From positions 1 to 64,000 of the IMG/VR virus record IMGVR_UViG_2558309062_000001: 64,000 bases of DNA; one strand, 5' to 3'. The notes beneath the pieces were generated by a model, which was given only the letters and a program-made list of their open reading frames with translations, was not told where the DNA came from and ran no database searches. Positions 1 to 64,000 of this stretch are shown piece after piece; position 1 is the stretch's first letter; each line of letters starts with the position of its first letter. This DNA is from a virus (taxonomy: Duplodnaviria; Caudoviricetes). A program made the translations under genes and the position numbers.

Positions 1-1182
1 TCATCCGATCCTCCTCTTCAAAATTGTAAGCACCGGTCCGCGCGAGTCGGTCGCCGATACCTTGTTTGCTGCTTCTATCAGCTGACCAAGCTCCGCGCCG
101 GAGTAGTGACTGGTCACGCTGCCGTTCTTATGGCCCAATAGCGACTTGCGGTCCTCTTCACTAACGCCTGCTGCTTTCAGCCTCCTGCCGAAAGTGTGCT
201 TGAGGTCATGAATGCGTATGGATGCGAACCCGGGGTGTGCCGGCCGCAAGTGTTGCTCCTGCCAGAGCTTCGCCGCGCGCACCCGTGCTTTCTTCCAGGC
301 TGAGTCGTTCATGCGATGCATAGCCGTGCCGTTGTAGGGGAATACCCACTCCCGACTAATGCCGCGCTGACTATCTATTACCGACTTCGCCACGCTGTTC
401 AGCACTACCAGGCGCTCGTCCCGGTTCTTCACCCCCGAGTTTTCATGTCGGCCGCCAAACTCGGCCGGTATCAGAAACACGCTAGTACCAAGCTCCGGTA
501 CGAAGATTTCCCAGTCCCACCTCAACTTGCAGACCTCTTGCTCGCGGCAGCCCGTGTTCACCTTGAACAGGGCCATGCGCTGCAGGTGGTCCGGCAACTC
601 CCCGAAAAGAATCGACTGCTCCTCCCAGGTCATGGGGTAGGGCTTTCGGCTCGCCTTCTTCTCTTCCAGCTTGGTCAGCAGCGGTACGCTGTCGAGCCAA
701 GGCCTGCGTTCTTCGTCCCGCCACTTCCTGCAAGCCAGCGACAGCACGCGAATCGCACGCTCGATCGCGATGTTGATCGTTCGGTTGCTCACCCCCTTCT
801 TTATTGTCCCGTCCGGCAGAACGCTGTCCGCCTTTCGGTCCCGGATGAATGGCGCCAGTGCCTCATCATCGATATGCGTCAGAGGCAGGTGGCCGATGTA
901 GTCATCCAGCTGGCCAAGGTAGGTTGCGGTGACCTTGAATGACGGCTGGTCCTTGTGCTCAATCAGGTACCGCGCTGCCGCGGCACTGAAGGTCTTGATC
1001 TCTCGCACGCCATACACTTTGCGCAGCCGCATCTTCTCCAGAATGTGGATCAGGTACTGCTCGGCCTCTACCCTGTCAGTAGTGCCAGTGCTCTCTTGAA
1101 TTCGCTCCCCCCTGTAGACTTTGTCGATTTTCCAGATGCCGTTTGGCATTTTCTGGAGCCCTGTGATTGCCTTTTTGGCCAT
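1..1182 (-). CDS. int: Tyrosine integrase of prophage 1
   Basis: 393 aa; NTGCREQE (R), HDLKHTFG (HxxK), LLGH, SHY catalytic motifs. Confidence 0.95.
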   Translation of the reverse strand: MAKKAITGLQKMPNGIWKIDKVYRGERIQESTGTTDRVEAEQYLIHILEKMRLRKVYGVREIKTFSAAAARYLIEHKDQPSFKVTATYLGQLDDYIGHLPLTHIDDEALAPFIRDRKADSVLPDGTIKKGVSNRTINIAIERAIRVLSLACRKWRDEERRPWLDSVPLLTKLEEKKASRKPYPMTWEEQSILFGELPDHLQRMALFKVNTGCREQEVCKLRWDWEIFVPELGTSVFLIPAEFGGRHENSGVKNRDERLVVLNSVAKSVIDSQRGISREWVFPYNGTAMHRMNDSAWKKARVRAAKLWQEQHLRPAHPGFASIRIHDLKHTFGRRLKAAGVSEEDRKSLLGHKNGSVTSHYSGAELGQLIEAANKVSATDSRGPVLTILKRRIG

Positions 1183-1466
1183 GGAGTCTCCTTGGATTCC
1201 CCGGCCGTACTTCCGCTGCGGGGTCGATTGTTGTCCTGATTGCTGGCCTTTTCAACGGCCATGGCCTCGATGTAGGCGTCAGCCCAGGCATCCAGCTCGA
1301 GGCGATCGAAGCCGACGCCCTGCTTCCCGATAGGGAATTCACGGACATGCGGCCTGACGGTGTTCTTGAATTCGTCCTTGCACATGCCGAGGTAGCCCGG
1401 CGCGTCTTTCGCGCGCAGGAATCTAGGCTGCAAGGCTGTCGGTGCAGCTGCAGTGGCGTTTGCCAT
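1068..1466 (-). CDS. xis: Excisionase-like DNA-binding protein, overlapping the 5' end of int
   Basis: PRFLRAKDAPGYLGM...GFDRLELDAW resembles AlpA/Xis HTH; GGAG SD; directly upstream of int; homolog at 42701..43105. Confidence 0.75.
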   Translation of the reverse strand: MANATAAAPTALQPRFLRAKDAPGYLGMCKDEFKNTVRPHVREFPIGKQGVGFDRLELDAWADAYIEAMAVEKASNQDNNRPRSGSTAGESKETPWPKRQSQGSRKCQTASGKSTKSTGGSEFKRALALLTG

Positions 1467-1485
1467 GGGGTTCTCCTGCGGCCGA

Positions 1486-1662
1486 TCAGGCCGTGAAGTG
1501 GTGCCCGACCTTCGCCGCGCGGGCGGCTTCCTCGGTGCGGAACATGAGCCTGGTCTTGCTGGTTCTGCCCCAGGCGTTGTACTCGACATCGACCCACCAG
1601 GCGCCGAACTTGCGGTACGGCTCGCCGAGGATCTTCGTGACGTAACAGTCGATCAGGTTCAT
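1486..1662 (-). CDS. Small hypothetical phage protein (58 aa, MNLIDCYVTK...)
   Basis: GGAG SD; conserved homolog at 43125..43301. Confidence 0.7.
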   Translation of the reverse strand: MNLIDCYVTKILGEPYRKFGAWWVDVEYNAWGRTSKTRLMFRTEEAARAAKVGHHFTA

Positions 1663-1676
1663 GGATGGCTCCTGGC

Positions 1677-2414
1677 TCAGTCCCATCTGAGCTTTTCGGG
1701 CATTGGCGGGATTGTTTCGAGGGTGGCCAGATCGAGCAGGGTGAAATACCCGCCGTCCTTCGGCCGCCAGCCCATGGTGTCGATGTGGATGACGTTGCCG
1801 AGCGCCGCCGGCTTGTGCAGCGGGGTGTGGCCGACCACCAGCGCCCGTAGGCCGCGCACACCTTCGGTTTCGCCAAGCTCGATTCGGCTGCGCGACCACA
1901 TGCAGGTGTTCTGTGTAAGCCTCAGCTGCTTGGCGGTCTCCGGCGCTTCAAGCGCGGCCCGAAGCTGATCCCAGGACGGGAATGGGCAGTCGGCGTGCAC
2001 GACCCCGACAAGGCCGCCGGGCGTTTCAACCTCTATGGCTATCGGCAATTCGCGGAACTGGGCGGCGAACTCGCGCTGCTCATCCCAGGCCAGGCCGGCG
2101 AACCAGGCGCCGCCGTTGTAAACCCAGTTGTCCACGTCGCAGGTGTCGAACCGGCAGACATAGTCGTCATGGTTTCCGCGCACCGGGTGGAACCAAGGCT
2201 TGGCCAGCCAGGCGAGAACGTCGCGGCACTCGGGCCCACGGTCGACCATGTCACCAACGCTGAAAAGGCGGTCAACTGCCGGATCGAAGCCGGCAGCGTC
2301 CAGCGCGGCCTGCAGCCTGGTGAAGTGCCCGTGGATATCGCCGACCGCGAAATCGCGGCCAGCCGTGTTTGCGGCGAAGCGCTTAATGCGCACCACCTCG
2401 ATGGTTTCGAGCAT
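1677..2414 (-). CDS. Ser/Thr protein phosphatase (metallophosphoesterase, lambda NinI-like)
   Basis: GDIHG, GDMVDRGP, RGNHD, GHTP motifs. Confidence 0.92.
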   Translation of the reverse strand: MLETIEVVRIKRFAANTAGRDFAVGDIHGHFTRLQAALDAAGFDPAVDRLFSVGDMVDRGPECRDVLAWLAKPWFHPVRGNHDDYVCRFDTCDVDNWVYNGGAWFAGLAWDEQREFAAQFRELPIAIEVETPGGLVGVVHADCPFPSWDQLRAALEAPETAKQLRLTQNTCMWSRSRIELGETEGVRGLRALVVGHTPLHKPAALGNVIHIDTMGWRPKDGGYFTLLDLATLETIPPMPEKLRWD

Positions 2415-2438
2415 GTCAGCTCCTACGGGGAATTGATG

Positions 2439-2756
2439 TCAGGCCGTGGCCGTGGCGATGGTCTTCTCGAAACGAGCTGCCAGTTCGGCATTTACCTCGG
2501 CTTTAGCGAGGCTGTCGGCGGTGCCTTTGGCGCGGTGCAGGGTCTCGTATGCTCGCAGCTGTGCTGCAGCGTCGATCAGGTCATCCAGCAGCAGAGGGGA
2601 GGCCGCGATCAACTTTGCGTTTGCCATCTGATGCATTCCCCCATCTACCTGGCAGATGAAGTACTCGCCGTCACCAACGACGATGCTGAGTTTTCCGGGA
2701 TCCGCTTCAAGGCCTTTTTCGTCAATTACCCAAGGGCCTGGTTTGTGTTTCTTCAT
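2439..2756 (-). CDS. Hypothetical phage protein (KHKPGPW...ANAKLIAASP family)
   Basis: Common phage motif; GGAG SD after a hairpin; duplicated in prophage 2. Confidence 0.75.
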   Translation of the reverse strand: MKKHKPGPWVIDEKGLEADPGKLSIVVGDGEYFICQVDGGMHQMANAKLIAASPLLLDDLIDAAAQLRAYETLHRAKGTADSLAKAEVNAELAARFEKTIATATA

Positions 2757-2812
2757 GGCAATAGCTCTCCATGCCCGCGCATGTCGGCGGGCTTGAGTAG
2801 TAGGGGGAGGGG

Positions 2813-3220
2813 TTAGGCTTTCGGCGCGGCTGACTCTTGCCACTCGACTATGTCGGCGCCGAAGTCTTTGCTGGTGAAGGTGATGTTCCCGAAGCGCCAG
2901 TGGTAGGCAAATGGGCCGGTGCGCTCGCAGTTGGCCAGGACGCTGCCGCAGGATAGGCGAATGTCGATGCGCTCGAGCCCTGGGTCCTCATCTGGATCAG
3001 GCGTGCACCAATTTCCTGCGAGTTTGCGGACCTTGTAGACCACGGCGTCGATCTCGAATCCACCCCGTGACTGGCCGACAAGCGATGCAACGCGCCACAT
3101 GCCGGTTTGCCACCGGTCTTTCCTGGCCAGGGCGCCGTCTTCGCGGAACTCGTAATCCTCAACCTTTGCGTCGCGGAATTCAGGCTTCCTGAAGTCCAGC
3201 TCTGTCACTTCGCGACTCAT
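2813..3220 (-). CDS. Hypothetical phage protein
   Basis: MSREVTELDFRKPEF start with GGGG SD; duplicated in prophage 2. Confidence 0.65.
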   Translation of the reverse strand: MSREVTELDFRKPEFRDAKVEDYEFREDGALARKDRWQTGMWRVASLVGQSRGGFEIDAVVYKVRKLAGNWCTPDPDEDPGLERIDIRLSCGSVLANCERTGPFAYHWRFGNITFTSKDFGADIVEWQESAAPKA

Positions 3221-3266
3221 CGCGGCCCCCTGTAGATCAGGTAGGCCATGTACATCAGGGGCAGGA

Positions 3267-3620
3267 TCATAGAAGGTGTCCTCCGGATTCGAGCAGGGCG
3301 TCACGGTCCTGCCGCAGCTGATCGCGCTCCCTGATCAAGGCCTTGATCGCGGTTGAGATGTTGCGGTGCCCCAGCTCGATTGTGATGGCCTGGGCCTCGT
3401 CGAACAGCTTGACCTTCTGGTCTCGCTCCTCGGCTGCCCACCTGGCCATTTGCTTTTCCCGGATCTTGAGGCAGCGTTTGCAGGTGACGTGGCGCCAGTC
3501 GCTTGCCAGCTGCTCGTCTTCCATTTCGCCATCGGTACCGCACAGCACGTCTTCTGGCGGATCTTGATCGGCCTCAGTACCGCCATCCCACCCGTACATG
3601 TGAACGGCTCGCTTGCTCAT
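3267..3620 (-). CDS. Hypothetical protein with H/C..CxxC putative Zn site and C-terminal coiled coil
   Basis: VH...LCG...VTCKRC; ATGA coupling to the upstream gene. Confidence 0.7.
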   Translation of the reverse strand: MSKRAVHMYGWDGGTEADQDPPEDVLCGTDGEMEDEQLASDWRHVTCKRCLKIREKQMARWAAEERDQKVKLFDEAQAITIELGHRNISTAIKALIRERDQLRQDRDALLESGGHLL

Positions 3621-3949
3621 GGCATCAGTTCCTTCGGCACGTTGATGGTCTCGCCGCGGGCGTGGTGCACTACAGCGCGGGCTGCAGCTTCTGCCCTGGT
3701 GTCGCCGGGCTGGCGGTCCAGCGGATGACCTGATACGCAGGCCAGCCAGGGCCGGCTGTAGCCGCGATCGATCCAGATGCCGTGCTTCTGGATCAGGTGC
3801 TCTCCCGCCGCGTCGTCGATGGCCTGGCTGCCCAGTGGCAGTTGCAGTTGTCCGGCTGCCGCCGGCATCGGTCCGTCCACGCTCTCGACGGCCCAGAGCA
3901 GCGCCTTGCCGCCTAGGTCGCAGGTTTGCACCTTTATCAGGCCTGGCAT
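3617..3949 (-). CDS. DUF2591-like (phage ABA-sandwich) protein, paralog 2
   Basis: IKVQTCDLGGKALLWAV...VPKELMP. Confidence 0.65.
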   Translation of the reverse strand: MPGLIKVQTCDLGGKALLWAVESVDGPMPAAAGQLQLPLGSQAIDDAAGEHLIQKHGIWIDRGYSRPWLACVSGHPLDRQPGDTRAEAAARAVVHHARGETINVPKELMP

Positions 3950-4347
3950 GGGATCAGCTCCTTGGGCACTTGGACGGTATCGCCGAGCTTGGCGGCGACG
4001 ATGGCGCGGCACGCGGCGATCAGGGCTGTGCCGCCTGAATGCCAGAACGTCCTTCCGTCATCAGGTCGAGCCTGCCAGCCGATCTCGTTGTTTGTGTCTA
4101 TGACCGGGGGCGACGAGAGGTATACGCGGCACCGGTCAATAATCGGCCCGCCCAGCGCCCAGTCTTCCCACGGGTTGTAGCGCTTGGTGTACTCGGTGGC
4201 GCTGGCCTGGTACCGGGCGAACACGCGCCAGGGATTGCCGTACTGCGGCGGCACCAGAATCAGGTCCAGGCCTTCCGCCTTGCCGACGGCCCACCCCAGC
4301 GCCTCGCCGGCCAGGTCTGCCGTCTTCACTTCGATCAGGTCGGTCAT
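3937..4347 (-). CDS. DUF2591-like (phage ABA-sandwich) protein, paralog 1
   Basis: VKTADLAGEALGWAV, YNPWEDWALGGPII, LIAACRAIV...VPKEL. Confidence 0.75.
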   Translation of the reverse strand: MTDLIEVKTADLAGEALGWAVGKAEGLDLILVPPQYGNPWRVFARYQASATEYTKRYNPWEDWALGGPIIDRCRVYLSSPPVIDTNNEIGWQARPDDGRTFWHSGGTALIAACRAIVAAKLGDTVQVPKELIPCQA

Positions 4348-4856
4348 CTCTGCACCGCCTGCCAGAAAGGCCCCTTGTTGGTCACTAGCCCCTTCCGCTT
4401 CAGGCGCTGGCAGGCCTTGCTGATCTCCTCGCGAGACTCGCGGATGGTGCCGCGCATGGCGTGTGCAGTTGAGCCTTCGATGCCAAGCAAGTGCCCCAGG
4501 ACTCGCTCATCTGTCCCGCCGTCGAGCATCCCCTGGCCATACTTGGCTGCCACCGTGGCCACTGCCAAGCGCAGGGCGTTTCGCCGAGCGCCGGGGTCGT
4601 CTGCGTGGGGCACCTCGCATTGTTTGAAGCCGACATACGGCACATGGGCGGTAGCCCGAGCGAGGTGATGCAGGCAGCAGATGTCCATCCTGAGCTTCGC
4701 GATGATCAGCATCGTCTGGCGGTCATCCTGTGTCGGCAGCCAAGCCTCCCGGCCTGTCTCGGGGTCGTCGTAGTAGAAGGCGTCACTGCCGCGCCGGTAC
4801 TCCAGCACGAATCCCATGGCCTTGGCCGACAGCTTGATGATGTCTTCATCTGTCAC
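4344..4856 (-). CDS. Hypothetical protein with possible C-terminal winged helix
   Basis: 170 aa, coupled on both sides; ISKACQRLKRKGLV wHTH-like end. Confidence 0.65.
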   Translation of the reverse strand: MTDEDIIKLSAKAMGFVLEYRRGSDAFYYDDPETGREAWLPTQDDRQTMLIIAKLRMDICCLHHLARATAHVPYVGFKQCEVPHADDPGARRNALRLAVATVAAKYGQGMLDGGTDERVLGHLLGIEGSTAHAMRGTIRESREEISKACQRLKRKGLVTNKGPFWQAVQR

Positions 4857-5104
4857 AGTTCATACCTCTCATCAATCCAGCGCCCAGGCGCCAGAGCGGG
4901 TGTAGGTTCGGGTTGGGTTTCGTGCGGGGAGAGCTGGCGCTCGTTGCCGGCCTGCAGCTGGCTGTCGGGGATGCAGCTGATGCCGACCCCATTCAGCAGG
5001 TAGCAGGTGACGCCGCGCTGGCTGTCGTGCTGTACGTCGATGACGTTCTCGGTTGCGCTGGCGCCGGTGGCCAGCAGCAGGAGGCAGAGGGCGAGGCGGG
5101 TCAT
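4853..5104 (-). CDS. Small secreted protein
   Basis: Signal-peptide-like start; HD..RGVTC...GISCIP; homolog at 45732..46004. Confidence 0.7.
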   Translation of the reverse strand: MTRLALCLLLLATGASATENVIDVQHDSQRGVTCYLLNGVGISCIPDSQLQAGNERQLSPHETQPEPTPALAPGRWIDERYEL

Positions 5105-5895
5105 GCGGAGAGCTCCAGTTGTGGGTCGGCTTTGGCGGCCAGTTCGGCGACGACGATGGCGTAGGCCTCGGGGTGTTGCTTGTCGAATGGCGGCATGTTC
5201 TCGGTTTCGATCCAGGTTCCACGCACTGACCCGCGATCAAGCCAGCCAGGTTCGATGCCCCTTGGTCGCGTCCAGGCGGTCGGACTGATGCCGAGTTCCT
5301 GAATCTGCTTGGCCGCGATGTGACCCTGCGATCGCATCAAGGCGATAACCCGCAGCGCTGCTTCTTTCCAGGGTGTGAGGCTAACCGGGGAGGGGACGCC
5401 GGCCTGGTGTGCACCAACCGCCATTGGCACCCGGCATCGCTCTGTCGGGTTCCAGTCGAACAGGTGCAGGTACTCTTCGTTGACGAAGAACGACAACCAG
5501 TCCCGGTTGTCCACGCAACGCACATCGAATTCCCATCCTGACTTGTCGCCGCCACGAGACATCCAGCGGGGGAGCACAACAGGAACCCCGAGCAGACCCA
5601 GCATGCGGCAGATTCCGTGACTGGCATCGCTGGCCTTGCCGACGATCACCAGGCGATGGTCAGGGCCAGGCCTGCCGTAAAAGTTCTCGTAGTCCTTCGG
5701 CAGGATCTGGTCGGCCACCTTGGCGTTCAGGCTCATCTTCGCCTCGACGCCGATCTGTCGACCGCTGGTGTGCACGGCCAGGATGTCGAAGCCCGCAGCT
5801 TCGGGGTAGCAGGTCCAATCGGCCTGCTTGTTCATCGACTGGATGAAGGCCGCGCACAATTCGGCCTCCGTCTTGATCGGTGTCCTTTCGAGCAT
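5101..5895 (-). CDS. Putative PD-(D/E)xK nuclease-fold protein
   Basis: EAELC...YPE...FDILAV...IGVEAK; start re-assigned to the ATG after AAGGAA. Confidence 0.6.
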   Translation of the reverse strand: MLERTPIKTEAELCAAFIQSMNKQADWTCYPEAAGFDILAVHTSGRQIGVEAKMSLNAKVADQILPKDYENFYGRPGPDHRLVIVGKASDASHGICRMLGLLGVPVVLPRWMSRGGDKSGWEFDVRCVDNRDWLSFFVNEEYLHLFDWNPTERCRVPMAVGAHQAGVPSPVSLTPWKEAALRVIALMRSQGHIAAKQIQELGISPTAWTRPRGIEPGWLDRGSVRGTWIETENMPPFDKQHPEAYAIVVAELAAKADPQLELSA

Positions 5896-5900
5896 GTCGA

Positions 5901-5930
5901 TTCCTTGGCCGCCATATCGCGGCAGTGAAT
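5901..5930 (-). repeat. Solitary type I-F CRISPR-repeat-like unit, copy 1
   Basis: Minus strand ATTCACTGCCGCGATATGGCGGCCAAGGAA versus I-F repeat GTTCACTGCCGTATAGGCAGCTAAGAAA. Confidence 0.55.
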
Positions 5931-5944
5931 AGAGGGGAGAGGGT

Positions 5945-6097
5945 TTAGAAATCGAGAGAGTATTCAGCCAAGTAGGCTTCTTGCGGGGTCTGTCCGCGCG
6001 CCCAGTTGTATTCCTTCCACAGCTCTGGCATGCCGGGCGTATGGCCATGCTTTGCGGCCAAAGCCACCAATTCTTCCCACCACTGTTCCCAGCTCAT
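5945..6097 (-). CDS. 50-aa Trp-rich acidic protein, absent from the ORF track
   Basis: MSWEQWWEELVALAAKHGHTPGMPELWKEYNWARGQTPQEAYLAEYSLDF; ATGA coupling; same ORF at 46474..46626. Confidence 0.7.
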   Translation of the reverse strand: MSWEQWWEELVALAAKHGHTPGMPELWKEYNWARGQTPQEAYLAEYSLDF

Positions 6098-6393
6098 GGC
6101 TGGCCCTCCAGGCAGGACGGGATAAACGCGCCCAGCTCCAGGGCCTTGATCGCGATTTCACAGCCTGCTTCGGCCATAGCACGGGTGTTTGCCTCGCCGT
6201 CGCTGTAGCTGTCGGCGCCGGGAATCTCGACGCCATACTCGCCCCAGGCGCCTTCGAACTCGTCATCGAGCAGCACCAGGGCGCGCTCTTGGCCGTTCAG
6301 CCAGTAGCGGGTGACGAAGGTGCCGCCAGCAAGAGGTTGGCCGCGTTCCGGAAGATCGGCGGCGGCAATGGATTGCAGTACAGATTGGGTCAT
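6094..6393 (-). CDS. Hypothetical protein (N-terminal part of a DUF1566-associated phage family), probably truncated
   Basis: GQPLAGGTF...SYSDGEANTRAMAEAG...FIPSCLE ends where the block shared with prophage 2 begins. Confidence 0.55.
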   Translation of the reverse strand: MTQSVLQSIAAADLPERGQPLAGGTFVTRYWLNGQERALVLLDDEFEGAWGEYGVEIPGADSYSDGEANTRAMAEAGCEIAIKALELGAFIPSCLEGQP

Positions 6394-6478
6394 GACTTTC
6401 TCCAGGGTGTAGGCCGCCCTCCATGGCTGGTGGCGGTGTAGGTCGTTTGAACTGGGATTCGCCTGTCACGGCGATGCG

Positions 6479-6727
6479 TCACGCAGTGTCGATTAGCGCT
6501 AACAACTGCTCATCGGTAAGGCGATCGGCGCCGTGGATAAGGCGCGATATCAGGTCTTGCTCTTCGTCGATCTTGGCCCTTGCCATTGATCGCTTAAGCG
6601 CGTTGTCGGTGTTGTGATAAAGGTCCGTGACAATCCGGCGTGACAACAGCCGGGCTTCGCGCTCCTCTGCCGAGAGCTTGTCCCGCTCCCGCTGTTCCTT
6701 CTTGCGCTGGGCTGGCGTCTTCGCCAT
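6479..6727 (-). CDS. Hypothetical basic phage protein (MAKTPAQRK family)
   Basis: GGAGG SD; positional analog of 48661..48999. Confidence 0.7.
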   Translation of the reverse strand: MAKTPAQRKKEQRERDKLSAEEREARLLSRRIVTDLYHNTDNALKRSMARAKIDEEQDLISRLIHGADRLTDEQLLALIDTA

Positions 6728-6808
6728 TGCCGGTACCTCCCAAGCCGCTGGGCGGCAGATTGATGTGTTGCTGGCGCCGGCCGTGCCGCACGCGGGCGGT
6801 GATGCGTT

Positions 6809-6982
6809 TCATGGCCGGCACACCTCTACCAGGTCCGTCTTTCTGCCTCGGTAGGGGTTGGCCACCAGCTTCTTGCCTTGTTGCATGTAGACGGCCCAGG
6901 GCTGCTTGCTGCAGGCGGCCATCATCGCGGCGTACTTGATCACTGTAAGTGGGTCCATCGACTCGCGGCAGTGCACGGTCAT
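6809..6982 (-). CDS. Small hypothetical protein
   Basis: ATGA coupling to the ssb stop. Confidence 0.5.
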
Positions 6983-7452
6983 GCTCCCGCGAGGTGAGGT
7001 AGCGGGGCGAATGGGATGTCGTCGTCGAAGGCGTCGGGCGGCACACCTTGCTGGCTCGGCTGCGGAGCAGGTCGCTGACGCTGTGGCGTACCGCCTTCCT
7101 GGCCTTGTGGTCGCCCGCCCAGCAGCTGCATGGTGCCCTGCATGTCGACGACCACCTCGGTGGTGTAGCGCTTGATACCGTCCTTCTCCCACTCGCGGGT
7201 TTGAAGCTTGCCCTCGATGTACAGCTGGGAGCCCTTGCGGGCGTACTCTCCGGCAATCTCGGCGACCTTGCCGAACAGCACAACCCGGTGCCACTCGGTG
7301 CGCTCGACCTTCTGGTTGGAGCGCTTGTCGGTCCACTGTTCGCTGGTGGCCAGGCTGATGTTGGTCACGGCGCTGCCGTTTGGCAGGTAGCGCACCTCCG
7401 GGTCCTGGCCGACCGCGCCGACTAGGATGACCTTGTTTACGCCACGGCTCAT
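6979..7452 (-). CDS. ssb: Single-stranded DNA-binding protein
   Basis: [10 protein letters not shown]...TEWHRVV...DDDIPF. Confidence 0.96.
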
Positions 7453-7787
7453 GCTGACGCCGCCCCGGCCAGCACGACCAACAGCAGGGCAAACAGGCTG
7501 ACCCAGCGGGTTGCGCGCTCGCCGATATGCCTGGCCTTGATGACTGCTGTAACCGGCATGACTCTGGCGTCGATCGCCCGCTCCAGGCTCTGCGCGTAAC
7601 GCACGGCCTGCGGGTAGCTGACATTGCGGCCGTACACGCGATTGTCGCTCGCCGAGACCACGGCCCAGCCGTTGCCGCTCTGGGTGACGAAGAAGCGCGA
7701 CTTGCTGCGGAAGGCCTCGGTTGCGGTGATGACTTCCTGACGCAGAACCTCGAGTTGGCCCTGGCTGTCTTTGATGGCTGCTTGCAT
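7449..7787 (-). CDS. Hypothetical protein with C-terminal transmembrane helix
   Basis: GAGG SD; [14 protein letters not shown]. Confidence 0.65.
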
Positions 7788-7806
7788 GTTGTGATCCTCG
7801 GTAGGG

Positions 7807-8190
7807 TCAGGCGTGGAGCTCGAAGGCCTCGGCCTTGCGAACGATTCGAACTTGGGCGGTTCGCCGCTCCGGCGCGCGGCGGTCGCGGCGCATCGGGTCA
7901 GCATCGTCGATCGCCGCATGCATGGCGATGAGGCCGGCGAGGGCGATACACAGCGGTCTGATGATCTGGCAGCGCATGGCTTCGGCGACCATCGCAGCGC
8001 GCCTGGCAACCTTGAGCTTCAGCATTGCGTCACCGATGCGCTTCTCGACACCGCTTTCGCTGATGCCGAAGTGCCTGGCGATTTCCTTGGTGGTGAAGCC
8101 CTGGGCAACATCCAGAAGGCATTGAAGTTCGCGAGGCGCCAGGCCTCGGCCGAGATGGCCTATCCATGCGCCGACGGTGATCGTGTCCAT
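7807..8190 (-). CDS. LuxR-type HTH transcriptional regulator
   Basis: LAPRELQCLLDVAQGFTTKEIARHFGISESGV. Confidence 0.88.
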   Translation of the reverse strand: MDTITVGAWIGHLGRGLAPRELQCLLDVAQGFTTKEIARHFGISESGVEKRIGDAMLKLKVARRAAMVAEAMRCQIIRPLCIALAGLIAMHAAIDDADPMRRDRRAPERRTAQVRIVRKAEAFELHA

Positions 8191-8346
8191 GATGTGTTCT
8201 CGGGGTGGATCGGGGAGGCAGTTGCAAGCGTTGGGTTTGCAACTGGGCATCAACACCGAAGAGCGTCCTGGTGAACTGTTTCCCCCGATTGATGGGGTAG
8301 GGCGCTCTGCGGTGGTGATGAGCCCCGGCAGGGCCGGGGCGGTGAG

Positions 8347-8550
8347 TCACTGCTGGGTGCGCAGCTCGTTGCGGGGCACCCATCCGCCGGCAGTCTTCAC
8401 CAGACAGCCGACATATGGGGCGAATCTGGTCTGTCGCTCAGTCTGGTAGCCGTACCATTGGCAGGTGCCCCAGTTGACTGCGGCAGCCACGACCAGCCCG
8501 GCCAGGGCGACAGTTGCAACTGCCGCCAGACCGAAGTGCTTGCGTTTCAC
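8347..8550 (-). CDS. Small membrane-anchored protein
   Basis: N-terminal hydrophobic helix, two Cys; GTGA coupling to the terB-like gene. Confidence 0.65.
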   Translation of the reverse strand: MKRKHFGLAAVATVALAGLVVAAAVNWGTCQWYGYQTERQTRFAPYVGCLVKTAGGWVPRNELRTQQ

Positions 8551-8984
8551 ACCTCGATCCCGAAGTCTTTCAGGCGCAGGCCGAGCTGGTTGCCGATTTC
8601 GGCCAGGACGCGCAGCTCTTCAGGGCTGATGTTCCCGTCGCCTTCCGCGACGGTGATCATGTTGACGAACACCTCCTCAGCGTCGAGCGGGTTGTTCTTG
8701 ATGTCCGCGATTTCGCGCATGATGTTCATGCGGCCCAGGCGGAAGCCTGCCTGCAGCTGTTCGGTGAACAGGTTCACCGTGTTGGTGATCTCTTGGCCGA
8801 AGTGCTCGAGGTTCTTGTTCGCCCGGATCTGGATGTCGATCTGGGCTGCTTCGTTCTTGCTGATCTCGCCATCCGCCGCCGCGACCAGCAAGCAGCCGCC
8901 GACGATGGCCTGCATCAGGTCGCGATTCTCCAGCTTCTTGACTGCGCGCTTGGCGCCGAACAGCTTCTTTCCGATACCGAACAT
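8547..8984 (-). CDS. TerB-family protein, first gene of the pL operon
   Basis: LLVAAADGEISKNE and ITVAEGDGNISPEELRVL repeats. Confidence 0.85.
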   Translation of the reverse strand: MFGIGKKLFGAKRAVKKLENRDLMQAIVGGCLLVAAADGEISKNEAAQIDIQIRANKNLEHFGQEITNTVNLFTEQLQAGFRLGRMNIMREIADIKNNPLDAEEVFVNMITVAEGDGNISPEELRVLAEIGNQLGLRLKDFGIEV

Positions 8985-8998
8985 GGGTGTTTCCTCTG

Positions 8999-9228
8999 GT
9001 TGATTTCCCAGCAGCCACTCGTGGGAATGGCTGCGAGTGAAATCTGCCGCGACCCGCAACTGGCGTCGGTTGCACGGCAATCTTCTGGTTGTTCCTCCAG
9101 CCGCGGCACTCACCCGCTGGATAACTGCATTGGCGCTTTACGCTGCACGCCCGGGTCAGTTGCCAACCCTCTGGACCGTTTAGGCCTGTCCATCGCTGCC
9201 TTGCTGCTGGCCGGTGTCGATCCGGCAT
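8999..9228 (-). ncRNA. Structured pL leader RNA of prophage 1 (chain of hairpins)
   Basis: Non-coding; several stems share loops and compensatory changes with the pL leader of prophage 2. Confidence 0.55.
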
Positions 9229-9234
9229 GAGCAA

Positions 9235-9276
9235 AATATAAGTACGCTTATCTTTTGTGTCAATAAGCGTGCTTAT
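9235..9276 (-). promoter_or_regulatory. pL promoter with two CI operators (OL)
   Basis: TTGACA (9263-9258), 17 bp, TATATT (9240-9235); ATAAG-N4-CTTAT at 9238..9251 and 9263..9276. Confidence 0.85.
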
Positions 9277-9295
9277 AATTTTTCTGATAGGCATG

Positions 9296-9318
9296 AAAAA
9301 GCCCGCTCGAGGCGGGCC
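9296..9318 (-). terminator. Intrinsic terminator after cI
   Basis: GCCCGC stem followed by a T5 tract on the minus strand. Confidence 0.75.
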
Positions 9319-9336
9319 ATTAGGAGGCGGCTAGGC

Positions 9337-10080
9337 TTACTTTCGGCGAGGCGATCGGCGCACGGTTGACCACCAGAAGACACGGCCGAGCATATGGACC
9401 TCTTCTTGCCACTGCTCTGCAGTCATTACTTCGTCCGGGTACTCGTCGCCGTTTTCGCTGCTGATACGCACGGCTCCTTGGGGCAGGCGGTACAGGTACT
9501 TAGTGCGGAGCATGCCCCCGTGGTTGAAGGCATAAATCTCACCGTCGATGATCGACGTGTCGCTCATGTCAAAGCCAATAGCGGCGCCATCCAGGATCAA
9601 GCGTTCCATGCTTCTTCCCTTTACTCTGGCTACTGCAGCGCACTTCTTGTCTACGCCAGCAGCACGAAGGGTGGCGCAGCTGAACCGTAGCTTGCGTCCA
9701 GCAACCTCAACTACTTCCGTCATTCCGTTGCCACCTGCGAACTCTACTTCGGCGAAGTAGGGCACTTCACAATCGTCTTCATCAAGCGGATCGCCATCGT
9801 CCCAGGCAGACAGCTCGCCAAGCAGTTCAAGCTCATGAGCGATTGCTTGGTTGGCTGGTTGTGCCTGGTCCTGATCCATTGCCCCTACGCCCTCGGACAG
9901 CCACAGAGGGCTTACCCGGCATATCTGGGCAATCTTCGTCAAATGGACGCTCCGGAGGTTCTTTCCCGTCTCCAGTTGAGAGATGACGGGCTGCTCCACA
10001 CCAACCTTTTCGGCAAGTGAGCGCTGTGTCAGCTGCGCGTGCTTGCGAGCTGCCTTGATTCGGTCTGCGAGGGTATCCAT
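9337..10080 (-). CDS. cI: CI repressor (HTH plus S24 autopeptidase), probably from a leaderless mRNA
   Basis: LTQRSLAEKVGVEQPVISQLETG; AG cleavage site; GRSM serine; TAGATT -10 seven nt before ATG. Confidence 0.93.
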   Translation of the reverse strand: MDTLADRIKAARKHAQLTQRSLAEKVGVEQPVISQLETGKNLRSVHLTKIAQICRVSPLWLSEGVGAMDQDQAQPANQAIAHELELLGELSAWDDGDPLDEDDCEVPYFAEVEFAGGNGMTEVVEVAGRKLRFSCATLRAAGVDKKCAAVARVKGRSMERLILDGAAIGFDMSDTSIIDGEIYAFNHGGMLRTKYLYRLPQGAVRISSENGDEYPDEVMTAEQWQEEVHMLGRVFWWSTVRRSPRRK

Positions 10081-10087
10081 GCCCGGG

Positions 10088-10153
10088 AATCTATAAGGCA
10101 ACTTATAGGCTTGCAAATAAGGCTCCTTATTCTTAGAGTATAAGCACGCTTAT
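10088..10153. promoter_or_regulatory. OR region: three operators, pR and pRM
   Basis: ATAAG-N4-CTTAT at 10093, 10117 and 10140; TTGCAA 10111..10116 with -10 TAGAGT (+) and TAGATT (-). Confidence 0.85.
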
Positions 10154-10167
10154 CAGGAGTTAAATCC

Positions 10168-10377
10168 ATGACCCCCATCGAAAAGCTCGTCGATTTCTTT
10201 GGCGGGCAAGCGAAGACAGCCGCGGCTCTTGGCGTGAGCCAGGCCGCCGTCTCGTACTGGTCCACCGGCGCTCACACCATGAGCGCAAAGCGGGCGTTCC
10301 TTGCCGAGGAGCTGACATCAGGTGCGGTTACGGCGAAGGAGCTTTGCCAACCGGTGAAGAGCGAGTCGGCTGCATGA
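10168..10377 (+). CDS. cro: Cro-like repressor
   Basis: FGGQAKTAAALGVSQAAVSYW; divergent from cI; AGGAG SD. Confidence 0.9.
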   Translation: MTPIEKLVDFFGGQAKTAAALGVSQAAVSYWSTGAHTMSAKRAFLAEELTSGAVTAKELCQPVKSESAA

Positions 10378-10428
10378 CGAGATGAATTATGCGTGACCTG
10401 GCTTTGCGCCAGTAGTGAGACCGTCCTG

Positions 10429-10444
10429 CTGTTCATCCGTCCAG
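10429..10444. promoter_or_regulatory. LexA-box-like site
   Basis: CTG-TTCATCCGTC-CAG in the intergenic region after cro; spacer is not AT-rich. Confidence 0.35.
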
Positions 10445-10462
10445 TACCTGAATCGCAGGCAT

Positions 10463-10491
10463 AAAAAAACCGGGTGGCAGCCCGGCTTCTT
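10463..10491. terminator. Bidirectional-type terminator hairpin
   Basis: A7-CCGGG...CCCGG-CTTCTT. Confidence 0.6.
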
Positions 10492-10516
10492 CAACAGCTT
10501 CAAAACGAGGTCGATT

Positions 10517-10705
10517 ATGCACTCTGCAATGGATGCAAGCAACACCGCACCCTTGGCCGTTTCGCACCAGAAAGCCTACCACCAGTCCGCCGCACTCCAT
10601 GCCGCGCGAATGATTCGCTTCCAGTACGCAGCCATCTCGAAAGCCGCGCTCCGTCGTGAGTGCGTCGAGCATCTGCGGGCATCGCTGTGCGGGGGTGGGG
10701 CATGA
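10517..10705 (+). CDS. Small hypothetical protein upstream of the replication gene
   Basis: GAGG SD; ATGA coupling to the next gene. Confidence 0.6.
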   Translation: MHSAMDASNTAPLAVSHQKAYHQSAALHAARMIRFQYAAISKAALRRECVEHLRASLCGGGA

Positions 10706-11493
10706 GCATCGTCACCCCAATCCAATCGAAAAGCGGATTCACCCGAATGGACAACGACCTGTACGAGGCCCTGATCGGGGCTGAGCTGTCAGGCCGCGAG
10801 CTTCGTGTCGCCCTGGCAATCCATCGCCAAACCGCTGGTTACAACCTTGAGAGCGCCTGCATTGCGGCGTCGTACATCGCTGAGATGTCCGGCATTCGCC
10901 GCGAGGACGTGTCCCGTGCCATCTGCGAGCTGATCCGCCAGGGTGTGATTTACCGGGATGGCGGTAGTCGTAGCCCAATCGGTTTTGCCCCGGTCGGCGA
11001 GTGGAAGATCGACAAGAAAAACACTCATCCGAACAAGCCAAAAGAAGTGCCACAGTGTGGCGTTTCCAACACGTCCAATGTGGCGTTTCTACCACACAAT
11101 AAAGAAATAAATACAAATACTACTCCTGACGGAGTAGTCGTCGACGCCGAGCGTCAACCAGCCCAAGCGAAACCGGCTCGGCAAAAGCCAGCGATGGAAG
11201 CCTGCCCGTACCAGGACATTGTCGACCTGTATCACAAGGCACTGCCTGAACTCCCAGCCGTGGCCATCCTGAACGACGGCCGCAAGCGTGCCCTGCAGGC
11301 GCGTTGGCGTGAGAGCGAGGTCCATCGTGACCTTGGGTTCTGGGCTGACTACTTCTGCCAGGTCAAGGCCTCCCAGTTCCTGATGGGCCAGGTTCCTGGT
11401 CGCAACGGCTCCAAGCCTTTCCGCGCCACCTTCGACTGGCTGATCGCCCCATCCAACTTCGTCAAGGTGGTGGAGGGCAATTACCATGCGTGA
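10702..11493 (+). CDS. Replication initiator, lambda O family
   Basis: GFTRMDNDLYEAL...LSGRELRVALAI.RQTAGYN; C-terminal ATFDWLI...KVVEGNY. Confidence 0.9.
   Translation: MSIVTPIQSKSGFTRMDNDLYEALIGAELSGRELRVALAIHRQTAGYNLESACIAASYIAEMSGIRREDVSRAICELIRQGVIYRDGGSRSPIGFAPVGEWKIDKKNTHPNKPKEVPQCGVSNTSNVAFLPHNKEINTNTTPDGVVVDAERQPAQAKPARQKPAMEACPYQDIVDLYHKALPELPAVAILNDGRKRALQARWRESEVHRDLGFWADYFCQVKASQFLMGQVPGRNGSKPFRATFDWLIAPSNFVKVVEGNYHA
11056..11120 (+). other. Putative replication origin inside the O gene
   Basis: TGTGGCGTTTC repeated at 11056 and 11079, followed by an A-rich tract. Confidence 0.55.
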
Positions 11494-12868
11494 GCCCTAC
11501 AACGCCGAAGCCGAGCACGGCCTGCTGGGTGCCATGCTCCAGCGTCCGGAGCTGATCGACACTCTGTCCGACGACCTGTCGCCTGAGTCGTTCTACTTCG
11601 CCGAGAACGCTGAGGTGTTCCGCGGGATCATGGCACTGCGCGCTGCTGGCAAGGCCGTTGATCTGCTTACCGTCGCCGATCACATCGGCATGCTCGACAA
11701 CGGCGACAAGGCCTTAGGTCACTGCGCCTCCCTGGTCGCCAACACCCCCAGCGTGGCCAATGCCGGCACCTATGCTGGCATCGTTCGTGAACGAGCCATC
11801 GAGCGCGCCCTGTACGACCTGAGCGACAAGACCCTGGAGATCGTCCAAGGCGGCGGGAACATCCAGGACAAGATCGCAGCGGTACAGGCCGCCGCCATGG
11901 CCATTGACGCCGGCTGCGATGGCGAAGAGGTCGTGAAGGCTGCTGACCTGATGGCTGATCAGCTCGAGGTTTGGCAGGAACGTCACGATCGCCTGTCACG
12001 CGGCGAAACGCTGATTGGTCTATCCACCGGTTTGGCCGACCTCGATGGGAAGCTGGGCGGCCTGCAGCCAGAGCAGCTGATCATCGTCGCTGGCCGCCCT
12101 GCTATGGGCAAGACCACCCTAGCCATGGGCTTCGTGCTGGACGCCGTGGTGCGGCAGAAGAAGTCCGGCCTAGTGGTTAGCCTTGAGATGAGCAAGGGGC
12201 AGCTGTTGGACCGGGCCGTGGCTGCGGAGGGCAAAGTCCCGCTCAACCTGATCAAGAACGGTTCGGCCTGCGAGTCGCACGGTGCCGAACTCTGCGCAGC
12301 AGCAGCCAAGTTGAAGCGCGCCAATCTGTTCATCGCCGACAGAGCCGGCGCCACTGTTGGGCGAATCCGCTCCCTGGCCCGTCGTCACAAGATGCGCTAC
12401 GGCCTCGACATCCTGATGATCGACTACCTCCAGCTGATGGATGGCGATGGCGGCAACCGCACCGAGGAAATCAGCGGCATCAGCCGTGGCTGCAAGCTTC
12501 TGGCCCGTGAGCTGGGCATTCCGGTCGTGCTGCTGAGCCAGTTGTCCCGCAAGTGCGAAGAGCGCCCGAACAAGCGTCCGGTGCCGTCCGATCTGCGTGA
12601 GTCGGGGGCCATCGAGCAGGATGCCGACGTGATCCTGTTCGTGTACCGCGACGAGGTCTACCACGAAAACAGTGAATACAAGGGCGTGGCCGAGATCATC
12701 GTCGGCAAGGGTCGCGACATCGAGACCGGCACCGTCAGAGCGGCCTTCCTGGGCCAGTACAACCGCTTCGAGAACCTGTCCGCCAGCTGGCAACCGCCTG
12801 TGAAGACGCCGCCGGCGAATGACAGGCCGCTGGCGGCGCGCTATCGCCAGAAGGAGGCCCATGCATGA
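11486..12868 (+). CDS. dnaB: Replicative DNA helicase, DnaB family
   Basis: GRPAMGKT, IDYLQL, LSQLSR, SDLRESGAIEQDAD. Confidence 0.96.
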   Translation: MREPYNAEAEHGLLGAMLQRPELIDTLSDDLSPESFYFAENAEVFRGIMALRAAGKAVDLLTVADHIGMLDNGDKALGHCASLVANTPSVANAGTYAGIVRERAIERALYDLSDKTLEIVQGGGNIQDKIAAVQAAAMAIDAGCDGEEVVKAADLMADQLEVWQERHDRLSRGETLIGLSTGLADLDGKLGGLQPEQLIIVAGRPAMGKTTLAMGFVLDAVVRQKKSGLVVSLEMSKGQLLDRAVAAEGKVPLNLIKNGSACESHGAELCAAAAKLKRANLFIADRAGATVGRIRSLARRHKMRYGLDILMIDYLQLMDGDGGNRTEEISGISRGCKLLARELGIPVVLLSQLSRKCEERPNKRPVPSDLRESGAIEQDADVILFVYRDEVYHENSEYKGVAEIIVGKGRDIETGTVRAAFLGQYNRFENLSASWQPPVKTPPANDRPLAARYRQKEAHA

Positions 12869-13074
12869 GCACGCTGCTCGCCCCCAACCCCGCCGAGTAC
12901 CGCTACGCGCTCTACTGCCGAAGCGACCTTCTCGACCTTTCCTACGGTCCACGACCGCCTGTGGCCCTGTATCACGAGGAAGCCGTCGCTATCGCCCACG
13001 GCTCTCGGATGTGGCCAGGCGCTTTCACCGTCATCGATCTGCAAGGAGGCGACCCATGCGCCAATCCAAACTGA
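12865..13074 (+). CDS. Small hypothetical protein
   Basis: ATGA coupling to dnaB. Confidence 0.6.
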   Translation: MSTLLAPNPAEYRYALYCRSDLLDLSYGPRPPVALYHEEAVAIAHGSRMWPGAFTVIDLQGGDPCANPN

Positions 13075-13352
13075 CCAAAGCCGCCCGGGGCCGAGACTGC
13101 CAGGTGCGCATCCCTGGTGTGTGCAACGGCAATCCCGAAACCACCGTCCTGGCCCACTACCGCATGGGCGGCACCTGTGGCGTTGGCTTTAAGCCGAACG
13201 ACCTGCAGGGCGCCTGGGCGTGCAGCGCGTGCCACGATGCCTGCGATGGCCGTAGCCGCGTCGTTGACCGCGACACCGCCCGCCATTACCACGCCGAGGG
13301 CGTCATGCGCACCCAGGCCATTCTGGTTCGCGAGGGGGTGTTGGTCGCATGA
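13056..13352 (+). CDS. DUF1364 (YbcO-like) nuclease-fold protein
   Basis: SKLTKAARGRDCQVRIPGVCNGNPETTVLAHYR...ACSACHD. Confidence 0.88.
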   Translation: MRQSKLTKAARGRDCQVRIPGVCNGNPETTVLAHYRMGGTCGVGFKPNDLQGAWACSACHDACDGRSRVVDRDTARHYHAEGVMRTQAILVREGVLVA

Positions 13353-13519
13353 GCAGGTCGATCTTTTTCACGCTGATGTGCGTACTCGTCGTTGGGCTGT
13401 TTGCTGCCCTTTGCCAAGCAGGAGTCGGCCCGCGCGATTCGACCGCATCCTTTTGGACGATTGTGGCAATTGCTGATGCGATGGGCCTCGTCGGCTATCT
13501 GTGGGGGAGCGAGCTATGA
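13349..13519 (+). CDS. 56-aa protein with two hydrophobic helices, absent from the ORF track
   Basis: MSRSIFFTLMCVLVVGLFAALC...FWTIVAIADAMGLVGYLW; ATGA overlaps at both ends. Confidence 0.6.
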   Translation: MSRSIFFTLMCVLVVGLFAALCQAGVGPRDSTASFWTIVAIADAMGLVGYLWGSEL

Positions 13520-13944
13520 GCGCTCCCGCCCTTCGCCCGTTCAAGGCCAAGCCGGCTCGCGCCAAGCCCATCGACCGTGAGGGCCAGGAGCAGGCTGCGT
13601 TGATGCGGGAAATCCAGCTGCGCCACCCCGATGTGTACGAGCTGATCTATCACGTCCCGAACGGTGGGCACCGCGTGAAAGCGGTTGCCGCGAAGCTCAA
13701 GGCCCAGGGCGTTAAGGCCGGTATTCCCGACTTGGTGCTGCGGATGGCGCGCGGCGGGTACTTCGGCCTGTACATCGAGTTCAAGGCGACGATTGACCCG
13801 GCGCCCGTTTCGTCCAGCCAGCAGGCCTGCATCAAGCGCCTGAACGCCCAGGGCTACTTGGCCGTGGTGTGTCGCGGGCACTTCGATGCCATGGAGTGCC
13901 TGCGGGCGTATCTGGCCCTGCCAAAAACGGAGGTTGCCGCGTGA
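13516..13944 (+). CDS. VRR-NUC nuclease (putative Holliday junction resolvase)
   Basis: HVPNGG...GVKAGIPDL...LYIEFK...QQ. Confidence 0.88.
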   Translation: MSAPALRPFKAKPARAKPIDREGQEQAALMREIQLRHPDVYELIYHVPNGGHRVKAVAAKLKAQGVKAGIPDLVLRMARGGYFGLYIEFKATIDPAPVSSSQQACIKRLNAQGYLAVVCRGHFDAMECLRAYLALPKTEVAA

Positions 13945-15242
13945 GCAAAACCCTACTGACTACCTTTTCCGACGCCGAAATCAAGCGGCAGGCTTCGGCC
14001 GGCATCGCTCGCGACCTGCGGGATGCGCGCTTTCCCGGCGTGTACTTCCGGTTCGGCCAGCGCCGCGAGCGCGGCACCTGGTACCTTGTCACGGGGTCCA
14101 AATGGAGCAAGATCGCCGGTTATCCTGAATTGCCAGTGAAGAACCTGATCAGCGCCTTGCCCGGCATCCGCGAGCGCTTGGCCGTCGATCCCGAAGCATC
14201 GACTGCCGCTGGCACCCTGCACACCGTGGGGCAAGTGCTTGATTGGTTTGCTGAGCGCCACGCTCGTGACCGCAGTCTGTCGGCCAAGCGCAAAGCCACC
14301 GCCGCCTCGGCGATCAGCTGCCACCTGAAGCCGCGCCTGGAGGGCCTGGCCGTGGCCGAGGTGTCCCGCTCGACACTGGACAAGTTGCTGATGTGGCCGG
14401 CCCAAGCCGAGGTGTCGCTTTCCTATGTGCGCCTGATGTGGGGCGTTCTGGTTGTGGCCTTTCGCCAGGCCGCCAAGCTGCGACTGATCACCAACAATCC
14501 GATCGCAGGCTTCAAGTTCACCGACTTCACCACTGCCCGGGTGGTGCCCAAGGCCGCCCGGCTGCGCGCGGTCCAGCTGGAAGAGGTGCTCGAGCAGTTG
14601 CGCACACGGTTCGATGAGTCACCCGTGGACTGCACCCTGGCGTTGCTGATGCTGTGCCACGGCACGCGGGTCGGCGAAACCCGGCAGGCGCGCTGGGCTC
14701 ACCTGACCCAAGGCGCTCAAGCCGAGTGGTTCATTCCGGCCGAGAACACCAAAACCCGCTGCGAGCACCGGCTCCCGCTGACTCGTCAGGCCCTGGCGTT
14801 GCTGGAGCGGTATCGGGCCTGGCAGCAGGGCAGGGGCTACCAGGGCGCGTTCATCTTCCCGGCCAAGAACGGTCGGCCCATGACCGAGAGCCAGGCCTGT
14901 GCCGTGTTCACCCGCTTGGGCCAGGGCGAATGGACCAGCCACGACCTGCGCAAGGTGGCCCGTACTGGGTGGACTGACCTCGGAGTGGACTACCTCATCG
15001 GCGAGATGCTGGTTAACCACACCCTGACCCGCAACGTGCAGACCTACATCCACACCTCCGCCGAGCAGCTGAAGCGTGATGCCCTGGAGAAGTGGCACGC
15101 GTGGCTTGATAGCAAGGGCTTCGCCGCCATTCACGGCTCGACAGAGGCAGGAATCGCAATTTCGCATATTACTCCCGAGGCCAATGGCGGCGCCGCCTGC
15201 GCGGCAAATTCGGAATCCGTAAAAAGCGAGGATTCGAAATGA
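13941..15242 (+). CDS. Second tyrosine recombinase with N-terminal arm-binding-like domain
   Basis: HGTRVGE (R), NTKT (K), SHDLRK (HxxR), LVNH (H), QTY (Y); coupled to both neighbours. Confidence 0.88.
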   Translation: MSKTLLTTFSDAEIKRQASAGIARDLRDARFPGVYFRFGQRRERGTWYLVTGSKWSKIAGYPELPVKNLISALPGIRERLAVDPEASTAAGTLHTVGQVLDWFAERHARDRSLSAKRKATAASAISCHLKPRLEGLAVAEVSRSTLDKLLMWPAQAEVSLSYVRLMWGVLVVAFRQAAKLRLITNNPIAGFKFTDFTTARVVPKAARLRAVQLEEVLEQLRTRFDESPVDCTLALLMLCHGTRVGETRQARWAHLTQGAQAEWFIPAENTKTRCEHRLPLTRQALALLERYRAWQQGRGYQGAFIFPAKNGRPMTESQACAVFTRLGQGEWTSHDLRKVARTGWTDLGVDYLIGEMLVNHTLTRNVQTYIHTSAEQLKRDALEKWHAWLDSKGFAAIHGSTEAGIAISHITPEANGGAACAANSESVKSEDSK

Positions 15243-15574
15243 CAGGGAAGCGCCATGGGCCTGCCTTCCGGCGTGAGCTCAAGTTCATCATCGAGTGCAG
15301 CACCTGCTGCGGAAAAGGCATTTACACCGGCCTGTTTCACCAGATGGATTGCCCTCAGTGCCTGGGGTCGGGCTGGGTTTGCGGGCACTCACTGAAGCCT
15401 CTTGCGGCAAGCGACATCGTTCCGGTGCTCAATAGTCGTCTCAAGGACGCCCTGGCTGAAATTGCAAAGGCCAGGCAGCTGCTTGGGGCGGGCAGTTCGG
15501 GCCAGGGACCAGAGCAGCAGTATCACGAAAACAACCGCCGCGGCGCCGGCGGCACGAACTACACCGGGGATTGA
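15239..15574 (+). CDS. Zn-finger protein (two CxxCxGxG repeats)
   Basis: CSTCCGKG and CPQCLGSG. Confidence 0.75.
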   Translation: MTGKRHGPAFRRELKFIIECSTCCGKGIYTGLFHQMDCPQCLGSGWVCGHSLKPLAASDIVPVLNSRLKDALAEIAKARQLLGAGSSGQGPEQQYHENNRRGAGGTNYTGD

Positions 15575-15584
15575 GGGGAAAGGA

Positions 15585-16271
15585 ATGGTCTACAACAGCG
15601 TATCGGGTGCAGTGGTGGCCGCTCTGGCGGCTGGGGAGAAGGGCGCTGCGAAGGGGCAGGCCTGGCAGAAACTTTACAAGGCGGCAGAGGAGGAGGGTGG
15701 TTGCCTGGCTTCGCTCGGCGGGCAGTCGGGTGGTTTTGATCGCGCCCAGGTGGACTACTGGCTATCCGCCCGGCTGCACCATTTGTTGATCCCCCGGCAC
15801 TGGCAGGCGTTGAATGCGAAGTACGCCACCAACAAGGGGAAGAAGCTGCAGGGCATCTCGGCCATCGCGCCACTGATCGCCAGCCCAGCACCGCAGCTGT
15901 TCATCTACAAGGCAGTCACCGCCTGGGCTGTACCGAAGCTGAAGGGGGCTCGCCGGAAAGGGCCGCGCACCGTGTCAGTGGACATTCCGCTGGACGCACC
16001 GGAGTGGCGTCGTAACAACCTGGTCGATGCTGCGCTGGCGGCTGGTCAGTCTGAGCGGAAGAAGGCCGAGGCGCTTGCCGAAGACCTGATCGTCCTGCCC
16101 GACAGCTTCTACGACATGAACACCTGGGATCTGGACGGCACGCCGGAGCCAACCCGCTACCGCTGGCGATCCGGGATCAAGGAGAAGCTGGACGGGATGG
16201 TTGATGATGCGCTGATTGAAGTGCGGGCGATCTTGGAGGCCGAGGGATTACTCATCAAAGAAGCAGCGTAA
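15585..16271 (+). CDS. Putative late-gene antiterminator (Q position)
   Basis: Last gene before the late promoter and terminators; C-terminal ERTxxRW-like HTH (PEPTRYRWR). Confidence 0.6.
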   Translation: MVYNSVSGAVVAALAAGEKGAAKGQAWQKLYKAAEEEGGCLASLGGQSGGFDRAQVDYWLSARLHHLLIPRHWQALNAKYATNKGKKLQGISAIAPLIASPAPQLFIYKAVTAWAVPKLKGARRKGPRTVSVDIPLDAPEWRRNNLVDAALAAGQSERKKAEALAEDLIVLPDSFYDMNTWDLDGTPEPTRYRWRSGIKEKLDGMVDDALIEVRAILEAEGLLIKEAA

Positions 16272-16278
16272 TTGCCTG

Positions 16279-16307
16279 TTGACATCGGTGAGAGAGTGAG
16301 AGAAATT
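16279..16307 (+). promoter_or_regulatory. Late promoter (pR'-like)
   Basis: TTGACA, 17 bp, GAAATT immediately after the Q-like gene. Confidence 0.6.
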
Positions 16308-16350
16308 ATCGCCATCCTGTCATTCCTGCGCGTGTTGAGGACTGACCAAC

Positions 16351-16414
16351 AAAAGCCCGGCCATTGAGTCGGGCTTTGTCGTTTCTGAGCCCTGGCGATT
16401 GCCGGGGCTTTTTC
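16351..16414 (+). terminator. Two tandem terminator hairpins (tR'-like)
   Basis: AGCCCGGC/GTCGGGCT-TTG and GCCCTGGC/GCCGGGGC-TTTTT. Confidence 0.75.
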
Positions 16415-16431
16415 ATTTATGGAGCAAACAG

Positions 16432-16941
16432 ATGAGCGAAGAGTCGAAGCGCCTCAAGCAGAACGTCATCGACGCCGTCGTTGGCGGCAACCTTGACCGT
16501 CTTGGTCCAAGCCTGGCCAGCCTCTCGAAGGTTGACCCTGGCGAGTACCTGGCCCTTAGCTGCCAACTGATCGACCCCGATCTGCAGAAGCAAGTGAGCA
16601 CGCTCTGCTGTCTCTCCCTGCCAGAGTTCTTCCACGCTGAAGGCGTTGTGTATGGCGTAGCGTTCACCGGAGCGGGTTGGCCGGACATGTTTATCCGGAA
16701 TGCTCACCCGTCTGGGCGTGGCCTTCCCCTGGAAGATGTACAGCGCGTTGTCGCCGAGACTCGCCGCGAATACGAGTCAGTCGTCTTGAAAAAGGTCGCG
16801 GAGCTGAAAGAGCGTCTGTTCGAGCTTGACTTCTTGCTCAGCGGTCATTCTGTCGTCGATCGCCCCATTGCCAGCTTGGCTCGCACGGATCTGACCAAGG
16901 GCCAGGCCCTGCTTGTCGCTGCGATCACCGCCAACAATTAA
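16432..16941 (+). CDS. Moron-like protein (169 aa) with Acb2-like C-terminal helical motif
   Basis: GGAG SD; C-terminus DRPIASLARTDLTKGQALLVAAIT. Confidence 0.6.
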   Translation: MSEESKRLKQNVIDAVVGGNLDRLGPSLASLSKVDPGEYLALSCQLIDPDLQKQVSTLCCLSLPEFFHAEGVVYGVAFTGAGWPDMFIRNAHPSGRGLPLEDVQRVVAETRREYESVVLKKVAELKERLFELDFLLSGHSVVDRPIASLARTDLTKGQALLVAAITANN

Positions 16942-16971
16942 CCACCGCTCCCCGCAACGGGAGGAATCGAG

Positions 16972-17295
16972 ATGCCGAACATGCCAGAAAAGGACCCGGG
17001 CCTGTGGGCCGCTGTGCTCGCATGGTTGATCGCGCATCAGCCACAGCTCTACACCGGCGGCATTGCTGCTGCGGTGGCGATGTGTCGCGTCATCTATGGC
17101 GGAGGCCGAGGTCGAAAGATCTTCTTGGAAGGCGCGATCTGCGGGCTGATCGCGATCAGCCTGTTGCCGGTGCTGGAGTACTTCGCTTTGCCGCCCAACC
17201 TTTCTGTATTTGCCGGCTGCATGGTTGGCTTCATGGGTGTGGAGAAGCTGCGCGACTACTCCGACCGATTCATGAGCAAGAAGGTGGAGGGCTGA
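16972..17295 (+). CDS. Holin, lambda family
   Basis: MPNMPEKDP start, three TM helices, EGAICG, GFMGVEKLR. Confidence 0.9.
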   Translation: MPNMPEKDPGLWAAVLAWLIAHQPQLYTGGIAAAVAMCRVIYGGGRGRKIFLEGAICGLIAISLLPVLEYFALPPNLSVFAGCMVGFMGVEKLRDYSDRFMSKKVEG

Positions 17296-17298
17296 TCA

Positions 17299-17517
17299 AT
17301 GAAGAACGCCGAGCAATCCCGTCTCAACTACCTGATGACATCGCGTCCTCTCATCGTCAAACGCAATGGGTTGCACTACTGCCTTCACGATGCCTTCAGC
17401 GGCGAAGTGCTGGCAGGTCAAGTCCAGGTCCGCCTGGTGCAAAACCCCAACGAGGTCGCGCGGCTGATCGTCGAGTTCAACTGTGATGGCACTCACGTCC
17501 GACTGGATGGCGAGTGA
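17299..17517 (+). CDS. Small hypothetical protein
   Basis: GGAGG SD, in late-operon orientation. Confidence 0.6.
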   Translation: MKNAEQSRLNYLMTSRPLIVKRNGLHYCLHDAFSGEVLAGQVQVRLVQNPNEVARLIVEFNCDGTHVRLDGE

Positions 17518-17577
17518 TGGCCTGCAGCGGATGCGCCGCCCGGCGCGAATGGATCAACAAATGGATGAAGGTGGCAC

Positions 17578-17757
17578 GTGAACGAGCAAGCAATCTCTTT
17601 GCTCCAGCAGATCCTGGACCAGCACCAGAAGCAGACCAGCCTGCTCGAACAGATCGCGACCCAGAACCTCGCGCTGATCGAAGCGCTGGCGGATGAAGGC
17701 AGCGTCGATCCCGATGGCTCGCCTCAGACTTACCTGAATGGTGCGCCATGCCGATGA
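17578..17757 (+). CDS. 59-aa coiled-coil protein before the HNH gene, absent from the ORF track
   Basis: GTG start; NEQAISLLQQILDQHQKQTSLLEQIATQNLALIEALAD...TYLNG. Confidence 0.55.
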   Translation: MNEQAISLLQQILDQHQKQTSLLEQIATQNLALIEALADEGSVDPDGSPQTYLNGAPCR

Positions 17758-18119
17758 GACCTCAGCGCCCGTGCCGGGCCTCAGGGTGCAGAGCACTGCA
17801 CCGCAACGGCAATGGATACTGCGATGGCCATGCCGACCTGGCTGCCGAGCAGGCCAAGGCTTGGGCGACCCGCAAGGGATCAGGCCGTGGCGGTCGCCCC
17901 TGGCGCCGCAAGCGTGAGCGAATCCTGAAGCGAGATCAGTACCTCTGCCGTTGTGATGAGTGCACCCAGCTCGGTCGTATTCGAGAAGCACATGAGGTGG
18001 ACCACATCGTGGCCCTGGCCAATGGCGGCGCGGACGATGACGATAACCTTCGGGCGATCAACCGCGACTGCCACAAGGAGAAGACGCAGCGGGAGTCGCG
18101 ACGAGGGGGAGGGGTATAG
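17748..18119 (+). CDS. Terminase-associated HNH endonuclease (HK97 gp74-like)
   Basis: RDQYLC...VDHIV...GG...NLRAINRDCH.EKT; adjacent to terS. Confidence 0.9.
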   Translation: MPMRPQRPCRASGCRALHRNGNGYCDGHADLAAEQAKAWATRKGSGRGGRPWRRKRERILKRDQYLCRCDECTQLGRIREAHEVDHIVALANGGADDDDNLRAINRDCHKEKTQRESRRGGGV

Positions 18120-18195
18120 CAAAAGTTCCAGCCTTTTCGCTCGGACACCGCGCCCTCAGTCGTTTTTTTACACCCGCGAAATTAAAAATTCAGGA
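18100..18195. other. Putative cos region
   Basis: Gap between HNH and terS with a G-run, a CCGCGCCC core and a T-run, the usual place of cos in HK97-like phages. Confidence 0.5.
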
Positions 18196-18203
18196 GTTGC
18201 GCG

Positions 18204-18689
18204 ATGGGAGGCACCGCCAAGGTCGCCGGCCGTGGTCGCAAACCCAAGCCGACGGCGAAGAAAGAGCTAGCCGGCAACCCCGGAAAACGGGCCTTGAACA
18301 AGGCTGAGCCGCAGTTCTCCACCATCACCAACGTGGATCCGCCAGACTGGCTCAGCGAGCGAGCAGCCACGATGTGGAAGATGCTGGTGCCCGAGCTGCT
18401 GCGCGAAAACGTCATCGCGCTGACTGACCTGCACAACGTCGAGGCTTTCTGCACCGCTTACAGCAACTGGCGAATGGCCCAGGAAGCGGTCGACCAGTTC
18501 GGCCCAGTAGTTGAATCGTCGCAAGGCAGCCCGATGAAGAATCCTGCGCTTACCGCAGCCAACGAGGCGATGCGTCAGATCGTGACGTTCGGTTCGATGC
18601 TCGGCCTGGACCCGGCCAGTCGCACGCGGATCATCGGCGGCAACAAGCAGAAATCCACCAACGAGTTCGCAGCCCTACTGAGTTCCTGA
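18204..18689 (+). CDS. terS: Terminase small subunit (P27 family)
   Basis: [17 protein letters not shown]...KNPA...GLDPASR. Confidence 0.93.
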
Positions 18690-20413
18690 TGGCCAGAGCC
18701 AAGTACACCAACGTCGACAAGGCGATGGCGTGGGCAAAGTCCGTCCTCAAGGGCAAGTTCCCGGCATGTCGCTTCATCCACCAGGCAATCGAGCGGCACT
18801 TCGATGATGTGGCGGCCAGCCGCTCGAAGGACTACCCCTACAAGTTCGACCCGGCCAAGGCCGAGAAGAAGCTGCGCCTCATGCAGCTGCTGCCACACAC
18901 CAAGGGCGAGTGGGCGTTCAAGCGACAGCTAATCACTCTCGAGCCTTGGCAGCTTTTCGGCCTGGCCTGCACCTTTGGCTGGGTCCGGAAGAAGGGCGGA
19001 TACCGGCGCTTCCGTGAGAGCTACTGGGAAGTTCCGCGCAAGAACGGCAAGTCGGTGATCGCCGCCGGCGTAGGCATCAGCATGTTCGTTGCCGACAATG
19101 AATTCGGTGCAGAGGTGTATTCCGGTGCGACGACCGAGGCGCAGGCTTGGGAGGTATTCCGGCCTGCCCGGTTGATGGTCAGCCGATCGCCCATGCTGAT
19201 CGAGGCAGCGGGTATCGAGGTGAACGCCTCGAACATGAACATCCCGTCCAACGGCAGCCGTTTTGAGCCGTTGATTGGGAATCCTGGTGATGGTGCTTCG
19301 CCTTCGTGCGCGATTGTCGACGAGTACCACGAGCACGCCACTGCTGCCCAGTACGACACGATGATCACTGGCATGGGCGCCCGCAGGCAGCCGCTGATGT
19401 TCATCATCACGACCGCCGGTTCGGACATTGAGGGTCCGTGCTATGACAAGCGGCGTCAGGTTATCGAGATGCTGAACGGCACCGTACCTGACGACGAATT
19501 ATTCGGCTATATCTGGACCCTTGACGAGGGTGACGACTGGACTGATCCGAAGAACCTGGCCAAGGCCAATCCCTGCATGGGGGTATCGGTGTTCCAAGAG
19601 TACTTGGAGAGCCAGCTGGCCAGGGCCATCAGGTCGGCCCGCTTCACCAATACCTTCAAGACCAAGCACCTCAACCTGTGGGTGACCGCGAAATCCGGCT
19701 TCTTCAACATGGAAAGTTGGAAGGCCTGCGAGGACAAGACGCTCACTCTTGAGCAGTTCGAGGGGCAGGAGTGGATTGCCGGCTTCGACCTGGCGCGCAA
19801 GCTGGACATGAACTCCAGGGCCCGCCTGTTCTGGCGCGAGATCGACGGAAAGATCCACTACTACAGCGTGGCTCCAGCGTTCTGGGTTCCGGAAGACACG
19901 GCCAACGACGTGGACAACAAGCGCATGACTGAGCGCTTCCAGGCCTGGATCAATACCGGCCATCTAACCGCCACGCCAGGCGCCGAGGTGGATTACCGCG
20001 AAATCCTCGAGGACACCAAGGAAGCCAACAAGCTGGCGCCGATCAGGGAGAGCCCGATCGACCCGCACGGCGCTACGGGCTTGAGTCATGAACTAGATGA
20101 CGAGGGCTTCAACCCGATAACCATCACCCAGAACTACTCCAACATGTCCGATGGCATGAAAGAGCTGGAGGCCGCAATCAAGGCGGGCCGTTTCCACCAC
20201 GACGGAAATCCGATCATGACGTGGTGTATCGGCAACGTTATCGGCAAGAACCTGCCTGGCAATGACGACGTGGTGCGCCCCATTAAGCAGGGGGACGACA
20301 ACAAGATCGACGGTGCTGTCGCGCTGATCATGGCGGTGGGCAGCGTGATGCGTTTGGCTCATTCGCCCAGCAATGACGGCTTCTTCGAAAACCCCATCAT
20401 GGTAGGAATCTAA
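18689..20413 (+). CDS. terL: Terminase large subunit
   Basis: LEPWQ, PRKNGKS, IVDEYH, ITTAG, KIDGAVA. Confidence 0.96.
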
Positions 20414-21813
20414 TGGCGCGCAATAAGAAACCAGGGCGTGTGAAGACCGCACTGCTGGACTGGCTGGGCGTGCCCATCGGTCTCAATACAGGCGCATTCT
20501 GGCAAGAGTGGTTCGGCAGCTCGGCCAGTGGCAAGCACGTCACTGTAGACAAGGCGCTTCAACTGTCTACGGTCTGGGCATGCGTTCGGTTGCTCTCGGA
20601 ATCGGTTTCGACGCTGCCACTCCGGTTCTACCGGCGTCTGCCGGATGGATCGAGGGAGCAGGCGAAGGATCACCCGCTATATCGATTGCTCTGCCGGGTG
20701 CCGAATGCTGAAATGACCCCACAGCGGTTCATGCTGCTGGTAGTGGCAAGCCTGTGCTTGCGGGGCAACGCCTTTGTCGAGAAGAAGATGATCGGCCAGC
20801 GTGTAGTCGCGCTGGTGCCGCTGCTTCCTCAGTGCGTGTCGGTGAAGCGACTGGACAACGGTCGGCTGCAGTACAAGTACAGTGAGAATGGAGTCGAACG
20901 GGAGATCCCCGAGAAAAACCTGATGCACATCCGTGCGTTTGGCCTCGATGGTGTTTGTGGAATGCTCCCCATCACCACAGGCCGCGAGATCCTCGGTTCG
21001 GCAATGTCGGCAGAGGAGGCAGCAGCGAAGGTATTCGCCCAAGGCATGCAAGCGTCAGGCATCCTCAGCAGCGACAACGATTTGAAACCTGCTCAGCGAG
21101 AGCAGCTGCGCGCGAGCCTTACAGCCTTCATGGGTTCGAACAACGCCGGCAAGATCATGGTCGCCGAGGCTGGCCTGAAGTACCAGGGGATCACCATGAA
21201 CCCCGAAGCGGCGCAGATGCTGGAGTCTCGGGCATTCAACGTCGAGGAGATCTGCCGCTGGTTCCGTGTCCCGCCTTTCATGGTTGGGCATATGGACAAG
21301 CAGTCCAGCTGGGCTTCCTCCGTGGAGGCGCAGAACCTGCACTTCCTCACCAACAGCCTGCGTCCGCTCTTGGTCAATATTGAGCAGGAGATCACCCGCT
21401 GCCTCATTGGTGAAGTCGATGCGGACGACTATTTCGCAGAGTTCGCTGTGGAAGGTCTGCTTCGAGCCGATAGTGCCGGCCGTGGCGCCTGGTACAACAC
21501 GGCGCTGCAAAATGGCTGGATGTCTCGCAACGAGGTTCGCCGGCTGGAAAACCTGCCGCCGATCCCAGGCGGCGATACATACACGGTCCAGTCTGCACTG
21601 GTCCCCCTGGATCAGCTCGGAAAGCCGGCGATAGGCGTTTCGCCGGCCGCCTCGGCATTCATGCTTCGGCTGGTCTCGGCGCGTAACAACGACGACCGAG
21701 AGGCCATCAACAAGGCGGTCGAGCTTGCGTCCCAAGCTCTGGAATCCGGAAATCCAGACGGCCCAATGATGGCCCACGCGCTGATATCGATGCCGCTGCT
21801 CAAAGCGGCCTGA
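20413..21813 (+). CDS. Portal protein, HK97 family
   Basis: TVWACVRLLSES...LRGNAF...EICRWFRVPP...NEVRRLENLPP. Confidence 0.95.
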   Translation: MARNKKPGRVKTALLDWLGVPIGLNTGAFWQEWFGSSASGKHVTVDKALQLSTVWACVRLLSESVSTLPLRFYRRLPDGSREQAKDHPLYRLLCRVPNAEMTPQRFMLLVVASLCLRGNAFVEKKMIGQRVVALVPLLPQCVSVKRLDNGRLQYKYSENGVEREIPEKNLMHIRAFGLDGVCGMLPITTGREILGSAMSAEEAAAKVFAQGMQASGILSSDNDLKPAQREQLRASLTAFMGSNNAGKIMVAEAGLKYQGITMNPEAAQMLESRAFNVEEICRWFRVPPFMVGHMDKQSSWASSVEAQNLHFLTNSLRPLLVNIEQEITRCLIGEVDADDYFAEFAVEGLLRADSAGRGAWYNTALQNGWMSRNEVRRLENLPPIPGGDTYTVQSALVPLDQLGKPAIGVSPAASAFMLRLVSARNNDDREAINKAVELASQALESGNPDGPMMAHALISMPLLKAA

Positions 21814-21826
21814 CCTGGAGTAACCC

Positions 21827-22702
21827 ATGACTCTTAAGACACTACCGGCAGCGCCGGCGGTGCGGCCGCACGCGCGCGTCGAATCCGATCTACTGCCCAA
21901 GGCCATGGAGCGCTGGAACCCAGCGATCAAGGCCGCTGCCGGTGACGACGCCACCACCATCACCATGTACGACCCGATCGGTATGGACTGGTGGACGGGC
22001 GAGGGCGTCACCGCCAAGCGCGTCAGTGCCGCTCTGCGCAGCATCGGCGACAAAGACATCACCGTGAAGATCAACAGCCCGGGCGGCGATGTTTTCGAAG
22101 GCTTGGCGATCTACAACCTGCTGCGGGAGCACAAGGGTAAGGTGACCGTCCAGGTGCTTGGCCTGGCTGCCTCCGCTGCGTCGTTTATCGCCATGGCCGG
22201 CGATGAAATCCAGATCGCCCGGGCCGGTTTCATGATGATCCACAACGCCTGGACCATCGCCGCCGGCGACCGCAACGACTTCACCGAGGTCGCGGAATTT
22301 CTCGACCAGATTGATGGAACCCTGGCTGATATCTATTCGGTCAGGACGGGTGACGACATCGCCGCTATGCGCGCTTTGATGGATGTCGAGACATGGATGG
22401 GCGGCAGCACCGCGGTTGAAGCCGGCTTCGCAGATGGCCTCCTGCCTTCGGATGCAGCTCAAGAAGACCTGCAGGCTCTCGCGCCTCAGCAGATCGCCGC
22501 CCGCCGGTTGGACACGATCCTGGCGAAACAGGGTATGCCGCGTTCTGAGCGCCGCGCCCTTATTCAAGAACTCAAAGGGGGTACGCCTGGCGCTGCCTCC
22601 TCCGGTACGCGCACCGCTGCCGACAACCAGGCCGACTTGGCCATCCACTTTGCCGATCTACAGGCCGCGATGTCGCGGTTCTCGGCAGCAGCCCTCAAGT
22701 AA
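21827..22702 (+). CDS. Prohead protease, ClpP-like
   Basis: INSPGGDVFEG, LAASAAS, MMIHN, ETW. Confidence 0.93.
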   Translation: MTLKTLPAAPAVRPHARVESDLLPKAMERWNPAIKAAAGDDATTITMYDPIGMDWWTGEGVTAKRVSAALRSIGDKDITVKINSPGGDVFEGLAIYNLLREHKGKVTVQVLGLAASAASFIAMAGDEIQIARAGFMMIHNAWTIAAGDRNDFTEVAEFLDQIDGTLADIYSVRTGDDIAAMRALMDVETWMGGSTAVEAGFADGLLPSDAAQEDLQALAPQQIAARRLDTILAKQGMPRSERRALIQELKGGTPGAASSGTRTAADNQADLAIHFADLQAAMSRFSAAALK

Positions 22703-22716
22703 CCGGAGAACATCTT

Positions 22717-23931
22717 ATGGCAGATTCCACCGCTGACCTGTTGAAACAGGTATCCGCTGAACTGGAGAAGGCCTCCAGCGACTTCAGCAAAAAAGCCGAA
22801 AACGCCCTGGACGAAGCGAAGAAGGCCGGCGCGCTTTCCGCCGAAACCAAGGCCGCCGTCGACGAGCTGGCGCTCAAGTTCAACTCGCTGACCGAGGCTG
22901 AGAAGCAACTGAAGGCCAAGCTGGGCGAAGTCGAGCAAGAGTTCGCGCGCTTGCCTTCGGCCAGCACCCCGCAAGTCCGTGACAGTCTCGGTGGCGTGGT
23001 GATCAAGAGCGAAGCGCTGAAGCAGTTCGCGGCTAGCGTCGAAGGCGGCAAGCGCGTGAACGTTCCTGTCAGCGCCGCATTGCTGTCCACTGACGTTCCT
23101 GCGGGCATCGTCGAGCCTCAGCGCTTGCCTGGCATCGATACCGCGCCGAAGCAGCGCCTGTTCATCCGCGACCTGATCGCCCCTGGCCGTACCACCGCAC
23201 CGGCCATCTTCTGGGTGCAGCAGACTGGTTTCACCAATGCCGCCAAGGTCGTGGCTGAGGGTACCGCCAAGCCGTATTCCGACATTCAGTTCGCGTCGAA
23301 GCTCACTGCGGTATCGACCATTGCCCACATGTTCAAGGCGTCCAAGCAGATTTTGGACGACTTTGCGCAGCTGGGCTCCACCATCGATGTGGAGATGCGA
23401 TATGGCCTGAAGTACGTCGAAGAGCAGGAAATCCTGTTCGGTGACGGCACCGGCGTGCACTTGCATGGCATCGTGCCCCAGGCATCCGCGTTCACTCCGG
23501 CATTCGCGGTCGAGAACCAATCGGGTATCGACGATCTGCGTCTGGCCATGTTGCAGGCCCAGCTGGCGCGCCTTCCGGCCTCTGGCCATGTCCTGCACTT
23601 CATCGACTGGGCGAAGATCGAGCTGACCAAGGACACCCTGGGCCGTTACATCCTGGCCAACCCGCTGGGCCTGGCTGGTCCGGTCTTGTGGGGCCTGCCT
23701 GTCGTGGCCACCGAGGCTGTCGGATTCCAAGGCAAGTTCCTGACTGGCGCTTTCCAGACCGGCGCTCAGTTGTTCGACCGTGAAGACGCCAACGTGGTGA
23801 TCTCCACCGAGAACGCCGACGACTTCGAGAAGAACCTGATCTCGATTCGCTGTGAAGAGCGTCTCGCCTTGGCGGTGAAGCGTCCAGAGGCGTTCATCTA
23901 CGGCTCCTTCACTGCGCCGACCACCCCGTAA
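22717..23931 (+). CDS. Major capsid protein, HK97 fold
   Basis: Coiled-coil delta domain; EEQEILFGDG; FEKNLISIRCEERL. Confidence 0.95.
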   Translation: MADSTADLLKQVSAELEKASSDFSKKAENALDEAKKAGALSAETKAAVDELALKFNSLTEAEKQLKAKLGEVEQEFARLPSASTPQVRDSLGGVVIKSEALKQFAASVEGGKRVNVPVSAALLSTDVPAGIVEPQRLPGIDTAPKQRLFIRDLIAPGRTTAPAIFWVQQTGFTNAAKVVAEGTAKPYSDIQFASKLTAVSTIAHMFKASKQILDDFAQLGSTIDVEMRYGLKYVEEQEILFGDGTGVHLHGIVPQASAFTPAFAVENQSGIDDLRLAMLQAQLARLPASGHVLHFIDWAKIELTKDTLGRYILANPLGLAGPVLWGLPVVATEAVGFQGKFLTGAFQTGAQLFDREDANVVISTENADDFEKNLISIRCEERLALAVKRPEAFIYGSFTAPTTP

Positions 23932-23975
23932 CCACAGAGCGAGGGCCGCCAGCCTGGCGGTCCTTGGAGGCATTC

Positions 23976-24353
23976 ATGAAGCTGAAAACCCTGAAACCTC
24001 TGTACCTGGGCGGCCAAACGCTGGTGGAGGGCACCCCGTTCGAGACTATCGAGCAGCATGGGCGCCAGTTGATCCAGAAGGGCTATGCCGATCTGGACGA
24101 CTCCGAAGGTGAGGCGGTGGTGACCGTCTCCCAGGAAGATGCAGCCGGCGCTGGCGTGCTGACTTCCGACTCCCTGGGTACCGCTACTGCGACGGCTACG
24201 ACCTTCAAGGCGAAGCACAAGGGTGGCGGCAAGTGGATCGTGGTTGACGTCGAAGGAAATCAGGTCGGCGTATTCTCCGGCAATCAAGAAGCAGCCGTTG
24301 CGGAAGCCGAGCGCTTGGCTGCCGGCGGGAATCCAGCACAGGCCGAGGATTAA
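23976..24353 (+). CDS. Head-associated hypothetical protein
   Basis: Position after the capsid gene; GGAGG SD; LIQKGYA motif. Confidence 0.65.
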   Translation: MKLKTLKPLYLGGQTLVEGTPFETIEQHGRQLIQKGYADLDDSEGEAVVTVSQEDAAGAGVLTSDSLGTATATATTFKAKHKGGGKWIVVDVEGNQVGVFSGNQEAAVAEAERLAAGGNPAQAED

Positions 24354-24356
24354 GCC

Positions 24357-24833
24357 ATGTCCGTGATTGCCATCGATATTGCTATGCACCACCTGCTGGC
24401 CGAACCTGAAGACCAGGTGCTGGTCCAGGCGCAGCTCGATGCGGCGGAGGAGGCGGCGATGCAGTTTCTCAATCGGCGCTTCTACTTGGACCAGGTGGCT
24501 CTCGACGAAGCCCGCGCCGGCGTGCCAGCGGCCATGCAGCAAGCTAAGGAGGCGAACGCAGCCGCGGTCGCTGCCGCTGAGACGGAGCAGGACCACGCCA
24601 TGCGATGCCGTCTGCTTGAACACGCACGCCAGGCGCTGGCGGACGCCTATGATCAGGCAGACGCCATCGCCTACGGCATGGTGGTCAACCCCGCGATCCA
24701 GGCTGCTTGTCTACTGAAGCTGGGCCACCTGTTCGCAAATCGCGAGGAGGTGGTCACCGGTACCATCGCCACTGAGCTGCCGCTTGCCTCCCAGCACCTG
24801 CTGATGCCCTATCGCATCCGGATGGGTGTGTGA
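24357..24833 (+). CDS. Head-tail connector (HK97 gp6-like)
   Basis: IQAACLLKLGHLFANRE...LLMPYR. Confidence 0.88.
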   Translation: MSVIAIDIAMHHLLAEPEDQVLVQAQLDAAEEAAMQFLNRRFYLDQVALDEARAGVPAAMQQAKEANAAAVAAAETEQDHAMRCRLLEHARQALADAYDQADAIAYGMVVNPAIQAACLLKLGHLFANREEVVTGTIATELPLASQHLLMPYRIRMGV

Positions 24834-25174
24834 TGCAGGCCGGCAAGCTCCGGCACCGCATCGACATTCAGGAGCTGGTACAGGTGCGTGACCCGATAAC
24901 CCTGGAGTTCGGAGAACCGGAATGGGTGACCCGCTGGGAGAAATGCCCGGCCCGTGTTGAGCCGTTGTCAGCGCGGGATCTTGTCGCGGCTCAGGCGGCT
25001 CAGTCTGAGGCGACCGCCCGTATGGTGATCCGCTACCGCCCAGGCGTGCTGCCCACCATGCGCATCGTCTACCGCAGCGAGGCGTACAGCATCGAAGGCC
25101 CACCCTTGGAGGACGACAAGTCCGGCCTGGAGTACCTGACGCTTCTGGTGTCGAAGGGGGTAAAGGATGGCTGA
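24833..25174 (+). CDS. Head closure / head-tail adaptor
   Basis: MQAGKLRHRI...IRYRPGV. Confidence 0.88.
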   Translation: MQAGKLRHRIDIQELVQVRDPITLEFGEPEWVTRWEKCPARVEPLSARDLVAAQAAQSEATARMVIRYRPGVLPTMRIVYRSEAYSIEGPPLEDDKSGLEYLTLLVSKGVKDG

Positions 25175-25661
25175 TGGCGTCGAGTTCAGCATCACCGGGC
25201 TGGAAAGCCTGCTGGGGAAGTTGGACGCCGTCAGCTACGACGTTCGCCGCAAGGGCGGCCGGGCCGCATTGCGTAAGGCTGCGCAGGTTGTGATGCAGAA
25301 GGCCAAGGAAGGCGCCGAGCGTATCGACGACAAGGAAACCGGGCGCTCGATCGCCGACAACATCGCCCTGCGCTGGAATGGCCGCTTGTTCAAGCAGACC
25401 GGTGACCTGGGTTTCCGCATCGGCGTGCTGCACGGCGCCGTACTGGCCAAGAAGGGGGAAGCGGTCGACCTATCGACTAATGCGCCCACCCCTCACTGGC
25501 GCCTGATTGAGTTCGGCACCGAGAAGATGGCCGCCGCCCCGTTCATGCGTCCGGCCTTGGCGAACAGCATCGCGGAGGTGACCAACACCTTCGTCTCCGA
25601 ATATGAAAAGTCGATCGATCGCGCCATCCGGCGCGCTGAGAAGAAGGCTGCATCCTCATGA
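25167..25661 (+). CDS. HK97 gp10-like neck protein
   Basis: HWRLIEFGTEKMAAAPFMRPAL. Confidence 0.88.
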   Translation: MADGVEFSITGLESLLGKLDAVSYDVRRKGGRAALRKAAQVVMQKAKEGAERIDDKETGRSIADNIALRWNGRLFKQTGDLGFRIGVLHGAVLAKKGEAVDLSTNAPTPHWRLIEFGTEKMAAAPFMRPALANSIAEVTNTFVSEYEKSIDRAIRRAEKKAASS

Positions 25662-26026
25662 CACCACCGATTGTTCAGGCCTGTTTGGCTTCTCCAGCCG
25701 TTACCGCTTTGCTGGGGGCTGGCGCGGATATGCGGCTCTATTCCTTTAGCGAGGCGCCGGATGGTGTGGCCAAGCCCTATGCCGTGTGGCAACTCGTCAA
25801 CGGATCGCCGGAGAACTACCTCGCCGGACGCCCGGATGTCGACGGGTTCACGCTGCAGATCGACGTGTACGGCACCGCCGGCATCTCGGTGCGCCAGGTG
25901 CGCGATGCCATCCGTGATGCCATCGAGCTGCGCGCCAATATCACCCGCTGGGGCGGCGAAGGCCGTGACCCAACCACCAAGAACTACCGAACCAGCTTCG
26001 ACGTGGACTGGATAGTCCGCCGTTAA
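25658..26026 (+). CDS. Tail terminator (DUF3168-like)
   Basis: PYAVWQ...PENYL...QIDVY; position. Confidence 0.8.
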   Translation: MTPPIVQACLASPAVTALLGAGADMRLYSFSEAPDGVAKPYAVWQLVNGSPENYLAGRPDVDGFTLQIDVYGTAGISVRQVRDAIRDAIELRANITRWGGEGRDPTTKNYRTSFDVDWIVRR

Positions 26027-26056
26027 ATGACGCGGCCGAACCGCAGGAGAAAAATC

Positions 26057-26176
26057 ATGGCGAGCGATAAAAAGCGTGAGGAAGTAAAAAAGGCATCCTC
26101 CGATTGGAGAGTGCTGATGGTTCAGCACCCTCGCTACGGCTACTACTACGCTGCCGGGTTCAAGCTTGGCCAGTGA
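26057..26176 (+). CDS. 39-aa ORF in the tail-region moron
   Basis: AGGAG SD; MASDKKREEVKKASSDWRVLMVQHPRYGYYYAAGFKLGQ. Confidence 0.4.
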   Translation: MASDKKREEVKKASSDWRVLMVQHPRYGYYYAAGFKLGQ

Positions 26177-26405
26177 TGCCGGTGATCAGATTGTCGATGT
26201 AGCCGCTGTACAGGGCATTGTCGATATTAGCCTTGCTATCTGACTTGAGTCGTCCAAGGTCCATCGCGATCGCATGCGCGATCATCGGGTTTCCGGTTGT
26301 CAGCACGCGCCCAAGCGATGCCGTGGCGTCTATGTTGAATGTAATCAGGGTGCGCAGAACCAGCTCTAACTCTTCTACGCGCTGATCAATGGTCTTTTCG
26401 CTCAC
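26160..26405 (-). CDS. Moron protein (81 aa), antisense to the tail operon
   Basis: GAGGAAGG SD; lower GC; inserted between tail terminator and major tail genes. Confidence 0.65.
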   Translation of the reverse strand: MSEKTIDQRVEELELVLRTLITFNIDATASLGRVLTTGNPMIAHAIAMDLGRLKSDSKANIDNALYSGYIDNLITGITGQA

Positions 26406-26527
26406 TTCAGAATTCCTTCCTCATTTGCCCCAGTCCATGGGATTTCCGGCAAAGGACCGGGGCGGATCATTGGAGGCACAACGCTACTACGGAGGTAGCG
26501 CTGCCAGTTACTGGGTTTCCATCCACT

Positions 26528-26543
26528 CTGGATAACCAAACAG
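26528..26543. promoter_or_regulatory. LexA-box-like site upstream of the moron
   Basis: CTG-GATAACCAAA-CAG. Confidence 0.4.
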
Positions 26544-26551
26544 TTCATCCC

Positions 26552-26577
26552 AGCCCGCCAAGTGCGGGCTTTTCTTT
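26552..26577 (+). terminator. Intrinsic terminator
   Basis: AGCCCGC/GCGGGCT followed by TTTCTTT. Confidence 0.65.
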
Positions 26578-26595
26578 GCCCGACAGGAGACCACC

Positions 26596-27321
26596 ATGTC
26601 GATTTTGACCCAAGGCACCCAGGTTTTTGCCCTGATGCCACCCCTCACCGGCACCGGCCCTTCGACCGTTGTTGAGGTCGAATGCGCCACCGCTTTCAAC
26701 CCTGGCGGCTCGCCGGCGGAGCAGATCGAGGACACCTGCCTCAGCTCCACCTCCCGTACCTACAAGAAGGGCCTGCGCACGCCGGGCCAGGCCTCGCTCA
26801 CCATCAACGCCGACCCGAACAGCGCGAGTCATGTCCGCCTTCACCAGCTGTCCGAGGCCGACGGCGACACCACCATCAAGTGGGCGGTTGGCTGGTCGGA
26901 CGGCACTGCTGTGCCGACCGTGGCTGCCGCCGGAAGCCTGGACGCGATCACCGTCACCAGCGGTGGCAGTGGCTACACCAGTGCCCCTACCGTGACTCTC
27001 ACCGGCGGCGGTGGCAGCGGCGCGACCGCCGTGGCCGTGCTGGAGGATGACGAGGTGGTGGCGATCAACATCACCAACCCTGGCACCGGCTACACCAGCG
27101 CGCCCACTGTGGGCTTTACCGGCGGAGCCGGCTCCGGGGCTGCGGCCACTGCCGCCGTCAACCTGGAAGAAGACTTCGTCCTGCCGCCATCGCGCACTTG
27201 GTTCGTGTTCGAGGGCTACGTCGCCGACTTCCCGTTCGACTTCGCCGCCAACGCCGTGGTCAGCACCGCGGTCTCCATCCAGCGTTCGGGCGGTAGCGCC
27301 TGGATCAAAAAATCTGCCTGA
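26596..27321 (+). CDS. Major tail tube protein with an internal repeat insertion
   Basis: MSILTQGT...IEDTCL...GLRTPG...[15 protein letters not shown]. Confidence 0.9.
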
Positions 27322-27329
27322 GGTAGCCA

Positions 27330-28018
27330 ATGAAGCTCAACATCGACAGCCTGCGCCAAGCGGGTGCCTTCACCGGCCGCCCCGTTGAGAAGGAGATCAG
27401 CTGGCGCCAAGGCGATGACACCCTGACGGCGACGGTGTTCGTTCGCCCGCTGGGCTACCAGACCGCTGTAAGCGACGTGCTCGCCGCTGGCGGCAAGCAG
27501 GACAGCATCGCCGGGCGCATCGCCGCCGCCATTTGCGATGAAGAAGGCAACCCGGTGTTCACCGCCATGGATATCACGCATGGCCCGCTTGATCCCGCCG
27601 AACTGGCGAAGGACCGCGACAGCACCAAGCGCCTGGGCGCCCTGGACGGCAATCTCACTGTTGCCCTACTCACGGCTATCCATGAGGTGAACAATCTGGG
27701 AAAGATGTCGAACTCAGCGAGCTCGACGAACTCTGGCACGAGCTCGTCCTCGCCGGCGTCGGCGGGCGCACGATCGCGCAAGCCCAAGAAGCCCTGAGCC
27801 TGCGCGAATTTCACTCTTGGGTGAAATACAGGAATCGCCGTGGCTCTCTCCACGTAGGTATGCGCGTGGAGCGGGCGGCGGCGCTCCTGGCGTCGATTCT
27901 GGCCAACCAAGGGCGCAACGCCAAGCTGAGGCCGGAGCCGTTCACCCCGGCTGATTTCTGCCCTCATGACGATCGCCAGGCGCCAAGTCTTGAGCAGGCC
28001 ATGGAGGAATGGTCCTGA
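27330..28018 (+). CDS. Tail assembly chaperone G (27330..27797) and -1 frameshift product G-T (to 28018)
   Basis: GGGAAAG at 27698..27704; -1 frame open as DELWHELVLAGVGGRTIAQAQE...YRNRRGSL. Confidence 0.88.
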
Positions 28019-28084
28019 CTATGGCTCTTTGGCATGAGGCTGCCGGATGTTAGATTGCCCAATTTGCATGGAAGGCGACTAGCC

Positions 28085-28438
28085 ATGGCAGCTGATGTGA
28101 ACACCTACATGGGAATCGGCACGGCGGTAACCGCGGCACTGTTCTATTTTCCTCCAACGATAGTTGCGTGGATCAGGCAGCATCCGAACCGCGTTTCGAT
28201 TTTTCTTCTCAACCTGCTGCTTGGATGGACGGTGATTGGGTGGTTCGTTGCCCTTATATGGTCGGCGTCTGCAATTCGTCGATACCCTCTACCTGACACC
28301 GTCAAAGCGCCGGAGCGGCCAGCGTCGGAGAACGATAGCTATCGGCGACTGGAGCAGTTGGCCGACCTGAAAGAGCGCGGCCATCTAACCCAAGAAGAAT
28401 TCGACGAGGAAAAGCAGAGAGTTCTAAAGGGTAGGTAG
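28085..28438 (+). CDS. Superinfection immunity protein (T4 Imm-like) with C-terminal SHOCT-like domain
   Basis: YFPPTIVA..R.H.N...IFLLNLLLGWTVIGWFVALIWS; LEQLADLKERGHLTQEEFDEEKQRVL. Confidence 0.85.
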   Translation: MAADVNTYMGIGTAVTAALFYFPPTIVAWIRQHPNRVSIFLLNLLLGWTVIGWFVALIWSASAIRRYPLPDTVKAPERPASENDSYRRLEQLADLKERGHLTQEEFDEEKQRVLKGR

Positions 28439-28451
28439 CCAGACAAGCAAC

Positions 28452-28477
28452 GAGCCCGCTTTCGCGGGCTTTTTTTC
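28452..28477 (+). terminator. Terminator of the imm moron
   Basis: AGCCCGC-TTTC-GCGGGCT followed by a T-run. Confidence 0.8.
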
Positions 28478-28491
28478 GCCTGGAGGAAAGC

Positions 28492-31047
28492 ATGGCGAGC
28501 CGTTCTCTTGGCACATTGACTCTCGACTTGATCGCGAGGATTGGCGGCTTTACCGGCCCTATGGACAAGGCCGGTCGCGAAACTCAGAAGCAGATGGCGG
28601 AAATCCGAAAGCATGCCGAGCGCCTGGGTACGGCTTTGGGTGCATCTTTCGCTGCTATCCCAGCTGTCGTGGCCGGCCTGGTCACCAGCTCGGCTGCGGC
28701 CGCCAAAGAGATATCAAATCTGTCCGCTCTCGCTGGTCTCAGCACAACTGAGTTCCAGAGATACGCCGCCGCTGCAGCTTCGGTTGGCGTTCAGCAGGAC
28801 AAGCTTTCGGACATTTTCAAGGACACCAACGACAAAGTCGGAGACTTTCTTGCCACTGGCGGGGGTGAGCTGAAGAATTTCTTCGAGACGGTGGCCCCTA
28901 AGGTTGGCGTTACTGCGGAGCAGTTCCGTAAGCTGAACAGCGCGGATGCGCTACAGCTGTACGTCAGCAGTCTACAAAAAGCGAACGTCAGCCAGGCGCA
29001 GATGACCTTCTTCATGGAGGCAATTGCTGACGAGGCTACGGCTTTGGTTCCGCTCTTGGCCGATGGGGGGAAAAAATTCAAAGAGCTTGGTGATGCCGCG
29101 CAGTCTGCCGGCATGATCATGGACGAGCAGACGATCGGTGCCGCTCAACAGTTTAGCACTGAGCTGACTGTTATTAGCCAGTATGCCGGTTCGGCTAAGA
29201 CCGCTCTGGCTGCTGAGTTCATGCCCGTGTTGGCACAGCTGGCAAAAGATCTGGCTGACACGTCCAGAGAGGCTGGCGGACTGAGGAATGTGGTGCATGA
29301 GTTCGCCGAAGACTTAATCGAGGTCACGGCAATCACTGCGAGCGTTGCCGATGGCACAAGCCGAGCTTTCACCATCGTTGCCGGGACAATCGCCAGTGGG
29401 TTTGCCACGACGATGGCGTATCTGCAAAGTATTGGTGCAACAGCCAATACTCTGCTTGGCGCCGTCACGTTTGGCGATATGTCGAAGGATTTCAAGGAAA
29501 ACGCGGCGAAGCTGACAGCTGACGCAATTGACAACTCCAGAACTGCGGGCCTGATCGCTGCAGAACTGGCTGATGAGTTCAAGAAACCGTGGTCTGGCGA
29601 CGTAATCCGTGAGTATGTGAAGGAGGCGCGGAAGGCGGCATCCGACCTGCCCAAGATCGTGCCGACCGGCAATGGAAACGCTGGAATTCTCGGTGAAACC
29701 GATGCACAGAAGGCCGCTGCCAAGGCGGCCGAGGCCGCAGCCAAGAAGCTGAATCAAGTTTTCGAGACGACGGAGCAGGGCTATGAGCGTCAAATAGCCC
29801 TGATCAACACTGAGGTCGACAAGCGCAAGGACGCCACTGAGGTGGCGAAGCTTCAGTTCGAGCTGGAATCCGGGAAGCTGCACGACCTGAGCGCCCAGCA
29901 GCAGGACCGGCTGAAAGGCCTGGCCGCCGAGCTCGACCAGCTTAAGCAGATCAAGCAGCAGAACGAGGATGCCAAGAAGCTTGCCGCCTTCAGGGCCAAC
30001 GTGGGCGAGGACTACCAGACCGCACGCAGCGGGTTCGACCAGGAGTTGGCCGGCGCCGGTCGCGGCGAAAAGTACAAGGAGCGGCTGAAAGAGCGCCTGG
30101 CGATCGAGGAAGACTTCAATCGCCAGCAGCGCGAACTGGTGCTGCAGCGCAATAGCGGCGACATCAGTCAGGAGCTGTACGACCAGGAAACGCAGGTGCT
30201 GAGCGATGCTCTTGCCCAACACCTGGACCTACAGAATGACTACTACAGCCGGCTCGATGAGGCGCAAGCCAACTGGATGGACGGCGTCACCAGCGCCTGG
30301 GAGAACTTCGCCGACGCTGCGACCAACTACTCGGCCATGGCCGCCGAGGGAACCACCTCGGTTCTGGGCAGTGCGAAGAGTGAGCTGAGCACGTTCCTCT
30401 CCGATGTGGCCACCGGCTCCGCAGATGCGGGGGATGCGCTGATGGACATGATCACCGGCTTCGGCAAGGCCTTCGTGGGCGCGCTTGCAGACATGGCGGC
30501 TCAATGGCTGGTGTACCAGGCTGTGCAACTGCTGGTGGGCAAGACGACGCAATCGAGCGCGGGCATTGCCATGGTGGCCAATGCTCAGGCGACGGCGTTC
30601 CAGGCTAGCCTTGCCGCCTTCGCGTCGACTGCAGCCATCCCGATAGTCGGTCCAGCAGCAGCGCCTGCAGCAGCTGCAGCGGCGGCCGCAGCGACAGCTC
30701 CTATGGTCGCTGGCGTGGCCTCCGCCGCGCTGACGGGGATGGCTCACGGCGGTTATGAAAACATCCCCCGAGAAGGCACCTGGCTGCTCGACGGTGGTGA
30801 GCGGGTGCTCGCTCCCAACCAGAACCGCGACCTGACCCAGTACCTGCGCAATGCGAACGATGCTGGCGGTGGTCTCGGGGGCGGAGGCATCACGATCAAC
30901 GCACCGATCACCGTTCAGGCCCAGCCGGGTGTGAGCGACGAAGCGGCGCGCCGTCAGGGTGAAATGATGGGGCAAGCGTTCAGGCAAACCATCCGCGAAG
31001 TAGTAAACGAAGAGTTCGCCCAGGGCGGATCGATGTGGAGGCGGTAA
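28492..31047 (+). CDS. Tail tape measure protein
   Basis: 851 aa, Ala-rich helical; MASRSLGTLTLDL; C-terminal AHGG..NIPREGTWLLDGGERV. Confidence 0.93.
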   Translation: MASRSLGTLTLDLIARIGGFTGPMDKAGRETQKQMAEIRKHAERLGTALGASFAAIPAVVAGLVTSSAAAAKEISNLSALAGLSTTEFQRYAAAAASVGVQQDKLSDIFKDTNDKVGDFLATGGGELKNFFETVAPKVGVTAEQFRKLNSADALQLYVSSLQKANVSQAQMTFFMEAIADEATALVPLLADGGKKFKELGDAAQSAGMIMDEQTIGAAQQFSTELTVISQYAGSAKTALAAEFMPVLAQLAKDLADTSREAGGLRNVVHEFAEDLIEVTAITASVADGTSRAFTIVAGTIASGFATTMAYLQSIGATANTLLGAVTFGDMSKDFKENAAKLTADAIDNSRTAGLIAAELADEFKKPWSGDVIREYVKEARKAASDLPKIVPTGNGNAGILGETDAQKAAAKAAEAAAKKLNQVFETTEQGYERQIALINTEVDKRKDATEVAKLQFELESGKLHDLSAQQQDRLKGLAAELDQLKQIKQQNEDAKKLAAFRANVGEDYQTARSGFDQELAGAGRGEKYKERLKERLAIEEDFNRQQRELVLQRNSGDISQELYDQETQVLSDALAQHLDLQNDYYSRLDEAQANWMDGVTSAWENFADAATNYSAMAAEGTTSVLGSAKSELSTFLSDVATGSADAGDALMDMITGFGKAFVGALADMAAQWLVYQAVQLLVGKTTQSSAGIAMVANAQATAFQASLAAFASTAAIPIVGPAAAPAAAAAAAAATAPMVAGVASAALTGMAHGGYENIPREGTWLLDGGERVLAPNQNRDLTQYLRNANDAGGGLGGGGITINAPITVQAQPGVSDEAARRQGEMMGQAFRQTIREVVNEEFAQGGSMWRR

Positions 31048-31394
31048 TGGCGGAGACATTCAGCTTCTGCACCCGTGTCGGCGCGTCCGGTGATATCACG
31101 CACCGGACCTGGGAGAACGAGTTCGGCGACGGCTATGTCCAGTCGGGCGGCACCGGGATCAACGGCAAGTCGCAGGAATGGTCGCACCAAGCGACCGGCA
31201 GTCTGGAGGTGGGTGAGGAGTTGCGCCTGATGCGCGACTTCCTCGACCGCCACGAAGGCTATAAGTCGTTTCTCTGGACGCCGCCTGGCGGCACCCAGGG
31301 CCGGTACAAGGTCAAGGACTACAAGCTCGACCCGTTGGGCGCCGGCCTATTCAAGATCAGTTTCACGATGAAGCAGGTCTTCACTCCTTACTGA
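31047..31394 (+). CDS. Minor tail protein M-like
   Basis: FGDGYVQ...GING...FLDRHEGYKSFLWTPP. Confidence 0.9.
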   Translation: MAETFSFCTRVGASGDITHRTWENEFGDGYVQSGGTGINGKSQEWSHQATGSLEVGEELRLMRDFLDRHEGYKSFLWTPPGGTQGRYKVKDYKLDPLGAGLFKISFTMKQVFTPY

Positions 31395-31431
31395 ACCCGC
31401 CATCGCGGGGTTTCCTTTTTCTGAGGCCTCC

Positions 31432-32133
31432 ATGACTTTCGAGACCGATATCCAGAAGCTTGAGCCGGGCAACCAGATCCGGCTGTACGAGGTGGACGCC
31501 ACCCGCCTGGGTGGAAACGTCATGCGCTTCCATGGTCACGCCCAGGAAGGCGACATTATCTGGCAAGGCCAGCTGTACGAACCGATCCAGATCGAGGCCA
31601 AGGGCTTCGACATCCGCGGTGACGGCAGGCCGGCCGCGCCAACCCTGCAACTGGTCAACGAAATCGGCGGCGTGCGCGGTGCGGTATCGGCGCTATGCCT
31701 GGCCCTCAAGGACCTGGCTGGCGCCCGGGTGAAGGTCATCGAGACCTTCCGGCACTTCCTTGATGCCGCCAACTTCCCGGATGGCAACCCCAACGCCGCC
31801 AACCAGGCGAGGGTAAACCTCTGGTTTATCGAGCAGAAGACCGAGGAAGACCGCGAACAGGTGTCTTTCCAGCTGTCGAGCCCACTCGACCTGGGCGGTG
31901 TGCAGCTGCCCAGTCAGCAGATCACCAAGCTGTGTCGCTGGGCTACGCGCAATGGGTACCGCGGTGAGGCCTGTGCCTATTCCGGCGCCGCAATGTTCAC
32001 CAAGCAGAACGAGCCAACCGACAACCCTGCGCTCGACCGCTGCGCTGGCCGCTGGAACAGCTGCAAGTTGCGCGGCAATACCCGCCGTTTCGGCGGCTCA
32101 ATGGGCGCAAGCCTGATCGCCAGCTCGAGGTAA
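31432..32133 (+). CDS. Minor tail protein L-like
   Basis: IQKLEPG...LFHxxP-like, C.W...YRGEAC.Y, C..R...CKLR. Confidence 0.9.
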   Translation: MTFETDIQKLEPGNQIRLYEVDATRLGGNVMRFHGHAQEGDIIWQGQLYEPIQIEAKGFDIRGDGRPAAPTLQLVNEIGGVRGAVSALCLALKDLAGARVKVIETFRHFLDAANFPDGNPNAANQARVNLWFIEQKTEEDREQVSFQLSSPLDLGGVQLPSQQITKLCRWATRNGYRGEACAYSGAAMFTKQNEPTDNPALDRCAGRWNSCKLRGNTRRFGGSMGASLIASSR

Positions 32134-32135
32134 TC

Positions 32136-32918
32136 ATGCGCATCAACCAACAACTGCAGGTCGCGATTCGCGAGCATGCCGAGCGCGAGCACCCGTCCGA
32201 AGCGTGCGGCGTGCTGATCAAGACGGCCACCGGCCGGGAGTATGTTCCGTGCCGCAACCTGGCCAGGACGCCGCGCGACCAGTTCACTCTGCACCATGAA
32301 GACCTGGCCAACGCCGAGGACCGTGGCGAGCTGCTGGCAATCATTCATAGCCACCCTGACGCGACACCGCGCCCGAGCATGGCCGACCGCGTCAGCTGTG
32401 AGCTGCACGAGGTTCCATGGGGCATCGTGGCATGGCCTGGGGGCGATATGGAGTGGTTCAAGCCGTCCGGCTATACCGCGCCGTTGCTGGGGCGTGAGTT
32501 CTCGCACGGCCTGCTCGACTGTTGGGGCGCCTGCCGAGACTGGTACGCCCGCGAGGCCGGCCTGCAACTGCCGAACTTCGAGCGCAAGGATCTGTGGTGG
32601 GAGGACGCCGACGGTCCTAGCCTGTACGAGGATAACTTCAAGGTCGCCGGCTTCTACCAGGTCAACGAGCCGCGCCGCGGCGACATGCTCGTGTTCATAG
32701 TCCCGTCACCTGGGCGCCCGTGCTTCCACCCGAACCACGCCGCGATTTACCTCGGCAACGAGCCCGCCCTGGTCAGCGAGGATGCCCCGGCGCTGGGCGG
32801 CGCAGGGCCATTCATCTACCACCATATGGCCGGCCGCGCCTCGACCCGCGATATCTATGGTTGGTCGATGGCCAACCGTTGCCGCCTGATCCTCCGGCAT
32901 AAGGAGTACCAGCCATGA
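32136..32918 (+). CDS. Tail assembly protein K-like (JAB plus NlpC/P60)
   Basis: EACG, HSHPD, DCW, NHAAIY. Confidence 0.9.
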   Translation: MRINQQLQVAIREHAEREHPSEACGVLIKTATGREYVPCRNLARTPRDQFTLHHEDLANAEDRGELLAIIHSHPDATPRPSMADRVSCELHEVPWGIVAWPGGDMEWFKPSGYTAPLLGREFSHGLLDCWGACRDWYAREAGLQLPNFERKDLWWEDADGPSLYEDNFKVAGFYQVNEPRRGDMLVFIVPSPGRPCFHPNHAAIYLGNEPALVSEDAPALGGAGPFIYHHMAGRASTRDIYGWSMANRCRLILRHKEYQP

Positions 32919-33499
32919 AGCGCACGGTGAAGCTCTACGGTGTGCTCCGCAAACACTTCGGTCGCGAGTACCTGCTGGACGTGCAAAGCCCAAGGGACGC
33001 TGTGCAGGCGCTGTGCATCCTGGTGCCAGGTTTCGAGAAGTTCCTGGCCACCGGCGAAGAGCGCGGCCTGGTCTTCACGGTGTTCTCTGGTCGCCGCAAC
33101 CTGGCGCCAGAGGAGCTGGACCTGCAGGGCAATGACGCCGAGGAGATCCGCATCGCGCCGATCATCCAGGGCAGCAAGCAGGGCGGACTGTTCCAGGTGG
33201 TGCTCGGCGCCGTGCTGGTGGTCGCCGGCGTATTCACCGGCGGCCTTTCTTCTGGCGTGGGTATCGCGCTGATGGCCGGTGGTGCTGCCCTGGCGTTGGG
33301 TGGTGTGGTGCAGATGCTTTCGCCAACGGCCAAGACCGGCAGCCTGGACCGCAACGAGGACGGCAACAACCCCAGCTATGGCTTCGGCTCGGCTGTGACC
33401 ACCATCGCCCAGGGAAACCCTTATCCAGTCCTGTACGGCGAACGGGAAATCGGTGGCGCCATCGAATCCGGCGGGGTTTACCCACAAGACAAGCTGTAA
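32915..33499 (+). CDS. Tail assembly protein I-like
   Basis: VKLYG.LRK.FGR...GNPYPVLYGE. Confidence 0.9.
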   Translation: MKRTVKLYGVLRKHFGREYLLDVQSPRDAVQALCILVPGFEKFLATGEERGLVFTVFSGRRNLAPEELDLQGNDAEEIRIAPIIQGSKQGGLFQVVLGAVLVVAGVFTGGLSSGVGIALMAGGAALALGGVVQMLSPTAKTGSLDRNEDGNNPSYGFGSAVTTIAQGNPYPVLYGEREIGGAIESGGVYPQDKL

Positions 33500-33514
33500 C
33501 CAATTGAACTACCT

Positions 33515-33538
33515 GACCTGCTGCGGCAGGTTTTTTTT
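33515..33538 (+). terminator. Intrinsic terminator
   Basis: ACCTGC/GCAGGT followed by a T-run. Confidence 0.7.
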
Positions 33539-33554
33539 GTATCTGGAGGAATGA

Positions 33555-36500
33555 ATGGGTGCAGAAGTGATTCGCAAGGCCCCGGCCAAGCAGTCGCCAC
33601 GCCGCCAGGTCGTAGGTCTTAAGGGCGGTAGCAAGAAGCCGAAGCAGCCCAGCATTGCCTCGAACAGCGTGCCGTCGATTTCCACGGCGCGCCTGGTCTA
33701 CCTCTGGAGCTGGGGGCCTATCGTCGGACCTGTAAACGGCCTGCGCTCGGTCAAGCTCGACGGAACGCCGATCATGGCCGAGGACGGTACGATCAACTAC
33801 CCCGGCGTGAAGTGGCAGTTCCGCTCTGGCGAGTTGCACCAAGAGCGCCTGGCCGGGGTGACCGAGTCGAGCAATGAGATCCAGGTCGGGCAGGAATTGC
33901 GCACCACCGCGCCCTGGGTTCACTCGATCAACAACCCCGTGATCGATGCCGTTCGAGTGCGGTTCTCCTGGCCTGTGTTGCAGGCCCAGGACAGCGGCGG
34001 GAACATCAACGGCGTGCACATCGACTATGCGATTGACGTGGCCACGGATGGCGGTTCGTACCAACAGGTGCTGACCTCGAGCGTGGACCGCAAGAACGTC
34101 ACCAAATACGAACGGTCGCACCGTATCGAGCTGCCTGATGGGGCGCGCTGGACGATCCGTGCCCGTCGCCTGACGCCGGAGGCCAACAGTTCGCTGGTGC
34201 AGGATGCCATGATTGTTGAAGCGGTCGCCGAGGTGGTCGATAGCGATCAGGAATACCCACTCACGGCGGTCGGTTGCGTGGAATACGACGCCCAGCAATT
34301 CGGCGGTGACTTCCCTAAGATCGCTGTTCTGATGCGCGGTCGTATTGTTCGGGTGCCGATGAACTACGATCCCGAGACCCGCACCTATGCCACCTCCGGC
34401 GCCGGTACCACCAACGGGGTGTGGAATGGGACGTTCAAACAGGCCTATACCAATAACCCGGCGTGGGTGTTCTACGACCTAGCCCTGCATCCGTACTACG
34501 GTCTCGGTGACCGCATCGACGCGTCGATGATAAATCGCTGGTCGCTATATCGTATTGCGCAGTGGTGCGACCAACTGGTACCGGATGGGAAGGGTGGCCA
34601 AGAACCGCGCTTTACCTGCAACCTGTACCTGCAGAAGCAGGCTGAGGCCTGGGCGGTGCTGCAGGACCTAGCTGCGATCTTCCACGGTCTGGCCTACTGG
34701 GACGGTAGCCAGATCGCGGTAAACGCCGACATGCCGCAAGATCCACTTTATACCTACACCACTTCCCAGATCCTTGGTGATGGTGTGGTCAAGTACTCGG
34801 GCAGCAAATGGCGCGACCGTCATAGCCTGGCCATGGTCTCGTTCGACGATCCCGAGCAGGGCTTTGAGACCGATAAGGAGCCGGTATTCGATGAGGACGC
34901 CATGGCTGAGTACGGTGTCCGCGACGTTTCTGTTGAGGCCGTTGGCTGCACCAGCCGAGGTCAGGCCCAGCGCGCCGGGAAATGGGCCTTGCTGACAGAG
35001 CAACTGCAGATTCGCGGCGCGACGATCAACGTAGGCCTCGACGGCTACATCCCGAAGCCCGGCACGGTGATCGCGCTGTCCGATCCGATGCTGGCAGGCA
35101 GGGCCAACGGAGGTCGGATTGCTGCTGTCACTGGGCGTGTCGTGACACTCGACCGTGACATCGAAGTTCCCGCGGGCGCTCGTCTGCTAGTTAACCTGCC
35201 CAGCGGAAAGGCCGAGGCACGGCAAGTTCGTTCGGTGAGCGGGCGGCAGATCACTGTCATGGCCGACTACAGCGAGGTCCCGCAGCCCGAATGCGGCTGG
35301 GCGATCGACTACGACGATCTCAAACTGATGCAGTTCTACGTTCGCAACGTGACGCGCCCGGAATGGACCCGGTTCCAACTTGATCTTATCCAGCACGAGC
35401 CTAGTAAGTTCGACGCCATCGATCACGGAACCATGATTGATGATAGGCCGATCAGCGTGTTGCCGCCCGGCATTCAGGACGCACCAGCGCGTGTACTGAT
35501 CAGTAGTCACTCATCTGTTGACCAAGGAATATCGGTTACCACGATGACCATCGGCTGGGATGCTGCGCCAGGCGCCGTGGCCTATGACGTGGAATGGCGC
35601 TGGGGTTCTCGCGATTGGATCAAGGTACCCCGCACAGGTGAGTTGGCAGTTGATGTGCGCGGCGTCTATGCCGGCCAGTACCTGGCTCGCGTCCGAGCAG
35701 TAAACGCGATGGATGTGTCGTCTATACCGACTGTGTCAATGCTCACCGATGTCCTGGGCAAAACCACGCCGCCGCCTGCGATTACGCATCTCACGGCCAC
35801 CTCGATTGTCTTTGGCATTGCGCTCAAGTGGGGCTTCCCCGCTGATGCAGAGGATACCCAGCGCACTGAGGTCTGGTATGGCCAGGCCAACGACTTGGAG
35901 CTGGCCACGAAACTGGCCGACGTGGCGTATCCGCAGAGCGAGTACGTAATGCAGGGCCTGGCGGCTGGCGCGCGGTTCTTCTACTGGGCGCGCCTGGTTG
36001 ACCGTATCGGTAACATTGGGCCGTGGTATCCGGTGGGCGGCGGGGTGCTTGGCGTATCCGAGACAGACCCTGGCCCAATCCTGGAGATGATCAGTGGCCA
36101 GATCGACGAGTCGATGCTGGGCGAAGCGCTCAAGGAGAAGATCGACGGCCTGCAGGAGCAAATCGATGCGCTGGACGGCCTCAAGGCCTACGACCCATCA
36201 CTGGCTTACGAGTCGGGCGAGATGGTCGTTGTCGATGGCCGGATCTACCAGGCTACGCACGACGTGCCAGCCGATCCAGAGGGCGGCAACGCGCCGCCGA
36301 ACGTGTCGTACTGGGTCGATGTCGGCCAGTCGCTGGAGACGGCCAACGGCCTGGCTCAGCAGGTCAGCACCAACACGACCAAGATTGCTGAGGTAGACGG
36401 CAAGGCGACGGTGGCTGCCGAAAGCCAGCAGGTGCTGAGGGCTTCGTATCGCGACGATAGCGTCGAAGGTGACCTCGCGGCCGCCGTCAACCAGTGGCAA

Positions 36501-37082
36501 TCGACTGCAACTTTTGCCTCGGAAGTGAAAGCCACCGCGACGCGAGAGGAGGCGATCGTTAAGAAAACCGAGACGCTTGAAGCCTCGATCGGCCAGACGA
36601 ATGCGACGGTTCAGACCGTTAGCCAGGCCCAAGCAGACCTCGATGGCAAGGCCAGCACGATGTGGGCGGTCAAGATGCAGCTCAACGCTCAGGGCCAGTA
36701 CGTCGCTGCGGGGATTGGCCTCGGCATCGAGAATGGCCCAGCCGGTCTACAGAGCCAGTTCTTGGTCTCGGCGGATCGCTTCGCTGTGGTCAATGGGGTG
36801 AACGGCACGCTGTCTTCGCCGTTCGTGGTCCAGAACGGGCAGGTCTATATCAACCAGGCGTTCATCAACACCGCTTACATCCAGAACATCATCCTGTCGA
36901 TGACACTGAGGTCTCAGGCCACCGACTCATCAGGGCGCCCACTGATTGAGCTGAACATGGCAACCGGGGCTTTCAATCTGCGCGGGCAGGGCAGTGACGG
37001 CAGCTTGGCGATCAACAACAACGGCGTGTACGTCTACGACGCCAGCAGCATCGAACGCGGCGCCCTGGGGAGGCTGACCTGA
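33555..37082 (+). CDS. Tail tip / central fibre protein J-like
   Basis: 1175 aa; TNNPAW, EPRFTCN, GCTSRGQAQRAG, FN3 region, SQFLVSADRFAV. Confidence 0.93.
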   Translation: MGAEVIRKAPAKQSPRRQVVGLKGGSKKPKQPSIASNSVPSISTARLVYLWSWGPIVGPVNGLRSVKLDGTPIMAEDGTINYPGVKWQFRSGELHQERLAGVTESSNEIQVGQELRTTAPWVHSINNPVIDAVRVRFSWPVLQAQDSGGNINGVHIDYAIDVATDGGSYQQVLTSSVDRKNVTKYERSHRIELPDGARWTIRARRLTPEANSSLVQDAMIVEAVAEVVDSDQEYPLTAVGCVEYDAQQFGGDFPKIAVLMRGRIVRVPMNYDPETRTYATSGAGTTNGVWNGTFKQAYTNNPAWVFYDLALHPYYGLGDRIDASMINRWSLYRIAQWCDQLVPDGKGGQEPRFTCNLYLQKQAEAWAVLQDLAAIFHGLAYWDGSQIAVNADMPQDPLYTYTTSQILGDGVVKYSGSKWRDRHSLAMVSFDDPEQGFETDKEPVFDEDAMAEYGVRDVSVEAVGCTSRGQAQRAGKWALLTEQLQIRGATINVGLDGYIPKPGTVIALSDPMLAGRANGGRIAAVTGRVVTLDRDIEVPAGARLLVNLPSGKAEARQVRSVSGRQITVMADYSEVPQPECGWAIDYDDLKLMQFYVRNVTRPEWTRFQLDLIQHEPSKFDAIDHGTMIDDRPISVLPPGIQDAPARVLISSHSSVDQGISVTTMTIGWDAAPGAVAYDVEWRWGSRDWIKVPRTGELAVDVRGVYAGQYLARVRAVNAMDVSSIPTVSMLTDVLGKTTPPPAITHLTATSIVFGIALKWGFPADAEDTQRTEVWYGQANDLELATKLADVAYPQSEYVMQGLAAGARFFYWARLVDRIGNIGPWYPVGGGVLGVSETDPGPILEMISGQIDESMLGEALKEKIDGLQEQIDALDGLKAYDPSLAYESGEMVVVDGRIYQATHDVPADPEGGNAPPNVSYWVDVGQSLETANGLAQQVSTNTTKIAEVDGKATVAAESQQVLRASYRDDSVEGDLAAAVNQWQSTATFASEVKATATREEAIVKKTETLEASIGQTNATVQTVSQAQADLDGKASTMWAVKMQLNAQGQYVAAGIGLGIENGPAGLQSQFLVSADRFAVVNGVNGTLSSPFVVQNGQVYINQAFINTAYIQNIILSMTLRSQATDSSGRPLIELNMATGAFNLRGQGSDGSLAINNNGVYVYDASSIERGALGRLT

Positions 37083-38122
37083 TGGCTCTCTATGGATTGA
37101 GGACAAAGGACGCCGCGGGCAACGTCACGCTCGATACCACGGTCACGCCGATCAGGTCGCTCAAGATGATGACCGTGACGGGTAACGGCTCGTTTGAGCA
37201 GACGTTTTCGATACCCGAGATCAAGGCGGAGTCTTTTGTGGTGGTGGATGCACTGTCCGATTCTGGGCAGTACACCTGGACGCCGCCGGCTTTCTGGTCG
37301 ACGGGGTCATTGCGACTCCGGCAGCCAGGGACTAGCACTTGGGAGGTGATGATTCTTTCGCAAGGGGGAGAGCCGTTCTCGGCGCCTGGTAGCTACGGCA
37401 TTCGGGCGCGTAATGGCGACACCCTGACCCAGATCGATTCCATCAACCGGATGTTGTCTGTGCGATCCAGTGGATCCTTTTCATTTGGTGGTACACAGGC
37501 TGGTCTGATCCAGACAATGACCGTTTCATTCCCTTCCGCGATAACCACCTATGAGCGTCCGTTGGTGTTTTTGAATGCGGTCAATTACATGATGGTTGGG
37601 AATTTCAGGATCATTGGATCTCCGGGTAACTGGACAGGGTTTGCAGTCAAGTCATGGAGCTACGCTGGTCATGGTGATATTGCCAAGAGTCCCCAGACAA
37701 TCAAGTGGTTCTGCGCTTCGTATCAGACGTTTGCCAGCGTGGCGGGTCAGTACGGGGCGTCTGTCCGCGATGCAAACGGAACCCTGACTTTTGTGACCTC
37801 GGCAAACCCGGCGCTGCTGAATGGCCAGCCCGCGAACAACTCGTTTGTCGTGGCGGGTAACCCGATCGCCAACGGTCAGTATTACAACGCCAGTTATCAG
37901 ATGCCATGGACGGGCAGCTATGACGACTACGTGCTGGCCAATGCGCTGTTCTCCGTAACCAACGTGGTGCAGACGGAGCAGCCCTACCGAACGAACTACG
38001 GCGGATTCCTGCCAGGTAACCGCAGCATCCTCCAGATGTATTGCGAGAACTACGACTCGATCAACCCGCTGGGTGTGAATGGCCGGACGCTGTTCGCCTC
38101 ACGGCCCATGAAATCCCTCTGA
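37082..38122 (+). CDS. Tail tip accessory protein
   Basis: Three YGxxxxDxxG-like repeats; coupled to J. Confidence 0.65.
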   Translation: MALYGLRTKDAAGNVTLDTTVTPIRSLKMMTVTGNGSFEQTFSIPEIKAESFVVVDALSDSGQYTWTPPAFWSTGSLRLRQPGTSTWEVMILSQGGEPFSAPGSYGIRARNGDTLTQIDSINRMLSVRSSGSFSFGGTQAGLIQTMTVSFPSAITTYERPLVFLNAVNYMMVGNFRIIGSPGNWTGFAVKSWSYAGHGDIAKSPQTIKWFCASYQTFASVAGQYGASVRDANGTLTFVTSANPALLNGQPANNSFVVAGNPIANGQYYNASYQMPWTGSYDDYVLANALFSVTNVVQTEQPYRTNYGGFLPGNRSILQMYCENYDSINPLGVNGRTLFASRPMKSL

Positions 38123-38142
38123 CAATAGATCTGGAGCAATCC

Positions 38143-38925
38143 ATGCCCTGGTACAGAACAGGCACCGTGGCGATCACGGCTGGCCAAAATACGGTGACCG
38201 GTACCGGCACCAGCTTCTCTGCAAACGCCCGTGTGGGTGATGCTTTCTTAGGCCCTGATGGGAATTGGTACGAAGTTACGAACATTGCCAGCGCCACGGT
38301 GCTGAGCATTCTGCCAGCCTATAAAGGTTCGACGGTCAGTGGTGGTGCGTACGCTGTGGTGCCGGTGCAGGGGTACGACAAAAGTCTCCGGGACGCCATT
38401 AACGCGATTGTCCAGCAATGGGGGGCAACGTTGGCGGGTCTGGGCGCCGTCTCAACCGAAGACGTTGTGCCGGTTGCGAAAGGAGGTACGGGCGGGACAA
38501 CCCCTAGTGCGGCGCGAAGCGGCCTGGGGCTGAAAGCGGCAGCCATAGCCGATATCGTCGGTACTGTTTTGCAAAGCGGGGGTGTACCCACTGGCGCCAT
38601 CCTAGAATTCATCAGCAATGCCAATGGCGACTGCGTGAAGTTTGCAGACGGCACGATGATCTGTGTGATGGAAAGCTCGACCACTTACACAGCCACCGCC
38701 GCTCAAGGGGCGCTGTTTTACAACAATGGCCAGACCTTTACATACCCAGCTCCGTTTATCGCAGCCCCCAAAGTGCTTCCAGCCCCTGTGTCGGCTGGCG
38801 GTGGCGGTATGCCCCTGGGGTTCTCCTACAGTCGAAGCGCAGTGTCCGTTGGCATCGGCGCTTATGCCGTTGTCAGTGGAACGATTTTTCGGCCTGGTTA
38901 CGTAGCCATTGGGAGGTGGTACTGA
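38143..38925 (+). CDS. Tail fibre protein
   Basis: MPWYRTGTV; VPVAKGGTGGTT; SNANG..VKFADGTMIC; AIGRWY. Confidence 0.85.
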   Translation: MPWYRTGTVAITAGQNTVTGTGTSFSANARVGDAFLGPDGNWYEVTNIASATVLSILPAYKGSTVSGGAYAVVPVQGYDKSLRDAINAIVQQWGATLAGLGAVSTEDVVPVAKGGTGGTTPSAARSGLGLKAAAIADIVGTVLQSGGVPTGAILEFISNANGDCVKFADGTMICVMESSTTYTATAAQGALFYNNGQTFTYPAPFIAAPKVLPAPVSAGGGGMPLGFSYSRSAVSVGIGAYAVVSGTIFRPGYVAIGRWY

Positions 38926-39518
38926 TGATAATTAAACTTTCCCCGGTTCGCTCTGATGCGGGCCTCTCTGTGGTTAAGTCGGGCGACATACTGGAGGTCA
39001 ACGCCGTGGCGCTGGACTTTTCCCGGTTGACCGATGGCGCAACCCTGCCGGCTGAGGCCATTGGGTGCGAGTTCGTGATCGGCCCGGTTGAGCGCACCAA
39101 CGGAGTCCTTGTGCTGACCCTCATGCTGCCGCACGCCGCTGACGCGCCGCAGGCAGCACGCTTCCCGGTCGATCTCTATCCGATCGACGGCCAAGTGCAG
39201 CTGCCGGGCCTGGATCTGGTCGACCGCCAGGCTGCAACCGCAGGCGTGATCGACTGGTCTCAAGTCATCACGGCTGAGGCCAAGGCCCAGGCCGCTGCTG
39301 AGCAACTGCTCGCCACGGTGGCTGCCGAGATCTCCCAGCACCGCGCTGTGGCCGATGCCGCCATCGCCCCGTTGCAGGATGCCGTCGAGCTTGAGGAAGC
39401 CACCGAAGCTGAAGCTGCGCTGCTGAAGGAATGGAAGCGCTACCGCCTGGCGCTGATCCGGCTGCCCGAGCAGGAAGGCTACCCCAACAGCATCGACTGG
39501 CCCGCACTGCCGGCCTGA
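38925..39518 (+). CDS. Tail fibre assembly chaperone
   Basis: IKLSPVRSD N-terminus; IAPLQDAV.L..AT...L..WK.YR...IDWP. Confidence 0.85.
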   Translation: MIIKLSPVRSDAGLSVVKSGDILEVNAVALDFSRLTDGATLPAEAIGCEFVIGPVERTNGVLVLTLMLPHAADAPQAARFPVDLYPIDGQVQLPGLDLVDRQAATAGVIDWSQVITAEAKAQAAAEQLLATVAAEISQHRAVADAAIAPLQDAVELEEATEAEAALLKEWKRYRLALIRLPEQEGYPNSIDWPALPA

Positions 39519-39536
39519 TCCACACCGAACCCACCG

Positions 39537-39560
39537 ACCGCCGCCTGGCGGTATTTTTTT
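39537..39560 (+). terminator. Intrinsic terminator
   Basis: ACCGCC/GGCGGT-ATTTTTT. Confidence 0.65.
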
Positions 39561-39574
39561 GCCTGGAGAAAGCC

Positions 39575-40021
39575 ATGACTACACCTCGCGGTGTCCGGAA
39601 CAACAACCCCGGCAACATCGACTTCAACTCGCGCAATGCCTGGCAGGGGCAGCTCGGACTGGAGGTCGGTGTGGCCAAGCCACGCTTTGCCCGCTTCGAC
39701 ACGCCAGAGAACGGCATCCGCGCCCTGGGCAAGCTGCTCATCAACTACCGGGGCAAGGACGGCATGCCTGGAGTGGGCGGGAAGGGCATCGATACCGTGC
39801 TGGAAACGATCCACCGCTGGGCGCCTGCCAACGAGAACGACACCAAGGCCTATGCCGCGGCTGTGGCCAAACGTCTTGGTGTAGGCATCGCCGACCCGAT
39901 CAACATCAAGAACCTGGCCACGCTGCGCGGGATGGTCATCAGCATCATCATTCATGAGAACGGCGGCAACCCGTACGACGCTGCTGTGATCGATGAAGGC
40001 GTGCTGAGGGCGTTGGTGTGA
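39575..40021 (+). CDS. Putative endolysin (RGxRNNNPGN lysozyme-like family)
   Basis: PRGVRNNNPGNI...RWAPANEN.T.AY...HENG; precedes spanins. Confidence 0.75.
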   Translation: MTTPRGVRNNNPGNIDFNSRNAWQGQLGLEVGVAKPRFARFDTPENGIRALGKLLINYRGKDGMPGVGGKGIDTVLETIHRWAPANENDTKAYAAAVAKRLGVGIADPINIKNLATLRGMVISIIIHENGGNPYDAAVIDEGVLRALV

Positions 40022-40533
40022 AGATCCTTGTGATCAGACTGGGACTGCTTGCGCTGGTGCTGGCGTCCTACTGGGGCGCCTATCAGCACGGGCGATCGGT
40101 AGAGCGGGCCGAATCCGGCTTGGTATCAGCACAACGAGATAGCGGCGACCGGCTGGCCGAGGTGCTAGGCGAACGCGGCGCCCGCGCGGAAGAACAGCGA
40201 CGCGCCACGGCGCAAGAGGAGGCAAGAGCCCATGCGAAGGAAGAACACCAGGTGGCTGATGTTGGCGCTGCTGCTGCCGATGCTGCTGGCCAGCGGATGC
40301 GCGGCGACGCAGCCAATCTCGCTGCCACCGTCAGTTGCCCCGGCACGGATACCGCCGCTGTCGCCCGAGGCCAGGCAGCCACCCGCGCCGCCATGGTGCT
40401 CTCCGACCTGCTCGCACGGGCTGATGCTCGAGCGGGAGAGCTGGCGAAAGCTTATGACCGTGCCCGAATAGCTGGCGAGCAGTGCGAGCGAGAGTACGAC
40501 GGCCTGATTAAGAGATCGCCAAGCTCTGGTTAA
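40018..40533 (+). CDS. i-spanin (Rz-like, DUF2514)
   Basis: N-terminal TM helix, coiled coil, RADARAGELA..YDRARIAG..CER.YD. Confidence 0.85.
   Translation: MKILVIRLGLLALVLASYWGAYQHGRSVERAESGLVSAQRDSGDRLAEVLGERGARAEEQRRATAQEEARAHAKEEHQVADVGAAAADAAGQRMRGDAANLAATVSCPGTDTAAVARGQAATRAAMVLSDLLARADARAGELAKAYDRARIAGEQCEREYDGLIKRSPSSG
40259..40471 (+). CDS. Embedded o-spanin lipoprotein (Rz1-like)
   Basis: +1 frame inside the Rz-like gene; MLALLLPMLLASG-C lipobox; Pro-rich mature chain. Confidence 0.7.
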   Translation: MLALLLPMLLASGCAATQPISLPPSVAPARIPPLSPEARQPPAPPWCSPTCSHGLMLERESWRKLMTVPE

Positions 40534-40736
40534 CCATTCAGCATCTGTTCCAGTTTTGCCTTAAGGGCAGGCAGTGGGAGGTTCGTCAGCGAGGGGGTCA
40601 GTTGGTTGTGAACGCCTTTATAGAAAGAGTAGGTATCGCCGGATCCATGGCGACGGATTGATCCGACTTGGATCTTGTTAACGTAAACCTCGATGGAGTA
40701 CCCGCCCAGAACGCTCTTTTCCTTGTAATCGACCAT
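40530..40736 (-). CDS. 68-aa moron protein convergent with the spanin
   Basis: GGAG SD; MVDYKEKSVLGGYSIEVYVN; lower GC. Confidence 0.55.
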   Translation of the reverse strand: MVDYKEKSVLGGYSIEVYVNKIQVGSIRRHGSGDTYSFYKGVHNQLTPSLTNLPLPALKAKLEQMLNG

Positions 40737-40821
40737 GATCTTCTCCGAATAGGCTAGCTTGGCTGGCGCGGTGCCTCTCGCCTGTCGGAATTTGAACAAA
40801 TTTCAGATGGTCTATACGATA

Positions 40822-40837
40822 CTGTGTTTTTATACAG
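40822..40837. promoter_or_regulatory. LexA (SOS) box
   Basis: TA-CTGTGTTTTTATACAG-TA, near consensus, 12 nt before an ATG. Confidence 0.85.
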
Positions 40838-40849
40838 TATCGGTGACCT

Positions 40850-41158
40850 ATGTACTTCCTCGTCGTTCGCCGCCGGGTACGCGGCGTGGCAATCCCTGCG
40901 GACCAGCTTCGCAAGGTAAAACCCCTGAAAGCTGACATCCATATCGGTGAGCATCATTCCGAGGTGCTTGGCCGGGTGGCTACCCAGGCATGGGTTTTCA
41001 ACCCGACGCCGAGCGGCGACATCATCCCGCGCCTGCTCGATGCCAAGGTCAACGGCATGGCCCAGCTCGGCATGAACATCAATGGCGTGGAGGAGGTCGA
41101 CGGCGTGCTCTACGCGCAGTCTTGGTGGTGCCGGGCGGAGGGGTCGTATGGCAACTAG
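40850..41158 (+). CDS. Hypothetical protein, predicted SOS-regulated
   Basis: 102 aa, ends YAQSWWCR; behind the LexA box. Confidence 0.75.
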
Positions 41159-41354
41159 CCTCCCGCCGGCCTGGTTGGCCGAACTGAACGACCAAGCGGC
41201 CCTGTTGGCTGATCCTGATGGGCGCGCAGCAGTACTCGATGAGATGGCCTATGCTGCGCGCCGGAGGCGAGAGGTCGATGACTGCGACCTGGTCGACATG
41301 CTGGAGATCGTTGAGTCGGCCAGGCTGTGGGCTCTGGATGGTTCCGATCTGTGA
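41148..41354 (+). CDS. Small acidic helical protein, second gene of the SOS operon
   Basis: GGAGG SD; overlaps the upstream gene. Confidence 0.7.
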
Positions 41355-41524
41355 GGAGTTATATAAAGGAAGGGAAATGGTCGGCAGAACACCGCGGGCG
41401 GGCTGGCCAGGGCCAGTGACTTTTGAAGTGACATCGTTGGGATGCGTCCGTACCCGTGAAGCCTCGTTGCAGCGAAAGCAGGGCCGGAAATCCTGTGTTT
41501 TCATGCCGTTACGCAGGCTCGGCA

Positions 41525-41572
41525 TGCATGGGGTGCAAGGGGTCGAGTGTTCGAATCACTCCGTCCCGACCA
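41525..41572 (+). repeat. att core: 3' 48 nt of tRNA-Pro(GGG), junction of the two prophages
   Basis: TGCATGGGGTGCAAGGGGTCGAGTGTTCGAATCACTCCGTCCCGACCA gives anticodon arm, T-arm and CCA; no D-arm or 5' acceptor strand upstream. Confidence 0.92.
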
Positions 41573-41588
41573 ATAATCCCAAGGACTT

Positions 41589-41617
41589 AGGCCATTTCCG
41601 AAAGGGGTGGCCTTTTT
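41589..41617 (+). terminator. Terminator downstream of the tRNA fragment
   Basis: AGGCCATTTC-CGAAA-GGGGTGGCCT-TTTT. Confidence 0.75.
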
Positions 41618-41651
41618 CCTTTGCGTGACTTTTGCGTGACTTCTCAGGTTT

Positions 41652-42830
41652 TTACGCCTGCCTCCTCTTCAGAATTGTCAGCACCGGCCCACGCGAGTCC
41701 GTCGCTGAAACTTTGTTTGCCGCCTCTATCAACTGTCCCAGCTCCGCGCCAGAATAGTGGCTGGTCACGCTGCCATTCTTGTGGCCAAGTAGCGACTTCC
41801 GATCTTCCTCTGTTACACCAGCTGCTTTCAGGCGCCTGCCGAAAGTATGTTTGAGATCATGTACGCGAATGGAAGTGAACCCGGGGTGTGCCGGTCGCAA
41901 GTGTTGCTCCTGCCAGAGCTTTGCCGCGCGCACCCTCGCTTTCTTCCAGGCCGAGTCGTTCATCCTGTGCATCCCTGTGCCGTTGTAGGGGAAGACCCAT
42001 TCCCGGCTGATCCCACGTTGCCCGTCGATGATCGACTTTGCCACAGTGTTCAGGACCACCAGGCGCTCGTCCCGGTTTTTCACGCCCGAGTTCTCATGCC
42101 GGCCGCCGAAGTCGGCAGGGATCAGAAACACGCTGGTGCCCAGCTCGGGTACCGGGATCTCCCAATCCCACCTCAGTTTGCAGACCTCCTGCTCTCGGCA
42201 GCCTGTGTTCACCTTGAATAGGGCCATTCGTTGCAGGTGGTCCGGCAACTCCCCGAAGAGAATCGACTGCTCATCCCAAGACATCGGGTAGGGCTTTCGA
42301 CTGGATCTCTTCTCCTCCAGCTTGGCCAGCAGCGGAATGCTGTCGAGCCATGGCCTGCGCTCTTCATCCCGCCACTTTCGGCATGCCAGCGACAGAACGC
42401 GAATCACCCGCTCGATCGCGATGTTCACCGTCCGGTTGCTGACCGCCTTCCTCACTTTCCCATTCGGCAAATCTTCGTCCGTCTGCCGGTCCCGAATGAA
42501 CGGGGCCAGTGCCTGGTCGTCAATGTGCGTCAGCGGCAGGTCGCCCAGGTATGGATCGAGTTGCTGGAGACACAGGGCTGTCAGCTTGATTGACGGCTGA
42601 TCCTTGTGCTCGAGCAGGTACCTGGTAGCCGCTTCCCGAAATGTTCGCACTTGCCGAACGCCATATACCTTGCGCTGGCGAATCTGCTCCAGGCGGTGGA
42701 TCAGGTACTTTTCCGCTTCCGCCCGGTCACAAGTTCCAGTGCTTTCGTAAAGTCTCTCGCCGTTGATCCTCTTGTCGATGTGCCAGATGCCGTTCCTTTG
42801 GGAAAGGCCTGTGATTGTCTTTCGCGCCAT
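41652..42830 (-). CDS. int: Tyrosine integrase of prophage 2
   Basis: Close homolog of 1..1182; catalytic half nearly identical by eye. Confidence 0.95.
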   Translation of the reverse strand: MARKTITGLSQRNGIWHIDKRINGERLYESTGTCDRAEAEKYLIHRLEQIRQRKVYGVRQVRTFREAATRYLLEHKDQPSIKLTALCLQQLDPYLGDLPLTHIDDQALAPFIRDRQTDEDLPNGKVRKAVSNRTVNIAIERVIRVLSLACRKWRDEERRPWLDSIPLLAKLEEKRSSRKPYPMSWDEQSILFGELPDHLQRMALFKVNTGCREQEVCKLRWDWEIPVPELGTSVFLIPADFGGRHENSGVKNRDERLVVLNTVAKSIIDGQRGISREWVFPYNGTGMHRMNDSAWKKARVRAAKLWQEQHLRPAHPGFTSIRVHDLKHTFGRRLKAAGVTEEDRKSLLGHKNGSVTSHYSGAELGQLIEAANKVSATDSRGPVLTILKRRQA

Positions 42831-43105
42831 CCCTTATCTCCTGATGGGCGCTCGCTGCCGGGTGATTGTCGTCCCTGAGCGCCTTCTTTCGCAATTGCCA
42901 TGGCCTGGATGTAGTCGTTCACCCAGGCGTCCAGCTCTTCCCGGTCGAAACCGATGCCGCGCTCCCCAATGGGGAATTCGCTCACATGCGGCCTGACGGT
43001 CTTGTTGAATTCAGATCGGCACATGCCGAGGTAGTGGGGTGCATCGCCAGCGCGGATGATGCGCGGCTGAATGCGAGCGGCCGGTGCCGCGCTGGCGTTT
43101 GCCAT
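42701..43105 (-). CDS. xis: Excisionase-like protein
   Basis: Homolog of 1068..1466. Confidence 0.75.
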   Translation of the reverse strand: MANASAAPAARIQPRIIRAGDAPHYLGMCRSEFNKTVRPHVSEFPIGERGIGFDREELDAWVNDYIQAMAIAKEGAQGRQSPGSERPSGDKGWRERQSQAFPKGTASGTSTRGSTARDFTKALELVTGRKRKST

Positions 43106-43124
43106 GTGTGTCTCCTGCGGCCGA

Positions 43125-43301
43125 TCAGGCCAAGAAGTGATGCCCGACCTTCGCCGCCCTGGCGGCTTGCTCGGTGCGGAACATGAGCTGGGTTTTGCTG
43201 ATGCGGCCATAGGCCTCGTATTCGGCGTCGACCCACCAAGCGCCGAACTTGCGGTACGGCTCGCCGAGGATCTTCGTGACGTAGCAGTCGATCAGGTTCA
43301 T
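43125..43301 (-). CDS. Small hypothetical protein
   Basis: Homolog of 1486..1662. Confidence 0.7.
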   Translation of the reverse strand: MNLIDCYVTKILGEPYRKFGAWWVDAEYEAYGRISKTQLMFRTEQAARAAKVGHHFLA

Positions 43302-43315
43302 GGATGGCTCCTGGC

Positions 43316-44053
43316 TCAGTCCCAGCTGAGCTTCGAGGGTGTTGGCGGGATCGTTTCGAGGGTGGCCAAGTCGAGCAGGGTGAAGTACCCGCCGTCCTGC
43401 GGCCTCCAGCCCATGGTGTCGATGTGGATGACGTTGCCGAGCGCCGCCGGCTTGTGCAGCGGGGTATGGCCGACCACCAGAGCCCGCAAGCCCTGAACGC
43501 TATCGGTCTCTCCCAGCTCGATTCGGCTGCGCGACCACATGCAGGTGTTCTGCGTCAGCCTCAGCTGCTTGGCAGTCTCCGGCGCTTCAAGTGCGGACCT
43601 CAGCTGATCCCAGGACGGGAATGGGCAGTCAGCGTGCACGATCCCGACCAGGCCGCTGGGTGTCTCCACCTCGATGGCGATTGGCAGCTCGCGGAACTGG
43701 GCGGCGAACTCGCGCTGCTCATCCCAGGCCAGGCCTGCGAACCAGGCGCCGCCGTTGTACACCCAGTTCTCTACGTCGCAGGTATCGAACCGGCAGACGT
43801 AGTCGTCGTGGTTGCCGCGCACCGGGTGGAACCATGGCTTGGCCAGCCAGTTGAGCACGTCGCGGCACTCGGGCCCGCGGTCGACCAGATCGCCAACGCT
43901 GAACAGGCGGTCAACTGCCGGATCGAAGCCGGCGGCGTCAAGGGCGGCCTGCAGCCTGGTTAAGTGCCCATGAATATCGCCTACCGCGAAATCGCGGCCA
44001 GCCGTGTTTGTGGCGAAGCGCTTGATGCGCACCACCTCGATGGTTTCGAGCAT
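43316..44053 (-). CDS. Ser/Thr protein phosphatase (NinI-like)
   Basis: GDIHG, GDLVDRGP, RGNHD. Confidence 0.92.
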   Translation of the reverse strand: MLETIEVVRIKRFATNTAGRDFAVGDIHGHLTRLQAALDAAGFDPAVDRLFSVGDLVDRGPECRDVLNWLAKPWFHPVRGNHDDYVCRFDTCDVENWVYNGGAWFAGLAWDEQREFAAQFRELPIAIEVETPSGLVGIVHADCPFPSWDQLRSALEAPETAKQLRLTQNTCMWSRSRIELGETDSVQGLRALVVGHTPLHKPAALGNVIHIDTMGWRPQDGGYFTLLDLATLETIPPTPSKLSWD

Positions 44054-45267
44054 GTCAGCTCCTACGGGGAATTGATGTCAGGCCGTGGCCGTGGCGATGG
44101 TCTTCTCGAAACGAGCTGCCAGTTCGGCATTTACCTCGGCTTTAGCGAGGCTGTCGGCGGTGCCTTTGGCGCGGTGCAGGGTCTCGTATGCTCGCAGCTG
44201 TGCTGCAGCGTCGATCAGGTCATCCAGCAGCAGAGGGGAGGCCGCGATCAACTTTGCGTTTGCCATCTGATGCATTCCCCCATCTACCTGGCAGATGAAG
44301 TACTCGCCGTCACCAACGACGATGCTGAGTTTTCCGGGATCCGCTTCAAGGCCTTTTTCGTCAATTACCCAAGGGCCTGGTTTGTGTTTCTTCATGGCAA
44401 TAGCTCTCCATGCCCGCGCATGTCGGCGGGCTTGAGTAGTAGGGGGAGGGGTTAGGCTTTCGGCGCGGCTGACTCTTGCCACTCGACTATGTCGGCGCCG
44501 AAGTCTTTGCTGGTGAAGGTGATGTTCCCGAAGCGCCAGTGGTAGGCAAATGGGCCGGTGCGCTCGCAGTTGGCCAGGACGCTGCCGCAGGATAGGCGAA
44601 TGTCGATGCGCTCGAGCCCTGGGTCCTCATCTGGATCAGGCGTGCACCAATTTCCTGCGAGTTTGCGGACCTTGTAGACCACGGCGTCGATCTCGAATCC
44701 ACCCCGTGACTGGCCGACAAGCGATGCAACGCGCCACATGCCGGTTTGCCACCGGTCTTTCCTGGCCAGGGCGCCGTCTTCGCGGAACTCGTAATCCTCA
44801 ACCTTTGCGTCGCGGAATTCAGGCTTCCTGAAGTCCAGCTCTGTCACTTCGCGACTCATCGCGGCCCCCTGTAGATCAGGTAGGCCATGTACATCAGGGG
44901 CAGGATCATAGAAGGTGTCCTCCGGATTCGAGCAGGGCGTCACGGTCCTGCCGCAGCTGATCGCGCTCCCTGATCAAGGCCTTGATCGCGGTTGAGATGT
45001 TGCGGTGCCCCAGCTCGATTGTGATGGCCTGGGCCTCGTCGAACAGCTTGACCTTCTGGTCTCGCTCCTCGGCTGCCCACCTGGCCATTTGCTTTTCCCG
45101 GATCTTGAGGCAGCGTTTGCAGGTGACGTGGCGCCAGTCGCTTGCCAGCTGCTCGTCTTCCATTTCGCCATCGGTACCGCACAGCACGTCTTCTGGCGGA
45201 TCTTGATCGGCCTCAGTACCGCCATCCCACCCGTACATGTGAACGGCTCGCTTGCTCATGGCATCAG
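44025..45267. repeat. Direct repeat copy 2, holding genes 44078..44395, 44452..44859 and 44906..45259
   Basis: Identical by eye to 2386..3628. Confidence 0.9.
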
Positions 45268-45735
45268 CTCCTTCGGCACCTGGACGATATCGCCGAGCTC
45301 GAACTGGGCGATCGCCCGCATTGCTACGGTCAGAGGGTTGTTGGGGTGGTGGAACGCAGTGCGGCGGTGCTTTCGCTCTTTACCGAAGATCGTGCTGCTC
45401 CAGACACCCGACTCGTAGTAACCGTTTCGCTTGTCCATGTAGCCGAAGTTGCGGTGCACGGCGCTGGTCGGCGGCGACAGCGAAACCTTGTGCTTCTCGA
45501 TCAGCTGCCCGCCCAGCGCCCAGTCCTCCCAGGGGTTGAACCGCTTGATGTGCTCGATGGCTTCGCCCCGGTACCGGACGAATACCCGCCATGGCACGCC
45601 GTTGTAGCCGGGCGGCTCAAGGTACACATCAAGTCCCTCCGCCTTGCCGACTGCCCACCCCAGCGCCTCGCCGGAGAGGTCTGCCATATTCACTTCTTCT
45701 AACTGGTGATGGAAAACGCTCGCTAATTTGCTCAA
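45256..45735 (-). CDS. DUF2591-like protein
   Basis: LSGEALGWAV, FNPWEDWALGG, VPKELMP. Confidence 0.72.
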   Translation of the reverse strand: MSKLASVFHHQLEEVNMADLSGEALGWAVGKAEGLDVYLEPPGYNGVPWRVFVRYRGEAIEHIKRFNPWEDWALGGQLIEKHKVSLSPPTSAVHRNFGYMDKRNGYYESGVWSSTIFGKERKHRRTAFHHPNNPLTVAMRAIAQFELGDIVQVPKELMP

Positions 45736-46004
45736 AGGTGATACCTCTCATCAATCCAGCGCCCAGGCGCCAGTGCGGGTGTAGGTTCGGGTTGGCTTTC
45801 GTGCGGGGAGAGCTGGCGCTGGTTGCCGGCCTGTTGCCTGGTCTTGCGCTTGAGCTGGCTGTCAGGAATGCAGCTCAGCCCCGTGGCGGTGTACCAGCAG
45901 GTGACGCCGCGCTCGTCGTCGTGGAAGGTTTCGACGCCCCATGGGAGCGATTCAGCGCTGGCACTGGTGGCCAGCAGCAGGAGGCAGAGGGCGAGGCGGG
46001 TCAT
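45732..46004 (-). CDS. Small secreted protein
   Basis: Homolog of 4853..5104. Confidence 0.7.
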   Translation of the reverse strand: MTRLALCLLLLATSASAESLPWGVETFHDDERGVTCWYTATGLSCIPDSQLKRKTRQQAGNQRQLSPHESQPEPTPALAPGRWIDERYHL

Positions 46005-46006
46005 AG

Positions 46007-46423
46007 TCAGCAGTCCCAGGTCAGTTCTTTGATGTAGTCGCCGCCCGAGCACAGATGCTCGTCGTTGATCGTGTCTACGTCCTTGAGATCCTCCAGAGCA
46101 GCCTTGGCATGCTCGATCGCTAACTGGGCATGGCCCATCTGGCGACGCTTTCGCACCTTGTAGCTGTGGAGCGCATGAGATTTTTCGGGGTAAGCGAACC
46201 GGCGACCGGACACCTTCAGCACGCGCTTCGCATACTTCGGCATGGTTCCGCGCTTCAAGTGTTCAAGGGCAACATGCTCACAGGACGGCGGTACGATCCA
46301 GTAACAGTGTTCGCTTTCGCGGATCACGACGAAGCGTTTGCAAACGATGGTCACCCCTTCAGGGCTTATCTCGTCGATGTATCGGAAGTGGTCCGGCCAA
46401 GCCGGTTGCTTTTCTGCAGGCAT
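46007..46423 (-). CDS. Hypothetical protein
   Basis: ATG after the AAGGA of the repeat-like unit; replaces the nuclease-fold gene of prophage 1. Confidence 0.65.
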   Translation of the reverse strand: MPAEKQPAWPDHFRYIDEISPEGVTIVCKRFVVIRESEHCYWIVPPSCEHVALEHLKRGTMPKYAKRVLKVSGRRFAYPEKSHALHSYKVRKRRQMGHAQLAIEHAKAALEDLKDVDTINDEHLCSGGDYIKELTWDC

Positions 46424-46429
46424 GACTTC

Positions 46430-46459
46430 GTCCTTGGCCGCCATATCGCGGCAGTGAAT
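46430..46459 (-). repeat. Solitary type I-F CRISPR-repeat-like unit, copy 2
   Basis: Minus strand ATTCACTGCCGCGATATGGCGGCCAAGGAC. Confidence 0.55.
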
Positions 46460-46473
46460 AGAGGGGAGAGGGT

Positions 46474-46626
46474 TTAGAAATCGAGAGAGTATTCAGCCAA
46501 GTAGGCTTCTTGCGGGGTCTGTCCGCGCGCCCAGTTGTATTCCTTCCACAGCTCTGGCATGCCGGGCGTATGGCCATGCTTTGCGGCCAAAGCCACCAAT
46601 TCTTCCCACCACTGTTCCCAGCTCAT
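46474..46626 (-). CDS. 50-aa Trp-rich acidic protein, copy 2
   Basis: Same sequence as 5945..6097. Confidence 0.7.
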   Translation of the reverse strand: MSWEQWWEELVALAAKHGHTPGMPELWKEYNWARGQTPQEAYLAEYSLDF

Positions 46627-47156
46627 GGCTGGCGCTCCAGGGCGGCACGGGCAACGGTGCCATCTTCGATGAAGTCAGGTTCGTCGCCGCACCAAAGGAT
46701 GTTGAGCGGTTCGCCGCTCACGGTGTCCCAATTTCCGCTTTCGAAGTGGTAATGCTCGCGGTCTGCGTAGAACTTCAGCGCAGCGCGCAGCCGTTCAACC
46801 TCAGCGCTATAGGTCATCGGGCCCAGTCCAACAATCGGAAGCCCAGTAGCCGCCGCATCTCTCTCTGCCTCTTCTTTGGTCCACCAGATGGCAGTACCAA
46901 CCATCCAGGCTATTGGCTCGGGGTGGGGCTGCGGGGCTGGCGCCTGTCCAGCGATCTGCGCGACTCCAATCCGCAAGTGCTGGCGAGCTTGGGCATGGGC
47001 CATTTCGTGGGACGTGGCTTCACGAACTGAGTATGGCAGGCCTCCATCAACTTTCCTGAACACCCAGCCGTAATGGCTGAGGTTCTTGTCCATCTGGATC
47101 AGGTGCAGGCCGTCGTCGCAGGCTATCCAGCCGTGGGCGTCGTTGTTCTGTGGCAT
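46623..47156 (-). CDS. Mosaic hypothetical phage protein
   Basis: AGGAG SD; EPIAW and EVERLRAALKFYAD...ARAALE modules. Confidence 0.7.
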   Translation of the reverse strand: MPQNNDAHGWIACDDGLHLIQMDKNLSHYGWVFRKVDGGLPYSVREATSHEMAHAQARQHLRIGVAQIAGQAPAPQPHPEPIAWMVGTAIWWTKEEAERDAAATGLPIVGLGPMTYSAEVERLRAALKFYADREHYHFESGNWDTVSGEPLNILWCGDEPDFIEDGTVARAALERQP

Positions 47157-47168
47157 GGGTAACTCCTG

Positions 47169-47402
47169 TTAACGTGCGCCAGGCGAAGGCAGTGAACGCT
47201 CTGATTCAATGAACCCGGTGGACGAAGCATCGGCCCCAGTAGCGACGATGAAGGCAACCTCCACCTTGGCCGAGTCGACCAGCACCTTCCCGACGTCAGC
47301 AATCGCCTTGGCACGGTCGATGTCCATGGGGTTATCCCGATCCTGAAGCGCTTCCAGGGTGGCAAAGAGGTGATTACGGAGGTCAGTCATCTTGTTTTTC
47401 AC
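47169..47402 (-). CDS. Hypothetical protein (KMTDLRNHLFATLEAL family)
   Basis: Usual downstream partner of this HNH type; RAKAI..V...LVDSAKVE. Confidence 0.7.
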   Translation of the reverse strand: MKNKMTDLRNHLFATLEALQDRDNPMDIDRAKAIADVGKVLVDSAKVEVAFIVATGADASSTGFIESERSLPSPGAR

Positions 47403-48093
47403 TGGTAGCCTCGCTGATAGCTCGCTTGAGCTTGCTGAGTTGGCGGATGGTCGACTTGAGCTCAGGCGGATACCGGTGGATGGTATTGCGGCGCATGTTC
47501 TCGGCGCGGCTGACCAGTTCCAAGTTATCGAGCTCAATGTTTTTTGGGTTGCGATCCTTGAACACCACCAGGTGGCCTGGCGGGATCTCGCCATGGGCTT
47601 CTTCCCACAGCAGGGAATGCACCGACTTCCAGCGGCGATACGATGGGCCGTCATCGCATACTTTCCGCTGCCGTATGCCGTCCTCGGTGACCCGCTCCGT
47701 TCCTACTGGCTGCCAAGTGTGAGGCTTGTTGCCCTTTCGGAACTGGGTGGCCTCGCCTCCAATCTGCAGACCCTTCAGGCCCTTGTTCCACGGTTCCTGG
47801 CCGGGCCTGAACCGATATTCGATTCCAGGGTTGTCATCCCGTCGCAGGCGGCATGCATGCTCGCTGGCGAGATACTCGGCGCTTCGAGCAAGCCCCAAGG
47901 CATGAGCCTTGTTGTATATGGCGTGGTCGGGGCGATTGAATGTGCGGACCAGGTCCGGCATTGGGGTGTCGGGGTACAGCGCCCGGAGCCTGGCCACCTC
48001 CGCGTCTGTCCAAAATCTACGCGACGGCTCGGGCGAGTCCTTCACAAGCCGTCGCCTTGCGTCTTGCAAGGCCTGCAGGGCGATTGGGTTCAT
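47383..48093 (-). CDS. HNH endonuclease-domain protein with N-terminal Myb-like HTH
   Basis: WTDAEV..L..LY; H.LLWE..HG.IP.G..V.FKD.N..N...DNLELVSR. Confidence 0.8.
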   Translation of the reverse strand: MNPIALQALQDARRRLVKDSPEPSRRFWTDAEVARLRALYPDTPMPDLVRTFNRPDHAIYNKAHALGLARSAEYLASEHACRLRRDDNPGIEYRFRPGQEPWNKGLKGLQIGGEATQFRKGNKPHTWQPVGTERVTEDGIRQRKVCDDGPSYRRWKSVHSLLWEEAHGEIPPGHLVVFKDRNPKNIELDNLELVSRAENMRRNTIHRYPPELKSTIRQLSKLKRAISEATSEKQDD

Positions 48094-48161
48094 GGTTGAT
48101 CCTCGCCGGGGAGGCGTTCATCGTTTGAGAGGGGAAGGCGCTGGCGGGCAGCGCCGGAGGG

Positions 48162-48587
48162 TCAGGCGGCGACAGCGTTCTCGAACTTGATCAGAAGGCT
48201 CCGGCTGTCGTTGGTGCAGCCATCTTCTTTGACCCGGTAGGTGGCTGGCTCGTAATCGTAGATTCCAGTGATTACGCCCTGCGTGATGCGAGTTCCAATA
48301 GGCAGCGGAGGTTGTGGGTTATGCGCCTCAGCCCATGCTTTCACGGCCTTGCGCTCCGCCTGATCAACCAGGGCATCGACCTCATCCAGCGCTTCCATGT
48401 CATCCCTGGTGGTGTCCCAGTAGGCGTATTTGTCGAGCTCCTTCGCCAGTTCGAAGCCATCCATGTGGCGTCGGTAGTGCTGGGCGATCGTCTCGGCATC
48501 GGCGCCGTTCAGCTTCTCAGCTACCACCTTGCAGGCTTCCAGGATCATTGCCTTGTCGGCTGTAGGGCGTGGCGGGATGTTCTGCAT
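48162..48587 (-). CDS. Hypothetical protein
   Basis: AGGAG SD; 141 aa. Confidence 0.7.
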   Translation of the reverse strand: MQNIPPRPTADKAMILEACKVVAEKLNGADAETIAQHYRRHMDGFELAKELDKYAYWDTTRDDMEALDEVDALVDQAERKAVKAWAEAHNPQPPLPIGTRITQGVITGIYDYEPATYRVKEDGCTNDSRSLLIKFENAVAA

Positions 48588-48660
48588 ACGGAATCTCCTG
48601 GGAATGCACCGCCCTCCGTGCAGATGGCGGAATGGTGGCAATTTGGTTTGGGATGGGGTA

Positions 48661-48999
48661 TTACGAAGGACGATCGATTTCGTCGTCAGCGTCTTGGTCT
48701 GGATCGGAAATGATCTTGCGAACGCTGGCGTCGTTGAATGCTTGCACCACGTTTTAGCTAAGTAGGATTTCGTGGCGCATCATTAGGAATTTGTTCAGTT
48801 CATCGTCGGCCATGGCGTCCATCTTGAGGATCGCCATCTGCAGAACCTCATTGATCTGCATGCCCTTGGATCGCTCGCAGATACGCTCCATCGCCTGATG
48901 AATTCCAGGCCGTACCCGATGCCTCAGCGCCTTCTCGTCGAACTTGATGCGCTTTCTCTCAGCGTTGTCATTACGCTGCTGCTGCGTCAGAGCCATCAT
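48661..48999 (-). pseudogene. Basic phage protein gene with a probable premature stop at 48754..48756
   Basis: Frame continues for 30 codons after TAA (NVVQAFNDASVRK...DDEIDRPS). Confidence 0.5.
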
Positions 49000-49363
49000 C
49001 GCCTCCATTGCGCACAAAGCGGGTGCCCGGGCTGATATCCAGCAGGTCGCACACCCGGTTGATGATCTTCAGCGCGGCGTCGAACACCTTGGCGTCGTCA
49101 GGCTCGCGGGCCAGGCGCTTCATGTTCGGCTGATGCTCCAGGCAGACCTTGTCGACCAAGCGGCGGGCCAACCTGCGCAGGTGATCCGCGCTGTCGTGCA
49201 TGCGCAGGCTCAGCGCGAATGCCAGGACCACATCATCAGGCCGGTACTGGCCGCCGCTGCGGGTGATGTACAGCTTTCGGGCCGGCTTGCGAATCGATGC
49301 GTCGAAAAGGGATGCCATGCTCGACCTCCTGCAGGCCACTTGGTGGAAGGTGGAAATGCTCAC
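48971..49363 (-). CDS. Hypothetical protein
   Basis: Coupled to the HNH gene stop; start uncertain (49363 or 49318). Confidence 0.6.
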   Translation of the reverse strand: MSISTFHQVACRRSSMASLFDASIRKPARKLYITRSGGQYRPDDVVLAFALSLRMHDSADHLRRLARRLVDKVCLEHQPNMKRLAREPDDAKVFDAALKIINRVCDLLDISPGTRFVRNGGDDGSDAAAA

Positions 49364-49923
49364 GCCGCCTTGTTCTTTGCAGCGCGTTTCGGATTTTTCT
49401 GTTCAATCTCAAGATCCATGTTTGAAGCAATGCGTTGCCATCGAAAGCCATGGTGAGTCCTCTTCTTGCCAAGGCATACCGCCGAGACGGCGCCCTGGCA
49501 AAAGCCCATGTTTTTTGTGGCTGACATTGAAGGGAAGTAGTACCCAACCGCCCCGCTGACCGGTATCGCAACCACTGCGATTACCTGGGACTTAAGGCCT
49601 GAATACAGCGCGTGCCGATTGTTCTCGCTGTAGCTAGTCCATTCGAGGTTTTCGGTTCGGTTGTTGAGTTTGTCGCCATCCTTGTGGTTTACGGTTGGAA
49701 AACCATCGGGGTTTTCAAGAAAGGCCTCAGCAACCAGTCGGTGGATCTTCGTAGACTTTTGCGATCCGTTTTTCAGAAGGTTAACGGAATGGTATCCAGC
49801 ACTATCGCCGGGCTTCAGGATGATTGGGTCTCGCCCTTTGAGGCTGCACACCCGCCCATGACTTGAGACCCAGTATTCGCCGTCGTAGCCATCAATTACT
49901 CGCCATCTTTCTGGGCTTTTCAT
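49360..49923 (-). CDS. NUMOD4-HNH homing-type endonuclease
   Basis: ERWRVIDGYDGEYWVSSHGRV; HRLVAEAF...VNHKDGDKLNN..ENLEW...EN..HA; lower GC. Confidence 0.88.
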   Translation of the reverse strand: MKSPERWRVIDGYDGEYWVSSHGRVCSLKGRDPIILKPGDSAGYHSVNLLKNGSQKSTKIHRLVAEAFLENPDGFPTVNHKDGDKLNNRTENLEWTSYSENNRHALYSGLKSQVIAVVAIPVSGAVGYYFPSMSATKNMGFCQGAVSAVCLGKKRTHHGFRWQRIASNMDLEIEQKNPKRAAKNKAA

Positions 49924-50083
49924 GTCTTGACCCCAACTCAATATCCGCGTCGTTAAATCCTGCAAGCCACCAGGCTCCATGGACGCTTGAAGGTGAAAAT
50001 GGGTTGGCCATCTTGCCGCCACCGTTTCGGCGGCATTCTCGGCCAAGGTAGTAGACGCTGGGGTGCTTGCCGTGCTCGTTCAT
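49892..50083 (-). CDS. Small Rmf/CrpP-fold-like protein
   Basis: YYLG....NG....NPF.......WWLAGF pattern. Confidence 0.5.
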   Translation of the reverse strand: MNEHGKHPSVYYLGRECRRNGGGKMANPFSPSSVHGAWWLAGFNDADIELGSRHEKPRKMASN

Positions 50084-50086
50084 GGC

Positions 50087-50599
50087 CTACCCCTGGCGCC
50101 GCTGAACTGGAAAATCAATGCCGAACTCATCGAGGATCCGCACAAGCCGACAGTTGCCGATACCCAGCTCAGACGTGGTCCGGCATCTGGACTTGCCTGC
50201 ATCACGCATGGCAATGATCTTGTCGGCCAGGTCGCGATCCTCCTGGCTCGGTTCGGCATTTACCTTCAGCGGTCTGGCTGACTTAGGCGGGTTGAAGAAT
50301 CTGAATCCTCCCCGCGCCGCTACGCCCCATAGAGCGGTCTTGGTTTCGCCCAGGAGCTCTGCGACCTCACCACAGGTCATGGTCTTGGCGAGCTCTTCGA
50401 TCTTGGCTGTGCGGGCCTTGGCGCGGCTTTTGCGCTCGCCGGCGCGCTCCTGCTTGATTGGCTTGGCCCGCTTTGGCTTTGGTTCGGGATGCTTGCGCTG
50501 CCGAAATGGCACGTATTCGAAGCCCTCCAGCACGACCAGCTGGCCGCCAGATGCGAAGAAGGCAGCCTTCGCTGCCTCCAGGTCGATTGATTGATCCAT
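50087..50599 (-). CDS. Hypothetical HTH protein
   Basis: LEAAKAAFFASGG; MTCGEVAELLG. Confidence 0.7.
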   Translation of the reverse strand: MDQSIDLEAAKAAFFASGGQLVVLEGFEYVPFRQRKHPEPKPKRAKPIKQERAGERKSRAKARTAKIEELAKTMTCGEVAELLGETKTALWGVAARGGFRFFNPPKSARPLKVNAEPSQEDRDLADKIIAMRDAGKSRCRTTSELGIGNCRLVRILDEFGIDFPVQRRQG

Positions 50600-50606
50600 G
50601 GGCGCC

Positions 50607-51170
50607 TCACTTGATGCGGATCGAGCTCTCGCCGCGCTCAAGATGCGCCCAGCCTGGCTCGGGGATGAGTTCGTGCTTGCAGTCTTCGCCTGCGGCCATG
50701 CGCTTGCGGACAGCTTCGTTGTGCTCGCGGTCGGCCTTGAGCTTGGCGGCGATGGCGTTCTTGTCCGGTGCGATTTTGGTCACCACCGACGTCAGCTCAT
50801 CGGGTACCGCCTGCTCGTTATCGACGATCACCTTTTCCTTTCCGGCTACCAGGCTGATGGTGAACAGCGGGCGCTTGATCGACTTGATGTTTGCGGCATC
50901 CATGTTCCGGCGCAGGTAGTCGGTGATGGCTGTCACGCTGTTGGCCTTGATGCGCTTGAGCTCGCTCAGGCGGTTGATCTCGGCGTCGATCGCGCCAATG
51001 TCGCCCTCGATGTTGCGGCGCAGCATCACGATGCTGTCGGCCTTAACCTCGAATTCGCCCTGGATACCGGCCATGGTGTCCTGAATGGCCTGCTTGAGAC
51101 CTTCGTCGTCGGTGTCACACATGGCAGCCAATTCGGCCATCTGACCGGTGAGTGCGTAGAGCTGGGTCAT
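50607..51170 (-). CDS. Siphovirus Gp157-family protein
   Basis: LY.LT...K...I...I.AEI.RL...PDKNAI...GWAHLERGESSIRIK. Confidence 0.85.
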   Translation of the reverse strand: MTQLYALTGQMAELAAMCDTDDEGLKQAIQDTMAGIQGEFEVKADSIVMLRRNIEGDIGAIDAEINRLSELKRIKANSVTAITDYLRRNMDAANIKSIKRPLFTISLVAGKEKVIVDNEQAVPDELTSVVTKIAPDKNAIAAKLKADREHNEAVRKRMAAGEDCKHELIPEPGWAHLERGESSIRIK

Positions 51171-51898
51171 GCTGCGGCCTCCTGCGGTTTGCCGGCTTCG
51201 AGGTTCTTCAATTCAAGGGAGATACGGGCGGCGCCTTTCTCATCCTTGCGGCCGATGAGCTTGCGCACGGCATGGTCGTGGATCTTCTTGCGCTCATGCG
51301 GCGTCACCGCCCTCTGCATGGTCTCGATCGTGTCCTTGATGAAGTCCAGGCGCTGTTGCTGTTGGCGTTCGATCTCGGCCTGACGGTCCTCGGCCTGTTC
51401 AATCGCCTGCTCAGCCTGTAGTTGCTGGACGTAGTTCACGTCATCGAACATGCCCAGGAACACGTCCGCGCTGAAGCCCAGCATGGACAGGGCTTTCTTG
51501 ATGGCGTCGGTCAGCGACTTCTTCGGCGCCTCGCCATCAGTGGTCATGCCGTACTTGGTCTTGTACTGGTACCGGGTGCACCCGTACTGCTCGACCTCGC
51601 CGCGCTGGCCGTCCTGCATGAACCAGAGCTGGATCTTGACGGTGTGGCCGATCTCCCGGCCCAAGCAGATTCGCTTGTCGCCTTCACCGGAAAACACCTC
51701 GTGGCCGTCGTCGAATCGCTCTTCGAGGACCTTCCAACCCCAGCCGATGCCGACCGGTCCGAACACTTCGGTCGCCTTCATGACCATCGCGGTGCCGTTC
51801 AGGCTTGTGATCTTCTGGCCGCCGACCTCGGCGTTCTTGGTGTAGCGGGTATCGGTGGTCTGCACCTGCTCCCAGATGCGCATGTTGGTAGTGGACAT
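51167..51898 (-). CDS. Putative Rad52/Sak-like single-strand annealing protein
   Basis: ATEVFGPVGIGWG...KKSLTDAIKKALSMLGFSADVF; next to gp157. Confidence 0.7.
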   Translation of the reverse strand: MSTTNMRIWEQVQTTDTRYTKNAEVGGQKITSLNGTAMVMKATEVFGPVGIGWGWKVLEERFDDGHEVFSGEGDKRICLGREIGHTVKIQLWFMQDGQRGEVEQYGCTRYQYKTKYGMTTDGEAPKKSLTDAIKKALSMLGFSADVFLGMFDDVNYVQQLQAEQAIEQAEDRQAEIERQQQQRLDFIKDTIETMQRAVTPHERKKIHDHAVRKLIGRKDEKGAARISLELKNLEAGKPQEAAA

Positions 51899-52074
51899 TG
51901 GTACACCTCGCGCCAGGCCGGCGCCGTCAGTTGAAAGGGGAAATGCCAGGTCACCCAGGCACGGAGGTACGCTCCAGGCCCTGGCTGCGGTGGATGGTTG
52001 CGCGCTCTCGCCGCTTACGCTCCTGGTAGGTCCGGTTATCCCCTAGGGGCCCGCCGGGCTCGGGTGCGTGTGAT

Positions 52075-52191
52075 TCAGGAAGTGATGCTGCCAGCCAGTG
52101 CGCTGGCGAGCATGAAGAAGGTGCAGGCGAAGAGCATGGAGAAGGAGCCGCGCCAGATGACCAGGCGGCGGGCGCGTTGGTAACTGGTCAT
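52075..52191 (-). CDS. 38-aa membrane peptide
   Basis: MTSYQRARR followed by a hydrophobic helix. Confidence 0.55.
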   Translation of the reverse strand: MTSYQRARRLVIWRGSFSMLFACTFFMLASALAGSITS

Positions 52192-52195
52192 GGCT

Positions 52196-52417
52196 TCACC
52201 CTGGAAGTGTTGGCTTGGGGATGCGCTTGAAGTTTTGAACTGGCTGAAGCTTCGAGACGCCGTACCAGTGGCACTGCGGGTTCTTCGCGATTGATCGCAT
52301 GGAGGCAAGAATGCACTCTTTGTGCATTGGGCCTCGGAACCCACCGCCCAGATAATGGCGTAGCCGCTCATTGAACTTGATCAGATCAAGATTGCTGTGG
52401 AAGTAGCGTTCGCTCAT
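52196..52417 (-). CDS. Hypothetical protein
   Basis: ATGA coupling. Confidence 0.5.
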   Translation of the reverse strand: MSERYFHSNLDLIKFNERLRHYLGGGFRGPMHKECILASMRSIAKNPQCHWYGVSKLQPVQNFKRIPKPTLPG

Positions 52418-52629
52418 GCCCGCACCTCATAGGCCAGAGTGCACATGCCGCAGAGATAGGCCCGGCCCGACCAGGCTGCCGGGTTCTCGATGTGAGCCAT
52501 GCGCGCCTGATTCATGGCGTCCTCCATGTTCAGGCCCTTGAACACCAGCAGGATGCGGTCATCTGGCACAGCCTGGGCAGCCTCGGCCACTTGGTCGTCG
52601 ATTAACGACGGGAAGATCGGCGTGGTCAT
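52414..52629 (-). CDS. Hypothetical protein
   Basis: GGAGG SD; ATGA coupling. Confidence 0.6.
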   Translation of the reverse strand: MTTPIFPSLIDDQVAEAAQAVPDDRILLVFKGLNMEDAMNQARMAHIENPAAWSGRAYLCGMCTLAYEVRA

Positions 52630-53159
52630 GATGCCTCCTGCTTGCGGTAGCCAGCGTCCCAAAGGTCCCGGACAACGTCCTCATGGATCATCAATTCTTG
52701 CAGGTGACTGGCGCCGTGGGTTCCAAGAGGGTGATCTTTGATATGGCGAATCATTTCGTTCAGCCCTGCATGGCGCTCTTGCTCTGGCGTAGGCATGGGG
52801 CGGAAGTTGCTCGACCAACATAGAAGGCGCCCTTCGCCGTGCACAACTGCCGCCGAACTAATGAATTCGGGGTGGTGCCAGATCACATGGCAATCAACCC
52901 ACAGTTCATCTCTTCCTTTGATAAGAGCCTGACACTTGGTATCAACGGGAGGGCGACCAGCATTAGGCCAGCCGTTTGGATCCGTGAACACTTTGAAGCG
53001 TTTGCCCTCGTCAGACTTGGCCCAGGGGCGCCCCACCTGATCGATGTACAAATCACCAGAATCCTTGTGCCAGCCTGCAGGCCACGCTTCAAATCCTTGC
53101 ATCGGGATGATCCAGAGTGGATATCCATCTGGCTTGGCAGCCCAATCAATTTTGCTCAT
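52626..53159 (-). CDS. Hypothetical Trp-rich protein (IDW..KP family)
   Basis: 177 aa, coupled; lower GC. Confidence 0.65.
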   Translation of the reverse strand: MSKIDWAAKPDGYPLWIIPMQGFEAWPAGWHKDSGDLYIDQVGRPWAKSDEGKRFKVFTDPNGWPNAGRPPVDTKCQALIKGRDELWVDCHVIWHHPEFISSAAVVHGEGRLLCWSSNFRPMPTPEQERHAGLNEMIRHIKDHPLGTHGASHLQELMIHEDVVRDLWDAGYRKQEAS

Positions 53160-53350
53160 GCGACCTCCTTGCGCCCATCAACGATCTTGTTGAGGCGCCT
53201 GCAGTAGTGGTTGAACTCTTCGATGGTGATGCGCTGGTCGGCCAGCATTTCCGTTAAGAGCTTGAGCACCATGGCCTGCCAGGACAGTGGCGTCTCAGGG
53301 TGAGACATGGCCTCAAGCTCTTCGTCGATCAGGACGTGCGGGCTTTTCAT
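53156..53350 (-). CDS. Hypothetical protein
   Basis: GGAGG SD; coupled. Confidence 0.65.
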   Translation of the reverse strand: MKSPHVLIDEELEAMSHPETPLSWQAMVLKLLTEMLADQRITIEEFNHYCRRLNKIVDGRKEVA

Positions 53351-53769
53351 TCGGCCTCCTCGGCCTGGGCCAGAACTCCTTCCTTCGCAAAGGGCGTGAG
53401 CAGCTGGCGTGCAATCTCTTCCAGCGCTGCCTCGGGGTTGGCCACGCTCATGATCTCGTCAGCCGCTGCCTTTGCATCGCTGGTGACCTTTGAGCGCGCC
53501 GCCAGAACCAGGCGGCCCAGCACCGAGTTGCTGATGCCATTCAGGCCCAGCTGGCCCATAACGAACTCATCCACCGCCTGGGCGAAGCGCTCATAGGTGA
53601 CGCCCTGTTTCGGTCGCATCCGGCGCTGGAACACGAAGTCTCGGCGCGCCATCAGCTCAGCGATACCGTCGTCGATCCAGCGTGCCTCTGCCTGCTCAGC
53701 CGCGCTTTCGCTTACCGGCGGAGGCAACTGGTTGTCGTACTGCCATTGTGCTGCTCGAAGTGCGCCCAT
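53347..53769 (-). CDS. Hypothetical protein
   Basis: GGAGG SD; AQWQYDNQLPP. Confidence 0.7.
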   Translation of the reverse strand: MGALRAAQWQYDNQLPPPVSESAAEQAEARWIDDGIAELMARRDFVFQRRMRPKQGVTYERFAQAVDEFVMGQLGLNGISNSVLGRLVLAARSKVTSDAKAAADEIMSVANPEAALEEIARQLLTPFAKEGVLAQAEEAE

Positions 53770-53781
53770 GGTCGCCTCCAG

Positions 53782-54027
53782 TTACGGTTGGGATGCTCGA
53801 TAGCGCCGCATGAGGCCTTTTGTCAGGCGCTGCATGATTCGCGGGTATCGGTCGGGGTGGTGAAGCCGGCATGGCAGTTCATAGCGGCCAATGTCGTCTT
53901 CGCAGTAGTCGCAATCGCAGTGCTTCCTGAGCATCGCCCGTGCCTCAGCAGCACAAGCAGCGCGCAGCGTGAACCAGCGACGACCGCCGCCACGAAAGAC
54001 AGCGGCTGTCTCGACTGTGACGGCCAT
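53782..54027 (-). CDS. Small Cys/His-containing protein
   Basis: GGAGG SD; CDCDYC...CRLH. Confidence 0.65.
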   Translation of the reverse strand: MAVTVETAAVFRGGGRRWFTLRAACAAEARAMLRKHCDCDYCEDDIGRYELPCRLHHPDRYPRIMQRLTKGLMRRYRASQP

Positions 54028-54047
54028 GATCGCCTCCAGGTGGTGGG

Positions 54048-54302
54048 TTACTCGGTGGGTGGTGAAGGGAGGGGCTGCCAGTGGGTGGGCTCATCGTCTT
54101 CGCAGAAGCCGCCGTCCCAAGACTGCCAATTGGCGCCGGAATCGATCTCGACCTCACCGACGTACTCGCCAGTGGTGTCGTGAAAGTGCGACTCGGACTT
54201 GGCCCACTTGATCCAGGCTCCAGCGGTCACGCGACTACCTTTGCGCAGGATGATTTCAGTGCCGTCGCGCGGCGCCGAAGCAATCGGCTGCCAGCCGCTC
54301 AT
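54048..54302 (-). CDS. DUF551-like protein
   Basis: WQPIASAPRDGT...PTHWQPLPSPP. Confidence 0.8.
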   Translation of the reverse strand: MSGWQPIASAPRDGTEIILRKGSRVTAGAWIKWAKSESHFHDTTGEYVGEVEIDSGANWQSWDGGFCEDDEPTHWQPLPSPPTE

Positions 54303-54511
54303 GGCTTCACCCGGGCGGCGAGCATGGCGTCGGCCAGTTCGTAGCACTCGGCGACAATATCCTCACGCTTGGCATTCGCAGTATTAGGGTCTGCGCACAG
54401 GCCTTGCAGCGCCTTGGCAGCGAAGTAGTCGCGCAGATTCATGCCGTTGAAGTCGTCGTCATGCTGCATGCCAGGCACCGGGAAAGCCGGGCCGCCAGTT
54501 GGTTTGCTCAT
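54299..54511 (-). CDS. Conserved small phage protein
   Basis: GGPAFP...GMNLRDYFAAKALQG...YELADAMLAAR. Confidence 0.8.
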   Translation of the reverse strand: MSKPTGGPAFPVPGMQHDDDFNGMNLRDYFAAKALQGLCADPNTANAKREDIVAECYELADAMLAARVKP

Positions 54512-54531
54512 CGTGTGAACCTCGGTAGCCA

Positions 54532-54945
54532 ACCGCATTGGCCAGGAGCCAGGCGCGGGTGACCAAACCCACCGTGAAAGGTGGCCTGGCGCCTGCCAAT
54601 GCGGTCGTATGTGAAGGGAAGGGGATGCAGAGGCCGGGCACTACCCCGGCAGCTGGCTTGGCGTGGACCCATCCAGCGGCGCAATTCGTTTACCCTCAGA
54701 GCGAGGGAAGGGACGTCCACAGGTGCTTCGGTAACCGCGCCCGGAGCTGGGCGCTTCTCTGCATCGGGGTGTGATCTGGCTGGCAGCGACATCCAGCATC
54801 GGCAACTCACCCGAGGTTGCCTCGGGCCTTTCAGGTGCGGGTCACCCGTCCAGCCGTGTAGCCCTCGCCACAGGGCATTCAGATCACACTCCGATGCAGC
54901 CTGCGATGGGGAGCAGGGCATCGGGCCGTCTTTCCGGCTGTCAGG
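54532..54945 (-). ncRNA. Structured non-coding cassette (long stems enclosing multi-hairpin units)
   Basis: 20-bp inverted repeat 54759..54778/54880..54899; 9-bp repeat 54624..54632/54757..54765; long hairpin 54532..54605. Confidence 0.55.
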
Positions 54946-54948
54946 GAA

Positions 54949-55491
54949 TCAATAGGGCTTTTCGACTTTGCCCTGGTCCTGCAGGCTCCGGACCTTGAAG
55001 AGGTCGTTTAGCAGGGAGTCCATCTGGTTGGCCATCTGCTTGCGCAGGCCGTCTTTAAGGGCGCCGGTAACGTTGGTCACGCTTTGCTGCATTTCCTTGC
55101 TGAAGTCTTCAGCGCAGATCTTGGTCATCAGCCACTGCGCCCGTGTAACCGAGTTGTAATCGCTGGTGGCTGGCTTTCCATCGCCAGGGTTGACCTTGCC
55201 GCTCCAGTAGGCAGTAACCGTCTTCTCCAGTTCCTTGCGCAGAGTGGTGGACGGGCCTTCTTGGTCGCCCCACTGATTAACACGGCGGTATTCACGCTCG
55301 AACGAACCGTTGATGGTCTCGTCGATTGCCTTCTGGATTTGCGCGGTCACGCGCTCATCGAAGATTTTGTCGATGCGCTTCTTCACCTCTTTCGCGACCA
55401 GGTCGGATAGGTCTTCGTCCTCGCGAAGGAGCTGATCGGTGACCTGGGCCACGATTGCGGTTTTCAGTGCTTCTTCGTTGATGTTCAGCAT
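54949..55491 (-). CDS. Coiled-coil hypothetical protein, first gene of the pL operon
   Basis: GGAGG SD after the conserved leader hairpin; 180 aa. Confidence 0.75.
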   Translation of the reverse strand: MLNINEEALKTAIVAQVTDQLLREDEDLSDLVAKEVKKRIDKIFDERVTAQIQKAIDETINGSFEREYRRVNQWGDQEGPSTTLRKELEKTVTAYWSGKVNPGDGKPATSDYNSVTRAQWLMTKICAEDFSKEMQQSVTNVTGALKDGLRKQMANQMDSLLNDLFKVRSLQDQGKVEKPY

Positions 55492-55509
55492 TCCCGTGCC
55501 CTCCAGGGC

Positions 55510-56090
55510 GGTTGATTTCCCGGATGCCACTCGCTGAATGGCACCTGGTGAAATCCCGGCCTCGCTACTGGCGACAGGCCGGGGTGTTGCGTCAGCGGTG
55601 ATCCCTCTACGCTAGGGTGGCGCCGCGTCTGCCGCTGCTGATTGCAGCTCTGCGGTTCGTCGTGGTTGCGGGCTTCGAGCTTCCTCCTCATGGCGTCAAG
55701 CAGCATCTGTCCGCCATGGATCGCAGGTCCTTACAACATGCACGCTACAGCTCTGAATGCCCTGACTGAGTGGGGCAGGGTGCATGAGGTCCGGCACCCC
55801 TCAATGCCGAAGCTCGGGGCGCTAATTCAAATCGGTGTTTCTGGGCTCCGTTACTCGCCACGGTGGCCTGGGCGAATCCTTTTTCGGGAACCCTGTGGGT
55901 TCAACAGTCAGCCGCGCCTATGCCGCTAACTCTCGCTTTTGGTGCTTTACGCTGCACACCTTGGGGGAGGCGCCCCATCTCAAAGAATCCGCTTGAAGGT
56001 CATGGCTCCTTGATCGCTGCCATGTCCGGGCATTTGCCTGCGGGTGTCGGCCGGTGAGGGCCTCCCGAGGGGCTGTGTAGCGCCTCGATG
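55510..56090 (-). ncRNA. Structured pL leader RNA of prophage 2
   Basis: About 580 nt without a convincing ORF; motifs covary with 8999..9228. Confidence 0.55.
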
Positions 56091-56095
56091 GATGT

Positions 56096-56137
56096 AGTTA
56101 ACCATCGGTATATATTTGTCGTCAATACCGATGGTTA
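56096..56137 (-). promoter_or_regulatory. pL with two operators
   Basis: TAACCATCGGTA 56099..56110 and TACCGATGGTTA 56126..56137; TTGACG -35 at 56125-56120. Confidence 0.75.
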
Positions 56138-56174
56138 ATTTATTTTTCGAGGGCTTGCGCTATGATCTGCAATA

Positions 56175-56190
56175 CTGGATGTATGTACAG
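56175..56190. promoter_or_regulatory. LexA (SOS) box
   Basis: TA-CTGGATGTATGTACAG; TATGAT -10 just upstream. Confidence 0.75.
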
Positions 56191-56206
56191 TTATTACGGA
56201 GGTGTC

Positions 56207-56524
56207 ATGGCCAAGCAAAACAAGACGGCGCCAAAGCAGCAGAGCCAGAAGATGACTGACCTAGAGCGCCTGGGGCTCAGGGTTTCCAACATGATTAATC
56301 ACCCGATCGCGCAGGAGCAGAGGTGGGTCGTCATTCATCGCCTGGACACTGACGGGGATGCGGAGTGGGATGAGATCATGGGGATTCTGTCGGAAACGGA
56401 TGGCCTTGAGATGACCTTTCTCGACGATGGCGGGGTGAAGATCGAGTGGGAGATGCAGAGCGAGGAGGATCGAGAGGCGCCGGCCAGTGAGCTGGAAGCG
56501 CTGGAGGATGAGCCGCCTTTCTGA
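56207..56524 (+). CDS. DUF1654-like acidic protein
   Basis: LERLGLRVS.MIN.P.AQ..R...IHRLDTD.D..W. Confidence 0.75.
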   Translation: MAKQNKTAPKQQSQKMTDLERLGLRVSNMINHPIAQEQRWVVIHRLDTDGDAEWDEIMGILSETDGLEMTFLDDGGVKIEWEMQSEEDREAPASELEALEDEPPF

Positions 56525-56532
56525 CGGGCCCC

Positions 56533-56558
56533 AAAGAGCCCGCTCGGTGCGGGCTTCT
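56533..56558. terminator. Terminator between convergent genes
   Basis: AGCCCGC/GCGGGCT hairpin. Confidence 0.65.
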
Positions 56559-56572
56559 GGCTGGAGATTTGC

Positions 56573-57079
56573 TTACTTCGAGAACTTAACCTCGGTCGCC
56601 AGCGCCTGCTTGGCGGCTTGGTAGTCCGACTTTGCGCGATGGTCAGGAAGGCGGTATGGGCTCATCGAGGATAGATAGGCTGACCATTTAGCGTACAGAT
56701 CCTTGCTCAGCTCAAGCTGCTTGGCCGGAACCTTGGACGCTTTCAGCCGAGTTACAGCCTCATTGCCCTGGGCGTGGGCGAATTTCACGCATTCCATGAA
56801 AGAGTTGCTGTATTCGGTTTGCAGGTCGCGCAGGCCGTATCGAACAGCATCGCGGCCCAGCGTTGCCTCCAGATCGCACTGGAATACCGGCATATCGAGC
56901 TGGCTGGCAAAGTTGGCCGCCTCTGGCGATTCCTTGTCATAGGTGTAGGGGCGCGGCTTGAAAACGTGAGGCTCTTTCTTTGCGGGCGCTGCGGCATATC
57001 CGCCGGAGTTAGGCTGGCCCGGAGCGCAGCCAGCCAGAAATGCTGCAGAAATGATAAAAGCGGCCAGGGTGTTTCGCAT
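56573..57079 (-). CDS. Lipoprotein moron
   Basis: MRNTLAAFIISAAFLAG-C lipobox; GGAG SD. Confidence 0.78.
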   Translation of the reverse strand: MRNTLAAFIISAAFLAGCAPGQPNSGGYAAAPAKKEPHVFKPRPYTYDKESPEAANFASQLDMPVFQCDLEATLGRDAVRYGLRDLQTEYSNSFMECVKFAHAQGNEAVTRLKASKVPAKQLELSKDLYAKWSAYLSSMSPYRLPDHRAKSDYQAAKQALATEVKFSK

Positions 57080-57141
57080 GACTCTCTCCATGAGGAAAGC
57101 CACCATTCTACCACTCTGGCCTTGAGCCATCACGCAGGCGT

Positions 57142-57310
57142 AAAAAAGCCCGCTGGGAAGCGCGGGCTAACGTAGGGAAATCGGATGTGCCATCACTGTG
57201 CAGAGTAGGGCGTGAAAAAAGCGTGAAGGCATGAAAAAGCCCGCCGAGGCGGGCTTCGGGATCAGATCGAGTATGGCAGGTGTAAGAAGCCCGGCGCAGG
57301 GCCGAGCTTT
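57142..57310 (-). terminator. Cluster of three terminator-like hairpins
   Basis: A-run+GCCCG stems near 57142, 57234 and 57284. Confidence 0.65.
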
Positions 57311-57889
57311 CTATTTAGAGCTTGTCGCGGGCGGAGTTTTTAGCTGCTGTAGTTTTTGCTGCTCTTGTATTTGCTGCAAAAGGGCTTGTGTGTCTTTCGT
57401 TTGCTGCGCCATTGTCGCTTGGGCGGATGCGATATCCTTGCCAACACCGAAGCCTGCTATCGTGCTGGAGACCAAGCTTGAATTGCTGCTCTGTATGCCA
57501 AAAAATATGGTCAGGGTGCTCGCAACAATAGCTCCGACAATGGCAAGGGTTGTATTGCGCATTGACGACTTTAAATCTTTTAGGTGCCCGAGATCAGTCT
57601 CCACAGCCTTCAGGTCGCCACGCATGCCAGACATTTCGAGGCGGATTTCGCCCATGGCATCTTTGACGGTCTGCTCAAAACTCTGCAAGCGCAAATCTAC
57701 CTTGAGATTTTGGTTCTCGAGATGGGCTTTCAGTTCGTCGCGGTTTAGGTCGGTCATAGGCTCAGTATCGGCCTCAGCCCCATCAAAGTCATCCCCGAGA
57801 GCAAGAAATTGTGCCTCCAGCTCTGCAATTTTTGCCTGCTGCTTTGCGTACTCACGTTGGAGTAGGGTATCCGACACCTTATCTTCCAT
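57311..57889 (-). CDS. Coiled-coil protein with C-terminal TM helix (moron)
   Basis: GGAG SD; heptads then LAIVGAIVASTLTIFFGI; lower GC. Confidence 0.7.
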   Translation of the reverse strand: MEDKVSDTLLQREYAKQQAKIAELEAQFLALGDDFDGAEADTEPMTDLNRDELKAHLENQNLKVDLRLQSFEQTVKDAMGEIRLEMSGMRGDLKAVETDLGHLKDLKSSMRNTTLAIVGAIVASTLTIFFGIQSSNSSLVSSTIAGFGVGKDIASAQATMAQQTKDTQALLQQIQEQQKLQQLKTPPATSSK

Positions 57890-58127
57890 CGTTCGTCTCC
57901 ATAATCTCGGAGAGCTCTTGAAGAATTTCCATCTGCTCATCCATTCCCTTGAATACCTCAACCGCCTGCTGCCTTGTTTCTGTAGGCAGACCTTCTCCTT
58001 CGGCAAGCACAAGAGAAAGTTTCAGCAGCGCAGAGGTGTTTGCAACGCCAAGAGCCGTTAGGCGAGAAACCATAACCCTTAGCTTGGTAACGTCGCTTAA
58101 CAGGCGGCCTTCCGTGTTGTCATCCAA
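57879..58127 (-). CDS. Small helical protein, partner of 57311..57889
   Basis: GGGAG SD with TTG start; 11-nt overlap with the next gene. Confidence 0.6.
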   Translation of the reverse strand: MDDNTEGRLLSDVTKLRVMVSRLTALGVANTSALLKLSLVLAEGEGLPTETRQQAVEVFKGMDEQMEILQELSEIMETNDGR

Positions 58128-58159
58128 TTAAATTCTCCCTTACAGTTCACTGCTTGAAA

Positions 58160-58393
58160 TTATGCAGGGCGAACAATCCTTCCCGCCTTCACCTCATCCC
58201 CATACCCCACCAGCCTGTCCTCCCCAGCCTGCATCACCTGGCAGATCCTGATCACTGCCTGGGCGTCATGCTCGTTTCCAGCCAGGCTCAGTCGTTCGGC
58301 TATGCGCATCAGCTCGACCGCCGACCACTTCAGGTCAGAGGCCAGGCCTTGAAGGTCGCGGTGGAGTTCTTGATTGGGCTTGGTTAGGGGCAT
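58160..58393 (-). CDS. Small protein directly downstream of cI
   Basis: Starts 2 nt after the cI stop; MPLTKPNQELHRDL. Confidence 0.65.
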   Translation of the reverse strand: MPLTKPNQELHRDLQGLASDLKWSAVELMRIAERLSLAGNEHDAQAVIRICQVMQAGEDRLVGYGDEVKAGRIVRPA

Positions 58394-58395
58394 GG

Positions 58396-59277
58396 CTAGG
58401 CCTTCCTGGCGTTCCAGATAAGCAGGACTTTCGCATGGATCGTGACATCCTCGATCCTGGCCTGCTGATCCTTGTGCTTCTCGTTGTCAGAGATCAGCCA
58501 GAAATGATCTTCGTCGAAGAACTGGAGGCGCTTGATGTACAGATGGCCGTGCCAAGTCAGGACGTAGATCCCATCGCCCACGAACTCATTCACGCCGCGA
58601 TCGACGATCAGCGGGTCTTTGTCGTTGATCGTGCCTTCCATGCTCTGGCCCCAGCCGAAGATCATGGCCAGGGCTGACTGGGAAGTGAACGTGACGCCTT
58701 TCTCGTGAAGAACCGACTCCTTCACGATCACGTTGCGCATGACCTCGGTGTAGTCAGGCGGCACCTGGCCGTGCCCCATAGAGGCGCGGATATCGTACTG
58801 AGGGATGAAGATCTCGTCCTTCTTGACCTTGAGGCCTGAGAAGTCCGCAGAGACGACATTGCTCGGGCGCTCATCCACCAGGGAATCGGCCACCGCAGCC
58901 GCTATTCTCTGCTGGGCATCCTCGTCCAGCTTCTTCCCCGCGTGCTGACGCAGCATAGCCATGACCTTCTCCGCCGCCCCGGCCTTGTGATCCGACTCGG
59001 CTGAGGGCGCCATGCGCATCCCGCGTATCTCCTCGGCAAGCCTAGGGCTGAATTTCTCCACTGGCACGTCTAGCAGGCGCGCGAGCACCGCCGCGAACTT
59101 GGCGTTCAACGGGTTGATGCCCTTGAAGTAGAGGTTCACAGCTGCCGGCGTCATTCCCGCCTCATCCGCGATCTTCTTCTGGCTCAGCTTCAGCTCGTTC
59201 TTCCGCGCCAGGAATAAAGCGTGCGCCGCTTCGCATTCAGCCAATCGGTCAGGGGGGAGGATTCGTTTCTTAGTCAT
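58396..59277 (-). CDS. cI: CI repressor (HTH plus S24), probably leaderless
   Basis: LSQKKIADEAGMTPAAVNLYFKG; ASMGHG; GQSM; IKRLQ; TATGTT six nt before ATG. Confidence 0.93.
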   Translation of the reverse strand: MTKKRILPPDRLAECEAAHALFLARKNELKLSQKKIADEAGMTPAAVNLYFKGINPLNAKFAAVLARLLDVPVEKFSPRLAEEIRGMRMAPSAESDHKAGAAEKVMAMLRQHAGKKLDEDAQQRIAAAVADSLVDERPSNVVSADFSGLKVKKDEIFIPQYDIRASMGHGQVPPDYTEVMRNVIVKESVLHEKGVTFTSQSALAMIFGWGQSMEGTINDKDPLIVDRGVNEFVGDGIYVLTWHGHLYIKRLQFFDEDHFWLISDNEKHKDQQARIEDVTIHAKVLLIWNARKA

Positions 59278-59283
59278 GGCGCG

Positions 59284-59354
59284 AACATATACCAACGGTT
59301 AAAGAAAGGGCAGAAACCATCGGTATGGACAAATAATCAACCGATGGTTAATAT
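59284..59354. promoter_or_regulatory. OR region: three operators, pR and pRM
   Basis: ACC-N3-GGT palindromes at 59290, 59314 and 59339; TGGACA, 17 bp, TAATAT. Confidence 0.8.
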
Positions 59355-59382
59355 CCGAGTCATGAACAACCGAGGCCAGATC

Positions 59383-59577
59383 ATGAATGCGACCCCCCTC
59401 GACAAATTTGTTGCTGAAAAAGGGCAGTCCGAAGCCGCCAGGCTTCTTCGTGTGACGGCCCCTGCAATCCACAAGGCGCTGATCGCCAAGCGCGATATCA
59501 GCGTGTTCCAGCTTCCCGATGGCGGATTCGAAGCGGTCGAGCAACGACCGTTCCCATCTCAGAAATCCGCCGCCTAA
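59383..59577 (+). CDS. cro: Cro repressor, lambda-Cro type
   Basis: GQSEAARLLRVTAPAIHKAL...E.RPFPS. Confidence 0.9.
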   Translation: MNATPLDKFVAEKGQSEAARLLRVTAPAIHKALIAKRDISVFQLPDGGFEAVEQRPFPSQKSAA

Positions 59578-59607
59578 CCCATTCCAACCGCAAGGAGCAG
59601 TACCCGC

Positions 59608-59820
59608 ATGGCCTATGACAACCCCGCCCATAAGCGCAGCGAAGTAGTGAAGTCCCGCTACAAGCCGGAGGACGTTCGCATGCTTCGAATGGAAGCACGC
59701 GCGGCCGGGATGCAGTTGGCCACCTACGTCCATGAGCTTTCGATGATCGCCAGGCGCCTTGGCGCTGCTGAGCTGATCCGCGAAATCCATGGCCACGGCA
59801 AACAGGATAAGACGGCTTAA
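59608..59820 (+). CDS. Small DNA-binding protein (RHH-like, cII position)
   Basis: AAGGAG SD; ARAAGMQLATYV. Confidence 0.65.
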   Translation: MAYDNPAHKRSEVVKSRYKPEDVRMLRMEARAAGMQLATYVHELSMIARRLGAAELIREIHGHGKQDKTA

Positions 59821-59838
59821 AGGCCTTATGGAGGGCCT

Positions 59839-60051
59839 ATGCCTGAAAGCACCTTCGATTTGTTGGAGAAGGGGGCTCAGGAAGAGGTTCGGCAGTTAAG
59901 TGCCGAGCTTGGATGGAGCCTCGAATACACCGCCAGCCAGTACTTGGAAGCAGGTCGATCACTGGCGGTACAGGCCCAGCTAAGGCAGATGAGGCATACA
60001 GCCCCGCTGCTTTCGCTGGTAGATCACAAAAAGGGCCTAAATAGCTCCTGA
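59839..60051 (+). CDS. Small hypothetical protein
   Basis: GGAGG SD. Confidence 0.6.
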   Translation: MPESTFDLLEKGAQEEVRQLSAELGWSLEYTASQYLEAGRSLAVQAQLRQMRHTAPLLSLVDHKKGLNSS

Positions 60052-60149
60052 TTGTGAAAAGACAGAGGCCCTATTTCGGGCTTCTAGCAGGCACAAAAAA
60101 GCCGGGATTGCGGCCCGGCTCTCTGCAACACATAACTGAGACCAATTAT

Positions 60150-60893
60150 ATGCATACGCAGAACCTGAGTCTACATCCCAACAAAAGGCCCGCGCCACAA
60201 AATGCGGGCCACGTTTCTGTGGCGCGCACGATGTCGTCTCGTGAAATCGCTGACCTGACCGGGAAGCAGCACTTCCACGTCAAGCGGGACATCGAAAAGC
60301 TACTCGCCGACCTAGGTGAAGATGCATCCACTTTTGGATGCACCTATCTGGACGGCCAGAATCGCACCCAGACCGAATACCGACTGGATCGCGAACATAC
60401 CGATTGCCTGCTAACCGGCTACAGCGCCGCTATGCGCATGGCCGTCATAAAGCGCTGGCGTGAACTGGAGGAGGGCTCCGGCAGGGTTATCGCAACTTTG
60501 CCCGATTTCTCCAATCCTGCCGCTGCCGCACGGGCTTGGGCAGAGCAGTATGAACAACGCCAGGTCGCCCAGCAGGCCCTGGCCATCGCCGCTCCGAAGG
60601 TCGAATTCGTCGACAAGTACGTCGAGTCGACAGGACTGAAGGGCTTCCGCCAGACCGCCAAGCTCCTGAGGGCTAATGAGGCCCGCTTCCGCGAGTTCCT
60701 GCTCGACAAGAAGATCATGTATCGCATGGGCGGCGAGTGGCAGGCCTATCAGCAGCACATCGATGCTGGCCGGTTCGACATAAAGACCGGTACCAGCGAA
60801 AGCGGTCACGCCTTCAATCAAGCCAAATTCACCCCAAAGGGCGTCACCTGGGTGGCTGGCCTGTGGGCACAGTACAACCTGGAGGCCCAATGA
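60150..60893 (+). CDS. Rha-domain / KilAC antirepressor-like protein
   Basis: MSSREIADLTGKQH.HV.RDI; AARAWAEQ; APKVEFVDKY; FTPKG. Confidence 0.88.
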   Translation: MHTQNLSLHPNKRPAPQNAGHVSVARTMSSREIADLTGKQHFHVKRDIEKLLADLGEDASTFGCTYLDGQNRTQTEYRLDREHTDCLLTGYSAAMRMAVIKRWRELEEGSGRVIATLPDFSNPAAAARAWAEQYEQRQVAQQALAIAAPKVEFVDKYVESTGLKGFRQTAKLLRANEARFREFLLDKKIMYRMGGEWQAYQQHIDAGRFDIKTGTSESGHAFNQAKFTPKGVTWVAGLWAQYNLEAQ

Positions 60894-61699
60894 TGGCCCG
60901 TTCAAGAAACATCAAGCCAGGGTTCTTCTCGAACGAACACCTGGCAGAGCTGGACTTTGCCACTCGCCTCCTGTTCATCGGCCTCTGGACCGAAGCTGAC
61001 AGGGAAGGGCGCCTGGAAGATCGCCCGCGCCGCCTGAAAATGGCCCTGTTCCCGGCTGACAATGTCGACCTCGATCGCATGCTCGATGACCTGGATCATT
61101 TGGGGTTCATTAAGCGGTACACCGTTGGCGAGCTCAAGGCCATCCAGGTGGTGAACTGGGCGAAGCACCAGAACCCGCACGTCAAGGAAGCCAAGAGCAC
61201 TATCCCTGGAATCCCCATAGTAGACGCATGCCGGGGAAAGCATGAGGAAAGCACCATGCAAGCACCAGACTCGCACAGTTCTTTCCCTGCTGATTCCCTC
61301 TCTCTTGATTCCGGATTCCTGATTCCTGATTCCCTCACCCCGTCGCCCGCGCCGGTCGATTCCGCCGAGCTGTTCGCGCGCTTCTGGAAGCTGTATCCGC
61401 GCAAGGTTGGGAAGGACAAGGCCGAGAAGGCCTGGGCAAAGCTCAAGCTCACTGCGGAGCTGTTCGACACCATCGTCACCGCCCTGGCCAAGCACCGGCA
61501 GTTGCCCGGCTGGACGAAGGACAACGGCCAGTTCATCCCCCACGCGGCCACCTGGCTCAACGGGAAGCGCTGGGAGGATGAGGTCGAGCTTCCTGCTGAC
61601 AACGTGCACCACCTACCAACCAGCCGCCACCACGGCTTCGCTGACCGCGACTACACCGCAGGGCTGAGGCAGCGGGAGGACGGCAGCTATGCGCTCTGA
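60890..61699 (+). CDS. Replication initiator protein
   Basis: MARSRNIKPGFF...ADREGR; FWKLYPRKVGK...HAATWLNGKRWED. Confidence 0.85.
   Translation: MMARSRNIKPGFFSNEHLAELDFATRLLFIGLWTEADREGRLEDRPRRLKMALFPADNVDLDRMLDDLDHLGFIKRYTVGELKAIQVVNWAKHQNPHVKEAKSTIPGIPIVDACRGKHEESTMQAPDSHSSFPADSLSLDSGFLIPDSLTPSPAPVDSAELFARFWKLYPRKVGKDKAEKAWAKLKLTAELFDTIVTALAKHRQLPGWTKDNGQFIPHAATWLNGKRWEDEVELPADNVHHLPTSRHHGFADRDYTAGLRQREDGSYAL
61292..61333 (+). repeat. GATTCC x5, putative origin iterons
   Basis: At 61292, 61307, 61314, 61321 and 61328 in the linker of the initiator gene. Confidence 0.55.
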
Positions 61700-62495
61700 A
61701 AAAGTCGTCCAGATCGATCAGGGCGCGGTCGTAGCCCGCATTCAGCCAGCCGAGTGCGAGAAGCACGGCGCCTTCGAGCAGAAGGTAACCATGCTGTTGG
61801 GCAAGGCTCTGCGCAGCCACTGCCCTGAATGCGCTCGCATTGCCAAGGAGGAGCGCGAAGCCCGCGCAGAGGCCGAGCAGGCCCTGAACGTGCGCCTGGC
61901 GATCTCCCGGAAGCTGGGCGATTCGCTGATCCCGAAGCGCTTCGCTGATCGCTCGCTGGCGAACTACAAGGCCGAGCATAAGGGCCAGGCGGAGGCGCTG
62001 CGCTTCTGCCGCCACTACGTGAAGACCTTTGACCAGATTGCCGAGAACGGGCGCTGCATGGTGCTGCTGGGCAAGCCAGGCACCGGCAAGACCCACCTGG
62101 GCGCCGGCATGGCCAACGACCTGATGCGCAACACCTCGCATTCAGCCGTGTACCGCACGGTAGGTTCGATCCTGCAGGCCATCCGCGCCACCTACGACCG
62201 CTCCAGCGAGGCGACCGAGGCGAGCATTCTGGCCAGCCTGATCGAGCCGTCACTGTTGGTGCTGGACGAGGTGGGCGTGAGCAAGGAGCAGCCTAGCGAC
62301 TTCGAGCTGACGACCCTGTTCGCGATCATCAACGGCCGGTACGAGCAGGTGAAGCCCACGGTGGTGATCTCGAACCTTGGCCCCGAGCAGTTGCCGGTGG
62401 CCATGGGCGAGCGCTGCGTCGACCGCCTGCGCGAGGGCGGAATGATCGTTGTCCCGTTCGAGTGGGAATCGCACCGCGGCAAGGAGGGCATCTGA
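61689..62495 (+). CDS. DnaC/IstB-like helicase loader ATPase
   Basis: GKPGTGKT, LLVLDEVG, ISN, DRLRE. Confidence 0.9.
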   Translation: MRSEKVVQIDQGAVVARIQPAECEKHGAFEQKVTMLLGKALRSHCPECARIAKEEREARAEAEQALNVRLAISRKLGDSLIPKRFADRSLANYKAEHKGQAEALRFCRHYVKTFDQIAENGRCMVLLGKPGTGKTHLGAGMANDLMRNTSHSAVYRTVGSILQAIRATYDRSSEATEASILASLIEPSLLVLDEVGVSKEQPSDFELTTLFAIINGRYEQVKPTVVISNLGPEQLPVAMGERCVDRLREGGMIVVPFEWESHRGKEGI

Positions 62496-62866
62496 TGATC
62501 GTTATCGCATGTGGCGGACGAGATTTCGCTGATGGTGCGTTTGTGGTGAGTGCGCTGGACGCCTTGCACCGTAAAACCCCGATCAGCGTATTGCTCAACG
62601 GCGGTGCAACTGGAGCTGATCGCCATGCCTTGATGTGGGCAGCTTCTGCGGGGGTTGACCACATCACCTACCACGCCAACTGGAAGAAGCACGGTAAGGC
62701 GGCTGGCCCGAGGAGAAATACCGAGATGCTCAAGGCGGCAATCAGCATTGGCGCGCAACGTGGCGAAACGGTAGGGCTCGTTGCCTTCGCAGGCGGCGCA
62801 GGAACTGCCGATATGAAGCGCCAGAGCCAGAAAGCCAACGTGAAAGTCTGGGAGCCAGTCCAATGA
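62495..62866 (+). CDS. SLOG-family (YspA/DUF2493-like) protein
   Basis: CGGRDF, GGATGAD, WKKHGKAAGPRRN..M, GGAGTADM. Confidence 0.85.
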   Translation: MIVIACGGRDFADGAFVVSALDALHRKTPISVLLNGGATGADRHALMWAASAGVDHITYHANWKKHGKAAGPRRNTEMLKAAISIGAQRGETVGLVAFAGGAGTADMKRQSQKANVKVWEPVQ

Positions 62867-63054
62867 CGCCTGCACAAGAAATCACAGTCGCCCATCTCAA
62901 GACCCAGGGCTTCGCACAGGTCGTAGAAGGCCGGGAAATCGTCCGCATGACCAAGGGCGCAGACCGCCGTGTCGTGATGGCTGATGGCAGCCAGAAGCGC
63001 GGGTATCACGTTGAGTTCAAGCGCGCCGGGCAGCCGGCCGGGGAGGGGGTGTGA
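62863..63054 (+). CDS. Small hypothetical protein
   Basis: ATGA coupling. Confidence 0.6.
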   Translation: MTPAQEITVAHLKTQGFAQVVEGREIVRMTKGADRRVVMADGSQKRGYHVEFKRAGQPAGEGV

Positions 63055-63284
63055 TGGCCACTCCGCATTGGGATGATGCGCCCAGCTGGTCGAACTGGCT
63101 GGCTCAGGACGAAGAGGGTGACTGGCACTGGTTTGAATCCGAGCCAGTGGCAGACAGCTGCCGGAGCAAGCTTGGATTCTGGCGTCGGATTGAGGGTCGC
63201 TGCAATTGGGCACGGAAAACGCCGTGCTACCGGCACTGGTACGAAACGCTCACCGACCGACCGCCTCAGCAGGAGAAGCACTGA
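63054..63284 (+). CDS. Small Trp-rich protein
   Basis: WDDAPSWSNWLAQDEEGDW.WFE..P. Confidence 0.65.
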   Translation: MATPHWDDAPSWSNWLAQDEEGDWHWFESEPVADSCRSKLGFWRRIEGRCNWARKTPCYRHWYETLTDRPPQQEKH

Positions 63285-63556
63285 TGGACACCAACAAGAT
63301 GCGCGCAGAGTTCGAGGAGGCTTTCGTCGAGGAAGAGGTTCGCCTGCTTGGTGAAGGGTTCCGCAGCTCGGCCCTGTACATGATCGAGAAAAACACCGTC
63401 AACGTGCGTTCGGCGTGGTGGGCTTGGCAGGCCTCCCGCGAGGCCGTGGTGGTGGAGCTGCCAAAGTTCGACGACTACCCGGCCAGCATGGAGCGCGACA
63501 TGCGTGAGTCGCTGCGTTCTGCGGTCGAGGCCCAGGGCCTGAAGGTGTCGCCATGA
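63284..63556 (+). CDS. Hypothetical nin-region protein
   Basis: MRAEFE...AWWAWQASR..VVVELP. Confidence 0.7.
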   Translation: MDTNKMRAEFEEAFVEEEVRLLGEGFRSSALYMIEKNTVNVRSAWWAWQASREAVVVELPKFDDYPASMERDMRESLRSAVEAQGLKVSP

Positions 63557-63852
63557 CCGAAGTCCATCGCTACAAAGTCGTCAAGATGCTTTCCGAGGGT
63601 GGCAACCGGATCAGCTACGACCCACACGGCCCCGAGGTGGTGATGGCAGAAGCCTATGACCAGCTCAAGGCCGAGAACGAGGCGCTGCGCAAAGCCCTAG
63701 GCAAAATCAGCGTGCAAGTTGATGGAAACATCAGGTGCGCTGTCCGTGACGTAGTCAATGGCCTGCCAGATGTGCAGGACATCTACGGCTACTGCGACAA
63801 CATTGACGAGATTATTGAGGCGGCCATGGCCAAGGAGGCGAGCCATGGCTGA
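63553..63852 (+). CDS. Hypothetical protein (Ead/Ea22-like coiled coil)
   Basis: YDQLKAENEALRKAL. Confidence 0.6.
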   Translation: MTEVHRYKVVKMLSEGGNRISYDPHGPEVVMAEAYDQLKAENEALRKALGKISVQVDGNIRCAVRDVVNGLPDVQDIYGYCDNIDEIIEAAMAKEASHG

Positions 63853-64000
63853 GTTCGCCATCCGCAGCAGCCAGGATCTCAATCGGCTCTACGGCGCCCT
63901 GCACGCCATCGACCTGACCAAGCCCAAGGTGGTGGTCATCAAGGACGAGAAGCGCCCCGACGTCTGCAACCGGAAGATGTGGGCAATGCTCCGCGACGTC
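63845..64000 (+). CDS. ninB: NinB-family protein, 5' part (runs off the window)
   Basis: KPKVVVIKDEKR....NRKMWAMLRDV. Confidence 0.75.
   Translation, partial: MAEFAIRSSQDLNRLYGALHAIDLTKPKVVVIKDEKRPDVCNRKMWAMLRDV

Follow-up and report, generated by a model that had tools for sequence, protein, structure and literature searches.

The window analyzed here, 64,000 nt long (positions 1 to 64,000 of IMGVR_UViG_2558309062_000001), is part of a provirus record of 96,572 bases and holds two lambdoid immunity regions, termed phage 1 and phage 2. Each region encodes a repressor and has a pL-type promoter that reads into a long leader ahead of an early-left operon. The features are as follows.

10116..9337, minus strand: repressor gene of phage 1 (HTH_3 and Peptidase_S24 domains)
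9318..9300, minus strand: terminator after the phage 1 repressor gene
9233-9251 and 9263-9281: arms of a 19-nt inverted repeat in phage 1, overlapping the promoter
9235..9263, minus strand: pL-type promoter of phage 1, TTGACA-17-TATATT (11/12 consensus positions)
8547-8984, minus strand: first gene of the phage 1 early-left operon (TerB domain, PF05099; phrog_632, 'tellurite resistance')
59295..58396, minus strand: repressor gene of phage 2 (same domain type, unrelated sequence)
56098..56138, minus strand: pL-type control region of phage 2, with TTGACG (56125-56120) inside an inverted repeat

The 19-nt inverted repeat is likely the phage 1 operator. Judging from the position of the −10 element, transcription of phage 1 would start at about 9228, giving a leader of about 245 untranslated nucleotides up to ATG 8984 of the TerB-like gene. 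The early-left operon of phage 1 also encodes a LuxR/GerE-type regulator (7807-8256, minus strand; PF00196; phrog_3282, 'sigma factor'), and a LuxR/GerE-like protein is found among the first genes in 24/156 related loci.

In phage 2, a perfect inverted repeat of 14 nt (TTAACCATCGGTAT/ATACCGATGGTTAA) flanks TTGACG; a consensus promoter scan did not call this pL-type promoter. The leader extends for about 600 untranslated nucleotides to ATG 55491, and the conserved core described below lies about 415 nt before this first start codon. Several small genes, moron-like in character, separate the phage 2 repressor gene from the pL-type control region; a DUF1654 gene (56162-56524, plus strand) between these genes and the promoter points away from the latter. 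The two phages are heteroimmune: no significant similarity links their repressors (E 0.06), and their operator repeats are unlike.

A shared double-pseudoknot fold in both leaders

Downstream of the pL-type promoter in each phage, at the 5′ end of the transcript as the preliminary description had proposed, lies an RNA domain with a shared fold. Its parts are an H-type pseudoknot (helices S1 and S2), hairpin P3, a second pseudoknot (PK2), hairpin P4, and a bulged hairpin, P5. All of the elements listed are on the minus strand.

Phage 1
9210..9226: hairpin P0, GCCGG-AUCGACA-CCGGC, boxB-like
9201..9096: RNA domain (shared fold)
9172..9201: H-type pseudoknot (covariation)
9201-9198 with 9185-9182: S1, AGGC/GCCU
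9197-9193: loop L1, AGCGA
9192-9186 with 9178-9172: S2, 6/6 pairs changed on both sides
9153..9169: hairpin P3, 9169-9166 with 9156-9153
9132..9151: hairpin P4, GGCGU-GCAGCGUAAA-GCGCC, with an invariant 10-nt loop
9123..9127: 3′ strand of PK2, CAGUU, with AACUG of the P3 loop
9096..9121: hairpin P5, 9 pairs, 8/9 changed on both sides

Phage 2
56024..55907: RNA domain (shared fold)
55980..56024: pseudoknot (model match and alignment)
56024-56019 (CAUGGC) with 56006-56001 (GCCAUG): S1, longer than in phage 1
56018-56014: L1, AGCGA
56013-56007 (UCAAGGA) with 55986-55980 (UCUUUGA): S2 (covariation)
55977-55962: P3, its loop containing GCCUC
55960-55941: P4, its loop identical to that of phage 1
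55934-55932: GAG strand of PK2, only 3 pairs, with CUC of the P3 loop
55930-55907: P5, with the bulged CGCGG motif as in phage 1

The strings quoted in the preliminary description recur exactly on the minus strand, as AGGC-AGCGA-UGGAC-AG-GCCU-AAACG-GUCCA-GA-hairpin-GGCG-UGCAGCGUAAAG-CGCC in phage 1 (9201..9132) and as CAUGGC-AGCGA-UCAAGGA-GCCAUG...UCUUUGA-GA-hairpin-GGUG-UGCAGCGUAAAG-CACC in phage 2 (56024..55941). The extent it gave, 9129-9228, needs correction: the element is there, but its true end is at 9096 (55907 in phage 2), P5 having been overlooked, and the start at 9228 approximates the inferred transcription start and takes in the separate upstream hairpin P0 (9226..9210). The phage 1 transcript opens with P0, which has a 5-bp GC stem and a 7-nt loop (AUCGACA).

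The P3 loop of phage 1 consists of 9 invariant nucleotides (UGGCAACUG), of which 9161-9157 enter PK2. P5 of phage 1 has a variable tip and carries two conserved bulged G residues in its 3′ strand, within the CGCGG motif. The unpaired motifs GCAGCGA and GCAGCGU, both in the core, are nearly identical. In phage 2, loop 3 of the pseudoknot holds a 14-nt insert, and a nested local hairpin (UUCAAG/CUUUGA) is possible as a rival to the first pseudoknot.

We tested a hand-drawn structure on an alignment (A2) of 44 representatives that are at most 95% alike. In A2, 98.6% of cells pair, and 16/33 pairs changed on both sides, compared with only 1-5 pairs in controls with the partners slid by 1-3 columns; none of 500 shuffles reached any of five measures. 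RNAalifold independently returned the same nested helices, with 14/28 pairs compensatory. A second alignment (A3, 53 sequences) consists of A2 plus nine divergent relatives, namely the phage 2 copy, seven genome loci, and the F116-like phage PA8; here 97.8% of cells pair and 23/33 pairs changed on both sides, with 7-11 in the slid controls. The compensatory stem changes first noticed between the two window copies are thus borne out on 44 and on 53 related sequences. A covariance model (R1), restricted to the nested helices and built without phage 2, found the phage 2 copy in the window with 58.4 bits (E 5e-13), the next best match scoring 13.5 bits, and the two-motif pattern has 0.00 expected occurrences in the shuffled window. 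A chance origin of the shared element is excluded.

Since S1 and PK2 were left out of the covariance model, the alignment was not fitted to either helix. S1 is unchanged among close relatives, which are therefore uninformative on this helix; with the divergent relatives included, 2/4 of its pairs changed on both sides, pair 7-20 being C-G in 48 sequences and U-A in 3. Taken with the fully exchanged S2, the comparison supports two interlocking helices that both covary, that is, the H-type pseudoknot first suggested by the crossing GGC/GCC pairing. PK2 joins the P3 loop to the strand between P4 and P5, and 4/5 of its pairs changed on both sides. Its common type is AACUG/CAGUU and its divergent type CUC(N)/(N)GAG; single compensations inside the common type are seen at two loci (L005 and L022). 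Exchanges within P4 are between U-A and C-G at alignment pair 57-72 and between U.G and C-G at 59-70. The single-sequence folding energy of the core is unremarkable (z −0.13, −1.49, −0.08, and −1.81), so that support for the fold comes from sequence comparison and not from thermodynamics.

G.U pairs are common, for example in 18/44 sequences at one P5 pair, and would be A.C mismatches on the other strand, which fixes the RNA strand as minus in the window. A site acting at the DNA level was rejected because the G.U pairs are strand-specific. A coding reading of the core was also rejected, since indels of 1, 2, and 11-12 nt occur and substitutions track the helices; the tip of P5 differs in length by 11-12 nt among relatives. 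The unpaired motifs AGCGA, GCAGCGUAAA, and UGGCAACUG do not vary among heteroimmune phages or among tailocins of many species.

No named family had been recognized in this RNA, and database searches agree. Rfam 15 gave 0 matches in the whole window at gathering thresholds. At E<=10, the phage 1 leader gave only weak matches to unrelated families, namely BsrF, Trp leader, Yfr1, and isrK over the cI terminator and promoter, and Vax2os1_2, which reaches 6.2 bits against a cut-off of 55; the phage 2 leader gave none at this threshold. Ribozymes include small pseudoknotted domains with invariant unpaired bases, and leaders this long and untranslated would be exposed to Rho, so we considered that the core could cleave itself as a ribozyme or act simply as a structural barrier to Rho. 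We regard this as very unlikely: no ribozyme family matched at E<=10, and loop sequences that are invariant across species are not needed for a mere structural block.

A literature search found no description of the leader RNA, and searches with the motif letters returned unrelated primers only; subscription journals and supplements were outside its scope, and a prior description is possible. In a study of the P. protegens tailocin, the 516 bp between prtR1 and hol served as promoter reporter, and the words UTR, leader, terminator, and secondary structure are absent from the main text of that study (PMC12066065). According to the accessible text of PMC10305613, the replication cluster of PseuP_222 and PseuP_224 carries at its far end a gene for an antitermination protein, and no nut site is mentioned there. 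The boxA reported for Pseudomonas in PMC5725501 precedes ribH-nusB and lies outside prophages. The words 'Pseudomonas', 'phage', and 'pyocin' are absent from the main texts of two motif-discovery papers (PMC11109978 and PMC8632094). The phage records examined carry no RNA annotation on the element. In the PseuP_224 record, a 41-aa hypothetical CDS is annotated across the RNA (L001 3033-3158) and is probably spurious.

A large family that opens prophage and tailocin operons

A blastn search with the phage 1 leader matched 9 phage records, among them the P. protegens phage PseuP_224, four P. syringae phages, and DVM-2008, a prophage/tailocin region of P. fluorescens Q8r1-96 in which the leader lies between prtR and the next gene downstream. 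The exact pattern GGCAGCGAT-N38-68-GCAGCGTAAAG occurs in at least 120 contigs in each of two sets, IMG/VR and genomes. Among the 246 pattern matches listed, 230 also have the P4 stem; the 14 without it and 4 judged by eye to be chance were dropped, and those dropped chance matches that are known by name are non-Pseudomonas records. With R1, the element was found in 89/151 genomes of a genus sample around a P. migulae genome, at 1-3 copies each (88/150 without the unpublished genome G103), in 10/151 genomes of a family sample, and in 3/17 genomes of another genus. In the provirus record R1 found two copies, one behind each pL-type promoter; each phage thus has a single copy, with none on the pR side. 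The structured leader RNA at the early-left transcript start of both window prophages is real and widespread, and apparently undescribed.

A divergent form occurs in 28 records of F116-like P. aeruginosa phages, of which 23 are unannotated under the match, 3 are wholly unannotated, and 2 have the match under an annotated CDS. The divergent copy of the F116-like phage PA8 (L006 2958-3071) is without annotation.

A cI/LexA/PrtR-like gene lies within 3 kb upstream of the element in 148/173 loci, on the same strand in 147 of them, with a median spacing to the core of 216 nt. The first gene downstream varies among loci (TerB-like, holin, Com-like, and unknowns). A holin gene is present within 3 kb downstream in 100/146 loci and within 350 nt of the core in 74/146, and 53 of the 100 holin loci have no Com-like or Orf4-like ORF ahead of the holin. 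Loci with a nearby holin are tailocin-type clusters, and the rest are prophage early-left operons with varied genes. The leader RNA family is large, and throughout Pseudomonas it stands at the head of prophage and tailocin operons. Among the 156 downstream regions of 3 kb, no ORF family occurs in every one, the widest being present in 103; the clustering is contaminated by out-of-frame ORFs of GC-rich DNA and was therefore used only for the absence of a universal ORF family.

A canonical sense-strand intrinsic terminator was predicted within 3 kb downstream in 48/146 loci. Terminator sites number 58 in sense and 45 in antisense, which is no enrichment, and many are bidirectional; only individual cases were therefore used. 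One of these is a strong terminator (AGCCCGCCGACGCGGGC followed by a T-run) at about 2704-2727 (minus strand) of L136, a contig labeled P. putida, in a 70-nt gap between the tailocin baseplate genes V and W. The same terminator stem, with a varying loop, is seen at about the same distance in L135, L142, L148, L156, L197, and L207. No canonical intrinsic terminator was predicted downstream of either window element.

A second structured module lies closer to the first gene in both window leaders, as listed here.

9003..9080, minus strand: second leader module of phage 1 (fold z −3.84)
9080-9044, minus strand: hairpin H1 of this module
9043-9003, minus strand: long hairpin AUUUCAC...GGGAAAU, just before the ribosome-binding site and ATG 8984
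55515..55584, minus strand: second leader module of phage 2 (fold z −3.68), before ATG 55491
55584-55555 and 55554-55515, minus strand: H1 and long hairpin of this module

Its consensus is a hairpin around GACGCCAGU(A/U)GCG followed by a long hairpin, AUUUCAC-covarying stem-GGGAAAUCAAC, and a regular expression found it in 15 unique loci, at distances of 92-802 nt downstream from the core.

In 47/146 loci an ORF for a Com-like zinc-finger protein (phrog_6417, 'translational regulator') starts about 10 nt after P5, and the Com-like protein of fluorescens-type tailocin clusters (e.g. L002 2025-2333) is a candidate RNA-binding partner. The leader might be a post-transcriptional platform, acting not on elongation but by binding a protein and setting the translation, RNase processing, or stability of the 5′ end of the operon; candidates for the protein are a host regulator and phage or tailocin products, among them the Com-like zinc finger. 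GCAGCGA and GCAGCGU look like paired sites for one RNA-binding protein, the end of P5 adjoins GGAGG or GGA, and in 15 loci the second module places another long hairpin immediately ahead of the first gene's ribosome-binding site, where lambda has the RNase III hairpin of its N leader. We nevertheless consider a platform unlikely. Loci vary widely in their first gene, no one protein occurs in all of them, and the distance of the phage 2 core from its first start codon makes direct control of one ribosome-binding site unlikely; boxA, described below, would be left unexplained.

The core also has traits typical of aptamers, in that it is compact and pseudoknotted, has conserved junction and loop nucleotides and variable helix tips, and lies in a 5′ leader. 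It might then be a riboswitch-like sensor that binds a small molecule or ion and gates lytic or tailocin genes once the repressor is gone, a reading to which we give a low probability. There is no consistent expression platform: no U-run follows P5, and the Shine–Dalgarno-like GGAGG beside it is not conserved. The downstream genes are many kinds of phage and tailocin genes with no metabolic theme, no Rfam riboswitch matched, and the boxA association points instead to the elongation machinery.

boxA association and a proposed role in antitermination

The 8-mer GCTCTTTA occurs exactly in 121/207 unique 100-nt stretches upstream of the core, 20-55 nt before it, and within one mismatch in 142/207, so that about a third of relatives lack it. 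Two control sets of 207 stretches each had 0 exact occurrences, and 1 and 3 within one mismatch. The boxA core GCUCUUUA followed by ACAA occurs six times in a Pseudomonas genome and, in the two places checked, lies about 150 nt upstream of the 16S gene; its presence at the 16S leader identifies the 8-mer that precedes the leader core as the host rrn boxA. Neither window leader has a boxA (CGCUCUUUA-like) within one mismatch on the minus strand.

A hairpin with a GC stem stands beside boxA, with loops such as UCGACAAA, AUCGACA, and AUCACCA. It follows boxA in phage-type leaders and precedes it in tailocin-type leaders. Such boxB-like hairpins were counted within 75 nt in 140/207 leaders, a count that stands without a control set. 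The P0-type loops resemble, by eye only, the boxB loops UGACAAA and CGACAAC of P22, which lie in CGCTCTTTAAC...GCGC-TGACAAA-GCGC (nutL) and CGCTCTTTA...CCGC-CGACAAC-GCGG (nutR). Phage 1 has hairpin P0 and no boxA, and in phage 2 neither is recognizable.

These neighbors, together with the genomic position, suggest that the element is a nut- or put-like cis-acting antitermination leader that works through host factors. This is the explanation we favor, tentatively and at a little short of an even chance. The core would be transcribed first, from the repressor-controlled early-left promoter in Pseudomonas lambdoid prophages and from a PrtR-controlled promoter in tailocin clusters. The emerging RNA would fold into the compact double-pseudoknot domain (S1/S2, P3 with PK2, P4, and P5), which would remain with the elongating RNA polymerase and confer resistance to termination over the long operon. 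Because boxA and a boxB-like hairpin stand beside the domain in most relatives, host NusB/NusE, NusA/NusG, and RNA polymerase are its likely partners, and the domain may substitute for N or bind a further factor yet to be recognized. The analysis establishes how the RNA folds, how conserved it is, on which strand and where in the genome it lies, and that it occurs together with boxA; binding of polymerase or Nus factors, and read-through of both Rho-dependent and intrinsic terminators, we infer.

Several observations argue for antitermination. The element opens a long repressor-controlled operon, like lambda nutL and HK022 putL; the majority of relatives have an exact boxA upstream as well as boxB-like hairpins; and unpaired motifs that are invariant across heteroimmune phages and tailocins fit a conserved host partner. 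No protein is common to all loci, more than half of the holin loci are without an intervening Com-like or Orf4-like ORF, and the ORFs searched in the two window operons include none recognized as N-like. Strong intrinsic terminators, such as that of L136, lie inside some operons downstream of the element.

Other observations weigh against it. The window copies lack boxA, as do about a third of relatives, and there is one copy per phage and no pR-side copy, in contrast to the paired nutL/nutR and putL/putR sites. No terminator was predicted for the window operons, sense terminators are not enriched, and the element bears no resemblance to put. The Com-like ORF that follows P5 in 47/146 loci offers another partner, and an N-like protein may have gone unrecognized. 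N proteins are small and poorly conserved. The preliminary description had recognized no N gene, and Pfam and PHROGs searches of the first 9-10 ORFs per operon likewise found none that is N-like, nor did they among 20 window-operon and 8 related-phage ORFs in all, although a small divergent N could escape such searches.

Nut with N (lambda and P22) and the put RNA of HK022 both make RNA polymerase resistant to termination. The nut sites of lambda and P22, like the leader RNA, are RNA signals that act in cis and lie where the pL transcript begins; most relatives have a boxA, with the core of the host rrn boxA, beside a GC-stem hairpin with loops that look like those of P22 boxB. It differs from nut in its extra double-pseudoknot domain of about 110 nt, which has no nut counterpart, in having one site per phage and no recognized N-like gene, and in the lack of boxA in the window copies. 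Tailocin clusters differ further from nut phages in that there is often no gene between leader and holin.

The put RNA, like the leader RNA, is structured and encoded immediately after pL in a lambdoid phage that has no recognized N. According to PMC9378689, put needs no phage protein to act in cis on RNA polymerase and persists for at least 10 kb; it is about 70 nt long, with two stem-loops, a triplex, and no pseudoknot, and ten sequences of it are aligned in that paper. As described there it comes in two copies (putL and putR) and has no boxA. The leader RNA, in contrast, is present once per phage and comprises a double pseudoknot and three hairpins. Run with filters off on the HK022 pL-pR region (27500-30500), R1 gave 2.4 bits at best. 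EAR of the Bacillus eps operons is a leader RNA of long operons that is thought to promote read-through; the window leaders matched no EAR-type antitermination RNA of Rfam at E<=10.

For the rrn antitermination signal, host factors (NusA/B/E/G, SuhB, and S4) suffice, and its boxC is far smaller than the leader core. Genome-wide in one Pseudomonas genome, R1 found the tailocin/prophage copy only and none at the rrn operons. The abstract of PMC10250234 names the rrn leader signal as boxB-boxA-boxC; tailocin-type leaders have the same order of hairpin, boxA, and downstream conserved element, and the same boxA core.

A search of RNA runs with a P. putida-labeled tailocin locus, distinct from the window, listed 20 runs from 7 studies, each with only 7-15% of the sequence words of that locus. 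In four RNA-library runs the assembled contigs cover the element, and in two a single contig passes through it (X5 and X6); such contigs carry no starts, ends, strand, or level, and DNA carry-over is possible. Breaks of contigs inside the core are attributable to a second copy in that organism. These contigs also bear on the idea that the leader yields a stable small RNA with targets in trans, such as host mRNAs or superinfecting phages. A highly structured core would resist nucleases, it would be the first RNA from a strong promoter, and several genomes have 2-3 copies. We judge this very improbable, since no terminator or recognizable processing site follows P5 and contigs X5 and X6 continue through the element into the flanks, RNA ends not being visible in contigs; moreover, with the promoter repressed in lysogens, the small RNA would be absent when immunity is needed.

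If the antitermination reading holds, the element might be a third phage processive antiterminator beside nut/N and put, a self-folding double-pseudoknot RNA that replaces N and makes use of host boxA/Nus loading. We regard this more specific proposal as less likely than not. To our knowledge, the PrtN activator of P. aeruginosa has no counterpart in tailocin clusters of the fluorescens, putida, and syringae groups, and such an antiterminator would be the missing positive control after cleavage of PrtR or cI, allowing polymerase past internal terminators in Pseudomonas tailocin and prophage operons and giving a testable account of how tailocins of these groups are switched on after loss of PrtR. 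A widespread new RNA architecture would then join a very short list of processive antitermination signals, and it would provide a compact part for the control of long operons in Pseudomonas. Whatever the mechanism, the family is large, strongly structured, and apparently unannotated in well-studied loci.

The phage 2 leader has, between the core and the second module (about 55900-55590, minus strand), a further conserved stretch of about 300 nt that is apparently noncoding and has no Rfam match. In UFJF_PfDIW6 an opposite-strand CDS is annotated over this stretch, and no ORF of that length is open in the window. The stretch recurs in 11 other loci at 75-87% identity, with frame-breaking indels and no ORF shared among them.
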